A stretch of DNA of 64,000 bases from a virus, in IMG/VR virus record IMGVR_UViG_3300033146_004399, positions 96,001 to 160,000 of that record. One strand, written 5' to 3'. Numbering within the stretch: the stretch's first letter is position 1; the number at the start of each line of letters is the position of its first letter. A program made the position numbers and the translations under genes. The notes beneath the pieces are model-generated. The model ran no database searches. It worked only from the letters and a program-made list of their open reading frames with translations, and had not been told where the DNA came from. Below, piece after piece: positions 1 to 64,000 of the stretch.

Positions 1-122
1 ATTGGTCTTATAGGTATAACAGTAATTCCTGCATTAGAAGCTTATTCCATCCTTATAACAGGTATTATGGTTATACTAGCTTTTTTAAGCACTCTTGTAT
101 GGGATATGTTTCACATTACTAT

Positions 123-151
123 TTTGGCTAAAGAAGCTTCTGTGGTATAAT
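123..151 (+). promoter_or_regulatory. Class I promoter (TTTGGC-N17-TATAAT)
   Basis: TTTGGC 123-128, 17-bp spacer, TATAAT 146-151, upstream of the HD gene; the same geometry recurs nine times in the window. Confidence 0.75.
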
Positions 152-170
152 TAAGTAAGAGGGTGGAGAT

Positions 171-716
171 ATGTTGAAAGCAGTTGTAATAAAAGCTTAT
201 AATTTCTCAGAGAAGGCGCATGAAGGCGTAGAGAGAAAATTTTCTGGTCTTCCATATTTCACTCATCCTAAATTTGTTGCCAGAACTATTGAGCACCTTA
301 CCAAAGATGCAACACTTATAGCTGTTGGTTTTCTTCATGATGTTATAGAAGATACTGATACGATGTATGATGAATTGGTTATTGAATTTGGTATGGAAAT
401 TGCTAACTTAGTACAGGAAGTAACATCAGATGATAATGAAATGAAGTTGATGGGTGGGAAGAGAATATATATGGCCAACAAAGTATTAAATATGTCTGAA
501 AGGGCATTAATTATTAAGCTGGCCGATAGATATCATAATGTTCTTTTCCTTGAAAGCGATACGACTCCCTTATCTTTTATAACTAAATATTATAAAGAAA
601 CAAGATTTGTTTTGGATGAATTAACAGCAGGAAGAGAATTAAATAATATACATGAAGCTTTAATTAAGAGAATTGAAGCTATATTAGCTTTTCTTAAGAT
701 TAGATATGACTTTTGA
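171..716 (+). CDS. HD-domain hydrolase, RelA/SpoT hydrolase-only (Mesh1/SAH-like)
   Basis: LPYFTHP and FLHDVIEDT motifs plus IKLADRYHN; no synthetase domain in 181 aa. Confidence 0.8.
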   Translation: MLKAVVIKAYNFSEKAHEGVERKFSGLPYFTHPKFVARTIEHLTKDATLIAVGFLHDVIEDTDTMYDELVIEFGMEIANLVQEVTSDDNEMKLMGGKRIYMANKVLNMSERALIIKLADRYHNVLFLESDTTPLSFITKYYKETRFVLDELTAGRELNNIHEALIKRIEAILAFLKIRYDF

Positions 717-1787
717 TGATTTTATGGAGGATCAGATACCTCAACTAAAAAGCTCATACTATCCTGTCGCTTATACAGATCTTGCCTTTATTAATAATAC
801 ATTAGCACAAGAGTTATATGATAGAGAACAGTATAATATAAGGAAGGAACATATTTTTATGGAAGATTCTTTTGAAATGTTTGAAATGATAATGGAAGAG
901 GAGAATGCTATAGCCGCGGCTCTCTTTCTCCATGAACAATATAAAGTTTTACATGCCGAAAGAGCTAAACTCCATTTGCTAGATAAAGACAAAAGATTTG
1001 GTGTATAAAGAATAAAAAATGGATAAAAAAGAAATTGTACCCGGTATAACATTAAGTGATATTTTAAACGACAACGTAAAAGTACCTGCTACAGACACTA
1101 CTACAATAAATTATGCTTTAGTTGAATTGGCTGCTACAAACATTAAATTAACCAAGGATCAGACCGCTAATTTTTGGTTGTATATTGATACTCTAGATTT
1201 ACTCGATTGGCTTTTTTTAATGAGTGCTATAGCTTCTGCTAGTGTAACGTCCTGTTCTATGAAGAATCCATCTTTTATTGATAATTTACTTGATGCGTCA
1301 ATACCACATTGCGATATTATTATTAGTCTTTCAAATAAAAATCCAGAGCGTTTTAAGAAAAAAATAAAAGAAGTATATAATAAAGATCTTACACTTGATG
1401 AGGTTGATATGTTGATACATATTTATAAATATGAAAAAGATGGCAAGTTATATCCTGACTTAAAGAAAAATCCATATTATAAGCAACTTGGACAACCCAC
1501 CTAATATGGTATAATTGTTGTAAGAGGTAAATATGTATTTGAAACAGAAAATGAGTTATTTTGAGAAGAGGATTAAAAGTCTTAAATTTGTTATAGTTGT
1601 TAACATTATAGGTGTTTTATTTTGTTTAACAGCATTTGTTACAAATTTAATATCAGGCCATTCTTTTTGGTGTTTAATCCAATTAGCTTTTGTATTATTA
1701 AACAGTTGGTTATTATTTAATAATGTTAAGTCATTGAATAAGACAAAACTAGACTTCACTAAAAACTTACTTAGATACGGGGAGTAA
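706..1787 (+). other. Three hypothetical CDS (706-1008, 1019-1504, 1533-1787; the last has two TM helices)
   Basis: Closely packed ORFs; no family recognised. Confidence 0.6.
1487..1515 (+). promoter_or_regulatory. Class I promoter (CTTGGA-N17-TATAAT)
   Basis: CTTGGA 1487-1492, TATAAT 1510-1515. Confidence 0.65.
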
Positions 1788-1788
1788 A

Positions 1789-1941
1789 ATAATTATAAAT
1801 ATTGTTGCTGTTATTTCTTGCAGTGTGGCATTAGTTTTTCATATTATGGTTAATAATATGATATGGAGTATTATACTTAGTATATTACTTATTGCTATAG
1901 TCGCATGGGTTAATATGAGACTCCAAAAAAATAAAAAATAA
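1789..1941 (+). pseudogene. Small membrane-protein ORF with ATA in place of an ATG start
   Basis: GGAG SD followed by ATA at 1789, then an open hydrophobic 50-codon frame to TAA 1939-1941. Confidence 0.4.
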
Positions 1942-1942
1942 T

Positions 1943-1971
1943 TTTGGATATAGAAGCAAATATGTTATAAT
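1943..1971 (+). promoter_or_regulatory. Class I promoter (TTTGGA-N17-TATAAT)
   Basis: TTTGGA 1943-1948, TATAAT 1966-1971. Confidence 0.75.
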
Positions 1972-2005
1972 TATTATAGTAATTGAGGTTTTAATATATC
2001 AAGGA

Positions 2006-2971
2006 GTGAATATGGAGAGGAAAATATTATTTAAGGTAAAAAGTGGATCTCATATGTATGGTCTTAATACTCCCGAAAGTGATGAAGACTATATGGGTAT
2101 ATTCATGCCTACATCCGAAGATTTATTAGGTCTTAATAAATTAGAAGAAATAGATAATTCTACTAAATCATCTAAAGAAGATCGACGTAATACTAAAGAA
2201 GATGTAGATGAAAAACTTTATTCACTTAAGAAATATCTTCATCTCGCATTACAGAATAACCCTAATATAGTAGAAGTTTTATTTTCCTCTCCTGAATCAA
2301 TTATAGAAATGACTCCTGTGTTTCAGGAGTTGATAGATAATAGAGATAAAATAGTCTCACAGAAAATATATTATTCATTTACGGGATATGCATTTGCTCA
2401 AAGAAAGAAACTCATAGTTAAGAAGGAAAGATATACTTCACTTGTAGAAGGCGTTAAATTTCTAGAAACCGTGTATAAAGATAAACTTGGTAGTAAGTAT
2501 CCCATTAAAGATGAAGACGCAGATGCTTTAAACACAAGTTTAAAATATTATAAAGGAAAAAAGAATAATACTGAATCTTTCCATAGAGGTATGGATCTAG
2601 ATATGATTATAGAAAAACTCAGAGCTGAAAGAGATAGATATGGCTGGAGAGTTAATACCTCAACTTTTGAAAAATTATTTTATGATGTAAAATTTGCCTA
2701 TCATTTGATCAGATTATTAGGGCAGGGAGAACAGTTATTAGAAACTGGTAAAATTGATTTTCCAATAACTGGAAAATTAAAAGATGATATAATGCGAATA
2801 AGAAATGGTGAAGTTGAGTACGACGAATTAATGAAGATGTATGAGACTTATAATAAAAGGTGTGATGTAGCATTTGAAAATACTAAGTTGAGGAAAACTC
2901 CTGATTTCAAATGGGCTAATAAATGGTTGATTAAAATTCTTAAGGAGAGTATTATAAATGAAGAAGAGTAA
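2006..2971 (+). CDS. DNA polymerase beta-superfamily nucleotidyltransferase (RlaP-like)
   Basis: GSHMYGLNTPESDEDYMGIF (GS..DxD) motif; C-terminal YDVKFAYHLIRLL typical of this phage family. Confidence 0.8.
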   Translation: MNMERKILFKVKSGSHMYGLNTPESDEDYMGIFMPTSEDLLGLNKLEEIDNSTKSSKEDRRNTKEDVDEKLYSLKKYLHLALQNNPNIVEVLFSSPESIIEMTPVFQELIDNRDKIVSQKIYYSFTGYAFAQRKKLIVKKERYTSLVEGVKFLETVYKDKLGSKYPIKDEDADALNTSLKYYKGKKNNTESFHRGMDLDMIIEKLRAERDRYGWRVNTSTFEKLFYDVKFAYHLIRLLGQGEQLLETGKIDFPITGKLKDDIMRIRNGEVEYDELMKMYETYNKRCDVAFENTKLRKTPDFKWANKWLIKILKESIINEEE

Positions 2972-3249
2972 AAATCTTGGCAATGTTTTCTATGATATAG
3001 ATGGAATGCTTTTGGATGATTTGATTAAATGGGCGGAAAAACAAAAAGAATTTCATCCTGAGTATGATTCTTTTAAATTAGAATTCGAAAAAGAATATCA
3101 CTACGATGGGGAATATACTGCTTTAAATCTTTATGGTCTTAGAGAAGAAACCAAAGAAGAGGAAAAATCTCGAGAAGCTATTAGGATTAAGAAATTGGAT
3201 GATGCTAAAGCAAAAAGAAAAAAGGAATGGGATAGATTGAATAAGGAGT

Positions 3250-3629
3250 TTGGGAATGAAGAGACATAGATTATTCACAAGAAGAGAAGTTATAGAAATA
3301 TGGTTAAAGCAGAAAGATGAAGATTTAGATACTTATGTTTGTCCTCACTGTAGAGATCTTCTGTTTAAGAAAGGTGAAACTTATTTTTGTAATAATTTTG
3401 ATTGTAGTTATTATGGAGAGACTATTGAACTAATTGGAGAAGAAGAATGATAAAAGCTAAATTGCTCACATTAAGAGAATTAGGCATAGTTGATAATGAT
3501 AAGGATTTAGATAGTAAAGTCTGTCCTATGTGTAAGAATATACTTCGTAAGAAGAATGGTGTTTACTTCTGTAACAATTTAGAATGTGATGGGTATAGAG
3601 AAGGATTCGAGGAGATTAAAAATGAATAA
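3250..3629 (+). other. Two tandem paralogous zinc-ribbon CDS (3250-3450, 3447-3629)
   Basis: CPHC..L.KKG..YFCNNFDC and CPMC..L.KKNG.YFCNNLEC. Confidence 0.65.
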
Positions 3630-3972
3630 GGGTGCAATTGCATTCATTATTATTTTAGTATTTATTCTTGGACTGGTGTTAGGTGCTTTATTTATTAGTG
3701 TGTCGCTTAGTTCTAATAGCCATAGAGTTCATACTGTCAGAATAAATGATTTCGTAAATATTAAAGTTTATACAAACTCATATTATGATTTATATAAACT
3801 TAAACGATATATATCAAATATGGAGAATTTCGTTTATACAAATGATAATATGATTATACTAACTAAAACAATACATGACAGATTTATATCTGTTGCAAAT
3901 ATTAGATTTTATAAATTTGATGGTACTTATTATGATACTTGGGGGCGATATACAAAAAACGTATCTGAAGAG

Positions 3973-4135
3973 TAGAGAAGGTTAACCTCACCATCCCTAA
4001 CTCAATGGTTTATTCAAACATGGAAATGTATAAGAGGGAAGCATATTTGGATTGTGAGTGATATAGTTGAAAACGATGAAAATAATAAGTGAGTTTAAAA
4101 AATGCGAATATTGCGGAGAGTATAAACTCTTATAA
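3973..4135 (+). pseudogene. Frameshifted small Cys/His zinc-finger-like gene
   Basis: WKCIRGKHIW in one frame and SEFKKCEYCGEYKLL in another; no intact start. Confidence 0.4.
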
Positions 4136-5170
4136 TATAGGTGGTAAAATGAATAATGTAGATAAATTAGTAAAAGAAGTTGAGGCTAATGAAAAAGCGT
4201 TGAAACATACTAAAGAAGAAGTTGCTGATGCTATTATGAAAATATATACTTCTTATATATATTCTATTAATAAACAGTTACGTACCTTCTTTGGAAGAAG
4301 AAGAAAAATAGGTAAATTTACTATTAAAAGCAAATGGATAGGCGTAAATGAATATAATGATGGGTATCCTTTAATTAAGGTGTATTACAGAAAAAGACTT
4401 ATATTAAAAGTAAGTGGTAGAGAAAATGGTAATGCTAATACTTGGAAAGATGCTAAATTTAGATTACGTCACGTTTATAAACTTGATATGTCTAAAATTG
4501 TTGAACTTCAAACATTTCACAATATTTTAATTACGTTAACCCAGGAACAATTACATATAAAAAATGAAAAAATAAATAAGTTGAATAATTTTCAATTAGC
4601 GTTAAAGGAGTTGGAAGTATGATATTTGCAGTTAAATATAGAAGAGCGCAAACAGCTGAATTAATTACAGCAGATAACTATAGAGGAAAATGGACCTTTC
4701 TTAGAGAATGGTTTCAATCTAACAAAGTAGCTAAAGATATACTGGAGGAAAAATGAGTTGGACGGATAGATGGTACAATGCTGAATATGCTAATTTAACT
4801 CCTATAGGACGAGTGGTTTTAACTCTTATAATTATAGGTTTATTTTTACTCCCTTTACTAATTTTTGGACCAATAGAAATAATTGATATGGAATCAGGAC
4901 CAGTATCAATATTCCTTGGTAATTTTATGACTGTTTTAGTAGCTACAGTAGTTGTAATAATAAGTATTGTAATTATATTTTTAATTTGGATGTTTGTGTC
5001 ATGGATTTTAACTGGTCGTTCTGGTATTAATAGTTTAAACTTTTTTTTGGTAGAGAAGCCGTGGGATTTTACAGCTACTTTATTTAGAGTATTCTTTGGC
5101 TCCTATAGAAATAAGTGGCTTTTCCTTCATGAAATATTATACCCAAATAAAATAGCAAAGGAGATGCTAG

Positions 5171-5356
5171 ATGAATAACTTAAGAGTTAAAAGTTTTATA
5201 GCTTCCTATTATCAAGACGGTTGGAAAGAAGGTGTTGAGATTCTTGATACGGAAATTAATGCATAGATGATAGAATACTCAAATATAATAGTAGATAGAA
5301 TAGAACATATTAAGTTTGAAACACATGAAATAGTTCATATTTGGTATACTATATGA
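5171..5356 (+). pseudogene. 61-codon ORF interrupted by one in-frame TAG
   Basis: MNNLRVKSF...EINA*MIEYSNIIVDRIEHIKF...WYTI; TAG at 5264-5266; its TGA overlaps the next ATG at 5353. Confidence 0.6.
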
Positions 5357-6184
5357 TTGAAAATGAAGAAGCTAAAAATAATTTATTAGGATATACTGTA
5401 ATAAATATGAATGATAGGGTCGAGGTTCGTTTAACAGATAGGGGAAGATATATATTTTCACATAGGAATGATGACTTAAATCAATTAGGCATAGCACATT
5501 TTCCACAGGATAAACCTAAAGAGGTAGACGGCTGGTTTAAATGTCAGCTATGGGAATTGATGCAAACATTCGGCCCTTATATAGGTATGGGTTTTGATAC
5601 CTTATTTGAAACAACAATAAGAATAAAGCATAATTAATATAAAGAAGTATAATATGTTACATGATATATGGGTCTTTTTACTGAGATGTATGGGTTTATA
5701 TGGTTTATAGTTTTTATAATTATAATAGAGATTTTGTCCCTTCCATTTCGAGCTATATTATCCTAGATTAAAATAAATAATAAAAGACTTTTGATAGAAA
5801 GTTTAGTCAATAAAGGTTATACCCTTGAAGATATAAATAAGATAATATTAATAATGGACGGTAACGATGACGAATGAGAAGAAAGAGAAAATAACAAATT
5901 GTGAGTTAGACCAAACAGGTAGATTAAAAATGCTTGTATCTATCCTACTCTTCGTTTTTATTGATGTAGGGATATTCGTAGCCCTCTTCTATACTGGTAA
6001 TTCAGATTTTCCATTTATGTGGATATTATCACAATTTGTTATTGTATTTATTCTTCCCTTCTTTGTAAATTTATTTCTACTTACTAAGGTATGGGTAAAG
6101 ACTGGAAAATTTATTCCTTATCTTGACATTTTTGATAAAATTGAATTTATAAAAAAATATCTTTTCGGAGACTGGAGAAAATAA

Positions 6185-7102
6185 TTGAATCCTCATAAAA
6201 TTTTAGGTGTTGAACCCGGTGCTAACGCAAACGACATAAAGAAAGCTTATAAGTCTTTAGCTAAAAAATATCATCCGGACGCTAACGGTGGTGATGACAC
6301 TAAATTCAAAGAAATAAGTCATGCATATGAAATATTAACCGATCCTAAAGCTAAAGCTCAATATGAGTCAGAACAATTTAAAAAAACTGCTAATTCTTTT
6401 GGCGGAATGGGTGGTATGGATTTTGGGGATATATTTAGAAGTTTTTCTCAAGGTTCTAACGGTTTTTCTCAAGGGCCTGGCGGGTTTAGATTTACTTATG
6501 GTGATACTAAAAGGAAAATACACGGAAAAGATATCCAAGTTAGAATTTTTATCACTCTTGAAGAGGTTTTTAACGGTAAAACCATTGAAATGGAAATACA
6601 GCGTAACGAGAGAATAAATTCTGAGAAGAGAGAAGTAAGAAGCAGGAAGATAAAACTTAATATACCAAAAGGTGTTGAAAACGGAAAAGTTTTACATCTC
6701 CGTGGTGAAGGACATCAAGGATTAAATGGTGGACGAGATGGTAACGTAAATATAATAATTCAAACTAAACCACATGATTATTTCTGGAAGAAAAAAGATG
6801 GTCTTTATACTCAAGTTGAGATTTTCTTTACTCAAGCTATTCTCGGGGCAACTGTTGAATTTCTTAATTTAAATAGTGAAATAGTAGAATTGGTAATACC
6901 TCCAGGAACGCAGCCAGGAGATATAATAGAATTGAGAGGTGAAGGCGTGCCTTTTACGGGAAGTGATACTCGAGGATATCTTAAAGTTATTATAAAAGTT
7001 AAACTTCCAACTCAATTAGAATCTTACCAAAAAGAAAATTTAAGAATATTCCAGGAGCAATTCAATATAAAACCTATTGCTTCCTCAGTTAAAATAAAAT
7101 GA
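6185..7102 (+). CDS. dnaJ: Type II J-domain co-chaperone (DnaJ/CbpA-like, no central zinc finger)
   Basis: KKYHPD J-domain, G/F-rich linker, C-terminal DnaJ_C domain (IPKGVENG, IPPGTQPGD). Confidence 0.9.
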   Translation: MNPHKILGVEPGANANDIKKAYKSLAKKYHPDANGGDDTKFKEISHAYEILTDPKAKAQYESEQFKKTANSFGGMGGMDFGDIFRSFSQGSNGFSQGPGGFRFTYGDTKRKIHGKDIQVRIFITLEEVFNGKTIEMEIQRNERINSEKREVRSRKIKLNIPKGVENGKVLHLRGEGHQGLNGGRDGNVNIIIQTKPHDYFWKKKDGLYTQVEIFFTQAILGATVEFLNLNSEIVELVIPPGTQPGDIIELRGEGVPFTGSDTRGYLKVIIKVKLPTQLESYQKENLRIFQEQFNIKPIASSVKIK

Positions 7103-7391
7103 GAAAATTAGTTGATAATTATATTGTTTTAAATAAATCTTTCAAAGAAGAATTTTATAAACTTATTCAAGACTTCATAAATAGAAATATACTACTCAAC
7201 AATATATTTATATATTTCATCTTTTAAAAATTGTGCAGCAAACTGATAAAAAGGTAGTTAAATATTTATAATGCAAGGCGTGGAAAAGTATACTCATGAA
7301 ACTAAAAATTTAACTATACAAGATTTTATAAAAGCGGGTGAAATAATTGATAGGAAAGTATTAAAAGAATTAAGTGCTGAACTTGCTAAAT

Positions 7392-8267
7392 TTATGCTTC
7401 AAAGATAAATCTAATCCAGTCTACATTAGGTTCAACTTCAACTTTTAGTTCGCTAAAGTAGAAAGGTATTGGTGATTCAGATTCATCATACCATACAGCA
7501 GTAACATCATCTTGGAAGTAAACATCGTCTAATTTATGTTTTCCAATAACAACACGTTTCGCCCACTTCCATGTCCTAACATAATCTAAACCAGCGTCCT
7601 GTAAGAGATCAAAAAATTCGTTATAGTCCATTTGTTGTTATCCACATATTAAAGTCTTCATATTCATAAGCATCAAACTTTCTCATCTCTTCATACTTAA
7701 ATCCTATTAAATCTAAAATCCATATAAGAACTGAGGCATAAGTATCATCAACTGCAATCACACTAAAGTCACTGTCACTTTTTTGTGTTACATTTAATGA
7801 ATATGCATTTTTTAAATTAGTTAATCTTTTCATTCCCTTTGCTCCGTCCATATCCATACTATATTTAAAAAAAGATGCTCCCCAAGAGGCTGGAAGCCAA
7901 TGGTCATAATCATAAGGATCAAAATCTCCAGAGAAATAATTTTTTAAAAGGGTGGAAAATTCATCATTTATGAATAATTCTTTTATTGCTCTTTTACTTA
8001 CTTTCATCTAAATATTGCTCCTATAGCCAACTTCAAAAGTTTTTTACTAATTTCTTCCATATTAATCTTCTTTACATTATGTATATCAGGTATAAAATTT
8101 ACAGGAAAAACATCTGTTCCAGCTCCAGCTTGTGAGTGGGAAATAAGGATAATATCGTTTTCACTATATTTAAAATAATATAAATCCCAAGTATCAACAT
8201 GTTCTAATTCACCCCATTGGTGTTGTTCTGTCTGGTCATCTTTTCCATAAAATATTTCTACTTTCAT
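7392..8267 (-). other. Three leftward hypothetical CDS (7392-7631, 7621-8007, 8004-8267)
   Basis: Overlapping ORFs on the minus strand behind a TAAGAT-N6-ATG motif. Confidence 0.6.
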
Positions 8268-8299
8268 AATATTATCTTACTTACTATACAAGATAAATT
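8268..8299. promoter_or_regulatory. Back-to-back class II promoters (AAGAT boxes), probably leaderless
   Basis: Minus strand: TAAGAT 8274-8279, N6, ATG at 8267. Plus strand: CAAGAT 8289-8294, N5, ATG at 8300. No SD on either side. Confidence 0.6.
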
Positions 8300-8814
8300 A
8301 TGTTATTTAAACTATATAAATATACTACTAAGGGCGGACATATATACTATGATATCCCCATATATCAAGAAGGGGATAAGTATATATATTATGAATATGA
8401 TGTTAATGGGAAGGTGTGGCTTGGGCCGCATAGTGTTTTTATTCGCAGATGGTTTGGTCCAGAGACAGATAAAGAGCCTTATACTTTTAATATCATTCCT
8501 GCAGAGGTATTAAAAGATTTAATTATGAAATTATTTAAGGAAACCTAGATGAACAAGTTATATTATGAAACAGGAAAAAATATTTATGGTGCTTGGGAAC
8601 AATATTCTTACCCTGTTTTAAAAGCTCCTAAAAGAGGTCCAAATTATGTGGTATATGTTGCGTATGATGTAGAAAAAGCTATTTGGGGCATATATGCAGG
8701 TGATGATTTAGATTACTCAGATGAAGTAGAATTTGATGATATTAAAGATGCGTTTGCAAAATCTAATTTAATTGAAAAAATATTTAGTGATGAATTTATT
8801 GAGATAATAAATAA

Positions 8815-9216
8815 ATGGCAATAAAAAAGAAAGGACTTATGGCTAAAGCAAAAAAGAAAAGGAAGAAAATAACTTTAAGACAGTATTATAAAACTAAACA
8901 CTGGTCGCAATTGAGAAATAAATATTCATACGGAGACGAGGCTGAATGTCAAGTGTGTCACAGTAGACGTTGGGAAAATTATAAGATCGGTAAGAAAAAA
9001 GGACAAAGAAAACCTAAAAGTGTAAACCATTTACATCTCCACCATAAACATTATGATACAATGATGAATGAATCGAGGGATGACTTAATGCTTCTCTGTG
9101 ACTCATGTCATAAATTTTTCCATCAATTAGAAAAAATGAGGAAAAGATCTCCAATATATGAAGAAGCTTATATAAAATTAAAAAATCAGTCAGGGTGGGA
9201 ATTCAAAAAGAGATGA
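8815..9216 (+). CDS. HNH endonuclease
   Basis: CQVC...LHLHHKHY...DLMLLCDSCH. Confidence 0.8.
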   Translation: MAIKKKGLMAKAKKKRKKITLRQYYKTKHWSQLRNKYSYGDEAECQVCHSRRWENYKIGKKKGQRKPKSVNHLHLHHKHYDTMMNESRDDLMLLCDSCHKFFHQLEKMRKRSPIYEEAYIKLKNQSGWEFKKR

Positions 9217-9272
9217 AGAAGCTTATATAAAATTAAAAAATCAGTCAGGGTGGGAATTCAAAAAGAGATGAA
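9158..9272. repeat. Perfect 55-bp tandem duplication of the HNH gene 3' end
   Basis: 9158-9212 is identical to 9213-9267; identity extends to 9272. Confidence 0.9.
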
Positions 9273-9292
9273 TAATTTAATAAAAGAGGTAT

Positions 9293-9934
9293 TTGAACTC
9301 GAAAAATTCATTAAATGGAGTTTATCATATGGTAAATAGAGAAGATTTAAAACAGACAACTGGATATAAACGATTGTTAAGTATGGGTGCTAAAGATGAC
9401 TCTGGTCCTAGACAACAAAAGACTGGAGCTTTCCTATTCCATAGATATAACTTGAAAACTGGTGTTAAGAATGATTACGGTGATTATAAAATTACTAGCA
9501 AAGGTGATGTTAAGAGACAATCAGCAGGTCCTGCATTTGATTTAGGGTATGTTAACATGGATAGCTTATCTTCTTATGATAAAGCATTTAATAATATAGC
9601 AAACAAAATGGATCAAATTTTAGCTAAAGAAAATCGGGCAAAAGAAATTGAAAAAGAAAAACAAGTGTTTAATAAAGAGTTGCTATATAATATTATTAAT
9701 GGGAAACCGGTGATGACTAGTATCAAATATAAAAATTTTATTAAACGCATTTTTAGTGGTAAAATGAAACCAGTAGAAAAAAGAGTAATGGGAGTTGAAT
9801 ATGAATGGAATGGCGAAATTGATTGGGGTGTTAAGCGATTTTTAGGCAACGTTAGCGTTGTGGATATTGACGCAGTGAAAAGAATGTATCAAATACCTGG
9901 AGCAGTGGGCCTTTTCCACTTATTAAAAAAATGA
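9293..9934 (+). CDS. Hypothetical protein (probable start at ATG 9329)
   Basis: Long open frame with GGAG upstream of the ATG; no family recognised. Confidence 0.6.
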   Translation: MNSKNSLNGVYHMVNREDLKQTTGYKRLLSMGAKDDSGPRQQKTGAFLFHRYNLKTGVKNDYGDYKITSKGDVKRQSAGPAFDLGYVNMDSLSSYDKAFNNIANKMDQILAKENRAKEIEKEKQVFNKELLYNIINGKPVMTSIKYKNFIKRIFSGKMKPVEKRVMGVEYEWNGEIDWGVKRFLGNVSVVDIDAVKRMYQIPGAVGLFHLLKK

Positions 9935-10462
9935 TTAATGACAATTTAAAATTAGAAACTCTGTATATAAATAGACGCTCTGGCCAACAAACATATTTTT
10001 TTATTAAAGAAAATAATAAATTATTTGGTGTAAGAAAAGACAGAAGAACAAATTGGAAATGGAATTTTGGTATATGGTCTGATTACAGTAATCCAAATAA
10101 TACTGATGATATCGGAGAATTGGAACATAGTGAATTAATAAAATTACGAAGATTAGCTGTTGATGATTTATTTTTAAAAAGTGCACATAATTTAGGAGTT
10201 TAAACTTGATTGAATTATATAGAGCTAAATCAAATGATAAAACAGTTAAATATCATTTTTATTATTATACTATTTATATAGATAACGAGCCAGCATTTGA
10301 AATAGAATTGGCTGAACATAAAGAGGTGCATGTCATCTCTGATAGTTCAATATTTAATTTAGGTGTAGATAATTATAGAAAGGTGAGTTTCGAGAAGAGT
10401 GATTTGGTTAAATATGGAAATGAAAGAGATATTATATGGCAATATTTTGGGAGAATTGGCGA

Positions 10463-10702
10463 ATGAAATTGTGGTACTTATATTACTCACCTGATACTAT
10501 AAATAAATACTTTTTCATTCCTATAAAACTTGAAAATGAAGAAGTAACAATGTATAGGTCTGATGGCGGGCAAGGCTTCTTGTGGATGGAAGGTGTTAAA
10601 TACTTCCCAAACCAATGGCCAGATGATGAAATCGTTGATAGCGGAGAAACGGCTTATATAGCAATTAAAGCATTATTCACACATGGGTTGGGGGTGTTAT
10701 GA
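10463..10702 (+). CDS. Hypothetical protein, intact paralog of the frameshifted gene downstream
   Basis: MKLWYLY..KYFFIPI..TMYRS..WPDDEIVDSG..AIKALF. Confidence 0.7.
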   Translation: MKLWYLYYSPDTINKYFFIPIKLENEEVTMYRSDGGQGFLWMEGVKYFPNQWPDDEIVDSGETAYIAIKALFTHGLGVL

Positions 10703-10939
10703 AACTTTGGCATTTATATCGTATTGTTGACCATGATGAGAAATATTTTTTCATCCCTATAGATACGACTGAGACTAATACAGTTATGTATAAGATCTTA
10801 CAATTATGGAAAGTTTGAATTGGTGGAAGCCGGTTTTCCTAGCACTGATAACGATTGGCCTGAGAATGAAATTGTATATAGTGGTTTTTATGCTCACTTT
10901 GCAATAGAAACATTATTTGAGCAGGGAGTGGATAAATGA
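10699..10939 (+). pseudogene. Tandem paralog of 10463-10702 with a +1 frameshift
   Basis: Removing one A at 10792-10793 restores MKLWHLY..KYFFIPI..VMYRS..WPENEIVYSG..AIETLF, colinear with the upstream paralog. Confidence 0.75.
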
Positions 10940-11207
10940 CTGAAGTAAAAAAATCTGGTGTAATATCATCTTTATTTGAAAATAAAATATTTCTGTATAT
11001 GCTCATGCAATAACCGGTGAAAAATTCCCATATGATAATAGATGGAATAAACTAAGTTATAATAATATGTGGAGTAGAAAAAGCGCAGTAGATAAGGCTG
11101 ATACCGGCAATGAATTAACAAGTGAAGAAAAAGAACTTTTATTAATAACAGGACTTTTCGATATTAAAAGTAATCAATTTTTTGAAGATAATTTTAAAGT
11201 AATATAG
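10936..11207 (+). pseudogene. Frameshifted hypothetical gene
   Basis: The ATG frame stops after 25 codons; a long open frame (SVYAHAITGEKFPYDNRW...LFDIK) continues to TAG 11205-11207. Confidence 0.45.
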
Positions 11208-11236
11208 TTTGGACGTAAGCATATTTATGATATAAT
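11208..11236 (+). promoter_or_regulatory. Class I promoter (TTTGGA-N17-TATAAT)
   Basis: TTTGGA 11208-11213, TATAAT 11231-11236. Confidence 0.75.
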
Positions 11237-11702
11237 TACTGTAGTAATTGGAGTTATAATATAAGTATGAAGAAGATTGAACTTGTTAGGTGGGGAGGGC
11301 TCTCCTCTGTAAACCACAAAAAAATATTTAGAAACGACTCTTTTCATGCTCCTCCTGTAAAAAGAGGTATATATGTTTTTCATCCTCAATGGATTGAACT
11401 TTTCCTTGTTGCGTGGAAATGGTATGATGATGATACAGGAGAGAAGAAGAAACATATAGATAAACAAAGACGTTTCAAATATGAAGGAAAGATATGGACT
11501 CATATCTTTCACTCCCATCCAGAAATAACCTACTACAGACACAAAGGGGAATGGTATGAAACCGACACTTCTTATATCCCTAAAATTTTCTCCCTTGAAA
11601 GTAAAAAAATGGCTAAACAAATAAACTCAGATCCCAATTGGGGTGGTAAATGGCATAGACATGCAAACAAGTGGGTGAGTAAGGATCATATGGAATTGTT
11701 CA

Positions 11703-12438
11703 TTGAAAAAGTATAAAGTAATAATTGAACAATACGAAGGAATTGCTAAAAACATACTCTTAAACAAAGTATGTGATAATTGTTTCTTTAATAGTGGCGA
11801 AAATAATTGTTCATTTACAGTCCCATGGAATCATATATTAAAAAAACAATCAAAAAATAAAACATGTTCTTTTTGGGGCGCTAAATGAACGAACATAATG
11901 ATTTAGACACTAAAATAGCAAGAAATTTACTTTTAAATCATGTATGCTATAATTGTAATTTTAATTTTAATTTTGGGAATATATGCGGAAGAGAAAGGTT
12001 ACTATATGGTTCTTTAAAGCCAATGACTCAATATCCTGAAGAAAAAACATGCATCAATTGGCAGAAAATAACATGAATGGTATTATTGCTAAAAATCTTC
12101 TATCAAATAGAACGTGTCGTAATTGTTGTCATAATTATAACAATAAATGTAGAAAAGATAGATTGATATATGGCCCTCATGAGCCATATGCAGCTTATCC
12201 GGAAGAAGAAACTTGTATCGATTGGGAACAGATTAACATTTTGAATCACGAAATCTCTTTAGAGAACGAAGATGAAAAGATGGCTAAAAATATGCTTTTG
12301 GATAGAAGTTGTATGAATTGCGATTGGCTTCGAGGTCATGATATGAAATGTCAAAAAAGAGTTATACTTCCTTCATATGAATATGGAGAACTCCCAGAAG
12401 AGAGAATATGTAATTACTGGAAAGAGAGATATAGTTGA
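11703..12438 (+). other. Three CDS carrying four copies of a Cys-rich microdomain (11703-11888, 11885-12076, ~12073-12438)
   Basis: A(K/R)N(I/L/M)LxxxxCxNC...C...(PEE)xxCxxW repeated. Confidence 0.75.
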
Positions 12439-12439
12439 C

Positions 12440-12468
12440 TTTGGACAATTGCTCAAATATGGTATAAT
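12440..12468 (+). promoter_or_regulatory. Class I promoter (TTTGGA-N17-TATAAT)
   Basis: TTTGGA 12440-12445, TATAAT 12463-12468. Confidence 0.75.
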
Positions 12469-12790
12469 TAAACATATTTAATTAAAGGAGTTTACACATG
12501 GCAGGAAAGAATATAAGCAAGTTTAAGAATACTATGGCTCATATATTGAATGAAGACTTCATGCAGAAAATCGGTAGTATGGAGAGTGAAGATATTAAGG
12601 CAGAGTTCCTTGACATTATCCGCAATCCTAATATTGTTATGGCTCCAGCAACTCGTAGGAAGTATGAAAGAGATATGGGTAGACAACATGGTGAATATGC
12701 TGTGAAGAATTATATATATCAACTTGGTATGAAGAGTGCTGGGATGGGAGTATTTAAGTAATGGAAATTGATGTCAGGGAAGCTGAAATT

Positions 12791-13165
12791 AAGAAAAAGA
12801 TTGAAGTGAGTATGGTAGATATAATATGACACTTAAAGATGACTTGGAAAGATACATAGACAAGTGGTACAAACGTTGTGACGAAGAAAACACATATATT
12901 AAACCAATTAAAATAGTTCCAGATGGTATTAAGTGTTGGGAATATGAAGTAAATGGGCCTCACTTCTCTTTATTTGATAGACGTATTATTGAATGGCGGA
13001 ATTTAAATATTATTTTAAATATAGACGAAAGTGATAGAAAAATTATTGATTTAGCTACAATAAGAGTGGCAAAAAGGTTGTTACTGAATAAAGCTTAATT
13101 ATATAAAAAGGTAGTTATGGAAGTAGAAATAAAGAAAAAGTTTGAAGTAAGTATGGTAGATATAA
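12791..13165 (+). repeat. 34-bp direct repeats (12791-12824, 13132-13165; 32/34 identical) flanking CDS 12826-13098, each inside a mini-ORF
   Basis: aagaaaaag(a/t)ttgaagt(g/a)agtatggtagatataa; mini-ORFs 12761-12829 and 13117-13170. Confidence 0.8.
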
Positions 13166-13166
13166 C

Positions 13167-13373
13167 GTGACGAAAGAGAAGCTGGAAAAGTTAACAACTA
13201 AGAGATTGTTAGCCTATTTAAGAAGTCAGTAGAAGACGCTTTTCCACTTCCGTTATGGCTGGGATGATTGGGCAAGAGATATGCCTATAGGTTTTGATCC
13301 CGAGGAGAAAGTCCTTCAAGATCAATATGATTTAACAAAAGAAGTTTTGGCTACACGTGAAAATGTGGTATAA
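13167..13373 (+). pseudogene. Frameshifted small phage gene
   Basis: GTG frame MTKEKLEKLTTKRLLAYLRSQ ends at TAG; the -1 frame continues VEDAFHFRYGWDDW...KEVLATRENVV to TAA 13371-13373. Confidence 0.6.
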
Positions 13374-13374
13374 T
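13346..13374 (+). promoter_or_regulatory. Class I promoter (TTTGGC-N17-TATAAT) upstream of rtcB
   Basis: TTTGGC 13346-13351, TATAAT 13369-13374. Confidence 0.7.
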
Positions 13375-13398
13375 TACTATAGTAATAAGAGGTAAAAA

Positions 13399-14676
13399 AT
13401 GGATGTTATAGGAAAATACGGAACAGCAATTATATATAACGATGATGTAGAACAGGAAGCTATATCGCAAGTTTATGCTCTTATGAATGATTCTATGATT
13501 GAGGGATCTACAGTTCGTATAATGCCGGATATTCATGCAGGAGCTGGTTGTGTTATTGGATACACTGCTATGCTTACAGATAAAGTTGTTCCTCAGCTCG
13601 TAGGAGTTGACATTTCGTGTGGGCTCTTGGGATTTAACTTGGGTCATAAAAAAGATATAAAGTTGAAATTTGATAAACTTGATAAATTTATTAGAAAAAA
13701 TATTCCTGCTGGTCAAACAGTAAATGATGAATTTGATGAAAATTTAATAAATAATATTTTTTCTTATATGAATGTTAAGTTTAAAACTTGGGATAAATAT
13801 AAAAAAGAATTAGAAAAAGCTTGTAATAGAACACATCAAGATTTTGATTATGTGTTACGATCATTAGGTTCCATGGGTGGAGGAAACCATTATTTAGAAC
13901 TTGGTGAAAGTAATGAAGGTGAATTGTGGATGATAGTCCATTCAGGGAGCAGAAACTTTGGTTTGAAAACAGCCCTCCACCACCAGAAGATAGCTGAAGA
14001 TCAAACTCTCACTATGTCTAAAGATGATTATGACGCTAAAGTTGAAGAGATTAGAAAGACTAAGAAAGGGAAAGGCATTGAAGTTGCTATACAGAAGTTG
14101 AGAAAACAATCTAAAGTTCGGAAGCATAAAAGAACTGGTCTTGAATACCTTGAAGGTGAAAAAGCAGAAGATTATTATAAAGATATGTATATTGCTCAAA
14201 TTTATGCAAGTTTAAGCCGTCATATTATGATTTATAAAATTGTTAAATTTTATGGGTTGAAATTTGATAAAGATAAATTGCTAGAAACAGTTCATAACTA
14301 TATAAATTTTAAGGATAGAGTATTAAGGAAAGGAGCTGTATCTGCTCATAAAGACGAGATGTTATTTATTCCTATGAATATGAAAACAGGAACGCTTTTG
14401 TGCCGAGGCAAAGGAAATGAAGCGTGGAATTGTTCCGCACCGCACGGTGCGGGTCGCAAAATATCTCGTACTAAAGCTAAAGCTTCCATAAGATTAGAAG
14501 ATTATCAAAAGGTTATGAGAGATGCTAAAGTATGGACAACATGTGTAAATAAATCAACTTTGGATGAAGCACCTGCTGCATATAAAAAACCAGAGGATAT
14601 TATTAAATACATAGAACCAACTGTTGACATTATTACTATGATAAAACCTTTGTACAATTATAAAGCAAATTCATAA
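13399..14676 (+). CDS. rtcB: RtcB RNA 3'-phosphate/5'-OH ligase
   Basis: MPDIHAG, VGVDISCG, GSMGGGNHYLE, VHSGSR, RKGA, SAPHGAGR and DEAPAAYK motifs. Confidence 0.95.
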   Translation: MDVIGKYGTAIIYNDDVEQEAISQVYALMNDSMIEGSTVRIMPDIHAGAGCVIGYTAMLTDKVVPQLVGVDISCGLLGFNLGHKKDIKLKFDKLDKFIRKNIPAGQTVNDEFDENLINNIFSYMNVKFKTWDKYKKELEKACNRTHQDFDYVLRSLGSMGGGNHYLELGESNEGELWMIVHSGSRNFGLKTALHHQKIAEDQTLTMSKDDYDAKVEEIRKTKKGKGIEVAIQKLRKQSKVRKHKRTGLEYLEGEKAEDYYKDMYIAQIYASLSRHIMIYKIVKFYGLKFDKDKLLETVHNYINFKDRVLRKGAVSAHKDEMLFIPMNMKTGTLLCRGKGNEAWNCSAPHGAGRKISRTKAKASIRLEDYQKVMRDAKVWTTCVNKSTLDEAPAAYKKPEDIIKYIEPTVDIITMIKPLYNYKANS

Positions 14677-14693
14677 TTTCCTTAGCCAAATTT

Positions 14694-14744
14694 ATGAATA
14701 ACTCCAACAGGTTATAAAGATAACTTCACAAAGGAGTTATTTAT
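14694..14744 (+). promoter_or_regulatory. RBS-sequestering hairpin with a class II (TAAAGAT) promoter box in its loop
   Basis: AATAACTCC 14697-14705 pairs perfectly with GGAGTTATT 14733-14741 (the SD of the endonuclease); TAAAGAT at 14715-14721 lies between the arms. Confidence 0.7.
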
Positions 14745-15609
14745 GAATTATTATGTTTATTGTTATATTGATGGAAAAAAGGGAAATACGATTTATAAAA
14801 ATTATGAATTTAACGGAGAACCTTTTTATATTGGAATGGGATCTAATGACAGATATTTAAACCACTTAGTAAATGCTAAAAAAGAAAATTATAATTTTTT
14901 GCCAAAACATTATAAAATAAGAAAAATGTTTAAAGAAAGTAATGAGCCTATAATAATAAAATTATTAGAAAATATTTCAAAAGAAGAAGCTATTAAAGCT
15001 GAAATATTTTTTATAAATTTAATAGGAAGACGAGATCTTCAACAAGGTCCTCTATTTAATCTTACAAAAGGTGGAGAAGGAGGTAATACAGGAATTCCAT
15101 GGAACAAAGGAATGAAATATAAAAATAAAAAAAATTCTGTAATGTTTAGTGGCCCTGGCAACCCGTTTTATGGTAAACATCATACGAACGAAACAAAGAA
15201 AAAAATAAGTGATTTCCATAAAGGTAATCAATACGCAAAAGGGGCAGTAAGGTCTGAAGAAACAAGAAAGAAAATAAGTGAAGCTCGTAAAGGTAAATAT
15301 TTAGGAGAAGATAGTTTTTGGTATGGTAAACACCACACCGAAGAAACAAGAAAGAAAATAGGTGAAGCTAATAAAGGTAAATTAAAGGGTGATAAAAATC
15401 CTTCTAAACGCTTAGACGTGAGAGAAAAGATTAGCCTGGCAATATCAAAAACATATAAAATAATAAATCCAGATGGGGTTGAAATTATATATAAAGGTAA
15501 TTTACGAACATTTTGCGAAAAAAGAAATTTAGTTCCTCATTTATTACGTAGTGTTGCAAAAGGAAGAAGAAAAGAATATAAAGGATGGAAATGTGAGTAT
15601 GTTGAGTAG
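14743..15609 (+). CDS. Free-standing GIY-YIG homing endonuclease with NUMOD3 repeats
   Basis: YYVYCY...PFYIGMG..R catalytic module; NPFYGKHHTNETKKKIS and WYGKHHTEETRKKIG repeats. Confidence 0.85.
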   Translation: MNYYVYCYIDGKKGNTIYKNYEFNGEPFYIGMGSNDRYLNHLVNAKKENYNFLPKHYKIRKMFKESNEPIIIKLLENISKEEAIKAEIFFINLIGRRDLQQGPLFNLTKGGEGGNTGIPWNKGMKYKNKKNSVMFSGPGNPFYGKHHTNETKKKISDFHKGNQYAKGAVRSEETRKKISEARKGKYLGEDSFWYGKHHTEETRKKIGEANKGKLKGDKNPSKRLDVREKISLAISKTYKIINPDGVEIIYKGNLRTFCEKRNLVPHLLRSVAKGRRKEYKGWKCEYVE

Positions 15610-16517
15610 AATAAAAAAAGTATTTCTATGAGATTATGGCGTTTAAATAATGCATAGTTTATTGAGGGAAGGGTGAGATGACTAGAAGCGATATTCTATT
15701 AGATACAAAAGACACTTTAAAAGAAATGGATGAAGCAATTTGTTCTCCTAAAGCTAAAAATCATGTGGAAGAAATGGCTGATATATTGGAAGATTTTTGG
15801 ACTCTGACGCTAACAATCGAGAAGGATGAAGACTTCAAACCCCTAGGACAGCACATGAGAAAAATATTTTATAGAGAGAACAAATGACTGGACTAGACAT
15901 CTTCTATAATGCCTTTGAAGAGTCCTGGTTCGAGTTTAAACATCCAGCAAGAGTGAGCATTTCCTGGGTTAAAGTTATTGATTTCAGTCCGAAATATAGC
16001 GGTGATGTTGGTTCAAACATTAGAGTCATCTCTGTTTATAAAGATGGTAAGATTGGTCCTCGTAAAAATTCAATTGATAAAATAAAAAATATCATCAATG
16101 CTACAGAAAACCTTTCATACTATAAATTACTTAAAAATTGCACTGTCATAGAAGATGAAGAGAAAATTAATGAATTAACACTCATAGAAGTTAAGCTGAG
16201 ACTTCTATGACTATAATTGAACACACCATCCAAGAGATGATGGGGGAATGGTATTACTATATAATATGGGAAGACACACAATACGAGTATACTAATTATA
16301 TATTGGTTGATAGTGATGCATACTCATTAAGTAGTGTAAAAGTTTATATTGTTAGTATCGCCTCCTCCAAAGGCATCCTAAGTAATATTAGGTGGAGTGG
16401 AGTTTATGCTGATGTAAAGTTGGCAAAACTTTTAGAGTATGAACGGCTCGAAGATGGAGATACAAAAGATAAATTGATTGCATCATATACTAAAAAACTA
16501 TTACAGCAAAGGATATA

Positions 16518-16814
16518 ATGGATATTGAAAAATTAGCATAAGATATTGGACTTGATGCCACTACTTATAAAGCCCTACTTGAGATGTTTATTGAAGATAC
16601 TTTTAGAAGTTTAGTAACGATAAAAAAAGCCTTAAAGACAAATAACCATGAGTTGATATCATTTGAAATACACTTAATTAAGGGTGCAGCGTTAAATTTA
16701 TCGTTGGATAATATAGTTTAAATTATAGAGCTTGATGAAATTGAAACGTTAATTAAGAAATGTGAAATTGAGTTACATGATATGGAGGTAGAATGTGAGA
16801 AAAACACTATGTGA
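16518..16814 (+). pseudogene. Histidine-phosphotransfer (Hpt) domain gene with two in-frame TAA stops
   Basis: MDIEKLA*DIGLD..YKALLEMFIED...FEIHLIKGAALNLSLDNIV*; HxIKGAAxNL Hpt motif; TAA at 16539-16541 and 16719-16721; not in the ORF track. Confidence 0.75.
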
Positions 16815-17615
16815 AGGATGTAAATTTTATTCTTTAGAAAAGAAGAAAATTAGATTAAATGCAAAATTTATAGAAGAAGAATTGACTGAATATACTTTTA
16901 AGGTATGTAGTGCTTTTTATCCTCCCATATATATTAATGGAAATTCATCAGAATGTAATTTCTATAAAGAAAAAAAGACGAGGAAAAATATTAATAGTAA
17001 AAGCTAGGATGTTATTATTATGAATATAATTGAATGTATTATAGATATGATGTTAAACAATTGGTATATAAAAATTGATAAATACAATAGAATTAATGCT
17101 ATTAAATTATTAGATAAAACTATATATTATGAAGACAGTTTAGAGTTTTATACTATTATTTTTTATGAAAGTGATAATTTTAAAGATTTTAAAGACGGCT
17201 ATTATAGTATGAAAAAAATAAAAGATATATTAAAATATATCCCAATAAGTGAAGCTAATTTGAATGAAAAAGTGTTAATAACATTTGCTAAAGAATTATT
17301 AAGTGAAACCTAAAATATTATTGTGAAAGTGAGAAAAAAGAAATGAATGAAGGAAATTATCAAGGTGTAAAGCTACCACCAACTACGCCAAAACCACCTA
17401 TTATAGTTAGAGGCAGAAAAACGGATACATATAAACAAGCTTTTATTGATGGTCTTATTTGTTATGCGTGGTGGAAGGACGGCGTTCAATATGTAGGAAT
17501 GGCAGGAACTACTTTAAAGGAAGCTATAAAAGAAGTAGAAGCATCATGGAATTATCATGGGTAAACAAAGATTTTACAGAAGTTTTATGATTAAGAAGCA
17601 TAGTTATGTTTATAT

Positions 17616-17687
17616 GTTGTTATGGTCTAATGGTATGATGCGGGATTCTAAATCCTTGCGGTTTGGGTTCGATTCCCAATAACGACA
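17616..17687 (+). tRNA. tRNA with CUA anticodon (amber suppressor-like); CCA not encoded
   Basis: 7-bp acceptor GTTGTTA/TAACGAC plus A73; D-loop AATGGTA; anticodon arm CGGGA-TTCTAAA-TCCTT (CTA 17648-17650, top pair mismatched); T-arm TTGGG-TTCGATT-CCCAA; 72 nt. Confidence 0.8.
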
Positions 17688-19079
17688 ATATGATTACTAG
17701 AGAAATTATAGAATTAACAAGGGAGTGGCTTGGGGATGAAGGTATAACTGCATTTACTAAGATAGTGTTAGGAAGTGATTTAATTTACTTCCATTTTACA
17801 GCAGGTATGGACGTGAGAAATTTCCTTAGAGATACTACTTTATGTAAAAATTGGAACCCTCATGACTTTGATAATAACTGGCAAAAAATAATAATGAAAG
17901 CGATAGCAGAAGATTATACAGAAGAGGAGCTTATTAATGATAGAGATAGCTAGAGAATGGTATAAGAAACACACACGTCATATTGATGACTTGATGACTT
18001 CAAGAATGGAAGCATTGTATCTTAGACAAATCGATAAGGTTGGGTTTGAACCTCCTGAAGAGGATATGAAAAACCCTGAACGTTGGAAAGGTGATCATTG
18101 GCTGTGGTTTTCTAAAGAATACGGAATGGAGTAATGGAAATTATAAGACGGCAAAATTTTAATCTTGAATTTTATGAAATTCAAGATGGAATTAATACTC
18201 TCCGTATAGGACTTGCTGGTTTTAGAAAAGGCGAACCAGGCGCTTCAATGTTCTATCCTGAAAGTGGCGATGATTATATATTGGTCATTTATGATAATGG
18301 TTGGTATAAATTTCATATTAATGAGTTTACACATGAAGCAGGTTTAGAATATATCTCTGAAAAATTACATTGCTCCCTAGGTGATGCTAAAATTATTCGT
18401 GCTTTCATCAATGATTTATTTGAGCAAGATTCTCTTCTCCCACTTCTAACTGATGGAGCCACAGATTTCCATCTTAAAAATCCATATTTAATGAGGTAAT
18501 AATGTCTACACCAAATTTTCCTAAATTATGTATTGATGAGGATATTTCTATATTATCAAATCAAAAAAAAGACAAAATTGTTGATATTAGAGAACAACTT
18601 TGGCTGGAAGAACAACGGCAAAAGCCTGAAATAAGTAAAGAACAGATTCTTAGAAATAGAGAATACGAGCTAGATAGGAGAATTGAAAAAATACAAAAAG
18701 ATAAAGAAAGTTTTATAGAAAAATTTATTATATTATATTATTATTATTTGAAATTGAAAAATATAGATAAATATAAAGGCTTTTATAAAATTAAACTGGG
18801 TTCTTACATTATGAAAAAATATATAGTTTTCGGAAATGCGGAAAACTCAAACCATAGATTGGTAATATATAATAATAATAAGAAAATACTATTTAAAATA
18901 AAAGATAAATGGTATAATTTGTTTGATAATTTTGAAATAATAAAATTTGAATCTGAAGCAATATTTGAATTAGAGGAATTTTACAATTTACTTATTGATG
19001 TGATAAACGAAGAATTAAGAAAGAAGGAAGAAATACTAGATAATATAGATTTAACTAATATATCTTTAAAGGAGTTAAT

Positions 19080-19997
19080 ATGATAATAAAAATTATAGGG
19101 GCTGGCAATGCCTTTTCATACAAAAATTATAATCAATCATTCTTATTAGAGGAAGGCGGAAAGAAAATGCTCATTGATATAGGAGCAAGAGTACCTTTAG
19201 CTCTCCATGATGCAAATATCCCGCTTTCAGATATTGATGCAGTTTATATTTCACATGCACACGCAGATCATATTGGTGGTCTTGAAGAAATGGCATTTAT
19301 GAGATATGATTGGATGAATAAACCTCGTAAGTGGGACGATTATAAATATTTGAAGAATCCTAGAGATTATATGTCAGGGAATGAAAAAAAATATGCACCT
19401 AAATTAATAGCAAATGAACTTTTGCTTAAAGAGCTGTGGGATCATTCTTTGAAGGGCGGTTTAGATTCTATGGAAGGATTTGATTCTTCTTTAGAAACAT
19501 TTTTTGAACCAATCCCAGTTAAAGCCAATGTCCCGTTCACTTGGCAGGGATGGAAGTTTGATCTTATTCAACAAATTCATATAATGACAGGAAGTATAAT
19601 TAAATATACATTCGGCCTCCTCATGTCTAAGAAGGGACATAAAACAATATATTTCACAACTGATAGTCAGCATTGCTCTCCAAGACAGATTGAGACATTC
19701 TACAAAAAGGCTGATATTATATTTCAGGATTGTGAATGCGTCGGAGTTGATACATCTACAAAAGAATATAAATTCGGTTCTGGAGTACATGCAAATTATG
19801 CTCAGCTTGCTGGTTACTCATCTGCTAATTCTGTACGTCTAGACGATGATATTAAGGCCAAGATGTGGTTATCTCATTATCAAGATTTTGTATCAGAAGG
19901 AAAAGATGGTTTTGGCAATAATTGTGATTGGAGTAATCTTGCGCATAGTGATGGGTTTAATGGATTTGTCGCAGTTGGGCAGGAATTTGAAATTTAA
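19080..19997 (+). CDS. Metallo-beta-lactamase-fold phosphodiesterase, Apyc1-like
   Basis: GAGNAF, LIDIG, ISHAHADHIGGLEEMAF, LWDHSLKGGL, SGVHANYAQL and KMWLSHY motifs. Confidence 0.75.
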   Translation: MIIKIIGAGNAFSYKNYNQSFLLEEGGKKMLIDIGARVPLALHDANIPLSDIDAVYISHAHADHIGGLEEMAFMRYDWMNKPRKWDDYKYLKNPRDYMSGNEKKYAPKLIANELLLKELWDHSLKGGLDSMEGFDSSLETFFEPIPVKANVPFTWQGWKFDLIQQIHIMTGSIIKYTFGLLMSKKGHKTIYFTTDSQHCSPRQIETFYKKADIIFQDCECVGVDTSTKEYKFGSGVHANYAQLAGYSSANSVRLDDDIKAKMWLSHYQDFVSEGKDGFGNNCDWSNLAHSDGFNGFVAVGQEFEI

Positions 19998-20271
19998 TTA
20001 AACCTTGGGAGAGGAGAGGAGATATGATTAAGAAGACTGCACTATGGATTTTATGGACATTTATTAAAGGATTCAAAATAATTGGTATATCTATACTTAT
20101 GCTGGGATTTATGGCAGGTTTAATTGGTATAATTATTATATTAGTATGGTGGGGGATTAAAAATAAAGAATATTTAATTCTTTCAAGTATTATTGTTAAT
20201 TGCATATTTATATATGGATTAATATATAGAGTTGTATGGAATTTAAAGTTACCGGAACCATTAAGGAGACT

Positions 20272-20422
20272 ATGAATAAGGAAGAATTAATAAGATTCAT
20301 CCTTAAAGAAAAAGAAACTTTAGTCAAGATTGAAAAAAAAAAATGGATTAATCGAAGAGAAAAAAGAAGTTGCTAAAAAGAGATTGTATTTAAAATTGAA
20401 GGATGAATATGAGGAAAGATAA
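20272..20422 (+). pseudogene. Small gene frameshifted in an A11 homopolymer (20333-20343)
   Basis: MNKEELIRFILKEKETLVKIE continues in another frame as GLIEEKKEVAKKRLYLKLKDEYEER. Confidence 0.5.
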
Positions 20423-20876
20423 AAAATTAATATCTCTTCGAAGGGAGAAAAATTATTTAGATATTATAGATGATGTTACAAACAATTATGTTAGATTAAT
20501 ACCAGATAAAGTAGATTTAAATATGGGTGTTGAATTTTATAAAACTAAATCTGTAATAGAGAACGGGCAATTTCTTTTAGAAGTTAAAGATGATTATCTT
20601 GAAATAATTAATGGTAAAAGTAATTATTCTATTAGGCTTATTGTTGAAGGGCCTGGAAGAAGTGTAACTGTTAAATTTTGTAAACCTGGTAAAAGAGGTG
20701 GATTTTCTACAGTATACATTTCACAAAAAAATGCAAAAATAAAGGAGAAATAAAATGGAAACTATAGAAATTGACCTCTCATTAGAAGATTATTTTACTC
20801 TTAATGAGATGGCTCGAGAGAAAGAACAATTGTTAGGTGGTTTTATAAACGATATAATCAAAGATTATATTAAGAC

Positions 20877-20905
20877 TTTGGAAAAGGATAAACCTGTAGT
20901 ATAAT
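20877..20905 (+). promoter_or_regulatory. Class I promoter (TTTGGA-N17-TATAAT) upstream of the RNA ligase
   Basis: TTTGGA 20877-20882, TATAAT 20900-20905. Confidence 0.75.
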
Positions 20906-20935
20906 TATTATAGTAATTGGGAGTTGTAATTACTT

Positions 20936-21565
20936 ATGAACAGATATAAATATCCACGAACATTTCATCTCACATTTTCTCCAGGTAAAACATCAGATGA
21001 TAAAACCATCTCTGATATGTCTGCCTTTGAAGGTGAAAGGGTGGTAATAACAGAGAAAATGGATGGCGAATCATGTACTATTTATTCTGATGGTTTTACA
21101 CATGCTCGTTCCATAGATAGTAAATTTCATCCTTCAAGATCATGGGTTAAAAGTTTAGCATCTTCTTTGGATTTTACTGGTATAGGCGAAGACATTAGAC
21201 TTTGTGGCGAAAATATGTATGCTAAACATTCCATCCATTATAAAAATTTAAAGTCTTATTTCTACCTCTTTGGTGTCTGGACTGATAATGTATGTCAGCC
21301 ATGGGAAATTACTAAACAAATAGCTGATGTATTAAGTGTTGAGTTGGTGCCAGTTCTGTATGAAGGAATATATGACCCGTTATTTCTTGCAGCTCTTCCG
21401 TCATCTCTAAGAGATGACCAGGAAGGTTTTGTAATAAGAAGAACCGGAATAATAACTCTTAAAGATTGGCCTACTCATGTAGCTAAATGGGTTAGACCAA
21501 ACCACGTACAAACAGATAAACATTGGATGTATCAGGAAATGATAAAAAACATACTAAGAAGTTAA
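20936..21565 (+). CDS. ATP-dependent RNA ligase family protein
   Basis: KYPRTFHL, SPG..DDK, TEKMDGE (KxDG), LCGENMY, EGFVIR and KWVR motifs. Confidence 0.85.
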   Translation: MNRYKYPRTFHLTFSPGKTSDDKTISDMSAFEGERVVITEKMDGESCTIYSDGFTHARSIDSKFHPSRSWVKSLASSLDFTGIGEDIRLCGENMYAKHSIHYKNLKSYFYLFGVWTDNVCQPWEITKQIADVLSVELVPVLYEGIYDPLFLAALPSSLRDDQEGFVIRRTGIITLKDWPTHVAKWVRPNHVQTDKHWMYQEMIKNILRS

Positions 21566-21567
21566 TT

Positions 21568-21861
21568 ATGGAAGTTGAAACTCACTGGATTGAAAATGAA
21601 TTTGGATATTGTTGTTATGTATTTGATCATGATAATACTAAAGAAAACAAATTATATGCTGAAGTATTTCATTTGCGTGTTTATCCAGAATTTAGAAAAC
21701 AAGGTAAATCAAGAAAAATTCTGCAAGAAGCGATTGATTCTATAAGAAAAACAGGTTATAGTGATGAAATAAGAATTGAAGCTTTACCAGAGGAAAATAG
21801 TATTAGTTTGGAAGAACTTACTTTATTTTATAAACGTATGGGGTTTAAAATTTATAAATAA
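21568..21861 (+). CDS. GNAT-family N-acetyltransferase
   Basis: LRVYPEFRKQGKSRKIL acetyl-CoA motif A and LFYKRMGF. Confidence 0.75.
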   Translation: MEVETHWIENEFGYCCYVFDHDNTKENKLYAEVFHLRVYPEFRKQGKSRKILQEAIDSIRKTGYSDEIRIEALPEENSISLEELTLFYKRMGFKIYK

Positions 21862-21862
21862 T

Positions 21863-21891
21863 TTTGGAGATTTATTAATATATGTTATAAT
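21863..21891 (+). promoter_or_regulatory. Class I promoter (TTTGGA-N17-TATAAT)
   Basis: TTTGGA 21863-21868, TATAAT 21886-21891. Confidence 0.75.
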
Positions 21892-22627
21892 GTAAATATA
21901 AAGAAACAAAGAGGTGAACGGTGAAAATTAAATTTATTAAAGAGTATGAAGGTTGGCCAGGTCAATCAGTAGATTACATGGCAACTTATGATAATGGTTC
22001 TTCTCAAAGGCATACTTGCTCGAAAAATGAATGGATTGTTATAGAAACTCGTGAACTGTTGTTAAAAGCTGGTGCAGATAAAGACTTACTCGAGAGATTT
22101 GCGAGGGCAATTAAAGACGTTGCGCAAGAGGATGAGTGGATGTCTAATGTTGGAGAAGAATTATGACAACTAAAAAAATATTAGAAGAATATCAAGAAAA
22201 AGCTGAAATTATCTTAAAGGCTAAGAATTTAGAAATAAATCCTATAGGTCAGAGATTGAGAGTTCTTGCCCTCGCTGCTGTTTTAAAAGAAAATGACAAA
22301 TTAATATGGAAAAGTCAAAAGGCTATAAATAATGGATGAAAATAAATCTAAGAAATTACAGAGTAAAATAAATAAATATGTAAAGTACTCTCCACTTAAG
22401 TTAAATTTAGATTTAGGTACTTGGAATGAGTTTATTTAGTTTATTTAGTTTGTATTTTATACCACCACTGATAACAGTAATTATTATTGCTACTTTCTTT
22501 CATCATATGAAGATGGAGTTTACTCGTGGATATTTAATAATGTATTATATAATGCTTATGTTTGGACCAGTTGGTTTTATATTTGGTCTACTTTTTATAA
22601 AAGACAATTTTACAAAGGATGAATGGT

Positions 22628-22663
22628 AATCAGAAAGGAAAGTTAATGCTTTCCTTTCTGATT
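22628..22663. terminator. Hairpin between convergent transcription units (probable bidirectional terminator)
   Basis: AATCAGAAAGGAAAG-ttaatg-CTTTCCTTTCTGATT, perfect 15-bp stem. Confidence 0.75.
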
Positions 22664-22680
22664 GTTATAAATCTTTTAAT

Positions 22681-23550
22681 TTATGAATTTAACTTAATAG
22701 CTGTAATAACCTCTTGCATTAGTCCAACGGTATCCCATGGGTTATCCATAATATCGTCGGTGACATAAACCCAACCATAATATTCTAAAACTTCTGCAAA
22801 TATAGTGGCATCGGCCCCAGCTAAAGCACCTACAGTTGAGGTATGTTTAAGAAGACCTCTTTTCCATAGCTTAGAGCCACCAGGCCAAGGACCGTCGGTC
22901 ATAGGTGAAGAAGGCCAAACTGAATTTTCCCATTCAATTACGATATCAAATATATCTTGGAATGCCATTTCATCCAAATTATAGCCAGGATTTGAAACTG
23001 TAATTCCTAAACCAACTTCTCTAGCATAATCAGCTACTTCTAAATAGTATGCTAGTTCTTCTGATAAATTTGTAGTACCATCAGATTGTTCATCAAAGAA
23101 AATACCTGAGATTTCAGGGTAAAGACTTTTCCAATTATCTATAGCAGCTTTAACTGTAGTAACTGAAGCTGCTCTGTATTGTGTAGGAACATACCCTATT
23201 ACTTTAATACCAGCAGCCTGCATTCTATTATGAACTTCTGTATATTGCGCGTCTACTGAAGCACCAGCTCCTTCATCTGGATTTGTAATAGCAATCATTG
23301 GAATTGTTCTATTTTTCCTTTTAAAATCAATTAATGAAAGATAATCTGCATTTGTATATGAATTTGTTGGATAAATATACATAGGAATTATTATTCCTGT
23401 TTGTTGTGATGAGGAGATTCCAGGACTCTCCATAAATCTTTTAAGTTTCGCGAGTGTTTCTACGCCGTCTGCAGCAGTCTGCCCAACAAGTATTTTGTCG
23501 GCAGTCGTTAACGTGCCGGCAGCAGCAATTGTACTAAAATCTTTAGCCAT
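22681..23550 (-). CDS. Spherulin-4/GH135-like glycoside hydrolase with a fibre-type N-terminus
   Basis: IIIPMYIYP, ITNPDEGAG, KVIGYVPT, GIFFDE and VSNPG motifs; first ~30 aa match the N-terminus of fibre 25788-26780. Confidence 0.8.
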   Translation of the reverse strand: MAKDFSTIAAAGTLTTADKILVGQTAADGVETLAKLKRFMESPGISSSQQTGIIIPMYIYPTNSYTNADYLSLIDFKRKNRTIPMIAITNPDEGAGASVDAQYTEVHNRMQAAGIKVIGYVPTQYRAASVTTVKAAIDNWKSLYPEISGIFFDEQSDGTTNLSEELAYYLEVADYAREVGLGITVSNPGYNLDEMAFQDIFDIVIEWENSVWPSSPMTDGPWPGGSKLWKRGLLKHTSTVGALAGADATIFAEVLEYYGWVYVTDDIMDNPWDTVGLMQEVITAIKLNS

Positions 23551-23565
23551 TTTCTATCTCCTTAT

Positions 23566-23919
23566 TTATGCAATTCTAATTTCTAAATTATTACCATCTG
23601 ATAACATAAACGCTTCTCCATCAATTGTAAAAGCATTTTCTCCAAATGCTACATTAGGTTGTACATCATCAGTAAGATCGTCATCTTCTATAATGATTGC
23701 ATTCTTAGTAAATGATGCAATTTTACCAGTAACATTCCATTCCATTGCTACACCAAAAACCTCTGTTGGTAAAAGTTCTGGTTCCGTAATTATTGTATCA
23801 GCATTTATAGCAGCGTCGTATAAAGACCTTGCACTTTCTACCAATTCGGTATCAGTAAAACTGCCTTTGTCTCTACGTCTAATTTGATATTTTATTTTTT
23901 TTAATCTATCTTCAATCAT
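23566..23919 (-). CDS. ~120-aa fibre-associated protein (paralog 1 of 3)
   Basis: DRLKKIKYQ...SLYDAAINAD...LPTE..G...W, shared with 26795-27157 and 28882-29241. Confidence 0.6.
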   Translation of the reverse strand: MIEDRLKKIKYQIRRRDKGSFTDTELVESARSLYDAAINADTIITEPELLPTEVFGVAMEWNVTGKIASFTKNAIIIEDDDLTDDVQPNVAFGENAFTIDGEAFMLSDGNNLEIRIA

Positions 23920-23920
23920 T

Positions 23921-24580
23921 TTACAACTCCTTTAAATATCCTTTATTAAAAAGATGATTTTTCACACTTGGGAAAAATCCTCTTTTACCTAATTTAATTA
24001 ATAAACCAACATGTTTAAATCCCCATCCGCCGAAAGGTACAAGAGGAACAATATCATGCCCATATACATATCTTGTAGTCGCAGGTACCCTCTTATCATA
24101 TGAAGCAGCTAAAGCCCCGTTACCAACCCTAGGGCTTCCGGTAGTCATACATTCAATTTCTAAGGAAGGAAAATTATATTGGAAGTCTAATGCCATTATA
24201 GTAGCAATAGCAGCTCCAAAACTTTGACCCATTATTATAATTTTCTTTCTATCTTTGATTATCTTATGCATATCTTCTCTAATAAGTAAATAACTTTTAT
24301 AAAAACCCCTATGCATTTTAATTTTTTTATTAGACCCTTTATACGGTGTTTTCATTAACGGGAAACTAAGATTATACATCCAATCCATAAATTCATTTGA
24401 ACCTAGAATAAATATAATTTCATCTCCGTTATATCTTCCGATAGCTATTTGAACATGTTTCTTTTGGAGAGTTGCAACTATGGTATTTATTTTTATCTCC
24501 CCTTTGAATACTTTTTTTCTATCTGCCGATCTTACATCCCAATATTTTTGAGCTATATAATGAATTAATTCTTTAGTCAT
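23921..24580 (-). CDS. Class 3 lipase (alpha/beta hydrolase)
   Basis: MHRGFY, GQSFG nucleophile elbow, TGSPRVGN, DIVPLVP and a C-terminal His; SD supports a start at 24580. Confidence 0.85.
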   Translation of the reverse strand: MTKELIHYIAQKYWDVRSADRKKVFKGEIKINTIVATLQKKHVQIAIGRYNGDEIIFILGSNEFMDWMYNLSFPLMKTPYKGSNKKIKMHRGFYKSYLLIREDMHKIIKDRKKIIIMGQSFGAAIATIMALDFQYNFPSLEIECMTTGSPRVGNGALAASYDKRVPATTRYVYGHDIVPLVPFGGWGFKHVGLLIKLGKRGFFPSVKNHLFNKGYLKEL

Positions 24581-24601
24581 TTGTAATCTCCTTACATTAT
24601 C

Positions 24602-25260
24602 TTGCAACTATTGTGCATACTTATTATTATGGGTACAAACTATTACATAAGATATAATATTTGCTCTTGTTGTAACAGAAGTGATGAAGTGCATATAGGG
24701 AAGTCGTCTATGGGTTGGCAATTCACCTTCCATTCTGTAGATGATTATGATATCAAGATGTCCTCTTTCGATGCTAAAAATATGTTGGCAGAAGATGATT
24801 CTCATCTCATTATTAAGAGTTTCCAGGATTGGCGAAAATTCATTGAGAAATATGTTATAGAACAAGGAACTGCTAAAATATATAACGAGTATGGGGAAGA
24901 AGAGTCTGCACAAGAGTTTTTTAATTTGGTAGAAAGTAAGAGAGATGGTAAGAATCATGCTGAATATATAAATAATGATTATACATCCATAGACCATGGA
25001 GATTATGTAGATGAGGAAGGATATTCCTTCTCACCAGGAGAGTTTAGCTAATGGATTATTTTATTATGCATGCAAGTATTAAAGGGAAGAAAAGCACAGT
25101 AAGTTTTTATTTGGAGTCAGAATTGATGAATGCATTAGAAGATATGTCTTCTATGGCTGCATTTATGTTTGAAGGAGAGGGAATTCCTTTCGAAGATGGA
25201 AGTGTAGGATATTTCACTCCAGACGATGATTTCATCTATCTGGAGGAAAAGATTGTTTAA
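24602..25260 (+). other. Two hypothetical CDS (about 24627-25051 and 25051-25260) on the opposite strand inside the tail cluster
   Basis: MGTNYY...VHIGKSSMGWQFTFH...DEEGYSF..GEFS is a recurrent phage hypothetical pattern. Confidence 0.55.
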
Positions 25261-25769
25261 ATATAGTATCCTATAACATTTGCACTAAAACTACCAAATG
25301 TTCCTGTAGCTGTCCATAAACAATTTATTTGATAATTTTCATCCAATGGTATTGTGATAACAGCATGCTGATAAACTCCTGAATTGGGCATTGCACTACC
25401 AATAGCAATAGTTCCGCCATCTGCCGGAAGTGCTTCGTTTCCTTTACCAAACCCAGCCCAATACCAATCATTTGCGCCTGTTTCTGATTTATAGACCCAC
25501 CATCTTAACACAACAGCTTTTGCTCCAACTGGAAGTCTTGACGCTAAAGAAGGTGATAGATATAATGTACCAGTTATTGGACTGGCTTGTGACCAAATAG
25601 ACGTAGCGTTTCTGTTAGAATAGTCAACCATATGTAAAGTACCAAGGTTATCGTCACCTAAAGATGATTGAGCTTTTTCTAATTCAATTTTTAGCCAAGC
25701 TCCTGCACTTGTATTATATCTATAATTTTCAAATATTTGTCCATTAGATGGACTTGTTGGGAATGCCAT
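25257..25769 (-). CDS. Small fibre/receptor-binding module with FPTSP anchor
   Basis: MAFPTSPSNGQIFENYRYN...W N-terminus followed by a beta-rich variable domain. Confidence 0.6.
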   Translation of the reverse strand: MAFPTSPSNGQIFENYRYNTSAGAWLKIELEKAQSSLGDDNLGTLHMVDYSNRNATSIWSQASPITGTLYLSPSLASRLPVGAKAVVLRWWVYKSETGANDWYWAGFGKGNEALPADGGTIAIGSAMPNSGVYQHAVITIPLDENYQINCLWTATGTFGSFSANVIGYYI

Positions 25770-25787
25770 TTTTATTACTCCTTATTT

Positions 25788-26780
25788 TTATAATTGTATC
25801 CATTCTGAGCCCGTATATTTAAAAAAGGCATTCAAATCTGTTCTGAAACAATCGTCTCCTGCAACAGGACTTCCTGGGAAGGATGTTCCAGATGTGAAAG
25901 TAACATAATTTCTAACAACAGTATCAAACCTCTTCTCAACATCATTCCATACTGCAATACCACCATCTATAGGTGAAGTTTCACGAGTTGCTACTGCTTG
26001 TTCTGAACCTTGTTCACCTATTACAAATGTATCAGTTAATTCCTCAAATACAAATCTATAATTTAATTCATCACCTCTCTCAACTTCCATACCACCAACT
26101 AATGAAGTCGCTGGAGTCCCTGTTTGACTTTTATTAACTGTAATCATATTGTCTTCAACAAGGAGGGTTGCCGTGTCAATAGTAGTCGTTGTGCCTGAAA
26201 CTATTAAATCACCTGCTACAGTTAAGTTATTATTAGCTATCGTATCTCCAGCAAATTGAATATTACCACCAGCGGAAGAGTTGGAGAAAACAATATTCTT
26301 ACTAGCAACACCAGTTACTGTAAATTCCATACCACCAGGAGCTATTGTATTTACTTCATTGCCTGCTTGAAGAGTAAGGTTACCGTTACCTGTACCAGGA
26401 GTTGATGAGGAGGTTTTAATCTCAATAGCTTGATCTGTATCTGTTTGAAAGGTCATAACGCTCGCTGCATCTTCAATTACCTTCTTACCATTTACATATA
26501 AAGAGGAAGCACCAACAAAAATTTCGTCAGCATATACAGAATTAAACTTCTGTGTTGCGGAACCAAGATTTCTTACAGAAACTTCACCAGTTGCACCAGT
26601 CATTTCTGGGAGGATATCTTCAGTTGTTATATCATTCGTGAGAGTGAGACCTTTAGCTTCTATGTATGTTACTAAAGATGATAGAGTTGTTGCTCTATCT
26701 AAATCAGTTTGTCCTACAACTAATTTATCTACATCGTTTAATGAACTCGTAAGTTCTATCGTACTAAAATTCTCTGCCAT
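25788..26780 (-). CDS. Tail-fibre-like protein A
   Basis: Gly/Thr/Val-rich shaft; strong paralog of 27575-28882; C-terminal FPGSPVAGDDCFRTDL..FKYTGSEW motif. Confidence 0.7.
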   Translation of the reverse strand: MAENFSTIELTSSLNDVDKLVVGQTDLDRATTLSSLVTYIEAKGLTLTNDITTEDILPEMTGATGEVSVRNLGSATQKFNSVYADEIFVGASSLYVNGKKVIEDAASVMTFQTDTDQAIEIKTSSSTPGTGNGNLTLQAGNEVNTIAPGGMEFTVTGVASKNIVFSNSSAGGNIQFAGDTIANNNLTVAGDLIVSGTTTTIDTATLLVEDNMITVNKSQTGTPATSLVGGMEVERGDELNYRFVFEELTDTFVIGEQGSEQAVATRETSPIDGGIAVWNDVEKRFDTVVRNYVTFTSGTSFPGSPVAGDDCFRTDLNAFFKYTGSEWIQL

Positions 26781-26794
26781 AATTTATACTCCTA

Positions 26795-27157
26795 TTACGC
26801 TGTTTGTAATTCAAAAATTTCGTTATTTATATAGAAAAACTCATTATTAGTTTGAAAAGCTCCTGTGATGAGTTGATCATTTATCGTTGGTGTTACTTCA
26901 TCTGTTAAATCATCATTATTGATTTCATATTCTCCACCATCAATTGAAAGTGAGAGATTATCCGCACTCCATAATAAAGTGAGTCCTAAAGCTTCAGTAG
27001 GGAAAGTGTCTCCTGAGAGATCAGGAGAATCTGCATTTATAGCAGAATCATATATAGATTGAACCATAGGTATTCTATCTGCAACAGACCAATCACCATC
27101 TTGTTCTTTAAGAATTTGATATTTTAATTTCTTTAGCCTCTCTTTAACTTCTTGCAT
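26795..27157 (-). CDS. ~120-aa fibre-associated protein (paralog 2 of 3)
   Basis: ERLKKLKYQ...SIYDSAINAD...FPTE..G...W. Confidence 0.6.
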   Translation of the reverse strand: MQEVKERLKKLKYQILKEQDGDWSVADRIPMVQSIYDSAINADSPDLSGDTFPTEALGLTLLWSADNLSLSIDGGEYEINNDDLTDEVTPTINDQLITGAFQTNNEFFYINNEIFELQTA

Positions 27158-27168
27158 TTCTTACTCCT

Positions 27169-27575
27169 TTATGCTATTCTTCCTATAGCTGTTGCTGTAT
27201 AATATGAAGTCCCGGTGCTTGTTGCATAACCAGAAAATGAAATTGATGTACCGGTCGTAAAATTACTTGCCGCACTATTATGATAACCAAGTTCACTTGT
27301 TCCTTCCATAAAATACCATGAAACACCGACAGATCCCGCAACAAAAGCTTTCGGAAAAGTCCAAGTACCAACTCGAGTTGAATTTGCAGCTGTACCGTTC
27401 ATAGCTGTTCTTGCTTTATAATATATTAATGTCCCATCTGAAAATTCTGTCTATCCTCCATTTAAATTGGAACCGGATGATATAATTCCCCAGCTTTTTT
27501 CCAAGCGCCCCGTGTTGAGTTATAATAGTATTCGTTATAAATGTCATCATCTGAAGGAGATGTTGGAAATACCAT
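27169..27575 (-). pseudogene. FPTSP-anchored fibre-tip gene with a frameshift in a G4 run and an in-frame TAG
   Basis: MVFPTSPSDDDIYNEYYYN..GAWKKAG, shift at 27488-27491, GIISSGSNLNGG*TEFSDGTLI..WTFPKAF..AIGR; TAG at 27451-27453. Confidence 0.7.
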
Positions 27576-28882
27576 TACATCTGCATCCAAGTTGCACCAT
27601 TATATTTATACCACTCATCTAAATCTGTTCGATAACATTCATCCGCAAAACCCGGTGTTCCAGGAAAGGCAATACCTGCAGAAGCGGTAACAACTCTACG
27701 AGCTTGAATCAAAAGGTCAGTTCCGTTATAAGTCATATTTGAATGAGTATCAAATCTTTTAGTACTATCATTCCAAAAAGCAACACCAGCAGCAGCTGGA
27801 GCATCTTCACGAGTTGCAACTGCTTGGAGAGTACCAGACTCACCAACTTTAAAAGAATCAGTTAATTCTTCAAATATAAATCTATAATTAGGTGAATCAC
27901 CGCGATTAACTTCAATACCTGAAACAAGACTTTCAGCTGGTACGCCAACTTGTCCCTTATTAACTTCAATTATATTATCTTCAACAAGGAGAGTCTGTGT
28001 ATCAAGAGTAACTGTTGCACCTTCGACTGTTAAATCTCCAGATATAATAAGATTTGTTGCTTGAACAGTACCATTAAGATCGATAGTAGTTGCTGTTATG
28101 TCAACTTCCTCAGTGGAGGATATTAAAACTTGACCATTAGTTGCAGCGTTAGATATTGTTAAATTTTTATTTGTAATTCCAACTGGCACTGTTATTTCAA
28201 CACCACCTTTACCTAGAATATTAACTTCATTATCTGACTGGAAGGCAAGATTACCATTACCAGAACCAGGAGTTGAAGCAAGAGTTTTAATTGCAAGACC
28301 TTGATCTTCATCTGTTTTAAAAGTCATAGTGTCTGCAACATCTTCAATTACCTTCTTACCATTTACATATAAAGAAGAAGCCCCAACAAAAACTTCATCA
28401 GCATAGACTGCGTTAAATTTTTGAGTGGCTGAACCTATATTTCTTACAGAAACTTCACCAGTTGCACCAACCATATTAGGTAATATATCTCTTACAACTA
28501 TGTTTCCTTCTATTGGTCCACCAGCAAGCACATCTAATTTTGTATTTAATTGTGCTTGGAGGTCTGTAATATCTGTCGCATTTAAAGTATCACCAACTCC
28601 TACAAAATTAATTGTTAACATACCTGTTTGATATATTGGGTTTAAAATGTATAGTTGTTTGTATACATTTTTACCAAATAAATTGGTTAAGTTTGAATCT
28701 AAAGTTACTAATGAATAATCTTCAGATAATAAAGTTTCTCCATCAATATGTTCAATAGTTAAACCATCTTCATAAAATAATCGTACAGGTAAATTTACCT
28801 GTTCAACCCCTACATCACTAATTTGATAATCTACAAAATTGTGCCCTGATTCTATAATATCGTACATTTGTTTTAACGCCAT
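27575..28882 (-). CDS. Tail-fibre-like protein B
   Basis: Shares TGEVSVRN.GSATQKFN.VYADE.FVGASSLYVNGKKVIED, EDN.I.VNK and NYRF.FEELTD with fibre A; different N-terminus. Confidence 0.7.
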   Translation of the reverse strand: MALKQMYDIIESGHNFVDYQISDVGVEQVNLPVRLFYEDGLTIEHIDGETLLSEDYSLVTLDSNLTNLFGKNVYKQLYILNPIYQTGMLTINFVGVGDTLNATDITDLQAQLNTKLDVLAGGPIEGNIVVRDILPNMVGATGEVSVRNIGSATQKFNAVYADEVFVGASSLYVNGKKVIEDVADTMTFKTDEDQGLAIKTLASTPGSGNGNLAFQSDNEVNILGKGGVEITVPVGITNKNLTISNAATNGQVLISSTEEVDITATTIDLNGTVQATNLIISGDLTVEGATVTLDTQTLLVEDNIIEVNKGQVGVPAESLVSGIEVNRGDSPNYRFIFEELTDSFKVGESGTLQAVATREDAPAAAGVAFWNDSTKRFDTHSNMTYNGTDLLIQARRVVTASAGIAFPGTPGFADECYRTDLDEWYKYNGATWMQM

Positions 28883-29241
28883 TATAATGCTCCTCCATAA
28901 TATGATTTACCGAAATACCCCATCCCAATATTTGGGGAATTTACATAATTTCTTTTTTCTATATTTTCTGCTGTTAAGTCTTGAATAACGTAAACGCCAG
29001 TTTTTTTAATTTTAACTATTGTATCATTGTCCTCTCCAGCACTCCAATCTAAATTACAATCCAGAAAAGTGGTTGGCATTTCGGAATCTTGTACTGTTGT
29101 AAGGTCATTTAGTACAAGACCATTAAGAGTAGATTCTGCAGCAGCTACATAATCTGCGTCTTCCCAGTTTACTAATATACCAGGTTTTTGTGGTTTTAAA
29201 TGTTGAAACTGTATTTTTTTTAAACGATCTAATCGTGTCAT
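28882..29241 (-). CDS. ~120-aa fibre-associated protein (paralog 3 of 3, more divergent)
   Basis: DRLKKIQFQ...MPT...W pattern. Confidence 0.5.
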   Translation of the reverse strand: MTRLDRLKKIQFQHLKPQKPGILVNWEDADYVAAAESTLNGLVLNDLTTVQDSEMPTTFLDCNLDWSAGEDNDTIVKIKKTGVYVIQDLTAENIEKRNYVNSPNIGMGYFGKSYYGGAL

Positions 29242-29256
29242 TTATTACTCCTTTTA

Positions 29257-29754
29257 TTAATTTATCAAATACATGGACCAGGAGTAGTTGCCATAATAAT
29301 AGTCACTACTTAAAAGAACTTTTACTTGGTCATCTTTATTAAGTTGAACAATTCCGTTAATTGTGGCAGCACCATGAATATAAGCATTTGCAGCTATTCC
29401 AGTTGTATTAAGACCGGCTTTTACAATTAATTCTGCATTTCCGTTTATTACGAGATACGAAGCACGGTCTCTTAATATATTTGGTTCGTATGCATTAGTA
29501 GCTAATATTACATTAACTTGATATTGCCCTGATAAAGGACATGTCCAAATACTATTTACCATAGTATTATGAGAATCAATACTAGCCACAAATGGTACAT
29601 AAAATGGGTCAGTAATAGATAAAGGCGGTGATTGAGAACAACTACTTACCATAATAACTTTATTTTTATTAATATCATCCCATAATGATTGTAATTCATT
29701 ATAATAATAATTTTTATATCGTTGTCCATCTACTGGACTTGTTGGAAATGCCAT
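29257..29754 (-). CDS. FPTSP-anchored protein with a C1q/TNF-like domain
   Basis: MAFPTSPVDGQRY..YYYN...W; WTCPLSGQYQV and IVQLNKDDQVKV. Confidence 0.65.
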   Translation of the reverse strand: MAFPTSPVDGQRYKNYYYNELQSLWDDINKNKVIMVSSCSQSPPLSITDPFYVPFVASIDSHNTMVNSIWTCPLSGQYQVNVILATNAYEPNILRDRASYLVINGNAELIVKAGLNTTGIAANAYIHGAATINGIVQLNKDDQVKVLLSSDYYYGNYSWSMYLIN

Positions 29755-29765
29755 TTAATTACTCC

Positions 29766-30218
29766 TTAAACTGTTCTTTTCCGTATTCTTACTGTTTGGT
29801 TAACTGGCCTAGCTTCTATATCACCAGATGAATTAGTACTATTTCCATAGCTTGATCTATTTAATGCTACTTCAGTAAAACCATATTCAGTTTTGTTATT
29901 TACAATGCCTTGCAAAAATGACATATTTGATAGACTATAGCTGTAACTTTTATTATCGCCACTTTGTTGGCCATTTTCAAATGTTGATGCATCACCACCT
30001 TCTATTCTAATGAAATCTCCGGCATAGGTAGAAGAAACGTTAGTCCACCATCCATACCATTCAGCACCAGTTAGGCTTGATTTTCCTGGCAGTTGAGTAT
30101 AAATAAAGTCTATATTAAAATATTTATCTGGATCTAATTTAATCCAAGCTGTTTTAGCCGTTTCATATATATATTGTTTAAATAATTGTCCGTCTGCTGG
30201 ACTTGTTGAAAAAGTCAT
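29766..30218 (-). CDS. FPTSP-anchored fibre-tip-like protein
   Basis: MTFSTSPADGQLF..YIY...W; YTQLPG, FIRIEGG and EARPVNQTVRI resemble phage tail-collar/tip proteins. Confidence 0.6.
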   Translation of the reverse strand: MTFSTSPADGQLFKQYIYETAKTAWIKLDPDKYFNIDFIYTQLPGKSSLTGAEWYGWWTNVSSTYAGDFIRIEGGDASTFENGQQSGDNKSYSYSLSNMSFLQGIVNNKTEYGFTEVALNRSSYGNSTNSSGDIEARPVNQTVRIRKRTV

Positions 30219-30229
30219 TTCTACTTCCT

Positions 30230-30718
30230 TCAATTTACTAAAAATCCCGAAAATGCACCATATCCAGTTCCATATGTTGGCCCAGGTCCTTCATTAAAGA
30301 CACCGATAGTATCTGCTGCATTTAAATAAAATGTCATAGACATAGTTGAATAATCATAATCCCAACCGTCAAATGCAGTACTATCGCCACCAGCTAATGT
30401 ATCCCCGGTTATTGCATCTTTGCTTCCATTAATAATCCACCACAATCTATGATAAGTTTCTTCATTTGATAGACGCATTAATGCGTTAAAAGAAAATGTG
30501 TACAATCCACTTACTGGCGCTGTAAACAAACCGGTTGCTTCGCTAAAACAATTGTGTGAATCATGAACAACGGAACCCCATATAATAGTATTTTGTGTTG
30601 AGGTGATAGCTGGGTGTTTTACTTGAAATCCTAAACTTTTTAATTTGCGCCAAAGACCATTATTATATTCATAATCTTTATAAATTTGTCCATCTACTGG
30701 ATTTGTTGGAAAAGCCAT
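30230..30718 (-). CDS. FPTSP-anchored protein with a C1q-like domain
   Basis: MAFPTNPVDGQIY..YEYN..W; TGLFTAPVSGLYTFS, LNAADTIGV and FSGFLV C1q signature. Confidence 0.75.
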   Translation of the reverse strand: MAFPTNPVDGQIYKDYEYNNGLWRKLKSLGFQVKHPAITSTQNTIIWGSVVHDSHNCFSEATGLFTAPVSGLYTFSFNALMRLSNEETYHRLWWIINGSKDAITGDTLAGGDSTAFDGWDYDYSTMSMTFYLNAADTIGVFNEGPGPTYGTGYGAFSGFLVN

Positions 30719-30899
30719 TTCTACCCCCTAAACTATATTTATCTTTTATTTTATAACCGCTTGTGTTCATTTTACCTTCAACAAGTCTTTTAACAACTTC
30801 TTTCATTGTTATTTCTCTATCTAGAGCCATTTGTTTTAACTCTTTCCAAACAGCTGTGTCTATTCTTAGACTTTTATAATCATATTCATATTTTTTCAT
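30678..30899 (-). CDS. Ribbon-helix-helix-like DNA-binding protein
   Basis: KSLRID strand, AVWKELKQMALDRE helix, ITMKEVVKRL helix; AAAGAT-N5-ATG upstream. Confidence 0.55.
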   Translation of the reverse strand: MKKYEYDYKSLRIDTAVWKELKQMALDREITMKEVVKRLVEGKMNTSGYKIKDKYSLGGRNGFSNKSSRWTNL

Positions 30900-30974
30900 A
30901 CAATATCTTTTGTGTAAAAATATAAAAAAGCAATTTTTTTTTAATATTTTTTAATATTTTTTAAATTTATGATT

Positions 30975-31098
30975 TGTGTCATTAAGACACATAAATAGTA
31001 TTAAAATAATAAAAAAATAATCGTATGTATCGTTTTGACTATGTAAATTATAGTGCGTAGTATCCTTATGACACAGTGAGCGGTTCCACTATGACACA
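30975..31098. promoter_or_regulatory. Repeated ATGACACA boxes in the divergent RHH / hsp20-dnaK intergenic region
   Basis: Inverted copy 30975-30982, near match 30984-30991, direct copies 31068-31075 and 31091-31098. Confidence 0.5.
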
Positions 31099-31159
31099 AA
31101 AATTTTTAAAAAGTTAGCATATTTAATGGCAAAGATAAAAATAAACAAAGGAGAACACT

Positions 31160-31552
31160 ATGGATATTTTTGAAACACTAGGCGAAGCAATTGATTACGC
31201 AACAGAATTAGAAAAAGGGATTCATAACACTGGAGTATTTAACACTGGAGTATTTAACACTGGTTTACACGTAGATGTAGACACAAACGAAGATACTTAT
31301 ACAGTACAAGTTGAATTGCCAGGTCTCGATGAGGAAAACATAGATATTAACTACGAAAAGGATACTTTAACTGTTAAAGCTTCTTACGGAGAAGGAGGCT
31401 TGAGACGTGGAAATTATGAACGTACTTTTCCGCTCAGAGATGTAGACGCAACTAAGATTAATGCTACACTTAATAAGGGTGTGTTGAAAATTGTACTTCA
31501 TAAACTTGAAGAAAAGAAAGCAAGAAAAATAAATATTAATATAGGAGAATAA
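31160..31552 (+). CDS. Small heat-shock protein (Hsp20/alpha-crystallin domain)
   Basis: [22 protein letters not shown] and [12 protein letters not shown]. Confidence 0.9.
31225..31263 (+). repeat. In-frame 15-bp tandem repeat in hsp20 (about 2.6 copies)
   Basis: taacactggagtatt x2 plus taacactgg, encoding [13 protein letters not shown]. Confidence 0.85.
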
Positions 31553-31554
31553 AA

Positions 31555-32142
31555 ATGAAAAACGTTTGCATTGGAATTGACCTTGGTACTACAAATTCAT
31601 GTGTTGCTGTAATGGATGGTAAAGAACCCATCGTGATACAGAATGCTGAAGGCCAAAGAACAACACCATCAATAGTTGCATTTACAGCTAAGGGCGAAAA
31701 ATTAACTGGACAACCAGCGAAGAATCAGATTATTACAAATCCAGAAAATACAATTTATTCTGCTAAAAGATTTATAGGCAGAAAATTTTCTGAAGTTAAA
31801 GAAGAAATTGATATGATTCCTTACAAAGTTGTAAGCGGAAGTGGCTCAAGTGCGCGTATGCTTGTACATGATAAAGAAGTATCTCCTCAAGAAATATCAG
31901 CAGCAGTCTTACAGAAAATGAAAAAAACAGCAGAAGACTATTTAGGAGAAAAAGTAACTGAAGCCGTTATTACTGTTCCAGCTTATTTTAATGACGAGCA
32001 AAGACAAGCTACAAAAGATGCTGGTAAAATTGCCGGCTTAGAAGTTAAAAGAATAGTTAATGAGCCTACGGCAGCAGCTTTGTCATATGGCTTTGACAGT
32101 ATGAACAAAGAAGAGAAGGTTGCAGTTTTCGATCTCGGTGGT
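31555..32142 (+). CDS. dnaK: DnaK (Hsp70) exon 1
   Basis: [25 protein letters not shown]; ends ...VFDLGG. Confidence 0.95.
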
Positions 32143-33252
32143 AAATAATACTGCTTCCGTAAATGCCGTGAACTGCTGGAAAGTCCTTAGAGCTTAAATA
32201 ACTACAACGTAATCAGTAATGATAAGCGTGAATGTTAAAAATATTTAAGATTGGGCAATCAGCATCCAAGCTGCCTAGAAATAGGTAGAAGGTTCAACGA
32301 CTAGGTTATGGAGTCCTAACGTAAAGACGAGGACGGTAAAAACCCACGAGTGCGGCAAATTTTAATTTTGTTTATAATATACGATCTTTGACATAATGAC
32401 TAAAGATAAATATATGAAATATTATATTTATAAAACAGTTAATTTATTAAATAATAGATATTATTTTGGCTGTCATGCTACGGATAATTTGAATGACAAT
32501 TATTTAGGTTCTGGTAAAATTTTAAAGCGTGCCATTAAAAAATATGGTAAAAATTGTTTTAAAAAAGAAATAATTGAATTTTGTGATTCTATGACAGATA
32601 TGTTTCTAAAAGAAGAAAAATTGATAACTATTGATGTTGTTAATGATCCTATAACATATAATTGTTGTTTAGGTGGTAGAGGTGGATATAGAAATATAAG
32701 TGATATTGGCAAAAAATCAATTTCTAATGCTAGAAAAAATAAAGTTGTAATAAAAGAAAATGATGATACGTATAAAGTAATAGATAAAGAATTATTTGAT
32801 AAGAAAAAAATGCATGGCGCCACATATGGTAAAACAACAGCTAGAACAATATCTGGTAAATATATCGTTGTTACAAATGATGAATTTACTAATAATAGTG
32901 AATTAGTTGGTACTACTAAAGGTAAAACAGTAGTTAAAGATATTACTGGTAAAATAAGTGTAGTTGATGTAAATGATTATAGAATTAAAACTGGTGAATT
33001 GGTTGGAATAACAAAATATTCAAAACAAACACCTGAATCTAATTTAAAAAGAAGTTTAACATTAACTGGATATGTAAGAGGCAAACAAAAAATTGTTCGA
33101 TGCCCACATTGTAATAAAACCGGTGGAATATCTAATATGAAAAGATGGCATTTTGATAACTGTAAATATAAACAAAATTAAAATTAAGATATAGTCTGAA
33201 CTGTATTGAAAGATACAGAGGTTAAGATAAAGAACTTAACGATAACATATTG
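32143..33252 (+). mobile_element. Group I intron (1110 nt) in dnaK
   Basis: Exon ends in U and intron ends in G; P3 TGCCGT 32164-32169 / GCGGCA 32352-32357; P4 TGCTG/CAGCA; P7 GACTA 32299-32303 / TAGTC 33192-33196 with AAGATATAGTC S element; splicing restores DLGGGTFD. Confidence 0.92.
32396..33181 (+). CDS. Intron-encoded GIY-YIG homing endonuclease (alternative start at ATG 32414)
   Basis: YYIYKTVN..NNRYYFG.H...YLGSG..LKRAIKKYG..F.KEI; C-terminal CPHC; lies between P3' and the S element (P8 position). Confidence 0.85.
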   Translation: MTKDKYMKYYIYKTVNLLNNRYYFGCHATDNLNDNYLGSGKILKRAIKKYGKNCFKKEIIEFCDSMTDMFLKEEKLITIDVVNDPITYNCCLGGRGGYRNISDIGKKSISNARKNKVVIKENDDTYKVIDKELFDKKKMHGATYGKTTARTISGKYIVVTNDEFTNNSELVGTTKGKTVVKDITGKISVVDVNDYRIKTGELVGITKYSKQTPESNLKRSLTLTGYVRGKQKIVRCPHCNKTGGISNMKRWHFDNCKYKQN

Positions 33253-34515
33253 GGTACATTCGATATATCTATTCTAGAACTTGGAGACGGGGTATTTGAA
33301 GTTAAAGCTACAAATGGTGATACCCATCTTGGTGGTGATAATTTTGATCAAAGAATAATTGATTGGTTGATTGACGGTTTCAAAAAAGATTATGCTATTG
33401 ACTTATCACAGGATAAGATGGCTTTGCAACGGTTAAAAGAAGGAGCTGAAAAAGCTAAGGTTGAATTGTCAACAGCACAAGCTACAAATATCAATCTTCC
33501 ATTTATAACAGCTGATTCATCAGGGCCTAAGCATCTTCAGGTAGATTTAACACGTGCTAAGTTTGAACAGTTGGTTGATGACCTTGTACAAAGGACTAAA
33601 CAACCATGTCTTAATGCGATTAAAGACTCTGGTTTTAAAGTAGAAGATATCGATGAAGTTATTTTAGTTGGAGGTTCGACTCGTATTCCAGCGGTTCAGG
33701 AAATAGTAAAAGAAATTTTTAAGAAAGAACCTAACAAAAGTGTTAACCCGGATGAAGTAGTTGCTCTCGGAGCTGCTATTCAGGGAGGTGTATTATCGGG
33801 TGGTGTTAATGACATCCTCTTACTTGATGTTACTCCCCTTTCTTTGGGTATTGAAACTTTGGGTGGTGTAATGACTAAGTTAATTGATAGAAATACCACT
33901 ATTCCAACTAAAAAAAGTCAAACATTTTCGACAGCAGTTGATAACCAACCTGCTGTGTCAATCCATGTCCTTCAAGGTGAAAGAAAGGTTGTTAGTCAGA
34001 ATAGAACATTAGGTAATTTTGATTTAACAGATATACCTCCAGCTCCTAGAGGAGTACCACAAATTGAAGTTAGTTTTGATATTGATGCTAATGGTATAGT
34101 ACACGTGTCTGCAAAAGATCTTGGAACAGGAAAGGAGCAAAAAATAAAAATTGAATCTTCATCCGGTCTTTCAGATGCTGAAATAAATAAAATGGTTAAT
34201 GACGCTGAAGCTAATGCTGAAGCAGATGAATTAATAGTAGAAAAGATTCAAGTTAAGAATGACGCTGATAATCTTATTTATTCAACAGAGAAAACTTTGA
34301 AGGATTTCGGGGATAAAATTGCGGAAGAAGATAGAATAAATGTTGAAACTGCAATATCGGATCTAAGAGCTTCCTTAGACGGAGAGTTGGATGAACTTAA
34401 AATAAAATTTGAAGCGTTACAGCAAGTCGCACATAAAATTGCAGAAGCTGTATACACTGAAACTAATGATGCTACTGAGTCCGAGGATTCAGATTATGAA
34501 GTAGTTGACGAATAA
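33253..34515 (+). CDS. dnaK: DnaK (Hsp70) exon 2; spliced product 616 aa
   Basis: [37 protein letters not shown] and PRGVPQIEV. Confidence 0.95.
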
Positions 34516-34519
34516 ATGG

Positions 34520-34549
34520 AAAGAGGGAGTTTATACTCCCTCTTTTTTT
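34520..34549 (+). terminator. Rho-independent terminator after dnaK
   Basis: AAAGAGGGAGT-ttat-ACTCCCTCTTT followed by a T tract. Confidence 0.85.
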
Positions 34550-34578
34550 GTAATTTTATACATTTTATACATTTTATA

Positions 34579-34590
34579 TAAGATAATAAT
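34579..34590 (+). promoter_or_regulatory. Class II promoter TAAGAT-N6-ATG (leaderless)
   Basis: TAAGAT 34579-34584, ATG at 34591, no SD; preceded by three ATTTTATA(C/T) 9-mers. Confidence 0.6.
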
Positions 34591-34876
34591 ATGGCGCAAT
34601 ATCTTACCTTTCTCATAAATAAAGAAAAAGTTGGAATTAAGTTTTCAAACCAGTATATACTAGAAGAAACCCTCATCAATAAAGTTGTATCTATTGATGG
34701 AGAGGAATATATATCTTATAAAGGAAAAAAGATTAAAGTATATGATACAGGAGTTATATTGTATAATATACCACTCAAAAAATTTGATGGAATTGTTTTT
34801 GTTAAAATGGATGATAAAACTATAGGGTTTAAAACCGAAGGTTTCTTTAAAAAAATGAATAATGTTAAAACAGAAA

Positions 34877-36403
34877 TTAAGCCTTTGATATTTTAATTCT
34901 AATGTTTTGATTGTTAGGCTCTTTAAAACTCCCACCAGGTACAAAATCTATTTTTATATCTTCATTGAAATGTTCAAATAAAAATTTTAATTCATTCTCT
35001 GTATCATATGTTCTAACCTGGATTATATTAGAATTTGCATTAATTAATTTTACTAATTCATTTTTTACATCACCAAAATCATTATTTAGAGCATTAATAA
35101 CTTTAACTCTTATGGGATACGATATTAATCCCCATGCATCTGAACTATGTAAATATATACTATTATTTATATAATTTTTAAAATCAACTGGTCTGACATT
35201 TAACTTAGCATTTGTATAAAATTTAATTAATTTTTCTTCTAAAATGTCTTTATTATAATATTCAACGATTTTTTTATTGATTGGCACATGAGGATTTTTT
35301 TGAGTATACAAGCTATCAACTTCCATAAATTTTAATAAGTTAGACATAATATCAGGCATATTATTGATAGCAAAATATATAGGAACATATCCTGCAGTAA
35401 ATTTTGGCCGTTTATTTAAAGTTTTAAACAAATTTACTAATACGTGATTTTCGCCTAAAGTATCTATAGCTTGTTGATAATATACACGGGCCATTTTTTT
35501 TATACTTGGTGGTGCTCCTGATTTATATTTAGTAGAATACGGAACATCATCTATGTAAAAATCAACAAGTTGTTCGCTTGCTGAAGACGGAAACATTATT
35601 TCGTTATCTTTATTTTTTGTTATAACTAAGGGCTGTATAATTTCTCCAAAATTTTTATATATTATGGATTGATCTGCTAGACCTAAATTTAACTGTTTAT
35701 GTAATTTTGTTCTTTTGATAATTATATTATCTTCAATGTTTGTATAATTATTAGAATCATTTATTATATTCATAATTTCAATAATAAATGCTCGTACGTC
35801 AGAATCTAATTTTTTAGTTTTCAATTTATGCATTATGTCTTTATATAACGAATCATATGTAAATGATTTACCATTTATATCAAAATATTCTGGAGTTAAT
35901 TGTTTATTAGTTAATTTTTTATCACCACTTTTATTTTCTTTAGTGTGAGTTATAAAAAATAAAAATTCACCGGATTTAACTGTGGCATACGGTTTCGATA
36001 TCATAAACGTTGGGAATGATCCAGATAATTTAATATCGGTAAAATTTATACCTGAAGGTATTATTGTTACCACTAAATCATCGTATTTTTTATCTTTAGC
36101 TAATAATTGTATTAAATATGATAAAACTTCTTCTTTAGATAGTGACTTGACTTCTCCATCCACTTCATAATTAAATGAAAACCTTATGTCAGAACCTCCA
36201 GCACTTTCAGGTATATCATCTAAACTAGCTGTAAATTTACGCGTTAACTCTGTAGCGATAAAATCATATAATTCTAAAATACGTATTCTATCACTATTGC
36301 TTAATTGCTTCCAACGTTTTTTGCCTGGAGTTTTTTGTTTTTTTAGTCGTGTACTAATTTCTTCATTAATCATTTCATTAATCATTTTATTAATTATGTT
36401 CAC
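34877..36403 (-). CDS. Large hypothetical protein with a possible restriction-endonuclease-like core
   Basis: FGEII.P...FP....LVDF...YSTK..SG pattern; N-terminus MNIINKMINEMINEE. Confidence 0.45.
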   Translation of the reverse strand: MNIINKMINEMINEEISTRLKKQKTPGKKRWKQLSNSDRIRILELYDFIATELTRKFTASLDDIPESAGGSDIRFSFNYEVDGEVKSLSKEEVLSYLIQLLAKDKKYDDLVVTIIPSGINFTDIKLSGSFPTFMISKPYATVKSGEFLFFITHTKENKSGDKKLTNKQLTPEYFDINGKSFTYDSLYKDIMHKLKTKKLDSDVRAFIIEIMNIINDSNNYTNIEDNIIIKRTKLHKQLNLGLADQSIIYKNFGEIIQPLVITKNKDNEIMFPSSASEQLVDFYIDDVPYSTKYKSGAPPSIKKMARVYYQQAIDTLGENHVLVNLFKTLNKRPKFTAGYVPIYFAINNMPDIMSNLLKFMEVDSLYTQKNPHVPINKKIVEYYNKDILEEKLIKFYTNAKLNVRPVDFKNYINNSIYLHSSDAWGLISYPIRVKVINALNNDFGDVKNELVKLINANSNIIQVRTYDTENELKFLFEHFNEDIKIDFVPGGSFKEPNNQNIRIKISKA

Positions 36404-37115
36404 TATTGTACCTTTTTAAATAATCTACTAATAAATTTATATTTAGTCTCTGGATTAAAGTTTAATATTTCCTTACTAGGGATTGCAATGTCATAATCAT
36501 TGTAGTGTGCACTATTATCAAAAAAGAAAAGATACATATTTTCATCCTTTATTATATTGCTAAAAACAGCTGGTATTATAACTTTACTCAACTTTATAGA
36601 ATATAAACCTCGAAGTCTTGCACTATTCCCATAATTAAAGTCTGGTACTTCATAACTAAATACTACAATTTTTGTAGTAGAGCTGCGCATATACGTGTAC
36701 ATTCCCTTTTTTAAAATAGGGTAATATAGATCAAATTTTATATTACCTGACGCAATACCCATTGCTCTTTCATGTACAAAGCGTATAACATGTTTATTTA
36801 CATCACATTGATATGGTATAACAGTAAATCTGCCATCATTATTTTTTTCTTTATCCTTAAGATTAAGTGTTAGTATAACAAATTTATTATCATTTGTATT
36901 CCACATAAAAGCAGAAGGCTTGTTATGTTTTTTTATATAATCCCATCTACCTTTCTCTATATCATTTATAATAAGTATGCATTCTCCGTAATAATCACCT
37001 ATAACTTTATCATTTAATTTCTGTTTATATAAGATATTAAGAGTATATTTATTAGTATTACTTTTAGAACTCCGAATTTGATATCCAGGATATTTTTTCT
37101 TTATTTCTTTATTAG

Positions 37116-38030
37116 TCATAATTCCTCAGATAATTTCTTCATCAATGAAAAAGACAAAGTTAGATTTTCATTAAAAAGTTCAGCAACTACATCAGGGAGG
37201 TCATAACCTGGCCTTGGAGCTAAAGCATCTCTGACATATGCTGCAATACGAAGAAGAGTCTGTTTATCAAAAGATTTAACAACTTTTTCCCATATGAATT
37301 CGAAGGGTTGTTTCATATCAGAAACAGACCATTTTTGGCCTGTCGCCATAGTTAGAAAATCTGCAACACCTTGGGGTGTTGTTACTACGGGCTTGTCACT
37401 CTTAATTTGTCTTTCTCTCTCTTGACCTTTAAACTTACCACGTTGAGAGATATATTTACTTCTCTTCTTAGTCCATAAACCAGTACCCCAATTGATAACA
37501 TGCGTTTGGATGGAACCATCATCGAGAGCTTTTTCTTCTGCATATCGTATAGTTGCTGCGAGAAGGACTTTAGCATGGTGAGCAGAAAATTCAGTCTCTT
37601 CTGCACCAGGAGAATAGTAGGCGAAGTCTAACCAATCGGGATCACCAAACATTAAATCTATTTGAGCCTTTTTAACTCTTCCGTTTTCATCTTTAACTTT
37701 TTCACCATTTTTATCATATTGCGGAAAGCCTGTCCATATTTGATCAAAACCTTTACCAACTTTATACATCACACCTAGGTCTTCTAATTTTTCTGCAACT
37801 TCATCTATAGTCAAATCGGTATCAAAACCTAGATCAATATCACCTGATGTTGGTTTTTTCCCAGCTGAACCAAGAATTTGATATCCTCTGTGGGGGATAT
37901 GTGTAAGTACTTGCTCAACATATTTTTTAAGAGTAGAATGGATATGTTCTTTGTTAATTCTATCTGATTGCATGGCAACGCCACCCATTTCGTTTAGAGT
38001 ATTATTCAAAAATTGTTCAAAATTTGTCAT
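37116..38030 (-). CDS. Pol beta-superfamily nucleotidyltransferase with a capsid-targeting-like N-terminus
   Basis: LGSAGKKPTSGDIDL (GS..DxD) and AQIDLM third Asp; N-terminus MTNFEQFLNNTLNE. Confidence 0.7.
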   Translation of the reverse strand: MTNFEQFLNNTLNEMGGVAMQSDRINKEHIHSTLKKYVEQVLTHIPHRGYQILGSAGKKPTSGDIDLGFDTDLTIDEVAEKLEDLGVMYKVGKGFDQIWTGFPQYDKNGEKVKDENGRVKKAQIDLMFGDPDWLDFAYYSPGAEETEFSAHHAKVLLAATIRYAEEKALDDGSIQTHVINWGTGLWTKKRSKYISQRGKFKGQERERQIKSDKPVVTTPQGVADFLTMATGQKWSVSDMKQPFEFIWEKVVKSFDKQTLLRIAAYVRDALAPRPGYDLPDVVAELFNENLTLSFSLMKKLSEEL

Positions 38031-38034
38031 TATT

Positions 38035-38309
38035 TTACTCCTTTAAAAGTACTACGAATATTTTGCCATACCATATATTTCATTATAGATATTAAAATCA
38101 CTCATATCTATTTCAGGTTTATCCTCTGGATAGAATACAAAAAATTCTTCCTTCCCATCGAAACCGTTATACTGAGGTTTTTTTAGATCAAGCGTTCCTA
38201 ACAATTGAACTTTATAAAACCCCATAGCATCTTCATCACCTTGTTACATTCCCCGAGCAATAAATATATATAGGATATCATCAAGTGATTCATAGGTTAC
38301 ATATTTCAT
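38035..38309 (-). pseudogene. Small gene with an in-frame TAA and a probable late frameshift
   Basis: MKYVTYESLDDILYIFIARGM*QGDEDAMGFYKV...; TAA at 38244-38246. Confidence 0.5.
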
Positions 38310-38310
38310 A

Positions 38311-40969
38311 TTAACCTATACTAATAGAAGGGATAAATGTTAATTTACCGCCTCTGTTATATGGATCAACATCTGCAAGAGTCGCGATTGAGTATTCGCC
38401 AATAGTGCCTTGCATACCAGTTTTATCTACACCTGTATACGGATTTTGTTTTATTGCTCGACCATCTACTAATGCAGGTTCATACCCATCGTTTGTGAGT
38501 TTGTAGCCTTCGAGATTTTCTTCTGTATCCCATCCATGTGAAACACATTTAAGCCATACCTGAGATGCCCCTAAAGATGAACCTACTGTAACTTCCATTA
38601 TTGCGTATTTTGTATGTATATAATTGCTATCTGATTTTAATTTTACATATTCGGCAGTTCTCATTTAATTCTCCTTGCAAGTTCACCATGGCCTAACGTT
38701 TTTAACCCGTAAGCAAGCTTAGGGTCTAAACCTTCTTCAGATACAAACGCTTTCCATTGGTTTACTACTTTATTTCTTGTTATTTTATCAAATCTATCAA
38801 TGCTTTTTAAATCATTTAACTTCTCTACGTAGGTAGGATGTTGAAGCAAAAATTCTCTCGCTGCTGCAAGATTGTCACTTTGTTTCATCGCCCCAAAAGA
38901 GAAAAGTAGTAAGCTAGCAGCTAACAATAAACCGCCAGATTGTTGTCCTATTCCTTCTTCTAATGATTGTTCAAATTTCATAATTACTTCCTATTATATA
39001 TTTTTTTAGTTGCAGTATCAAAATAATATTTTTTACCATTATCATCTTGCATATTAATTTTTCCAGTTGCAGTCGCACCAAAAACGTCTACTGGATCTTT
39101 ATTAGCTGAGAAAAGTTTACTCAGTCCTTGCTTTTTAATGGCAATAAGTATTTCATTAAATACTTTTTCCCATGCTCCACCTTTTAACTTATCACCTATA
39201 ATATTATCGTTATCATCAAACACTAAATGGTCTGGAAATTTATTTCCTTGTATCTCAGCCTTAATTTCTGTTAATAATTTTTTAAATTTCATTTAAATAT
39301 CTCCTCAATAGCATCATGTGACACTTCTAACAATCTATTATATATCTTATCAATAGCACCTTTAAATATACCATATATTTCTTGTAAATCGTTTTCTGCG
39401 TCTGGTAAGAAAGTTCCTTTAACTTCCCACATATCAAATGTTATGTCGTCAACAGCAAACATTTTATATACTTCTGGAAACTTATCCTGAGCATTCCAGC
39501 CAGCTTGTTGCATAAAATTATTTTGTAACATATCTCTTGGTATATCATTTTCTTCTAAATTTGGATTTTCTTCTTGATCTCTATACTCTTCTAATGTGTC
39601 TTCTATAACTTGATTATATTGATCATCAAAAAATTGATTAAAATCATCAATCATTTCTAATATTTCATCTGCTTTATTTTTTAATTTCTTTTGTACGCCA
39701 TTTTTATTCGTTACAATTTCATAAGTAAATTTAGTATTATTAAAATTTTTATCGTCTTTAACGTCATCGCTTATTGCTGAAAAAAGAGTTGCGTCTAGAG
39801 GTTTATCTCTTCTATGTCTAATAGCTTCGGGATAGAAAAATTGTTCGTATGCTTCACTAACTACGTCGTAAAAGAAATTATAAGATATCATTTACCATCC
39901 TTTAAGTATATTTGATAATAATTCTCTGTAAGCTTCTTCCTCAGTATCAAAGGTTATATCATCCATGTACGGTTCTGAATATTCATAGCCTTCCTCATAT
40001 TCAGGGCCTAAATATCCCTTCTCCTTCCATGAAAATATTTTATTTCCCAATTCAGTAAAATCTTTCATATCGCCCCAATCATCCATTTTAAAACTATCAT
40101 ATTCAAATATAGCATAGTAATGTTTATTAGTACCACTCTTTACAGCTATAATTATATATCCATCCACTATTTAGGTCCTTCAAATATTCTATTAAATACT
40201 ACTAGCTTTGCAGCATTTACATTTAATATTATATCTTCTGTTTTAGCCAATATATCTTTTTGATGAAACCTCTTATACCATTTAAAATTATAGTTTGGGA
40301 TGTTCCATCCGCTTATTGCTAAATCCCATGGTTCTCCAGATATCACTATGTTTTTCCTACAAATTAATGTAATAGTTTTTAAGCCACCAACCATAACATG
40401 GAACGTTCTGTAACCAATTCCTGGAGCAAAACCTTTTACCCATTCCATTATTCAAAAATCCTGTCAAATACTGCTATTTTTGCCCTATTGTACTCGTTAA
40501 TCATATCTAGTACTTCAGCAGCAAATTTATCTTTATCCCACAGCCCATAATACATAAAACCAAATTGTTTTTTACTAAGAGAAGACGAAATTATTAATTG
40601 CCATCCGTCTTCTTCTTTATAACAATTAGTACTTATTAATACGTCTTCACCATCCATAATTTTAATTTGTCTTTGACCACTCTCTCCGTAAGTTTTCACT
40701 ACTCTCATTTAAACATACTCTTAATTATAAGTTTTTTATTCTCCATTGCATAACCCCCACACCTGTTCTAAAACCTTTTTTTTACTATATCGACCATTAT
40801 ATTTAATATTACCAGCAGAATACCCATTAAAAAATATATCAACATCCCATGAAGTATTCCAAGTGCCTAAACTAGCAGGTTTCCAAGCTTCTACCGTTAT
40901 AACAGTTTTATCACTAATAATATAATGATATCTTTTGTAGAAGGTTTCCTGATTTATCGCCTCCCACAT
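38311..40969 (-). other. Run of leftward hypothetical CDS (38311-38664, 38661-38981, 38984-39292, 39289-39891, 39892-40167, 40167-40448, 40448-40708, 40736-40969)
   Basis: Tightly coupled ORFs; MKFEQSLEE and MKFKKLLTE N-termini; 40167 and 40448 share an A(K)(L/I)xVFxRIFE C-terminus. Confidence 0.65.
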
Positions 40970-42714
40970 TACAATCTGTCCTTAAGTGTTATCTTCATCA
41001 TCCTTAAACTATTTTTAGCCCTCACTTTCATATCACTTGCAATATTAGGATAGAGGGAGTCAAAATTATCAATCATTTTATCAATTTCTTTTATAGCCTC
41101 TTTAGGAGGTAAAGTCTTAGCAATTTTTTTAACTGCATGTCTTGGTTCCCAATCTCTATCATGGATGGCTGTAAAAACTTCTTTATCAATAATTTTAATC
41201 ATTTCGCCGCTTTTACTCTTTAACACCACACCTTCATGACTATAACCTTCAGCTGGAGAATATTCTCCCTCTTTCACCTGTCTAACAAATTGAGAGAGTA
41301 ACTTTTCTTTAATATTAAGTTTAAGCGATTTAGCGTCCTCTCTAACCTTCTTGATTAATTCTTTATTTTTTCCGATAGCACGCATACTAATAATATCTAT
41401 ATTTCTTATACCATTATTTTCTTTATTAAGAAAGTCTTCAAGTTCTTTCAACTCTCCATTTATATCTATATTATATTTTGCTGGATCCACTCTTTGCGTT
41501 TTGCCAAACTTCCACTTCTGTTTAACTGCTTTAGGTGTTATTCCGTCTGTGTCAAGAACATAGTTTACTGTATTTATTTCACCATTTATACCATTTAATT
41601 CTTCAGCTAATTCTGGATTATTTAGGATGACAATATAATTCATACCTGAGAAATCATATTTAATACAGTTGGGTTTATCACCAAAGAGAATTTCTGCAAG
41701 AGAGACATCACCCGGTTTCATATGCTTCTTGATTACATCCAAATGTTTTGTAAAGAAGGTATGAGCGCTTACAGCAGGATTTATATATATATTTTTCCTC
41801 TCAAGCCATTCCTCTTCATTATATTTCTTTGCTTCAGGTTTGAGAGTTTTAAAATTTCTACCAAAACCAGTATAAAATTCACCGTCGTCATTAAATCCAA
41901 AAGCTAAAGCCGCAGTGCCATCTAATTTAATAGAAGCTTCCGTTTCATATATTGATTTAACAAATTTTATAAAATCGCCAACTTTTAAATCTTCAATATG
42001 CGTCATTTCATTAAGCATTTTCTTAAAGAAAGTTTTACTCTCCTGAATTAATACTTTTCTAAGATTATAAAACTCGTCATGTATGCCAGGAGGAGTAAGA
42101 TTTCTGAATGATTCAATATCATCATTTCTTAAAGCGTCTCTAACACGTGTTGCAGATACATTATCTATAGCTGACATATTTCTACTTATAAGTTCAACTG
42201 TAACACTTTCAACTTCAGGCACAAAAAATCCCTTTTTGAATGCATCATCTATTTGTGGCTGATATGTTTTCTCTCTATCTGAACCGCATAAAATTACAAA
42301 GTCTGTATTTCCAGATATATTTTGAATTTTATTTATAATTTGTTGAACATTAGCGTGGGTATGAGATATTATATGTGTTCGATTTAATTTACCTTTGAAG
42401 GCTTTATATACTAATTTCTTTCTTGCCATACCAGAGAAGGGATTTCTTTCTTTTTCACCTTGCAATTTTTTAGATGAATATGATTTTGGTATCCGTCCGT
42501 CTTTTCTTTTTAATTTCCAGTTTTCTACATCTTGTTCGATAGTTGTGATAGAACCAGAAGCTCTTAAACGTCTACCAACATTTCCTACAATTGATGGCTT
42601 AGAGTTGATAACAACTACATAAGTTTCATCATAATAGTCAATAGCATTTTGTATAATATTCGTATGAGCTTTAGTAATAGGTTGAAATCGTCCGATTATA
42701 ATAGCAGTTTTCAT
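40969..42714 (-). CDS. Fusion of a cytidylyltransferase/NMNAT-like domain and a ligase-like nucleotidyltransferase domain
   Basis: N-terminal IIGRFQPITKAH, NPFS, CGSDR and SAT.VR; C-terminal MTHIEDL, IKLDG, HEGVVLK and IKIIDK. Confidence 0.65.
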   Translation of the reverse strand: MKTAIIIGRFQPITKAHTNIIQNAIDYYDETYVVVINSKPSIVGNVGRRLRASGSITTIEQDVENWKLKRKDGRIPKSYSSKKLQGEKERNPFSGMARKKLVYKAFKGKLNRTHIISHTHANVQQIINKIQNISGNTDFVILCGSDREKTYQPQIDDAFKKGFFVPEVESVTVELISRNMSAIDNVSATRVRDALRNDDIESFRNLTPPGIHDEFYNLRKVLIQESKTFFKKMLNEMTHIEDLKVGDFIKFVKSIYETEASIKLDGTAALAFGFNDDGEFYTGFGRNFKTLKPEAKKYNEEEWLERKNIYINPAVSAHTFFTKHLDVIKKHMKPGDVSLAEILFGDKPNCIKYDFSGMNYIVILNNPELAEELNGINGEINTVNYVLDTDGITPKAVKQKWKFGKTQRVDPAKYNIDINGELKELEDFLNKENNGIRNIDIISMRAIGKNKELIKKVREDAKSLKLNIKEKLLSQFVRQVKEGEYSPAEGYSHEGVVLKSKSGEMIKIIDKEVFTAIHDRDWEPRHAVKKIAKTLPPKEAIKEIDKMIDNFDSLYPNIASDMKVRAKNSLRMMKITLKDRL

Positions 42715-42727
42715 AATATTATCTTTA
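42715..42727 (-). promoter_or_regulatory. Class II promoter TAAAGAT-N6-ATG (leaderless)
   Basis: AAAGAT on the minus strand at 42721-42726, ATG at 42714, no SD. Confidence 0.55.
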
Positions 42728-43122
42728 TTTATAAATATAAAACATGCTATAAAAGCATATTTTTATTATATGAATAAAGAACGTAAAAATATTAAAAAAA
42801 TTAAAACTATGATAAAGAAGAATAAAGCTGGTTTAGATAGAATAATTGTTTCTGAAGAATTTATGTATCAATTACAAGAAAATGCCGACCTGGTAGATTT
42901 AGAGGAAAAAAGTTTTACTAAAAATGGTGAATACGTCAGAAATGACGTTACGAATAAAACTGAAGATAATATTGATATAACTTTCCTATTTGGTGTTCCT
43001 TGTTATTTAAGTAATACTATTCTTCACGGAGCTATATTTGAAATGGCTTCTGGAGAATTTTTCGTACTCAAAAATATCTAAAAATACATCCTTACTAAAA
43101 CACAAATATTTATTCTCCTTTA

Positions 43123-43194
43123 TAAGATAATTATATGCCCAGTGAAATTGAACTAAAATAGTTCAATTTAAACAATTTGAACCCAAAAGGTTCA
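43123..43194 (+). promoter_or_regulatory. Class II promoter followed by two TGAAC-N7-GTTCA inverted repeats
   Basis: TAAGAT 43123-43128 with N6-ATG 43135; 11-bp stem 43145-43155/43159-43169; 6-bp stem 43178-43183/43189-43194. Confidence 0.6.
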
Positions 43195-43390
43195 GGGGGG
43201 ATTAATGTCACCAAAAAAGAAAAAGAAACATTATGAGAAGGAGAAACATTCAAATTACATGCCTCATCAAATTCATCAAAATGACAGAAGGGGGAAAAGA
43301 AAATTTATGATAAAAAATGTAGATGTTACTAATTACGATGCGGTGATTGACTGGGAAGCCGAAAACTGGCAAGAAATATATATATAAAAT

Positions 43391-43422
43391 AAAAAGACTG
43401 GAATTAATTCTAGTCTTTTTTT
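43391..43422 (+). terminator. Rho-independent terminator
   Basis: AAAAAGACTGGAAT-ta-ATTCTAGTCTTTTTTT. Confidence 0.7.
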
Positions 43423-43923
43423 ATCTTTAACCGTAAGATAATCTTATTATATAAGTCGGGAATATTAATATGAATGATATTGAATTTGAAAATTATTGTG
43501 ATCATTATGAGTTTACTAAACTTGAATTGAGAGAATACTTAGATCTCCAAGTTAAACTAATGAATATATCTCTTATACATTGTAGAAATAAGGGTGACAA
43601 AAGAGATAAAAATATTATTTTCACAGAATGGATTAATATCCATTCACAACAATTCAGATATATGTGGGTTGCGCTTAGGCAATCCATATGATTAAATATA
43701 TAGGATTTGTAATTAAGCCAGATGTAATAGAGGATGTATTTATAATATCTTTTGATACGGATGATACTAGAAAAAGAAGGAAAGCATACACACTTAGATC
43801 TATTGATATTCTCAATTCATAGATGTATTATTCATATAATTCTAATACACAGAGATATATTGACAATGATTTCATCATGGAAGTTTATGATCATGAAATA
43901 TTCGATAATTAAGGAGTTAATAA

Positions 43924-44502
43924 ATGGCATATCGTTATAAACGTATAAAGATTAAATGGAATCAGAAAGACAAAAAATTCCATAAAATTAAAAGAAATAG
44001 AGTTAAGTCAAGAAAGGCACATATAAATTTTATTAGAAATAGAGGTAAGATGAGGTTAGCTTTACGAAAAGCTCGTATTAAGGGTAAGGTAACTATGCGT
44101 AAAAATAAAGGTAAAGGTATATTTAGAAAGTTAAAGATTGCTAGAAGAAGGTGGAAAAATATACTAAAATCAGATATAAATCTTGATTCCTTTTTAGACG
44201 GAATGATGTTAACAGAAGAACAAATATATGAAAAAGCAGATGCTCCAGTATTAGAGATAGGTGTTGCTGATATTGAATCTATGTATCTTGCACTAAAGAA
44301 TATAAGAGATGATGTTGAATTCAAAGGGAAAGATGATAAAAAAGCATTTCAAGAATGGATTGATAGCTCTTTAGAAATATTACATATATTGAAAGGAGAA
44401 GACGATGAAATATCAGAAATAGATGAAGATTTTATAGAAGAAGTTTTATCTTTTATAGAACAATACGCCGAAAAGGCTGGATTGATGGATGAAGAAGAAT
44501 AA
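43924..44502 (+). CDS. Bipolar protein: very basic N-terminal half, acidic C-terminal half
   Basis: K/R-rich first ~80 aa and D/E-rich tail; no family confirmed. Confidence 0.55.
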   Translation: MAYRYKRIKIKWNQKDKKFHKIKRNRVKSRKAHINFIRNRGKMRLALRKARIKGKVTMRKNKGKGIFRKLKIARRRWKNILKSDINLDSFLDGMMLTEEQIYEKADAPVLEIGVADIESMYLALKNIRDDVEFKGKDDKKAFQEWIDSSLEILHILKGEDDEISEIDEDFIEEVLSFIEQYAEKAGLMDEEE

Positions 44503-46297
44503 TTTATTAGGTTATGTTTTACTATTTTTAGGTGTTCTTGTATTTGTTTTTATTGCAATGCTATTTTATTCACATTCATACAACGCAACATTATTTCGTA
44601 AAGATATATTTTTTAGAATAAAAACATTACCTGGCATAACATCTTTTATTGTACAAACTATAGTATTAACATCATTATTGCATACTATATATTATATATT
44701 TCAACGACAGAAAAAACAAAATTACACAATATTAAATAATATAGCTCAACCAATTATTATTTGTAATTTATCTGGGAGTATTAAATATGCAAATAAATTT
44801 GCTCAATCCTTTTTTGGCTATATTAAAGATGAAATATATAGTCAAAATATATTTAATTTTATAGCTGAATACGATAAGCAGCGTGCTTACTTAAATGTTA
44901 AAGAAGTGAAAGACAACAAAATTGCAACAGTAAATAGTTATAATGTATTAACTGCAGATGGGGATTGGGTGGAGTGTACAGTTCATACCTCATTTCATTA
45001 CGGGAAATTATTATCAACGTTTATAAACCAATCTGATACGAAAACTATAGAAAAAAAACAAAAAGAACAAACAGAATTTTTATGGTCTTTATTAAATGAT
45101 ATACCAGTTCCCTTATCGTATTTAGATAATAATAATATTTTTAAATTTGTTAATAAATCATATTGTAAATTAATGGAGCAGAACGAACAAAATTTTTTGG
45201 GGAATAATTTATTTGATGTGTTCAAAGATATTGCGATAAACGAAGCAAATCTTGAATATATTAAAGAAAGCCAAGAAAGCTCGGAATACGAAGAAATTAG
45301 ATTAATTGGTAATCGTAAAAAAATATTAAAACTTGTTGTTACACCTAAGATTGAAAATAATATAACAGTTGGTACTTTTACAGCAATAATAGATAAAACC
45401 AAAGAACGAAAGTTAGAAATATTAAATAAAAAAGAAATAAGATTGAATATCATCTTTGCTAAAATATTAACAATTTTAGTTTCATCACCAATAAACATAC
45501 GTGATACTTCTATAGATAAATCATTAGATTTAGTTCGAAAGGCACTTAACATCGATAAATGTTACGTTATACAATTAGATGATTCTGCTGTTGTAGCATA
45601 TGAAGCTTCAGGCGTAGGGCTTAAAGAATGTAAAGGTTATATGGTACATTTAAGTAATCAACAACAAAATTTTACAGAGGTAAAACAATTAATTATACCA
45701 AATCTTTCAGTTTCTCAGTTTAAAAATTTAAAATATTATAAAACTAATGAAGCTCGATCTGTAGCTGAAATATTAATACCTAAAGATAATATGTTTGGAA
45801 GTGATATCATTATAGGTGCAATGACTTCGTTTAAACATAAAAATTGGCAAAAAAATGAAATTAATTTTATTCAATCTGTTGGTAAAATAATTTCAACTAG
45901 TATCGAAAGAAAACAATATATACAAGAATTAAAATATAGCGAAGATACCCTAAATATTTTAGTTGATAATTCAAACATAGGGTTTTTTATACATACACTT
46001 GAAGACGAAATAGTATTTATAAATAATAAAACGAAAGAACTTTTTGGTTATAAATTAGAAGAAATAGAAAGTATTCTTTTTATACAAGATAATATAGTTT
46101 TGCCCGAGTATCATGAAACAATTAAAAATATGATGAAATTAGCAGAATTAAAAGGTCAAGCTTCTGGATTTATAAAAATAAAAAATAAAAATGGTAAAAT
46201 ATTTTCCGTAGAAATACATATAAAATCTATAGATTATGAGACTTCTAAAGCATATTTATATACAATGATAGATGTGAGTAAATATATAGGAGATTGA
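44489..46297 (+). CDS. Membrane-anchored PAS-PAS-GAF-PAS sensor-like protein without an output domain
   Basis: Two N-terminal TM segments; PAS starts ILNNIAQPIII..G.I.YAN, LLNDIPVPLSYLD...F.FVN and LVDNSNIGFFI...I.FIN; GAF-like IDKSLDLVRKALNIDKCYV..W..NEINF; no H-box or GGDEF. Confidence 0.75.
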   Translation: MKKNNLLGYVLLFLGVLVFVFIAMLFYSHSYNATLFRKDIFFRIKTLPGITSFIVQTIVLTSLLHTIYYIFQRQKKQNYTILNNIAQPIIICNLSGSIKYANKFAQSFFGYIKDEIYSQNIFNFIAEYDKQRAYLNVKEVKDNKIATVNSYNVLTADGDWVECTVHTSFHYGKLLSTFINQSDTKTIEKKQKEQTEFLWSLLNDIPVPLSYLDNNNIFKFVNKSYCKLMEQNEQNFLGNNLFDVFKDIAINEANLEYIKESQESSEYEEIRLIGNRKKILKLVVTPKIENNITVGTFTAIIDKTKERKLEILNKKEIRLNIIFAKILTILVSSPINIRDTSIDKSLDLVRKALNIDKCYVIQLDDSAVVAYEASGVGLKECKGYMVHLSNQQQNFTEVKQLIIPNLSVSQFKNLKYYKTNEARSVAEILIPKDNMFGSDIIIGAMTSFKHKNWQKNEINFIQSVGKIISTSIERKQYIQELKYSEDTLNILVDNSNIGFFIHTLEDEIVFINNKTKELFGYKLEEIESILFIQDNIVLPEYHETIKNMMKLAELKGQASGFIKIKNKNGKIFSVEIHIKSIDYETSKAYLYTMIDVSKYIGD

Positions 46298-46301
46298 TAT
46301 A

Positions 46302-46619
46302 ATGCCATTTTATGATTATTATTGCAAAAATTGTGGTGCAGAAAAAGAAGAATTTCATACTATGTCTGAAGAACCTTTAATGATTTGTAATAAGTGTGGA
46401 AAACAAATGTCTAAAAAAATATCTATGGGTCATGGCGGATTTAAAATGATATCAGATGGAACTAGACGAAGAGATTATGGTACCAGATACGGTGGTAAAA
46501 AGAAAAAATCAGATCATGTCCCCAATGTTCAAGAATCAGCCGATTTAAAAGCCAAACAACAGATGAAAGAGAGAAAAGCTAAAGTAAAAGATCCAGATAA
46601 CCCATACGCTGGATTTTAA
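46302..46619 (+). CDS. FmdB-family zinc-ribbon protein
   Basis: MPFYDYYCKNCG...F..MSE.P...CNKCG. Confidence 0.85.
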   Translation: MPFYDYYCKNCGAEKEEFHTMSEEPLMICNKCGKQMSKKISMGHGGFKMISDGTRRRDYGTRYGGKKKKSDHVPNVQESADLKAKQQMKERKAKVKDPDNPYAGF

Positions 46620-46621
46620 TA

Positions 46622-48205
46622 TTGACTCGTTCAGATTTAATAAAGTACGCAAATAAAAATTTATTTGTAAATGGGAAGTTTAAAGGTATACGTAAAAATA
46701 GTATTCATTTTAATTTATTAAATGATTGTTTACCTAATAAAGAATATGATATATTAGAAAGATTTTATTTATTTTATAATAATATAGAAACACCACCTCG
46801 TTGTATATGCGGCAAAAAATTAAAAATATTTCGTTGGTCAAATGGATATAATAAGTTTTGTAGTCCAAATTGTGGAGGCGTTGAATCAATTAAAACAATA
46901 AAAGTTAAATATAATGTGGATAATGTGTTTAAATTAGAATCTGTTAAAAGTAAATCTAAAAAAACTAAAAGTGAAAAATACGGTGATGAAAATTATAATA
47001 ATAACAGTAAAGCTATAGAAACAAATATAATTAGGTACGGAGTTTCTAATACTTTTCAACTTACAAATCGTATCACTGGAACAAATATAAAAAAATACGG
47101 TGTTAAACATAATTCATATAATAAAGATACTATTGAAAAAAGAAAATTAACTAGACTTAAAACTTTCTTTAATAATATCATAAAAAGAAATGATGATATT
47201 ATTCCTTTATTTAACATAGATAGTTATCACGGGATTGATAGAAAAAATAAATATTCTTGGAAATGTACAAAATGTGGCAATATATTTAGCGATCATTTAG
47301 ATGATGGACATATACCAAGATGTTTAGTATGCAACCCAAAACTTGTTGGTATATCTAGTTATGAACAAGAATTAAAAAATTTTTTAAATTTATATAATAT
47401 AAAATTTGAAAGTAATTCTAGAGAATTAATTAAACCTTTAGAACTTGATATTTATATTCCTTCTCACAATTTAGCTATTGAATTTGATGGCCTTTATTGG
47501 CATTCAGATGAATTTGTGGATAAATATTATCATTTAGATAAAACGCTAGAATGTGAAATGAAAAGTATACAATTAATACATATATTTGAAGATGAATGGG
47601 TTAACAAAAGAAAAATAGTAGAAGCACGCCTAAAAAATCTATTAGGTTTAAATTCTAGAAGGATAGGAGCTAGACAAACCACTATAAAAGAAATAGATGC
47701 TAAAACTAAAAATACCTTCCTTAATACTTTTCATATACAAGGTGAAGATAAAAGTAGTATTAAATTAGGTGCTTATTACAATGATGAATTAATTGGTGTT
47801 ATGACTTTCGGTAAATTAAGAAGATTTATGAACAAAATACATGTTGATGGAAGTTGGGAATTAATAAGATTTGTTACAATATCTGATACATGGACGCCAG
47901 GATTAGCTTCTAAGATGCTTATTTACTTTGAAAAAGAATGGAAACCAAAATTAATAGAATCATTTGCAGATAGAAGATGGAGTCAAGGTAATTTATATTA
48001 TAAATTGGGGTTTAAATTTGATAAGCAAACAATACCTAATTATTATTATTCTAAAAATTTAAAACGTTATCATAGATACAAATTTAGGAAGAGTGAATTA
48101 AAGAATTTCGATAATTATTCAATAGATAAAACGGAGTTTCAAATAATGGATGAAGCAGGATGGCTAAGAATATATGATTGTGGTAACTACAAATTTGTTA
48201 AATAA
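46622..48205 (+). CDS. Putative free-standing homing endonuclease (PD-(D/E)xK/Vsr-like core, zinc fingers, C-terminal extension)
   Basis: ELDIYIPSHNLAIEFDGLYWH, IHIFEDEW, KYGV repeats, CICG and CTKCG. Confidence 0.7.
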   Translation: MTRSDLIKYANKNLFVNGKFKGIRKNSIHFNLLNDCLPNKEYDILERFYLFYNNIETPPRCICGKKLKIFRWSNGYNKFCSPNCGGVESIKTIKVKYNVDNVFKLESVKSKSKKTKSEKYGDENYNNNSKAIETNIIRYGVSNTFQLTNRITGTNIKKYGVKHNSYNKDTIEKRKLTRLKTFFNNIIKRNDDIIPLFNIDSYHGIDRKNKYSWKCTKCGNIFSDHLDDGHIPRCLVCNPKLVGISSYEQELKNFLNLYNIKFESNSRELIKPLELDIYIPSHNLAIEFDGLYWHSDEFVDKYYHLDKTLECEMKSIQLIHIFEDEWVNKRKIVEARLKNLLGLNSRRIGARQTTIKEIDAKTKNTFLNTFHIQGEDKSSIKLGAYYNDELIGVMTFGKLRRFMNKIHVDGSWELIRFVTISDTWTPGLASKMLIYFEKEWKPKLIESFADRRWSQGNLYYKLGFKFDKQTIPNYYYSKNLKRYHRYKFRKSELKNFDNYSIDKTEFQIMDEAGWLRIYDCGNYKFVK

Positions 48206-48452
48206 AAAGCATATTTAATATTAAAAATAGGAGAATATATTGATTAACACTCTAAAACAAATATATCCAGATAAAAAGTTTGCATTAAATAGTTTTCTTA
48301 CTATACAAGAAAATACAAAAACTACTACTATTAAGTGGAATGATAGTATATATGATTTGGAAAAATATCATAATATAAATGTTGAAAATAAACTTTTAGA
48401 ACTAATAAAAGAAAATTTATAATACAAACACATTTAAAAAAAGGAGAAACAA

Positions 48453-49493
48453 ATGTCATTCAGTAAAAAGGTTGTAATCGGTGCAGGTCAATGTGGCACC
48501 CGACTTGCAAGCAAATACGCTCTTGATGGAGATAAACTCATCGCCTTCAATACAGACAGTAGAGATTCAGGCGGAGAGAATATAGCCAATGACCATATTC
48601 TTGTAGAAGGTGGAGCTGGCCAGAATTATTCAAAAGGTTTAAAAATATGGTCTCAACAAAGAGAACATGTAGAAGAAGCTTTAAAAGATATAAATGAAGA
48701 ATATGTAGTATATTTTATTTCTGCTGGAGGCGGTTCTGGTTCATCCTCTGTTATAACAATTCTAAATATTCTCCTAGAGCAGGAGAACAAAATTTTATTA
48801 GTAGTTGCTCTTCCCTTTCTTAAGGAATCAATTCCAGCAACGTCAAATGCAACTCGGCTCTTAAGTAAAGTTGCAGAATTTTCAAACAATATGTCTGTCC
48901 TTCTTATGGCTAATGATGAAATTGGTAAGCAGGTTGGGAGTCTATCATTTGATAAAATCAATGATGAGATTGTACGTAAGACTCGTATCATTACAGATAT
49001 AATAAATCTTCATAATGATAAATATTTTACACCATTCGCGATAGACGAAGGAGATCATTCCTCTGTAGCTTTCTCTGGTGGTTTTATAAACCTCTCATTT
49101 GACTCTTTATACCAGGAAGTCGAAGGTGAGATGAAAATTAAAAGTCCTAAATTTTCTTATGGTTCAATAAAAGAAGCAAGTAATATTCTTATTGTTAAAA
49201 ATATTCCCACAAATAGAAATCATACTGAAGCTATGAAAGAAGGCGACTCCCTTGTTCAAGCTGCCATGAAAGTTTCTTCTTCTGGAAAAGGTGCTAGAAC
49301 ATTATATGGTGCTATAAGGACAGATAAGAATGTAGCAGAATATACAACAATCGCTTCCGGTATTGGTATAGATAAAATCTTTAATAAAATGAAGAATAAA
49401 GCTACCAACTCTGCAGTTCAATATATTGGTAAAGTTAAAACTAAAACTAAGAAGAAGCTGGAGAGAAAAGAAGACAGAGTATTGGACATATAA
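48453..49493 (+). CDS. Tubulin/FtsZ-family GTPase (PhuZ/TubZ-like)
   Basis: VIGAGQCG, FNTD, GGAGQN, SAGGGSGSS signature loop and LPFLKE...NA. Confidence 0.85.
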   Translation: MSFSKKVVIGAGQCGTRLASKYALDGDKLIAFNTDSRDSGGENIANDHILVEGGAGQNYSKGLKIWSQQREHVEEALKDINEEYVVYFISAGGGSGSSSVITILNILLEQENKILLVVALPFLKESIPATSNATRLLSKVAEFSNNMSVLLMANDEIGKQVGSLSFDKINDEIVRKTRIITDIINLHNDKYFTPFAIDEGDHSSVAFSGGFINLSFDSLYQEVEGEMKIKSPKFSYGSIKEASNILIVKNIPTNRNHTEAMKEGDSLVQAAMKVSSSGKGARTLYGAIRTDKNVAEYTTIASGIGIDKIFNKMKNKATNSAVQYIGKVKTKTKKKLERKEDRVLDI

Positions 49494-49914
49494 ATGGAAG
49501 ATTTTATTGTTTTTCAACTTTTGCTAGATTCAACTGTCCCGGATAAAATTAAGAATAAATTGCGTAAAGCATTTAATGTTTATGATGTTGAAACGGTAGA
49601 AAAAATTATAGATAATATTTTATTAATTAAAACAACTAATGTTTTATTAAAGATGAAACATGATGAGGTATGAATATGGCGTTATTGCAAGGTGGAACAA
49701 TAAATAGTAGTAAAGCAAGATTAAAATCAAATAATTTAAAAATTTTGATAGATGAAGATTCCGGTGATATAGCTATACATAATTTTCGATATGGCAATGA
49801 GAAAACATTAATAATTCCATTAGATGAAATGCCCGAAAGATATCAATCTTTTTTCGCTGGATTCGTTTTAACAAACCGCTGATAGTAGCAATTAAAAATA
49901 CATAGGAAAAAACA

Positions 49915-51060
49915 ATGCTGTTAAATAATCACAACACAGTGAAAATATATCCTCGTGAAGTAATAATTGCATATGTGCAACAATATATTACTGATGATTA
50001 TGAGGAGAAAACTAATGACAAAGGTCATTGGATTAATATACCATCCCCTTTTTATATAGATGGACGAAAACGTCTAGGCTTCAATTATGACACAGGTATA
50101 GTATTTGATTTTAAACTTCAGAGAGCTTGGGATTTAGAAAAGTTTGTTATGGAGGAAAGAGATGTTCCACGTGCTAAAGCTGAAAAAATATTATTTGAAA
50201 TTAGGTATGCTCTTAAAAAACAAGGTATAGTAATACGCCCCCCAACTCGTCAAATAATAAAAGAAGAGAATGCTAAAAATTTAGATCTTCTTCAAGAACC
50301 CGCCGGTCTTAAATCATTCAATCAAGAAAGAATTATGCGAAATAGAATGGGTAGGAAGGGTTTAATATATCTTCAAGGCAGAGAATTCACCCCCGAGATA
50401 ATTGATAGATTTGGTTTGAAATATATAGACCATGAAGTTTGTCCTCAGTGTAATGGAGATAGGTTTATCAACGGCGATAAATGTTCTTATTGCAACGGAT
50501 GGGGGAAAAATAAATTTCATGGTAGGATATATGTCCCAACTTATGAAAATGGTAAGTTAGTGTATTTTCAAGCTCGTGATTATCTGGGGAGAGATAAGAA
50601 ATGGAAGTATATGAATCCATCGGTTTCTCGTTCCCAAGTTGTTTATTTTTACGACCTACTAAAAGCGAATGATAGAATCTTTATTGCAGAAGGTCCCTTC
50701 GACGCGATGTATCTTTCTAAAGGTAATAGTGTAACTGCTCTTATGGGCAATAAAATGTCTAAAGCCTTCGCACAGAAACTTCTATGGAAGACACCCAAAC
50801 AAGTAATATTTATACCCGATTTTGATAAAGATTTAAAAACAAGAAAAGGTATATTTAAGAATTTAATATATAATATAAATAAAATTACAAGTGAAGCTAA
50901 TTATTCTATTGAGGTAGGTGTGTACAATTGGTTTGTTCTTACTGATGCTAAGGATATTAATGCTGGAGGTATAAATTACGTTGACGAATCGCTCTTGATA
51001 TTTCCTAAAAAGGAACCAACTAAGTTTAGGAGTATGATGCATGAAGTGCTCTACAGATAA
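49915..51060 (+). CDS. DNA primase (Toprim, T4 gp61-like)
   Basis: YLQGREF, RIYVP..ENG..VYFQAR, IAEGPFDAM, FIPDFD and KDIN. Confidence 0.85.
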   Translation: MLLNNHNTVKIYPREVIIAYVQQYITDDYEEKTNDKGHWINIPSPFYIDGRKRLGFNYDTGIVFDFKLQRAWDLEKFVMEERDVPRAKAEKILFEIRYALKKQGIVIRPPTRQIIKEENAKNLDLLQEPAGLKSFNQERIMRNRMGRKGLIYLQGREFTPEIIDRFGLKYIDHEVCPQCNGDRFINGDKCSYCNGWGKNKFHGRIYVPTYENGKLVYFQARDYLGRDKKWKYMNPSVSRSQVVYFYDLLKANDRIFIAEGPFDAMYLSKGNSVTALMGNKMSKAFAQKLLWKTPKQVIFIPDFDKDLKTRKGIFKNLIYNINKITSEANYSIEVGVYNWFVLTDAKDINAGGINYVDESLLIFPKKEPTKFRSMMHEVLYR

Positions 51061-51370
51061 TATTGTTAAAGAATATGCAAAACATCTCTTAATACATATG
51101 GATCCGGATAAATCGATCGCATATTTAATAATGTATTTAATAAATGAAAAATATCCCAGTGGAGTACAAACCTCCAAACGTTTAGAAGTAGTATCTTGGA
51201 TACAAAAAATATTTGATATCCTAAACCCATTTGGTGATGGTAGGTTTAGTTCATTTGATATTGAATTAGAAAATCTTCCGGAAGAGATGGAAATGGTGTT
51301 CTATAACGATTATCATGGTGAAGGGTGGATTAGAAACAAAATTAAAACAAAAAGTAAGAAAGGATTATAA

Positions 51371-52696
51371 ATGAATCAAAATATAGATTTAGGCGATTTA
51401 ATTGTAGATATGTACAGGATGTGTAATCAAGATCAAACATTTTTGGTTCGTATGATGGCACACTTAGATAAAAGTTTTTTCCTCTCATCTAAAATATTTT
51501 CAAAAGTATTTATACTCTATAAACTCTATTTTGAAAAATATCAAAAAGCTCCAACAGAAAAAGTTTTAAGACATGAACTTACTAAAGCTGGTGAAAACGA
51601 AGATGTTGTTAATGGTGTAGTAGATGAGATTTTTAGTCAGAAAATATTCAACCATGGTGAAAAAGACTATATAACAGATTTAGTAGTAATGCATGCTAGA
51701 AAAGTTAATGTTGAGAAAGCAATAATGCTTGCCAGTGATAAAATCAATGATGGCGACGATTTCACAGATGAGAAGTTTAGAGAAATTTTAGCAGATGTAA
51801 CAGAGAGTATAAAATTTAGTATTGATACAGATTTAGGTATAGATTTGTTTGATATAGATGAAAGATATAATAGAATTGCTAATTCTATGGGTAATAAAAT
51901 ATCTACAGGTTTTTCAAATCTTGATCATATAACGGGGGGTGGTTTCGCGCGTAAAGAGCTTCACGCAATACAGGGACCCCCTGGATTGGGTAAAACAATT
52001 TTTTTAGTCAACTTAGGCTTTAAATTTCTTGTGGGTGGGTACAATGTAGCTCACTATTCTTTAGAAATGGGCGAAGAGCGACTTGGTCTTAGATACGATG
52101 GTGTAGCATCTGGTCAAACTATTAATTCACTCATGAGATTGGAAGGGATCGATGACGTGAAAAAAGCATATAAAATGCTTAAAATGATGACTAAAACTCA
52201 TCTCAAAATGAAAGAATTTCCGACTGGAGCAGCATCTACTTATGATATTGAAGCACATTTAGATGAATTAGCTCTTTATGAAGATTTTACGCCAGATGTA
52301 ATCGTTGTGGATTATGGTGATATCATGAAGTCAACTAGAAATACAAAAAATACATATGAAGAACAAGGTTGGATATTTAGAGAATTAAGAGCTCTAGCAA
52401 TTAAAAGAGATTGCGTTGTTTTAACAGCTACTCAGTCACGCAGGGATGCACTTAAAGAAGATGGCGGTACCAAAGATATTATTGGTATGGATCAAGTTGC
52501 AGATTCAATGGAAAAAAATAGGATTCTCGACCTCCTCCTATCAGTACAACAATCTAGAGAAGAACGTGACGAAGGTCGAGTAGGGTTATGGGTTGCTAAA
52601 AATAGAAATGGAGCAGCTAACCTTAAGATTGATTTCCTTATTAATTACAGAAATATGAAACTTTCAGAACCTCAGGTAAGTACTGGTGGTGTTTGA
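51371..52696 (+). CDS. Replicative DnaB-like helicase (T4 gp41-like)
   Basis: GPPGLGKT Walker A, YSLEM, VVDYGD, TATQS and KNRNG. Confidence 0.9.
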   Translation: MNQNIDLGDLIVDMYRMCNQDQTFLVRMMAHLDKSFFLSSKIFSKVFILYKLYFEKYQKAPTEKVLRHELTKAGENEDVVNGVVDEIFSQKIFNHGEKDYITDLVVMHARKVNVEKAIMLASDKINDGDDFTDEKFREILADVTESIKFSIDTDLGIDLFDIDERYNRIANSMGNKISTGFSNLDHITGGGFARKELHAIQGPPGLGKTIFLVNLGFKFLVGGYNVAHYSLEMGEERLGLRYDGVASGQTINSLMRLEGIDDVKKAYKMLKMMTKTHLKMKEFPTGAASTYDIEAHLDELALYEDFTPDVIVVDYGDIMKSTRNTKNTYEEQGWIFRELRALAIKRDCVVLTATQSRRDALKEDGGTKDIIGMDQVADSMEKNRILDLLLSVQQSREERDEGRVGLWVAKNRNGAANLKIDFLINYRNMKLSEPQVSTGGV

Positions 52697-53002
52697 TAAT
52701 AGATACACTAAAATATTCTTCTTGGTAATAACTGCCACAATTGCCAGTACATAGTAGATGACAAAATAAAACGTATGAAGAGTAAAAAAGTATATAGCAT
52801 GAATTATATTTGCTCTAAGTGGAAACAGGCTAGAAATGAAAATATTTTAGATCGTAATTATTATAGAAATAAATACGTTGAAGATAGAGAGTTTATAAAT
52901 TTAGTGGTTGAAGTTAACAGGTTATTAAAAAAAAAGAACAAAGGTAAAGTGAAAAAAATACCAAAAAAAAACATTAAAATAAGTTATTGTACGGAAAGAT
53001 AA
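52689..53002 (+). pseudogene. Frameshifted member of the Cys-microdomain family
   Basis: GTG start at 52689; adding one A in the run at 52710-52713 gives TKNILLGNNCHNC...ICSKW in frame with ORF 52775-53002. Confidence 0.55.
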
Positions 53003-53242
53003 TCATGTATAAAGGGTTGAAAAAAAAATATAGTCAGGCTGAATATACAAAAATAACTTTGATCAAAGACGAAAAAAAATGCTATTTTTGTTTGAATAAT
53101 TGGAAAAATTATAATATAGATTACACCAATCAAATGGACATACATGCTATAGAATACTTCAAAAGTTTGTGTTCCAGATGTATACATCATAACTCAAAGT
53201 GGGGGAATCCACACTGGTACGGAGATTACTTTAAAACCTTAT

Positions 53243-54379
53243 ATGCATGGGACGATAGAGAAGAAGGAGATGATAACAATATTTAATATGAATATTTATA
53301 AAGATAAATTTATTAAACAATCAAATAAAATACATAATAATAAATATGATTATTCTTTAGTTAAATATGTAAACATAAGAACAAAAGTTAAAATAATATG
53401 CCCAGAGCATGGGGTATTTGAACAAAGAATTTATCATCATAGATCTGGAACTGGTTGTCCAAAATGTTCTGCAGACCATTCTGAAAACTTTAAAAGTATT
53501 GTAAAAACTATTCAAGAATTCAATAAAGAAGCTAATAAAATACATGATAATAAATATGATTATTCTTTGGTTGATTATAAAAATAGTCAAGATAAAATTA
53601 AAATAATATGTCCAGAGCATGGGGTATTTATACAACAAATGAACGCTCATTTAAAAGGTCAAGGTTGTTCTAAGTGCAGTCATAAGCATAAATATACAAC
53701 CAAAGAATTTATAAAAAAAGCTAAAAAAATACATGGAAATAAATATGATTACAAACTTGTTTGTTATAAAAATTCTGACACTAAAATTAAAATAATATGT
53801 CCAGAACATGGTACATTTATACAAAAAGCAAATAATCATATAAATGGGCAGGGTTGTCCTAAATGTGCTAATAATATTTTGTATTCTAAAAAAGAATTTA
53901 TTGATAAAAGTAATAAAATACATGGTAATAAATATGATTATTCTTTAGTTGATTATAAAAATAATAAAACTAAGGTTAAAATAATATGTCCAGAGCATGG
54001 GGTATTTATACAAAAGCCATATGCTCATTTACAAAATCGTGGATGTCTAATATGTAATGAGTCTAAGGGTGAAAAAGCTACTGCTAAATATTTAAAAGAT
54101 AAAAATATACAATATATAAGAGAATATAAATTTAATGATTGTAAAGATAAAAATTTATTACCATTTGATTTCTATATACCAAGTAGTAATATATTAATAG
54201 AATATGATGGAGAACAACATTACAAACCGATTGAACATTTTGGAGGCATTAAAGCGTTTAATAAATTAAAGTATCGGGATAATATTAAAACTAAATATTG
54301 CGAAAACAATAATATAAAATTAATAAGAATAAAATATAATCAAAATGTTAAAGATATTTTGTTAAGTGAAGGAGTCTAA
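53243..54379 (+). CDS. Putative homing endonuclease: four Cys/His repeat modules plus a PD-(D/E)xK-type nuclease
   Basis: HxxKYDYSLV.Y...K.KIICPEHG.F.Q....H..G.GC..C x4; LPFDFYI...LIEYDGEQHY. Confidence 0.75.
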   Translation: MHGTIEKKEMITIFNMNIYKDKFIKQSNKIHNNKYDYSLVKYVNIRTKVKIICPEHGVFEQRIYHHRSGTGCPKCSADHSENFKSIVKTIQEFNKEANKIHDNKYDYSLVDYKNSQDKIKIICPEHGVFIQQMNAHLKGQGCSKCSHKHKYTTKEFIKKAKKIHGNKYDYKLVCYKNSDTKIKIICPEHGTFIQKANNHINGQGCPKCANNILYSKKEFIDKSNKIHGNKYDYSLVDYKNNKTKVKIICPEHGVFIQKPYAHLQNRGCLICNESKGEKATAKYLKDKNIQYIREYKFNDCKDKNLLPFDFYIPSSNILIEYDGEQHYKPIEHFGGIKAFNKLKYRDNIKTKYCENNNIKLIRIKYNQNVKDILLSEGV

Positions 54380-54557
54380 AATGCCTAATATGAAGGATTA
54401 TACAAAAATTTCAATATCAAAAAGTTTACACGAAATGATAAAAGAAATTTGTGATAAAGAGGGAAGAAAAATGTACCACTTCGAAGATGCGGCGATTCGA
54501 GAATATGTTCAACAAAACTACCCTGAATATGTGAAAACAAACGTACAAAAAGCATAA
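54366..54557 (+). CDS. Ribbon-helix-helix-like protein
   Basis: TKISISKSLHEMIKEICDKEGRKMYHF..AAIREY. Confidence 0.55.
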   Translation: MKESKMPNMKDYTKISISKSLHEMIKEICDKEGRKMYHFEDAAIREYVQQNYPEYVKTNVQKA

Positions 54558-54719
54558 TTAATTATAACACATAAAACACATTTGTGGGTTAAATATTTCT
54601 ATGGAAGAAACAGCGGATATTATCTTAGATGTTAAATCCGGAAATTACCACCTTTATTACATGACTAAAATTAAACAACTCAAACATCCTTACAAATTAT
54701 GTAGTCTAAGGGGTAGTCA

Positions 54720-55517
54720 ATGGCTAAAAATTCAAGTCATATCGTAAGAAATTCTGATGGGGATTTCGCGCAAGTTCAAAATTATGCCATCCAATTGGCA
54801 GGTGAAAAGAAAATATCACAACAAGCTTTAATCATGTATTTATTTTATAGAAGTCTCGCAGGTTTCACAGACATTCGGTGTTCATTTGAATATATTCATA
54901 TAAACACTAGTGTATCGGTAGGTGCTTGTTCCAAGGGGTTGAAACAGTTAGAAGAACAAGGTTTAGTAGAAGTTAAAAGATTTGGAGCAAATAAAGTATT
55001 TGAAATACTACTAGTACCTGGAAGTAATCTTCCAAGACGTATACTTAAATCAGTTAAAAGAACTGGTGGAGATGATAATGTAACATACGAACCAGAAGGA
55101 AATTTTATTGCAGCGTCGCTTAGGAAGGAAGAGATTGCAAATTCTCCCCTTCCCGAAGAATTAACTAAAGGTGGAACTAAGGCTAAATATGAAAAAGCTA
55201 GACATTTTGATTCAACAGATTTATCTATTGAGGCAGCTAACTTCTGGGATGCTTTTACTACTTACTGGTGCAAAATGAGCAAAACAGCTTTCTATAGAAA
55301 GAAAGACATGCATAAGTTAAATGATATAAAAGATTATGCACTAGCAACTAAAATGATTCCAGTTATGTGGCTTTTAGCAGATGTTGATAAGTGGACTAAA
55401 GATTCTGATAAATCTTTGAGTGTCTTCACAACACTTTATAATTTAGGTAAATTAGAAGCACATTATCCAAAAACATCTTTATATTATAACAGTAACAGCA
55501 AAAACAATAGTAAGTAA
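54720..55517 (+). CDS. Winged-helix DNA-binding protein
   Basis: ALIMYLFY...SVSVGACSKGLKQLEEQGLVEV, resembling replication-initiator N-terminal wHTH. Confidence 0.55.
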   Translation: MAKNSSHIVRNSDGDFAQVQNYAIQLAGEKKISQQALIMYLFYRSLAGFTDIRCSFEYIHINTSVSVGACSKGLKQLEEQGLVEVKRFGANKVFEILLVPGSNLPRRILKSVKRTGGDDNVTYEPEGNFIAASLRKEEIANSPLPEELTKGGTKAKYEKARHFDSTDLSIEAANFWDAFTTYWCKMSKTAFYRKKDMHKLNDIKDYALATKMIPVMWLLADVDKWTKDSDKSLSVFTTLYNLGKLEAHYPKTSLYYNSNSKNNSK

Positions 55518-55529
55518 AATAACTACTAT

Positions 55530-56411
55530 ATGGGAAAAAAATTAACAACAGAAGAATTTATACAAAAAGCCAAGCAAACACATGGTGATAAATATGATTA
55601 TTCTTTAGTTAATTATAAGGGTAACAAAAATAAAGTTAAAATAATATGCCCGGAACATGGTGATTTTTCACAAAGAGCAGATCACCATGTTAACGGTGCA
55701 AATTGTAAAATGTGTTCATATACTAAATTAATAGCTAATAATTTTATAGAAAAAGCTAAAGCTATTCATGGTGATAAGTATGATTATTCTTTGGTTGACT
55801 ATATAAACAATATAACAAAAATTAAAATAATATGTCAAAAACATGGAGTATTTGAGCAATACCCATGCAATCATTTACAAGGAAAAGGTTGTATTAGTTG
55901 TTCTGGAACAAGTAAACTTACAAAGGAGATATTTGTACGAAGAGCCAAACAAACACATGGTGATAAATATGATTATTCTTTGGTTAAATATAAAAATAAT
56001 TATACTAAAGTTAAAATAATATGTCAAAAACATGGAGTATTTGAACAACAACCAATACATCATTTAAACGGTAATAATTGTCCTATATGTAACGAAAGCA
56101 AGGGTGAGTTAAGGATAGCTAGAATATTAGATGAAAATAATATTAAATATAAAAGACAATACCGGCTTGACGATTGTAAAAACATAAAACCGTTACCTTT
56201 TGATTTTTATATTTTAGACAAAAATGTGTTAATAGAATTTGATGGGGAACAGCATTATAAACCTGTAAATTTTTTCGGCGGTGTTGAAGGGTTTAAACAA
56301 AGACAAAAAAATGATGACATAAAAACAAAATACTGTAAAGATAATAATATAAAGTTAATAAGAATAAAACATAGTGACAATATAGAAAATAGATTAAAGG
56401 AGTTAATATAG
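55530..56411 (+). CDS. Putative homing endonuclease: three Cys/His repeat modules plus a PD-(D/E)xK-type nuclease (paralog of 53243)
   Basis: HGDKYDYSLV x3; NESKGE, LPFDFYI and LIEFDGEQHY. Confidence 0.75.
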   Translation: MGKKLTTEEFIQKAKQTHGDKYDYSLVNYKGNKNKVKIICPEHGDFSQRADHHVNGANCKMCSYTKLIANNFIEKAKAIHGDKYDYSLVDYINNITKIKIICQKHGVFEQYPCNHLQGKGCISCSGTSKLTKEIFVRRAKQTHGDKYDYSLVKYKNNYTKVKIICQKHGVFEQQPIHHLNGNNCPICNESKGELRIARILDENNIKYKRQYRLDDCKNIKPLPFDFYILDKNVLIEFDGEQHYKPVNFFGGVEGFKQRQKNDDIKTKYCKDNNIKLIRIKHSDNIENRLKELI

Positions 56412-56812
56412 CACTAGGAGATTTTACGTCTAGGAGCTATCATGGAACAAATAATAACAAATATAATAAACCAATATGGAGCAGAATTATGGCTTACATT
56501 TGTAACAATGGTTATAACTGGTTTTATTTTAATTCTAATTAAAGGTTTCATTCAAGATTTAGTAAAGTATTATAAAGCGAGAATGAGCGATATTGGGTAC
56601 GGCCAACGAATATTTTGGAATAATCAAATATATATAGTGGATCGGATTTCATTTAGACATGTAATAGCCAAAGATGATAAACGTATAATTCACATTCCAA
56701 TAGGTTCTTATATGGCGGGTGTTAGAGAATATCCGTTAAATAGGCATGATGATTTTGACGAAGAAAAATATTTCGAAAAGCCATGGGATGGTAGTAAAGA
56801 ACGCCGTTCAAC

Positions 56813-56841
56813 TTTGGACAATTAAAAAAATAGTGTATAAT
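56813..56841 (+). promoter_or_regulatory. Class I promoter (TTTGGA-N17-TATAAT)
   Basis: TTTGGA 56813-56818, TATAAT 56836-56841. Confidence 0.7.
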
Positions 56842-57058
56842 ATGTATATACACAAAGGGGGAAACACATGCAAATGTTAACTGAAGAGCAGAAAATGATT
56901 AAAGTATCAGAAATTGCGGAAGCAATGGGAGTACCTTTAACATCTCTACTTGAAGGTAAAACACCAGAACAAGTTATTGAACAATATGAAGCTGGCAACC
57001 TTGGTATATTAAACGATTAGAAAATAAACACAAAACACATAACACATAGGAGAAACAA

Positions 57059-57646
57059 ATGGAAATAAATAAACAAGAAATGAAAGATGCGTTCTATTCT
57101 CGAAACGAAGAACGATCACAAGCTAAGTTAATAGCGATGTATTATGAAATGGCTAATTATTTTGTTAATAAAGCAAAAATATCTTCTTGGCATAAAGAAG
57201 ATTATGTTCAATACGCTGTAGCAAGAGCTTGTCGAAAAGAACATCTTTATGATCCAAATCACATTAATAAAGAAGGAAAAGTAAGCGCAGTATTTTCATA
57301 TTTTTATAAACTCATTTATATGGAAATTAGATACAGAATGCGTGAAACAAGACAGAAAAAAGAGAGACGACCAGGTACTTGTTCTTATGATAAGATTTCT
57401 GCGATTGTTGAAGACCAACATTCTGCGGATAATATTACAGAGATCAACGGCGAAAATGAAGATACTTTTGTAATGATTGATGGTAGAGTTTATGAAAGAA
57501 ATGAAGTAATTGAAGCTATGAAAACTGCTAGGAAACTTTTAAAGAAAGTTAAAAAAGATTCTACATTTATACCTGAAGTTGATGATAAAGTTGTACTCAA
57601 CTTCTACAATAAGTTGAAAGGAATATACGACAGTACACAAGTATGA
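57059..57646 (+). CDS. Minimal sigma factor, T4 gp55-like (sigma region 2 only)
   Basis: EDYVQYAV..AC......YDP...S.VFSYF..LI....R.R pattern matches gp55/sigma region 2. Confidence 0.55.
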   Translation: MEINKQEMKDAFYSRNEERSQAKLIAMYYEMANYFVNKAKISSWHKEDYVQYAVARACRKEHLYDPNHINKEGKVSAVFSYFYKLIYMEIRYRMRETRQKKERRPGTCSYDKISAIVEDQHSADNITEINGENEDTFVMIDGRVYERNEVIEAMKTARKLLKKVKKDSTFIPEVDDKVVLNFYNKLKGIYDSTQV

Positions 57647-58716
57647 AAACAATTCACATAATTGGAGGGGGCATCACTGGATGTTCCCTTTCATATTTTT
57701 TAAAAGATAAATATAACGTCAAGCTATATGAGAAAAATTCTCAATTAGGTGGCTTCTCACAGACCCTCTATAATATTGAAAACATACCCTACCAAAAAGG
57801 TGCTCATATTCTCCATACTAATAATACACAAATTATCAATATAATAAAAAAAGCTGGCGTAGAGATACAAAGAGTTTTTTATGATGTTGCTATAAATCCT
57901 CTCATAGATTTTAAATATTATAAATTCCCGTTTAACGAAGAATCAATAAATCTTATGCCGTGGCATTGGCGTGAAGCTGCGTTGACAGATATCAATAAAA
58001 TTAATGGCTCCTCAGGCAAAAATCTTAAAGAATTAATAATCAATTTTTATGGTTCTACTATATATAATATATTCTATAAAAATTATATAAAGAAGTTGAC
58101 TGGGTTGGAAGCTGATAATATAGACCAAACGCAATGGTTTAAAAAGAATCTTCATGCTATAGACAAGGTTGTAAATTTCTATACTGAAGATTGTTATTTC
58201 CCTTTTGATGAAGGATGGAATAAGCTCTTTTACTCTCTTACAGAAGGTGTGAATGTAGAGTACGGGATGGATATGAACTATAATAATTTTAACGAAAGAG
58301 ATTTAATTATTCTTACCGTAAGGCCTGACACATTCTTTAATAAGAAAACAATCCCTTACGTAGGTTTAGAATTCGATATAGATTCTGTTAATTATGATGC
58401 AAATAAACCAGATACTATAATATATCCCAACCATGTACCGTTTACAAGTATGACTCAGTATGGTAAACTCTTCTCTCCCAAGAAACAAATTGAGGAAAAG
58501 AATATGATAGTTAAAGAGTATATGGGTGTTAATATTGGTGAAGATGCTTACCCTGTGCCCACATCCACAAATATTGCCTCCTATAATAAAATAGTAGATG
58601 AGTATAAGCATATATATTATTGTGGACCATTAGCAAGATATAAACACATGTCAATGGCAGAAGCCATAGAAAATGCCCAACAAGTGGCTGCAGAAATTAA
58701 ACATAGGGAACGGTAA
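57643..58716 (+). CDS. glf: UDP-galactopyranose mutase-like flavoprotein
   Basis: IIGGGITG FAD motif, YEK...LGG, GAHILHT, AYPVP, GPLARYK..SM. Confidence 0.75.
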   Translation: MKTIHIIGGGITGCSLSYFLKDKYNVKLYEKNSQLGGFSQTLYNIENIPYQKGAHILHTNNTQIINIIKKAGVEIQRVFYDVAINPLIDFKYYKFPFNEESINLMPWHWREAALTDINKINGSSGKNLKELIINFYGSTIYNIFYKNYIKKLTGLEADNIDQTQWFKKNLHAIDKVVNFYTEDCYFPFDEGWNKLFYSLTEGVNVEYGMDMNYNNFNERDLIILTVRPDTFFNKKTIPYVGLEFDIDSVNYDANKPDTIIYPNHVPFTSMTQYGKLFSPKKQIEEKNMIVKEYMGVNIGEDAYPVPTSTNIASYNKIVDEYKHIYYCGPLARYKHMSMAEAIENAQQVAAEIKHRER

Positions 58717-59460
58717 TGAATGAACCTGTATGTAACGTAAAAAAATGTCCATATTATCAAAGCTTTTTCAAACCAAATGAATTGATACAAAGTTATGTAG
58801 ATATATTTATGGATAAGGGTAAAACAGCACATGCTTATCAAGTTGTTAGTAGTGTTAAGGGTATGTGTCTTGCATGTATTCACTTTCAGAAAAAAGATAT
58901 ACCTAATCTATTGACAGTAGCAGAAGCTTTATATCATTTAAAAGAAGATAATAATGAGGAGTAATATATGACCCCAGAAGAAATTGAAGCGAGATTTCTT
59001 GCTCTTGAGAGAGATAACAAGAAGTTGAATAAGGATAATAAAGCTTTTATAAAATTAATAAATGATCATGCTGGCTATATAAATAAAAATGCTACTACTA
59101 TGAAAGGCATAGATAAATATATAAGAACGGAATTACAGCGTGTAGCCGCATCAATTAGAAAACTTGCAAATAGGAAAGTTAGATGAGTGAAGCTAAAGAT
59201 AAAAGAATAATTGATGCATATATGAAAAAGCACCCTGATGCTTCCATACAGAAAATTGAATCTTATGCTCAAAAAAAGGGTATCCATATTACAGTTATGC
59301 CTCAAACTGAACATCAAAGATTAAAAACAAAAATGATGAAAGATGCTGGTCTTGATGCTAATTTAGATTTAGGAAAAGAGAGTGATCAAATTAAACTATT
59401 GGAAGCTGTTAATTCTCTTCCTAAAGAAAAACAATCTGAGTTTTTAGCGATGATGAAAAA

Positions 59461-59688
59461 ATGAGTATTCAAGGTTTAGCTATGGCACTCTTATCAAATC
59501 ATGTTTGTGATAATTGCGATAATCAAACTTACCTTATATATAATGATTCTGATATTGGATGTTGGGAAAGTATGTCAAATAATCCTGTAGCTAGATGCTC
59601 TTTAAAATTGAAGCAAGGAACAAATAAACATAAAACTTGTCCAAGAGTAAATACTTGTAAAAAATGGAGCCCAATAATTGAAAGATAA
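59461..59688 (+). CDS. Cys-microdomain family protein
   Basis: AMALLSNHVCDNC...C...NTCKKW. Confidence 0.7.
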   Translation: MSIQGLAMALLSNHVCDNCDNQTYLIYNDSDIGCWESMSNNPVARCSLKLKQGTNKHKTCPRVNTCKKWSPIIER

Positions 59689-59953
59689 AATTTATGTTCT
59701 CGGACCTAAATCTTCAGGTAAAACTACATTCATTCACAAATTAATGGGAAGAGATTATGTAGTTTTCAAAGATAAAGTAATTGAATCAGGGGAAAAGATA
59801 AAGCCTGATGATGCGATTCAAATTTATCTCATTTTCCCTAATCCAGATGAATTAAAAAATCGTGGTGGGGATATAACAGATGAAGAAATTGAAGAATGGA
59901 TGACTTTTTACTATTCCAATGTAAAGGATATAACAATTGTTGAAGATTTTTAA
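59678..59953 (+). CDS. Small P-loop protein (kinase-like fragment)
   Basis: IYVLGPKSSGKTT Walker A in only 91 aa. Confidence 0.5.
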   Translation: MKDKIYVLGPKSSGKTTFIHKLMGRDYVVFKDKVIESGEKIKPDDAIQIYLIFPNPDELKNRGGDITDEEIEEWMTFYYSNVKDITIVEDF

Positions 59954-60144
59954 TAAAAAGAAAATTGCTGAAAATATAGAAAAAACTGGTAGTGAATATT
60001 TATGTGATAGTTGTCGCTATTATTCTATAGCATGTGATCCTTATTGTACTATATTAAGAATACCTCTTTATAATAAAAAATATAAATGTCAATATTATAT
60101 TAATAGTTATAGAGAGAAATGTCCAGATAAGGTGGAAAATCCAA

Positions 60145-61035
60145 ATGAGTGAAAATTACAAAATATCAATATACCTCAACAACTATCTTCCTAAATATAA
60201 TCGTACTCAATTATCTAAAAATGAAATAATGCATCTTCCTCTTAAAGATGCAAAAAAAGCTACCCTTTCAGATAAATATACTTATATTTTAAGAGGTGAA
60301 TCTACTATATATCCATACCTCTATGAACTTCTTGATCATCTTCAAGGTAAGAATTTTATTCTTATGACTGAAGGTACAGACCCGGGAGTTTTAATACGTT
60401 ATAAAAAGAAAATCCCGTATCTTTCAATTAATTGGGATGGTTTTCTAAATGATAGAATGAGATTTAATTCCTCTCTAACTAGCAATATTATGAAACTTCT
60501 CGAACATTTTAAAAATAAAGATATGACTGTTCGTATCTCTTATACTTTTACTAAGACTAATCTTCCATGGATTAATGTAGATGCAGATATATTACAGAAA
60601 TTTTATGAACTTTATCAAAATGTTAAAAAGCCTTATTTTATCATTTATCAACAAACTGAAATTTATAATCAGGAAGTATTTACTTGGGTTGGGATAGGTT
60701 TGAAAACAATTAGTATGCTAAGTCATAAAGGCCTCCTTTCACCAAAAAATTTAGCCTTCCTTAACGCGTGGATACATAAAGAGAGTTATGATTGTTATTC
60801 ACCTCGAGGTGAAATGGTGTTAAGCTGGGACGGGAATTTTAAACTTTGCCAATCAATGAGATTTGGCGAAGTTATAGCCAATATATCTGATGGCTCAATA
60901 GAAGAAATTATTGAAGGTACAGAAGATGAAAGGGCTGATTGTGTGAAATGTGCTTTCAGAGAAAATTGCTGGTTATCCTTTCATTATAAAGACAATATAA
61001 ATTTTCTCAAAAATCCAACATTATTACCAAAGTAA
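60145..61035 (+). CDS. SPASM-domain protein, radical-SAM-like but lacking CxxxCxxC
   Basis: C...MVLSWDG.FKLC...ANI...CVKC.FR..C SPASM pattern; no Cys before residue ~215. Confidence 0.6.
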   Translation: MSENYKISIYLNNYLPKYNRTQLSKNEIMHLPLKDAKKATLSDKYTYILRGESTIYPYLYELLDHLQGKNFILMTEGTDPGVLIRYKKKIPYLSINWDGFLNDRMRFNSSLTSNIMKLLEHFKNKDMTVRISYTFTKTNLPWINVDADILQKFYELYQNVKKPYFIIYQQTEIYNQEVFTWVGIGLKTISMLSHKGLLSPKNLAFLNAWIHKESYDCYSPRGEMVLSWDGNFKLCQSMRFGEVIANISDGSIEEIIEGTEDERADCVKCAFRENCWLSFHYKDNINFLKNPTLLPK

Positions 61036-61061
61036 GTATGGTATAAAAGTGTAAATTCATA

Positions 61062-61073
61062 TAAGATAATTAT
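61062..61073 (+). promoter_or_regulatory. Class II promoter TAAGAT-N6-ATG (leaderless)
   Basis: TAAGAT 61062-61067, ATG at 61074, no SD. Confidence 0.6.
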
Positions 61074-61341
61074 ATGAGTGAAAAAAATACTTTAAACCCT
61101 GGCAAAGCGAAACATGTTAAAATGGGTCAACTTTTGGTTGCTAAAGATACTAAGTTGGATCAAGCTACACATAAGTTTCCTTTTGATTTTATTTTTTATA
61201 ATTACTATAGAATCGAAGACGGATTCATAGTATATCAAGAAATGTATTCTGAGAATCATGAAAAGAAATTAAATAAAATGATGATTCCTGATACTATGAT
61301 AGATGATTTTATGACATTTATTGCCGAAGAACAACTTTTAA

Positions 61342-61518
61342 ATGACTGATAGCGCTGCAGCAATCTCCCACCTCCTAAACAAAAGTTGTGCCAATTGTAT
61401 ACATTGTATACAAGAATCGTCTGTATTCTGTACTTTTAGAATGACATCACCCTCAGCTTTCACATGTGATAAATGGAAAAAATTTACAACTTTCACGTGG
61501 AATTTAACACCTAAATAG
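61342..61518 (+). CDS. Cys-microdomain family protein (58 aa, below the ORF track cutoff)
   Basis: MTDSAAAISHLLNKSCANC...FC...FTCDKW. Confidence 0.65.
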   Translation: MTDSAAAISHLLNKSCANCIHCIQESSVFCTFRMTSPSAFTCDKWKKFTTFTWNLTPK

Positions 61519-62553
61519 CATATTTTATTATAAAAAGTTGGAGTTTTTCTTTTGAACACAAATGAAATAGCAAAATCTCTCTTAACATCTGAACAAAATA
61601 TAAATAATGTTATAACTTTTAAAATGAATGATTATAAAAGTATGGATAAAAAAACAATTTTAAATCCAGATACATTTATAAATATAGAACATTATGTCAT
61701 GGCTTTTCAAGTATCTTCCGTTGGAGATGTTGATAAAATTGAATACGCAAATATTCCAGGTTTTATTTTTTGTGATTGGCATCTTAATAATCAAAACGTA
61801 AAAAGAAAAACACAGCCTCACTATATTTGGGATAGCACAATCTTATTTAAAAATGAATTAGTAAAAGCCTATCTTAACGAAATTCAAGTTAAAACAGAAA
61901 AAGTAATAGTAAACCCCTTTGAAAATATATTTAAAGAAAATGTGGTTCAAGTAAACGGTATCATAACTGTTGAAACTACAAAAGACGTAATAGATATATT
62001 TATAAATTCAAAACATCTATATTTTGTCAATAAGGATAGTTTGTATGGAACACAATGAAGCTATAGCTGCCTTAACTGAGAGTATATATATTCAGCCTAA
62101 AGATATTGTTGGGGTGGGATTTATATCTGATGTTAATACTCGTGATGTTGAAACAATGGAAGTTACTTATAGAGGGCAATCATTTACCAAACCAACCAGA
62201 CACCTAGACCAAGAAATAACTGTAAAATTAGATTATATGACTAGAGAATTGACAGCTATGATTATGTCAGGTGATGTAAAAGTTGTGATCATAAAACACA
62301 GAGGAGATTTACATGTTTAATAAAAAGAAAATAAAGAATGCTAAAGAAGAATTTCAGAGAGACTTCAAAGAATTTATTAGAGACCTCCTATTTGAAGATA
62401 CTGGTTCTGCTCTTGGAAAAGCACATAGATTTATTAAACCTTTTTTAGACAGTGGATTAGTTGACAGTTTTGGGTTTGACGTAAATAAAAGCGGGACTAC
62501 AAATACTCTTATAAAATATACAGATGGTGATTCTATAGCTTATACACTCTTCG

Positions 62554-62817
62554 ATGAACAGTCCTAAAGCTGCTAAGAATATATTAGCAGGGAAAAGCTG
62601 CTATGATTGTAGATTTTTTAAGAATGATAAATGCCGTTACGGAAATTTATCGGAAGAATTATGGTGTGATCAGTGGGATAGTCCAAATGGTGCTCATAAG
62701 TTACGTGTCAATTGGACCAAGGAATCTGAAAAAGATATTAAAGCTTACCGTGGACTAAATGTTGAAGAAGAATTAATTAAAGCTGTCCAAACAGAAATAG
62801 ATAAGGAGTTGAAATGA
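62554..62817 (+). CDS. Cys-microdomain family protein
   Basis: AAKNILAGKSCYDC...KC...EELWCDQW. Confidence 0.7.
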   Translation: MNSPKAAKNILAGKSCYDCRFFKNDKCRYGNLSEELWCDQWDSPNGAHKLRVNWTKESEKDIKAYRGLNVEEELIKAVQTEIDKELK

Positions 62818-63282
62818 TATATGATAAAAGAATGGATGCTTTATTAACACAATATCGTAATAAACTAACAGATTCACTTGAGTCAGTAACGACGCCAACT
62901 ACAGAAAGGAAGGTGAGAGTTAATACTCCTTACGGATATGAATATAAAAGTAAGATGGTAAAATTTAAAAGATTGGATTGGAAAGGCACTCCAATTAAAT
63001 GGGGTTTCAATGATGCAGAAGCAGAATTTAATACTAATAATTTTGAAGAACATTTTGTAGTAGCAGACAGAAAACGTATGGATAAAATCATGGCTCACAC
63101 TTTTAAAACTTTTGATAGCTATATAGATAAAGAGGTGGCTAAAATCCTTTTAGAAGGACACTCTGCATTCTTCAATTATCGTGATGCAATAGATGTTACT
63201 GTTGAAGTTACAGAGAGTTGTGTCTCTCCTAAAGGAAATTGTATTACCCATATTATTCTTAAACCTTCAATAACTATAGCGG

Positions 63283-63528
63283 TTGAAGATGGTTGAGGAA
63301 GCCAAAAACATCCTTATAGGGAAAAGTTGTTATGATTGTGCATATCTACAAAAAAATAATATATGTAGTATTGATTCTAAAATAATACCTGAAGAAAAAA
63401 GTTGTCCCAGTTGGTCTCCACCAAGTGAGAATTTAATAGAAAAACTAAGAGATCAAATAGTGGCAGTAGTAGGTGTACCAAAGGAGTATTTATATGGAAA
63501 GAAAAATAATGGAAGCATGGCACGATGA
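63283..63528 (+). CDS. Cys-microdomain family protein
   Basis: EAKNILIGKSCYDC...IC...PEEKSCPSW. Confidence 0.7.
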   Translation: MKMVEEAKNILIGKSCYDCAYLQKNNICSIDSKIIPEEKSCPSWSPPSENLIEKLRDQIVAVVGVPKEYLYGKKNNGSMAR

Positions 63529-63652
63529 AAATTTAATAATAACTAAACATGGTCTTACACAAATGAGAGCATTAATTATAATAGGAACAATTTTAGGATT
63601 TGCACTTGGTATGCAAACAATGTATTTAATTTTACTGTAAAAGGGGTTAATT

Positions 63653-64000
63653 ATGGCATCACGTCTTCCAAGATTAAAGTTTTTTTCCGGTCGTTCAAAC
63701 TTACCATTAGCTAAAAAAGTTATAGATGCTAATGGTATTAAAGGTTCTAAAATTAATTTCTTTGATTTTAAGAATAAAGAGATTAAAGTAAAAATTGAGG
63801 ATAGTGTAAGAGGTGAAGACGTGTTTATTCTCCAGACTACAGCTCCTGACCATCCGCATAAATGGATGATGGAATTATTCATTATGGCTCACACAGCTAA
63901 AAGAGCATCTGCTCGTCGAATAACAGCTGTTATGCCTTATATTTATGGTTCACGTCAAGATAGGAAGACTGAGCCTAGAAGTCCTATAACGATTCAACTT
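63653..64000 (+). CDS. prs: Ribose-phosphate pyrophosphokinase, 5' part (truncated by the window edge; ATG is out of frame)
   Basis: Frame from 63670: KIKVFSGRSNLPLAKK..DSVRGEDVFILQT..MELFIM..AKRASARRITAVMPY..SRQDRK; the SD-preceded ATG at 63653 needs one extra base to join it. Confidence 0.85.
   Translation, partial: MASRLPRLKFFSGRSNLPLAKKVIDANGIKGSKINFFDFKNKEIKVKIEDSVRGEDVFILQTTAPDHPHKWMMELFIMAHTAKRASARRITAVMPYIYGSRQDRKTEPRSPITIQL

What the first reader, a model, noticed from the sequence alone, without database searches (positions are those of the whole stretch)
17616..17687. Amber-suppressor-like tRNA(CUA) in a region that still uses TAG as stop
Seen: a complete cloverleaf with a CTA anticodon. 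Its anticodon arm GGA-TTCTAAA-TCC resembles Gln(CUG) arms, but G1-C72 and A73 are not Gln-like, so the charged amino acid is uncertain. TAG still ends genes here (3975, 8548, 15609, 17007, 17953) and long genes have no internal TAG. Established: some large phages recode TAG or carry suppressor tRNAs. Inference: conditional readthrough of a few genes (5171, 27169, the 8548 junction), recoding elsewhere in the genome, or an early stage of code change. The next ATG (17690) starts 3 nt after the discriminator, so tRNA processing would also cut that mRNA.
Basis: partly seen in the sequence, partly recalled or inferred. Interest (0 to 1): 0.8.

Follow-up and report, generated by a model that had tools for sequence, protein, structure and literature searches.

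The report
Amber-suppressor tRNA in a standard-code phage
A large T4-like phage that otherwise uses the normal genetic code carries one genuine tRNA that reads the UAG stop codon, as two of its relatives do; this is a known kind of oddity, and its only homology-backed possible target here is a damaged tail-tip gene with UAG in place of a conserved tyrosine.

Summary
Window 17616-17687 (+) is a canonical tRNA with anticodon CUA (ARAGORN; Rfam 54.7 bits). It is the only tRNA in the 179-kb record, an IMG/VR fragment about 63% complete. It is not tRNA-Pyl.

The phage is not recoded. TAG ends 13 of 93 long ORFs, reading TAG as sense adds almost no coding, and no release factor or relevant synthetase gene was found.

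Two relatives, G001 (388 kb, 98% complete) and G002 (189 kb), also use the standard code and each carry one tRNA(CUA). The state therefore looks stable, not a code change in progress.

The nearest annotated phage tRNAs are tRNA-Trp(CCA). The charged amino acid cannot be assigned.

- The 27169 tail-tip gene has TAG at a site that is Tyr, Phe or Trp in 79 of 79 homologues, but it also needs a one-base frame correction, so it may be a pseudogene.
- ORF 5171 is coding-like on both sides of its TAG but has no homologues.
- The 8548 junction has no support.

In G002, TAG replaces a conserved Gln in an endonuclease-like gene.

Best reading: a host-charged, partial suppressor that lets occasional in-frame UAGs be read. 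This scan has flagged phage tRNA(CUA) many times on other DNA; the "amber-gated Pth2" pattern noted there is absent here.

The parts
17616..17687 (+). tRNA with anticodon CUA (amber suppressor): class I, G1-C72, U3.G70, A73, no encoded CCA
17343..17564 (+). upstream 73-aa ORF, ending 51 nt before the tRNA; it has a homologue in relative G001 (58% over 52 aa) with no tRNA next to it there
17690..17953 (+). downstream 87-aa ORFan; its ATG lies 3 nt after the discriminator and it ends in TAG
27169..27574 (-). tail-tip gene, one of five paralogues with an FPTSP N-terminus. It is broken twice: a frame change at a GGGG run near 27490, and an in-frame TAG
27451..27453 (-). in-frame TAG at a position that is Tyr (71), Phe (4) or Trp (4) in 79 phage homologues
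5171..5353 (+). small ORF with a good ribosome-binding site: 31 codons, TAG (5264-5266), then 29 codons. Both halves are coding-like in one frame; no homologues, so unverified
8546..8548 (+). TAG followed directly by an in-frame ATG, joining ORFs 8300-8548 and 8549-8824; no evidence of a fused form
13399..14676 (+). RtcB RNA ligase (context). With RlaP (2006-2971) and an RNA ligase (20936-21565) it forms an RNA-repair neighbourhood around the tRNA

Best explanation
The locus encodes a functional amber (UAG) suppressor tRNA of a large T4-like phage that keeps the standard genetic code.

Shown:
- The gene is a canonical elongator tRNA with anticodon CUA.
- The phage and two relatives still end 12-17% of their genes with TAG.
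- Each relative also keeps one tRNA(CUA).
- No release factor or matching synthetase gene was found in this phage or in G001.

Inferred:
- The tRNA is transcribed with its neighbours, cut out by host RNase P and 3' processing, given CCA, and charged by a host synthetase. Gln is the most likely amino acid by analogy with Trp-derived CUA suppressors; Lys, Tyr or Trp are possible.
- It then competes with host RF1 and gives partial read-through of UAG.
- The effect is not a change of code. It is tolerance of, or conditional expression of, the few genes that carry an in-frame UAG. Two examples are the tail-tip gene at 27169-27574, where UAG stands for a conserved Tyr, and an endonuclease-like gene in relative G002, where UAG stands for a conserved Gln.
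- The cost is short C-terminal extensions on TAG-terminated genes.
For: - The tRNA is real and canonical.
- Standard code: TAG ends 13 of 93 ORFs of 200 aa or more, and reading TAG as sense raises coding cover only from 0.85 to 0.88.
- Relatives found through the major capsid protein (53-62% identity) each have one tRNA(CUA), at the edge of arrays of 58 and 35 tRNAs. Both use the standard code.
- The G000 and G001 tRNAs share an identical 17-nt T-arm, the D-loop, G1-C72, U3.G70 and A73. Five of the seven acceptor pairs differ by compensating changes on both sides.
- No RF1/RF2 or Glu/Gln, Tyr/Trp, Lys or Pyl-type synthetase domain was found in G000 or G001.
- TAG inside conserved domains: the tail tip, where 79 of 79 homologues are aromatic and phrog_2712 spans the TAG; and the G002 paralogue, with TAG at the Q of TEWQNM-Q-LNGWDRIWDCGN.
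- A36-A37-A38 suits decoding of U-starting codons (read from the sequence; established knowledge of MiaA substrates).
Against: - There is no expression or charging data.
- The tail-tip gene also has a frame break, so its TAG may be one of two lesions in a dead gene.
- The G002 case is near the C-terminus of a multi-copy selfish-type gene and could be a recent nonsense mutation.
- TAG-terminated genes show no excess of backup stops. TAG stops are not conserved between orthologues, 0 of 45 pairs. So nothing in the genome shows adaptation to suppression.
- In-frame junctions after TAG are not significantly more frequent than after TAA (3 of 30 against 10 of 181).
- About 37% of the genome is missing.
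Confidence: 0.5

Rival explanations
1. Dedicated switch: the tRNA exists to unlock one or a few specific UAG-containing genes late in infection. Candidates are the alternative tail tip 27169, the small ORF 5171, or a gene in the missing third of the genome.
For: - The TAG in the tail tip sits at an invariant aromatic site of a conserved domain.
- ORF 5171 has a good ribosome-binding site and coding-like halves on both sides of its TAG.
- Earlier notes of this scan describe such gated partners in other phages.
Against: - No gene with an early in-frame TAG was found in G000.
- Pth2, the partner reported elsewhere, is absent from G000 and carries no TAG in G001 or G002.
- No TAG-containing gene is shared by the three phages.
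- The tail tip also needs a frame correction.
- ORF 5171 has no homologues.
Confidence: 0.2
2. Evolutionary intermediate: an early or abandoned step towards reassigning TAG (code 15), as proposed for standard-code relatives of recoded gut phages.
For: - The genome is low in GC (30%) and TAA is the preferred stop.
- A suppressor tRNA is present.
- Borges et al. propose this order of events (bioRxiv 10.1101/2021.08.26.457843).
Against: - TAG is not depleted as a stop: 14% here, 12% and 17% in the relatives.
- Structural genes, including a 2304-codon fibre gene, have no in-frame TAG.
- The same state in three phages with only 53-62% capsid identity argues for a stable condition.
- There is no release factor or synthetase 'code-change module'.
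Confidence: 0.1
3. Not a working suppressor: either a neutral, anticodon-mutated leftover of a tRNA array, or a tRNA-shaped RNA used for something else, such as a decoy for a host anticodon nuclease or a processing signal in the operon.
For: - The relatives carry large tRNA arrays from which such a copy could derive.
- The tRNA sits among RNA-repair genes: RtcB, RlaP and an RNA ligase.
- No target is proven.
Against: - All canonical tRNA positions are intact and the Rfam score is high.
- CUA is kept in G000 and G001 despite many compensated stem changes.
- It is the only tRNA retained in 179 kb.
- A CUA tRNA cannot replace a cleaved sense-codon tRNA.
Confidence: 0.15

Closest known systems
Suppressor tRNA(CUA) of TAG-recoded ('code 15') phages: crAss-like, Lak and others (Borges et al., bioRxiv 10.1101/2021.08.26.457843; Peters et al., PMC9523058)
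   Same: A phage-encoded tRNA with anticodon CUA in a low-GC phage, presumably charged by a host synthetase.
   Different: Those phages carry many in-frame TAGs, above all in structural and lysis genes, and some encode RF2 or a synthetase. Here TAG is an ordinary stop, late genes have no TAG, and there is no release factor or synthetase.
E. coli su7 (supU): tRNA-Trp with CCA changed to CUA, which reads UAG and is charged largely with Gln (from my own knowledge of the classical suppressor literature; not checked in a paper here)
   Same: The anticodon arm equals that of a phage tRNA-Trp(CCA) except for position 35, and the D-arm resembles that of the S-PM2 tRNA-Trp.
   Different: The discriminator is A73 and the first pair is G1-C72. 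Bacterial and phage tRNA-Trp, including G001's own copy, have G73. Whole-sequence comparison does not single out Trp.
Suppressor tRNAs noted in standard-code cultured phages, for example tRNA-Sup in Klebsiella jumbo phage phiKp24 (PMC8386662)
   Same: A lone stop-reading tRNA in a large standard-code phage, with no known target.
   Different: That one has a different anticodon (TTA). Here the feature is kept across a clade, and a candidate UAG site is identified by homology.
'Amber-gated partner gene' cassettes described in earlier notes of this scan: tRNA(CUA) beside a small gene, often Pth2-like, with UAG at codon 3-6
   Same: tRNA(CUA) in a standard-code phage.
   Different: No neighbouring gene has an early UAG. 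Pth2 is absent from this record and has no UAG in the relatives.

Membership tests
Canonical elongator tRNA (Rfam RF00005) | Cloverleaf that scores above the family's gathering threshold over the full model | tested here: met
   54.7 bits against a threshold of 29, model positions 1-71; ARAGORN cloverleaf
Canonical elongator tRNA (Rfam RF00005) | Conserved tertiary nucleotides: U8, A14, G18G19, U33, G53-T54-Psi55-C56, A58, C61 | tested here: met
   All present when read from the alignment and the sequence
Amber suppressor tRNA | Anticodon C34-U35-A36 in a 7-nt loop with U33 and a purine at 37 | tested here: met
   Loop UUCUAAA
Amber suppressor tRNA | Aminoacylation and UAG read-through in vivo | not testable with these tools
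   Needs tRNA-seq, an acid gel, a reporter assay or proteomics
tRNA-Pyl | Unusual structure: 6-bp anticodon stem, 3-nt variable loop, short D-loop without G18G19, and one base between the acceptor and D stems | tested here: not met
   5-bp anticodon stem, 5-nt variable loop, 7-nt D-loop with GG, and U8 G9 present
tRNA-Pyl | A partner PylRS gene | tested here: not met
   No PF01409-type synthetase domain in G000, G001 or G002. G000 is only about 63% complete.
TAG-recoded (code 15) phage | Many genes, especially late ones, with in-frame TAG, and a clear gain in coding density when TAG is read as sense | tested here: not met
   Coding cover rises only from 0.849 to 0.879, less than for TGA or TAA read as sense. 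No in-frame TAG in long genes. The same holds in G001 and G002.
TAG-recoded (code 15) phage | TAG abandoned as a terminator | tested here: not met
   TAG ends 13 of 93 long ORFs, and 108 of 756 across the three genomes
Amber-gated gene plus suppressor tRNA cassette (earlier notes of this scan) | A conserved neighbouring gene with UAG within its first few codons, often Pth2-like | tested here: not met
   No such ORF. PF01981 is absent from G000, and is present without TAG in G001 and G002.
Trp-derived (su7-type) amber suppressor | A tRNA-Trp body with only C35 changed to U | tested here: inconclusive
   The anticodon arm is identical to phiPsa374 tRNA-Trp apart from position 35, and all annotated blastn hits are tRNA-Trp. 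Against this, it has A73 instead of G73, and a nearest-neighbour comparison with 231 phage tRNAs does not discriminate.

The most novel reading that the evidence does not exclude
The suppressor tRNA and the UAG at the invariant tyrosine of one of five interchangeable tail-tip genes, together with the nearby frame shift, form a deliberate low-yield switch. Only a small fraction of virions would then carry this alternative receptor-binding tip, a form of host-range bet-hedging driven by a phage tRNA.
Probability: 0.07. Interest if true: 0.75.

Novelty: new member of a known kind. Interest (0 to 1): 0.35.

Why it matters
Phage-encoded stop-reading tRNAs are usually taken as a mark of a changed genetic code. 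This case adds to the evidence that they also persist, across a whole clade of large T4-like phages, in genomes that keep UAG as an ordinary stop. What they are for then remains open.

The value of this locus is practical. It offers a defined tRNA, with a Trp-like body and A73, and two homology-anchored UAG sites (Tyr in a tail tip, Gln in a relative's endonuclease-like gene). On these, read-through and the inserted amino acid could be measured. For genome annotation, the message is that a tRNA(CUA) alone should not trigger code-15 gene calling.

Tried and rejected
1. Recoding. I compared coding cover under code 11 with each stop read as sense, in G000, G001 and G002. There is no signal for TAG.
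2. Programmed read-through at gene ends. Extension lengths, backup stops and the +4 base after TAG do not differ from those after TAA or TGA. No TAG stop is conserved between orthologues.
3. An early-TAG 'gated' gene. All candidates in G000, inspected by eye, are explained by a nearby real start or by another frame.
4. The Pth2 partner is not present or not gated.
5. Fused homologues were sought for 5171-5353 and for 8300-8824. None were found.
6. Close relatives carrying the same tRNA were sought in several ways:
   - exact patterns in viral contigs, which found only G001;
   - a metagenome pattern, which gave 18 unrelated tRNA(CUA) loci;
   - genome contigs, which gave nothing useful and no hint of the host.
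7. RtcB-anchored loci are not syntenic with this region.
8. Amino-acid identity by nearest neighbours among 231 phage tRNAs is not discriminating.
9. A control count of TGA or TAA interruptions with spanning homologues was dominated by off-frame conservation. I did not use it.
10. No Rfam ribozyme or other RNA family lies next to the tRNA.
The genomic contexts of the RtcB homologues and of the intact tail-tip homologue P0122 could therefore not be fetched.

Full report
**Observation.** ARAGORN finds exactly one tRNA in the window, at 17615-17688 (+), with anticodon CTA. Rfam's tRNA model matches 17616-17687 end to end at 54.7 bits, against a threshold of 29.

Read, the cloverleaf is fully canonical:
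- a 7-bp acceptor stem (G1-C72, U2-A71, U3.G70, G4-C69, U5-A68, U6-A67, A7-U66) with discriminator A73;
- U8, A14 and G18G19 in a 7-nt D-loop;
- anticodon loop UUCUAAA and a 5-nt variable loop;
- T-loop UUCGAUU and no encoded CCA.

U(-1) can pair with A73, which is why ARAGORN draws eight pairs. Thermodynamic folding alone is unremarkable (z = -1.2), as is usual for tRNAs.

**What genome this is.** The window is bases 96001-160000 of a single 179,366-bp IMG/VR record with 30% GC. The record has no terminal repeat and is rated about 63% complete. It encodes a T4-type major capsid protein. Around the tRNA lie RlaP, DnaJ, RtcB, a GIY-YIG endonuclease, an RNA ligase and a DnaK-like protein. The tRNA(CUA) is the only tRNA in the 179 kb. 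The immediate neighbours are ORFans.

**The code is standard.**
- TAG ends 13 of 93 ORFs of 200 aa or more.
- Reading TAG as sense raises cover by ORFs of 100 codons or more only from 0.849 to 0.879. That is less than for TGA or TAA read as sense.
- After TAG stops, the distance to the next in-frame stop is no different from that after TAA or TGA. Long coding-like in-frame extensions are not significantly commoner (3 of 30 against 10 of 181 for TAA).
- No release-factor domain was found in this phage or in G001; G002 has only a short RF-1-domain protein. None of the three genomes has a Glu/Gln, Tyr/Trp, Lys/Asp/Asn or Phe/Pyl-type synthetase domain.

**Relatives.** The capsid protein retrieves 30 IMG/VR loci. 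Two lie on large records:
- G001 is 388 kb, 98% complete, with 62% capsid identity. It shares many genes with this phage at 45-65% identity.
- G002 is 189 kb, 79% complete, with 53% capsid identity.

They carry 58 and 35 tRNAs respectively. Each array ends with one tRNA(CUA) set a few kilobases apart from the rest. Both genomes use the standard code, with TAG ending 12% and 17% of long ORFs.

The tRNAs of this phage and G001 share an identical 17-nt T-arm, the D-loop, G1-C72, U3.G70 and A73. Five acceptor pairs and three anticodon-stem pairs differ by compensating changes. That is what a conserved, working tRNA would look like. G002's copy has a different scaffold.

Across the three genomes TAG stops show no excess of backup stops. 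They are never conserved as TAG between orthologues, 0 of 45 pairs. A suppressor beside ordinary TAG stops is therefore a stable condition in this clade, not a visible transition.

**Identity.** It is not tRNA-Pyl: the structure is canonical and there is no PylRS-type gene.

In a collection of 50,697 phage records, the only matches are tRNAs annotated tRNA-Trp(CCA), from the Pseudomonas phiPsa374 group and from S-PM2. The anticodon arm is identical to that of phiPsa374 tRNA-Trp except for C35 to U, and the D-arm resembles that of S-PM2.

G001's tRNA-Gln(CUG) also has A73, so A73 is not in itself un-Gln-like in this clade. However, the clade's normal tRNA-Trp has G73. A nearest-neighbour comparison with 231 phage tRNAs does not discriminate.

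By analogy with the classical Trp-derived CUA suppressor, which is charged mainly with Gln (my own knowledge), Gln is my first guess. U35 with A73 also suits Lys or Tyr recognition in E. coli-type systems. The amino acid remains open.

**Search for targets.** No gene in this record has an in-frame TAG in its first codons. The Pth2 gene reported as the gated partner in other phages (notes seen) is absent here. It carries no TAG in G001 or G002, and in G005 it is interrupted by a frameshift, not a TAG. An all-against-all search for homology spanning a TAG gave mostly off-frame artefacts. Two real cases remain.

1. *G002 endonuclease-like gene.* A roughly 650-codon endonuclease-like paralogue in G002 has TAG where four of five homologues have Gln and the fifth has Asp, inside the motif TEWQNM-Q-LNGWDRIWDCGN. 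The 18 codons after the TAG are conserved.
2. *Tail-tip gene 27169-27574 (-) in this window.*
   - A phmmer search of 1.84 billion representatives gives 23 hits, and many of the alignments start upstream of the TAG.
   - In an alignment, and in 79 IMG/VR homologues, the TAG position is Tyr 71 times (TAT 43, TAC 28), Phe 4 times and Trp 4 times. It lies in the motif SGSNxNGxY-xK[FY]xDGT.
   - PHROG phrog_2712 (tail fiber protein) spans the TAG.
   - However, an intact 131-aa homologue (P0122, 59% identical) aligns with residues 1-31 in one frame and 26-131 in the -1 frame. The junction is at a GGGG run about 13 codons before the TAG (paralogues).
   - The gene therefore has two lesions. It may be a pseudogene, or a TAG-containing gene with an indel that is either a true variant or an assembly error.

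*ORF 5171-5353.* This ORF has a good ribosome-binding site. It runs for 31 codons, then TAG, then 29 codons. Both halves score like coding sequence in one frame: 20.7 and 12.7 bits, where only 0.07% of off-frame windows reach 12.7. It has no homologues.

*Other junctions.* The junctions at 8546, 17005 and 24610 are adjacent same-frame genes, each with its own start. No family or homologue spans the TAG at any of them, and a direct homologue search was run only for 8546.

**Interpretation.** The best-supported reading is a host-charged, partial amber suppressor that this clade keeps while retaining the standard code. It allows occasional in-frame UAGs to be read through. In an AT-rich genome these arise readily from CAG, TGG or TAY codons. 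It may also give low-level expression of a few such genes.

Shown: the tRNA, the standard code, the clade-wide presence, and the two homology-anchored UAG sites.

Inferred: expression, charging, read-through, and any benefit.

Rival readings are a dedicated switch, a code-change intermediate, and an inert relic or decoy. They are weighed in their own sections of this report. The missing 37% of the genome limits every negative statement.

**Novelty.** Suppressor tRNAs in standard-code phages are already noted in the literature (PMC8386662). This scan has flagged them on DNA from several hundred other genomes. This is a new member of a known kind, of moderate to low interest. It has one feature worth testing: the UAG at an invariant tyrosine of a tail-tip gene.

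Noticed in passing
window 27169-27574 (-): One of five paralogous tail-tip genes is broken twice within about 40 nt. There is a frame change at a GGGG run, and a TAG at a Tyr that is conserved (Tyr, Phe or Trp) in 79 of 79 homologues. An intact 131-aa homologue (P0122) exists elsewhere.
   Followed up: yes
window 5171-5353 (+): A 61-codon ORF with a strong ribosome-binding site overlaps the end of gene 4753-5178. A TAG at codon 32 splits it, and both halves have coding-like codon usage. No homologues were found in any database searched.
   Followed up: partly
L143:3075-3262 (-), that is G001 about 293075-293262: Directly downstream of G001's tRNA(CUA) lies a non-coding stretch of about 190 nt. 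It is richer in GC (43% against 30%) and ends in a tRNA-like T-arm and acceptor strand. ARAGORN (with introns allowed, and for tmRNA) and Rfam do not recognise it.
   Followed up: partly
G002 minus strand, endonuclease-like ORF of 648 codons (near the low-coordinate end of the record): TAG replaces the conserved Gln of the C-terminal motif TEWQNMQLNGWDRIWDCGN in one of several paralogues. Two paralogues in this phage have Gln there.
   Followed up: yes
window 2006-2971, 13399-14676, 20936-21565 (+): Three RNA-repair genes lie within 20 kb around the lone tRNA: RlaP (PF10127), RtcB and an RNA ligase (PF09414). DnaJ (6185-7102) and a DnaK-like gene (33250-34515) are also nearby.
   Followed up: partly
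L175, L177, L184, L187 (metagenome contigs): Several unrelated contigs carry two different tRNA(CUA) genes in tandem, with different scaffolds: one with D-loop TAATGGTA, the other with a longer D-loop.
   Followed up: no
L196 (G005, about 18118-18491, -): The Pth2-like gene of this related phage fragment is split by a frameshift. The Pfam match falls in two pieces in different frames.
   Followed up: no
G001 about 351060-353193: Inside the tRNA array lies a duplicated segment (87-98% identical copies about 1.8 kb apart) that carries an endonuclease-like ORF. Next to it is a 155-nt tRNA match, which suggests an intron-containing tRNA.
   Followed up: no

Follow-up and report, generated by a model that had tools for sequence, protein, structure and literature searches.

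How an intact DnaK could be produced from a phage gene that is interrupted in the middle of its most conserved ATP-binding motif is the question raised by the locus described here. The locus lies in a window of 64,000 nucleotides, the whole stretch of DNA that was analysed, which covers positions 96001-160000 of an IMG/VR virus record of 179 kb (IMGVR_UViG_3300033146_004399; CheckV completeness about 63%, G+C about 30%). Homing endonucleases and phage-type structural proteins are encoded in the window alongside a DnaB helicase, a primase, and an RtcB ligase, as is a dnaK gene that is divided by an insert of 1110 nt. Below we examine the gene, the insert, and its relatives in other viruses. The features are collected in Table 1.

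Table 1. Positions of the features discussed in the text, counted from the first base of the window
Feature	Position	Strand	Evidence or remarks
J-domain protein, 305 aa	6185-7102	+	
RtcB-type RNA ligase	13399-14676	+	phrog_1075, 1e-120; about 3 kb upstream of the suppressor tRNA
tRNA, anticodon CUA (amber suppressor)	17615-17688	+	ARAGORN, tRNA-Pyl; Rfam tRNA, 54.7 bits
Hsp20 gene	31160-31552	+	Pfam HSP20, 1e-15; directly 5' of dnaK
dnaK exon 1, 196 codons	31555-32142	+	Pfam HSP70, 2e-91, profile 2-195; ends ...FDLGG, last base U
Group I intron, 1110 nt, subgroup IA-like (P7.1/P7.2)	32143-33252	+	Rfam RF00028 half-matches; covariation; empty-site allele in L366
P1, exon strand CGGUGGU	32136-32142	+	Pairs with guide GCUUCCG, 32153-32159; U.G at splice site
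Internal guide sequence	32149-32159	+	UACU (P10) and GCUUCCG (P1)
P10	32149-32152 with 33253-33256	+	UACU with exon-2 GGUA
P3	32164-32170 with 32351-32357	+	95.5% paired; compensatory changes in 4/7 pairs
P4	32174-32179 with 32259-32264	+	
P5	32183-32186 with 32253-32256	+	
P5a-c extension, GUAA-capped	32193-32249	+	Compensatory changes in P5a, 7/7 pairs, and P5c, 8/8 pairs
P6/P6a hairpin	32266-32292	+	GAAA loop
P7	32299-32303 with 33192-33196	+	GACUA (inside the R element) with UAGUC; 5/5 pairs, 18/18 family members
P7.1/P7.2-like extension	32304-32344	+	Outer helix 100% paired, 4/4 pairs covary; inner helix 58%
P8	32358-32376 with 33167-33185	+	Perfect 19-bp helix closing the 790-nt ORF loop
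Putative GIY-YIG homing endonuclease ORF, 261 aa	32396-33181	+	In P8 loop; phrog_314, 5e-39
S element/J8-7 and P7 3' strand	from 33187	+	AGAUAUAGUC
P9	33201-33218	+	
P9.1	33221-33240	+	
Conserved tail	to 33252	+	GAUAACAUAUUG; ends at terminal G33252
dnaK exon 2, 420 codons and stop	33253-34515 (coding to 34512)	+	Pfam HSP70, 1e-167, profile 196-598
Intrinsic-terminator-like hairpin and T run	34518-34547	+	3' of dnaK
Free-standing HNH homing endonuclease, 527 aa	46622-48205	+	phrog_3339, 1e-124; between replication-region genes

Results

The insert divides a full-length dnaK gene

The two exons together span positions 2-598 of the 599 positions of the Pfam HSP70 profile, that is, full-length ATPase and substrate-binding domains. 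The insert falls between profile positions 195 and 196 (DLGG/GTFD), in phase 0 between the codons for Gly196 and Gly197, and thus in the loop of the Hsp70 ATPase that binds phosphate, the most conserved ATP-binding motif of the protein. As the exon profiles abut at 195/196, excision of exactly 32143-33252 restores the protein with no residue gained or lost and gives a product of 616 aa (196 + 420). Read on from exon 1, the insert has a stop as its second codon (AAA TAA). Exon 1 is collinear with intronless viral dnaK genes, and approximately 70 of the best 80 viral dnaK loci in IMG/VR are contiguous at the insertion point, which identifies the 1110 nt as an insertion.

The insert contains a group I ribozyme core

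The Rfam group I model (RF00028, Intron_gpI; gathering threshold 50 bits), with which the initial annotation of this DNA had proposed comparing the insert, matches both of its halves, the first at 32120-32416 (27.7 bits, E 1e-4) and the second at 33100-33218 (34.9 bits, E 7e-7). Both matches remain below the threshold because P8 is broken by the 790-nt ORF-bearing loop, which the model cannot span. A search of the whole 179-kb record with the same model returned nothing at E ≤ 0.01, the dnaK intron itself included, and ORF-bearing introns therefore escape a screen of this kind. The group I core, which could be mapped helix by helix, is formed by approximately 320 nt of the insert that lie outside the ORF. 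Its P, Q, R (GUUCAACGACUA), and S (AAGAUAUAGUCU) elements are all present, and P4-P6, R, and S are aligned by Rfam. The additional P7.1/P7.2 segment that characterizes subgroup IA is found in its usual place between P7 and the 3' strand of P3. Within P1, a U x U mismatch occupies position -4 and is conserved in 17 of the 19 members of the family described below.

Read from the sequence alone, the initial annotation had listed the core pairings P3, P4, P7, and P7.1/7.2-like segments, a U at the 5' splice site, a terminal G, and a possible guide, UACU-GCU, pairing with both exons. The mapped helices and their covariation confirm the core pairings. The splice-site pair U32142.G32153 is found in all 19 family members and G33252 is the terminal base, as had been claimed, and the guide is now resolved into P10 (UACU/GGUA) and P1, both of which covary.

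A family of introns at the same nucleotide

Exon searches of IMG/VR, together with a search for the junction pattern, uncovered more than 20 other viral Hsp70/dnaK genes that have a homologous insert at the identical nucleotide, mostly in giant-virus MAGs, and three metagenome contigs share the site as well. Many of these loci are on giant-virus MAG contigs with Mimiviridae-like neighbouring genes (collagen repeats, patatin, DUF5759). The site of the family lies after GGU GGU and before GG(U/A) AC of the DLGG/GTFD codons. All of the same-site inserts begin with AAA, carry the guide CUGC(C/U)UCC(G/A), and end in ...CGAUAAC(A)nUG, and they align with the window intron over the entire core. On Rfam Intron_gpI, whose threshold is 50 bits, two homologues that have no ORF reach 81.6 bits (L191) and 79.1 bits (L208).

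For the analysis of covariation, 19 same-site sequences were aligned over the 5' three-quarters of the intron, covering 63 pairs. In the mapped structure, which was derived from the same 19 sequences and so favours this figure, 86.2% of the cells are paired, compared with 38-44% when the partners are slid by 1-3 columns. Compensatory change is nonetheless large (43 of the 63 pairs), and the observed values were reached by none of 500 shuffles. P9 covaries in six of its seven pairs, and P1, P10, P7, and P9.1 are retained in 18 of the 18 members examined.

The helices that involve the exons behave in the same manner. At position -7 of P1 the pair is C-G in 7/19 members and U-A in 10/19, and at position -4 two members restore a pair where the others are mismatched. 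P10 covaries across the family (UACU/GGUA versus UUCU/GGAA). The base at -1 is U in every one of the 19 intron-bearing alleles, compared with 23 of 34 intronless ones. The sequences of P8 vary among family members and yet stay complementary.

The family is not uniform in its periphery. A sub-branch consisting of L053, L062, L080, and L174 is without P7.1/P7.2. The intron of L206 (10207-10623) has about 110 extra nucleotides past the CGAUAAC tail, and that of L136 (8526-9649) contains an HNH-like ORF that is located upstream of P7 and not in P8.

A scan of genome contigs with the pattern GGTGGTAAAN{5,35}CTGCYTCC gave chance matches, with no dnaK among at least 120 loci, and is uninformative on cellular introns. 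A further candidate was rejected. In locus L361 (GCA_964472775.1, a MAG with the gene order grpE-dnaK-dnaJ), dnaK is called as two ORFs that are broken at the same DLGGG motif (1700-1830), and the break consists of a stretch of about 100 nt rich in G homopolymers, which is most likely an assembly or frameshift error rather than an intron.

The P8 loop carries a putative GIY-YIG endonuclease ORF

The start of the ORF in the P8 loop is probably its second ATG (32414), where the homologue in L357 starts, giving a protein of 255 aa; its last codons overlap the 3' strand of P8. Besides PHROG 314 'homing endonuclease', the ORF matches NCBIfam TIGR01453 'group I intron endonuclease' at 4.8e-6 (5.9e-11 for the L357 homologue), both below the cut-off, and Pfam SegE_GIY-YIG at 1.9e-4, below GA. 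A phmmer search of PDB with the single ORF sequence gave no match, and only a family profile, built from the ORF and five relatives, reached the catalytic domain of I-TevI (1mk0/1ln0, E 5e-5). The GIY and YIG motifs (here YIY and YFG), a Glu at I-TevI Glu75, and the equivalent of Asn90 (YN) align with I-TevI, and an equivalent of Arg27 is not evident in the profile alignment, in which the linker is shortened at that point. Position 75 of I-TevI is the site of the E75A mutation in 1mk0. An AlphaFold model of the ORF product (overall pLDDT 59, confident for the N-terminal ~75 residues only) has 1mk0 as its best Foldseek match, with probability 1.00 and a TM score of 0.54 on the target. The C-terminal half has a zinc-ribbon-like motif, CPHC...WHFDNC, which is common to many phage ORFs.

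Just 5' of the ORF, at 32383-32395 (+), is a box, GATCTTTGACATA, that contains TTGACA and is conserved in L357 (at about 1190-1205). Its likeness to the 5' end of the Rfam DUF2693 RNA is weak (E 0.36). The box may serve as a signal for expression and move together with the ORF cassette.

In most of the other same-site introns the ORF is a different, unrelated one, about 373 aa long (about 370-410 aa in L050, L053, L062, L080, L174, L193, L199, L205, and L216), and belongs to no Pfam family. These ORFs have weak matches only, to a TnsA-like N-terminal nuclease and to phage endonuclease I, and could represent an uncharacterised family of homing endonucleases. As the ORFs differ within the family (GIY-YIG in the window, the ~373-aa protein, and the HNH-like ORF of L136), ribozyme and nuclease are separable modules.

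Large phages often have free-standing genes of the GIY-YIG (Seg-like) and HNH types, and the window has an HNH gene of its own at 46622-48205, so that the insert might be thought to be a free-standing endonuclease cassette, i.e., an intronless homing element, or else an intein. We consider this extremely improbable, and indeed already refuted by the ribozyme core and by the ORF-less homologues: the roughly 320 nt outside the ORF are recognised by Rfam as a group I core and supported by covariation, and versions of the insert that have no ORF occupy the same site. As for an intein, the insert is out of frame with dnaK and there is no continuous frame through it; the TAA two codons into the insert excludes this possibility.

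Close relatives represent three states of the locus

Three short metagenome contigs, L357, L360, and L366, are close relatives of the window phage. The first state, an empty site, is found in L366 (NCBI GCA_029935835.1), which is 95.4% identical to the window over Hsp20 and exon 1 and 91.8% identical over exon 2, and in which the exons are joined exactly at 32142/33253. Its junction, GGTGGA/GGAACA (L366 1020-1035), has a U neither at -1 nor at +3. The second state, an intron only, is found in L360, whose exon-1 protein is 91% identical to that of the window and is preceded by the same Hsp20 neighbour; the core of its intron is 91% identical, and its P8 is a plain hairpin with no ORF. The third state is shared by the window and L357, whose intron (83% identical) carries a 64%-identical copy of the ORF in the same place. 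The occurrence of no intron, intron only, and intron with ORF among relatives is therefore the pattern expected of a homing element. This natural series is unusually complete and is suited to studying the homing cycle.

When the L366 junction is set against the spliced junction of the window (GGA/GGA versus GGU/GGU), the two differ at two synonymous positions, those used by P1 and P10. The difference could reflect co-conversion, a constraint imposed by the ribozyme, or resistance to the endonuclease.

The ribozyme might also be a decayed, splicing-dead relic, in which case dnaK would be a pseudogene or would give two polypeptides (1-197 and about 421 aa, the latter from TTG 33250) that possibly reassemble. 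An ORF from TTG 33250 does cover exon 2, and a 2026 survey of viral HSP70 (PMC12978162) speculates that fragmented HSP70 genes give coherent proteins. However, all of the core helices and the P, Q, R, and S elements are intact, and compensatory changes keep the core in comparison with close relatives, e.g., a P3 pair that is G-C in the window and changed on both sides to A-U in L360. Moreover, neither exon is degraded, the U at -1 is kept, and the phosphate-binding loop of the ATPase is a poor place for a functional protein split. We therefore regard a dead relic as quite unlikely and favour a functional intron.

The neighbourhood of dnaK

The chaperone set of the phage consists of DnaK, the 305-aa J-domain protein, and Hsp20, and no GrpE was found in the 179-kb record. 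The Hsp20-dnaK gene order also occurs in the relatives L360 and L366. Among cellular proteins, those closest to the exon-1 product are DnaKs from MAGs of Spirochaetota (73-79% identity) rather than of Bacteroidota, and this likeness may be a hint of the phage host or of the donor of the gene. Recoding of TAG, suggested by the tRNA with the CUA anticodon, was considered and not adopted, as ORFs gain less from readthrough of TAG than of TGA and no clear sign of recoding appears in the window.

Discussion

On the basis of these results, we are highly confident that the insert at 32143-33252 is a mobile IA-type group I intron, with a GIY-YIG ORF, in the dnaK gene of a jumbo phage, and that it most likely self-splices and homes as proposed below. 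The sequence, the structure, its covariation, the exact empty site, and the three states among close relatives were observed directly, and from these we infer the splicing and cleavage activities. The initial annotation had likewise read the locus as a group I intron that splits a phage dnaK in its ATP-binding motif and whose removal exactly restores DLGG+GTFD in a 616-aa DnaK. The first of these claims agrees with the core, its covariation, and the empty site in L366, and the second with the two HSP70 profile matches (2-195 and 196-598). Its further proposal that the intron carries a homing endonuclease ORF is in keeping with the matches of the predicted protein to phrog_314, to I-TevI at the profile level, and to 1mk0 in Foldseek. 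Its suggestions that the enzyme might also cut host dnaK, and that splicing could gate how much chaperone is made, are conjectural.

The mechanism that we propose is drawn from the established biology of group I introns and GIY-YIG enzymes. The dnaK gene would be transcribed together with its intron, and ribosomes on unspliced RNA would halt at the TAA two codons inside the intron. Once folded, the ribozyme would use its guide to pair with the last bases of exon 1, with U.G at the splice site, and with the first bases of exon 2. Excision would then be initiated by guanosine and proceed through two transesterifications, and the ligated mRNA would encode the intact 616-aa DnaK. The GIY-YIG (I-TevI/Seg-like) product most likely cuts the intronless dnaK of co-infecting related phages near the site, and repair of the cut allele would copy the intron in, which completes homing.

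The initial annotation had assumed that no group I intron was known from an Hsp70 gene. This premise does not hold, since megavirus and moumouvirus were reported in 2012 to share a group I intron in HSP70, with that of moumouvirus having no endonuclease ORF (Yoosuf et al. 2012, PMC3542560). An intron in the HSP70 gene of Megavirus courdo 11 is also described in the recent survey of viral HSP70 (PMC12978162). The introns of megavirus and Acanthamoeba polyphaga moumouvirus resemble that of the window in being group I introns of a viral Hsp70 gene in which the endonuclease ORF is optional, a likeness that is drawn from the published descriptions of gene and intron type. The introns of the giant-virus MAGs in IMG/VR have the identical nucleotide position, the same guide, the P, Q, R, and S elements, and the CGAUAAC tail. 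The host of the window intron is a tailed jumbo phage, whereas megavirus and moumouvirus are eukaryotic giant viruses, and its ORF is of the GIY-YIG type, whereas most of the same-site introns carry the unrelated ~373-aa ORF.

The intron also has counterparts in large phages. The Lak-B and Lak-C1 megaphages of Prevotella (GenBank MK250020-MK250029) have dnaK inserts of 585 nt or about 1.5 kb at the same codon, and the Lak-A phages have an intronless dnaK. In the Lak-B4 insert the guide sequence of the family, P2, the R and S elements, and the tail can be read. These inserts, which are unannotated in GenBank, belong to the L079/L050 sub-branch of the family. An Rfam search of the Lak loci gave nothing at E ≤ 0.01, so that their homology is based on reading the sequence. 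The Lak paper discusses introns of tRNA genes only and does not mention the dnaK inserts. As to whether prior reports show dnaK introns to be common, which the initial annotation had named as grounds for refuting its reading, the answer is therefore divided: same-site introns occur in more than 20 viral loci of IMG/VR and in the Lak-B and Lak-C phages, but our literature search found no paper describing a group I intron in a phage dnaK gene. Large aquatic phages recently described as 'moraphages' carry DnaK, DnaJ, and Hsp20, a set that resembles the chaperones of the window phage, and their description contains no mention of the intron (PMC12619734).

Among the better-known phage introns, those of T4 td (with I-TevI) and of the lysin and polymerase genes of Twortvirinae (phage K/Twort-like) are similar to the window intron in several respects. 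They are IA-type introns with P7.1/P7.2 and an early stop, carry a GIY-YIG ORF in a peripheral loop, and are inserted in a conserved catalytic motif of the host protein. The 5' core of the window intron is approximately 83% identical over about 135 nt to the intron in the lysin gene of Twortvirinae phages of Staphylococcus, and both in structure and in profile searches the window ORF matches the catalytic domain of I-TevI best. However, the T4 and Twortvirinae introns reside in genes of nucleotide metabolism, replication, or lysis, whereas the host gene here is a chaperone. The I-TevI ORF lies in P6 of the td intron. Unlike it, the window ORF lies in P8, and its product has the C-terminal CPHC...WHFDNC motif instead of the I-TevI DNA-binding domain. 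More generally, group I introns have been widely reported in essential genes of jumbo and crAss-like phages (PMC12880540). The window intron is thus a further case of a known intron family that targets the DLGG/GTFD codons of Hsp70 in giant viruses and large phages, and what distinguishes it is the GIY-YIG cassette and the three states among close relatives.

The ribozyme and its host gene differ in their closest relationships. The window ribozyme is 67-68% identical to the introns of Mimiviridae-like MAG contigs, although the Hsp70 proteins of these contigs share just about 50-57% identity with that of the window. Its identity to the introns of those IMG/VR phage-like contigs in which DnaK is most similar (about 65%) is 59-61%. 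This discordance of sequence identities hints at horizontal movement of the intron. We consider it possible, although on balance doubtful, that a single mobile intron lineage has spread between the Hsp70 genes of giant viruses and the dnaK genes of jumbo phages while swapping its nuclease cassettes (GIY-YIG in the window, the ~373-aa protein elsewhere, and the HNH-like protein in L136), and that it could cut cellular dnaK as well. Under that scenario, the lineage would have been able to spread across virus realms because the DLGG/GTFD codons are universally conserved.

There is also a practical side to these findings. Gene callers break a dnaK of this kind into two 'partial Hsp70' ORFs and a hypothetical protein, and surveys of viral chaperones therefore undercount intact genes. 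With the intron described here, a chaperone gene is added to the phage genes known to have been invaded by group I introns, and the dnaK introns of phages are linked to an Hsp70 intron already known from Mimiviridae. This suggests that one intron family exploits a motif that has been conserved throughout cellular life and in two realms of viruses.
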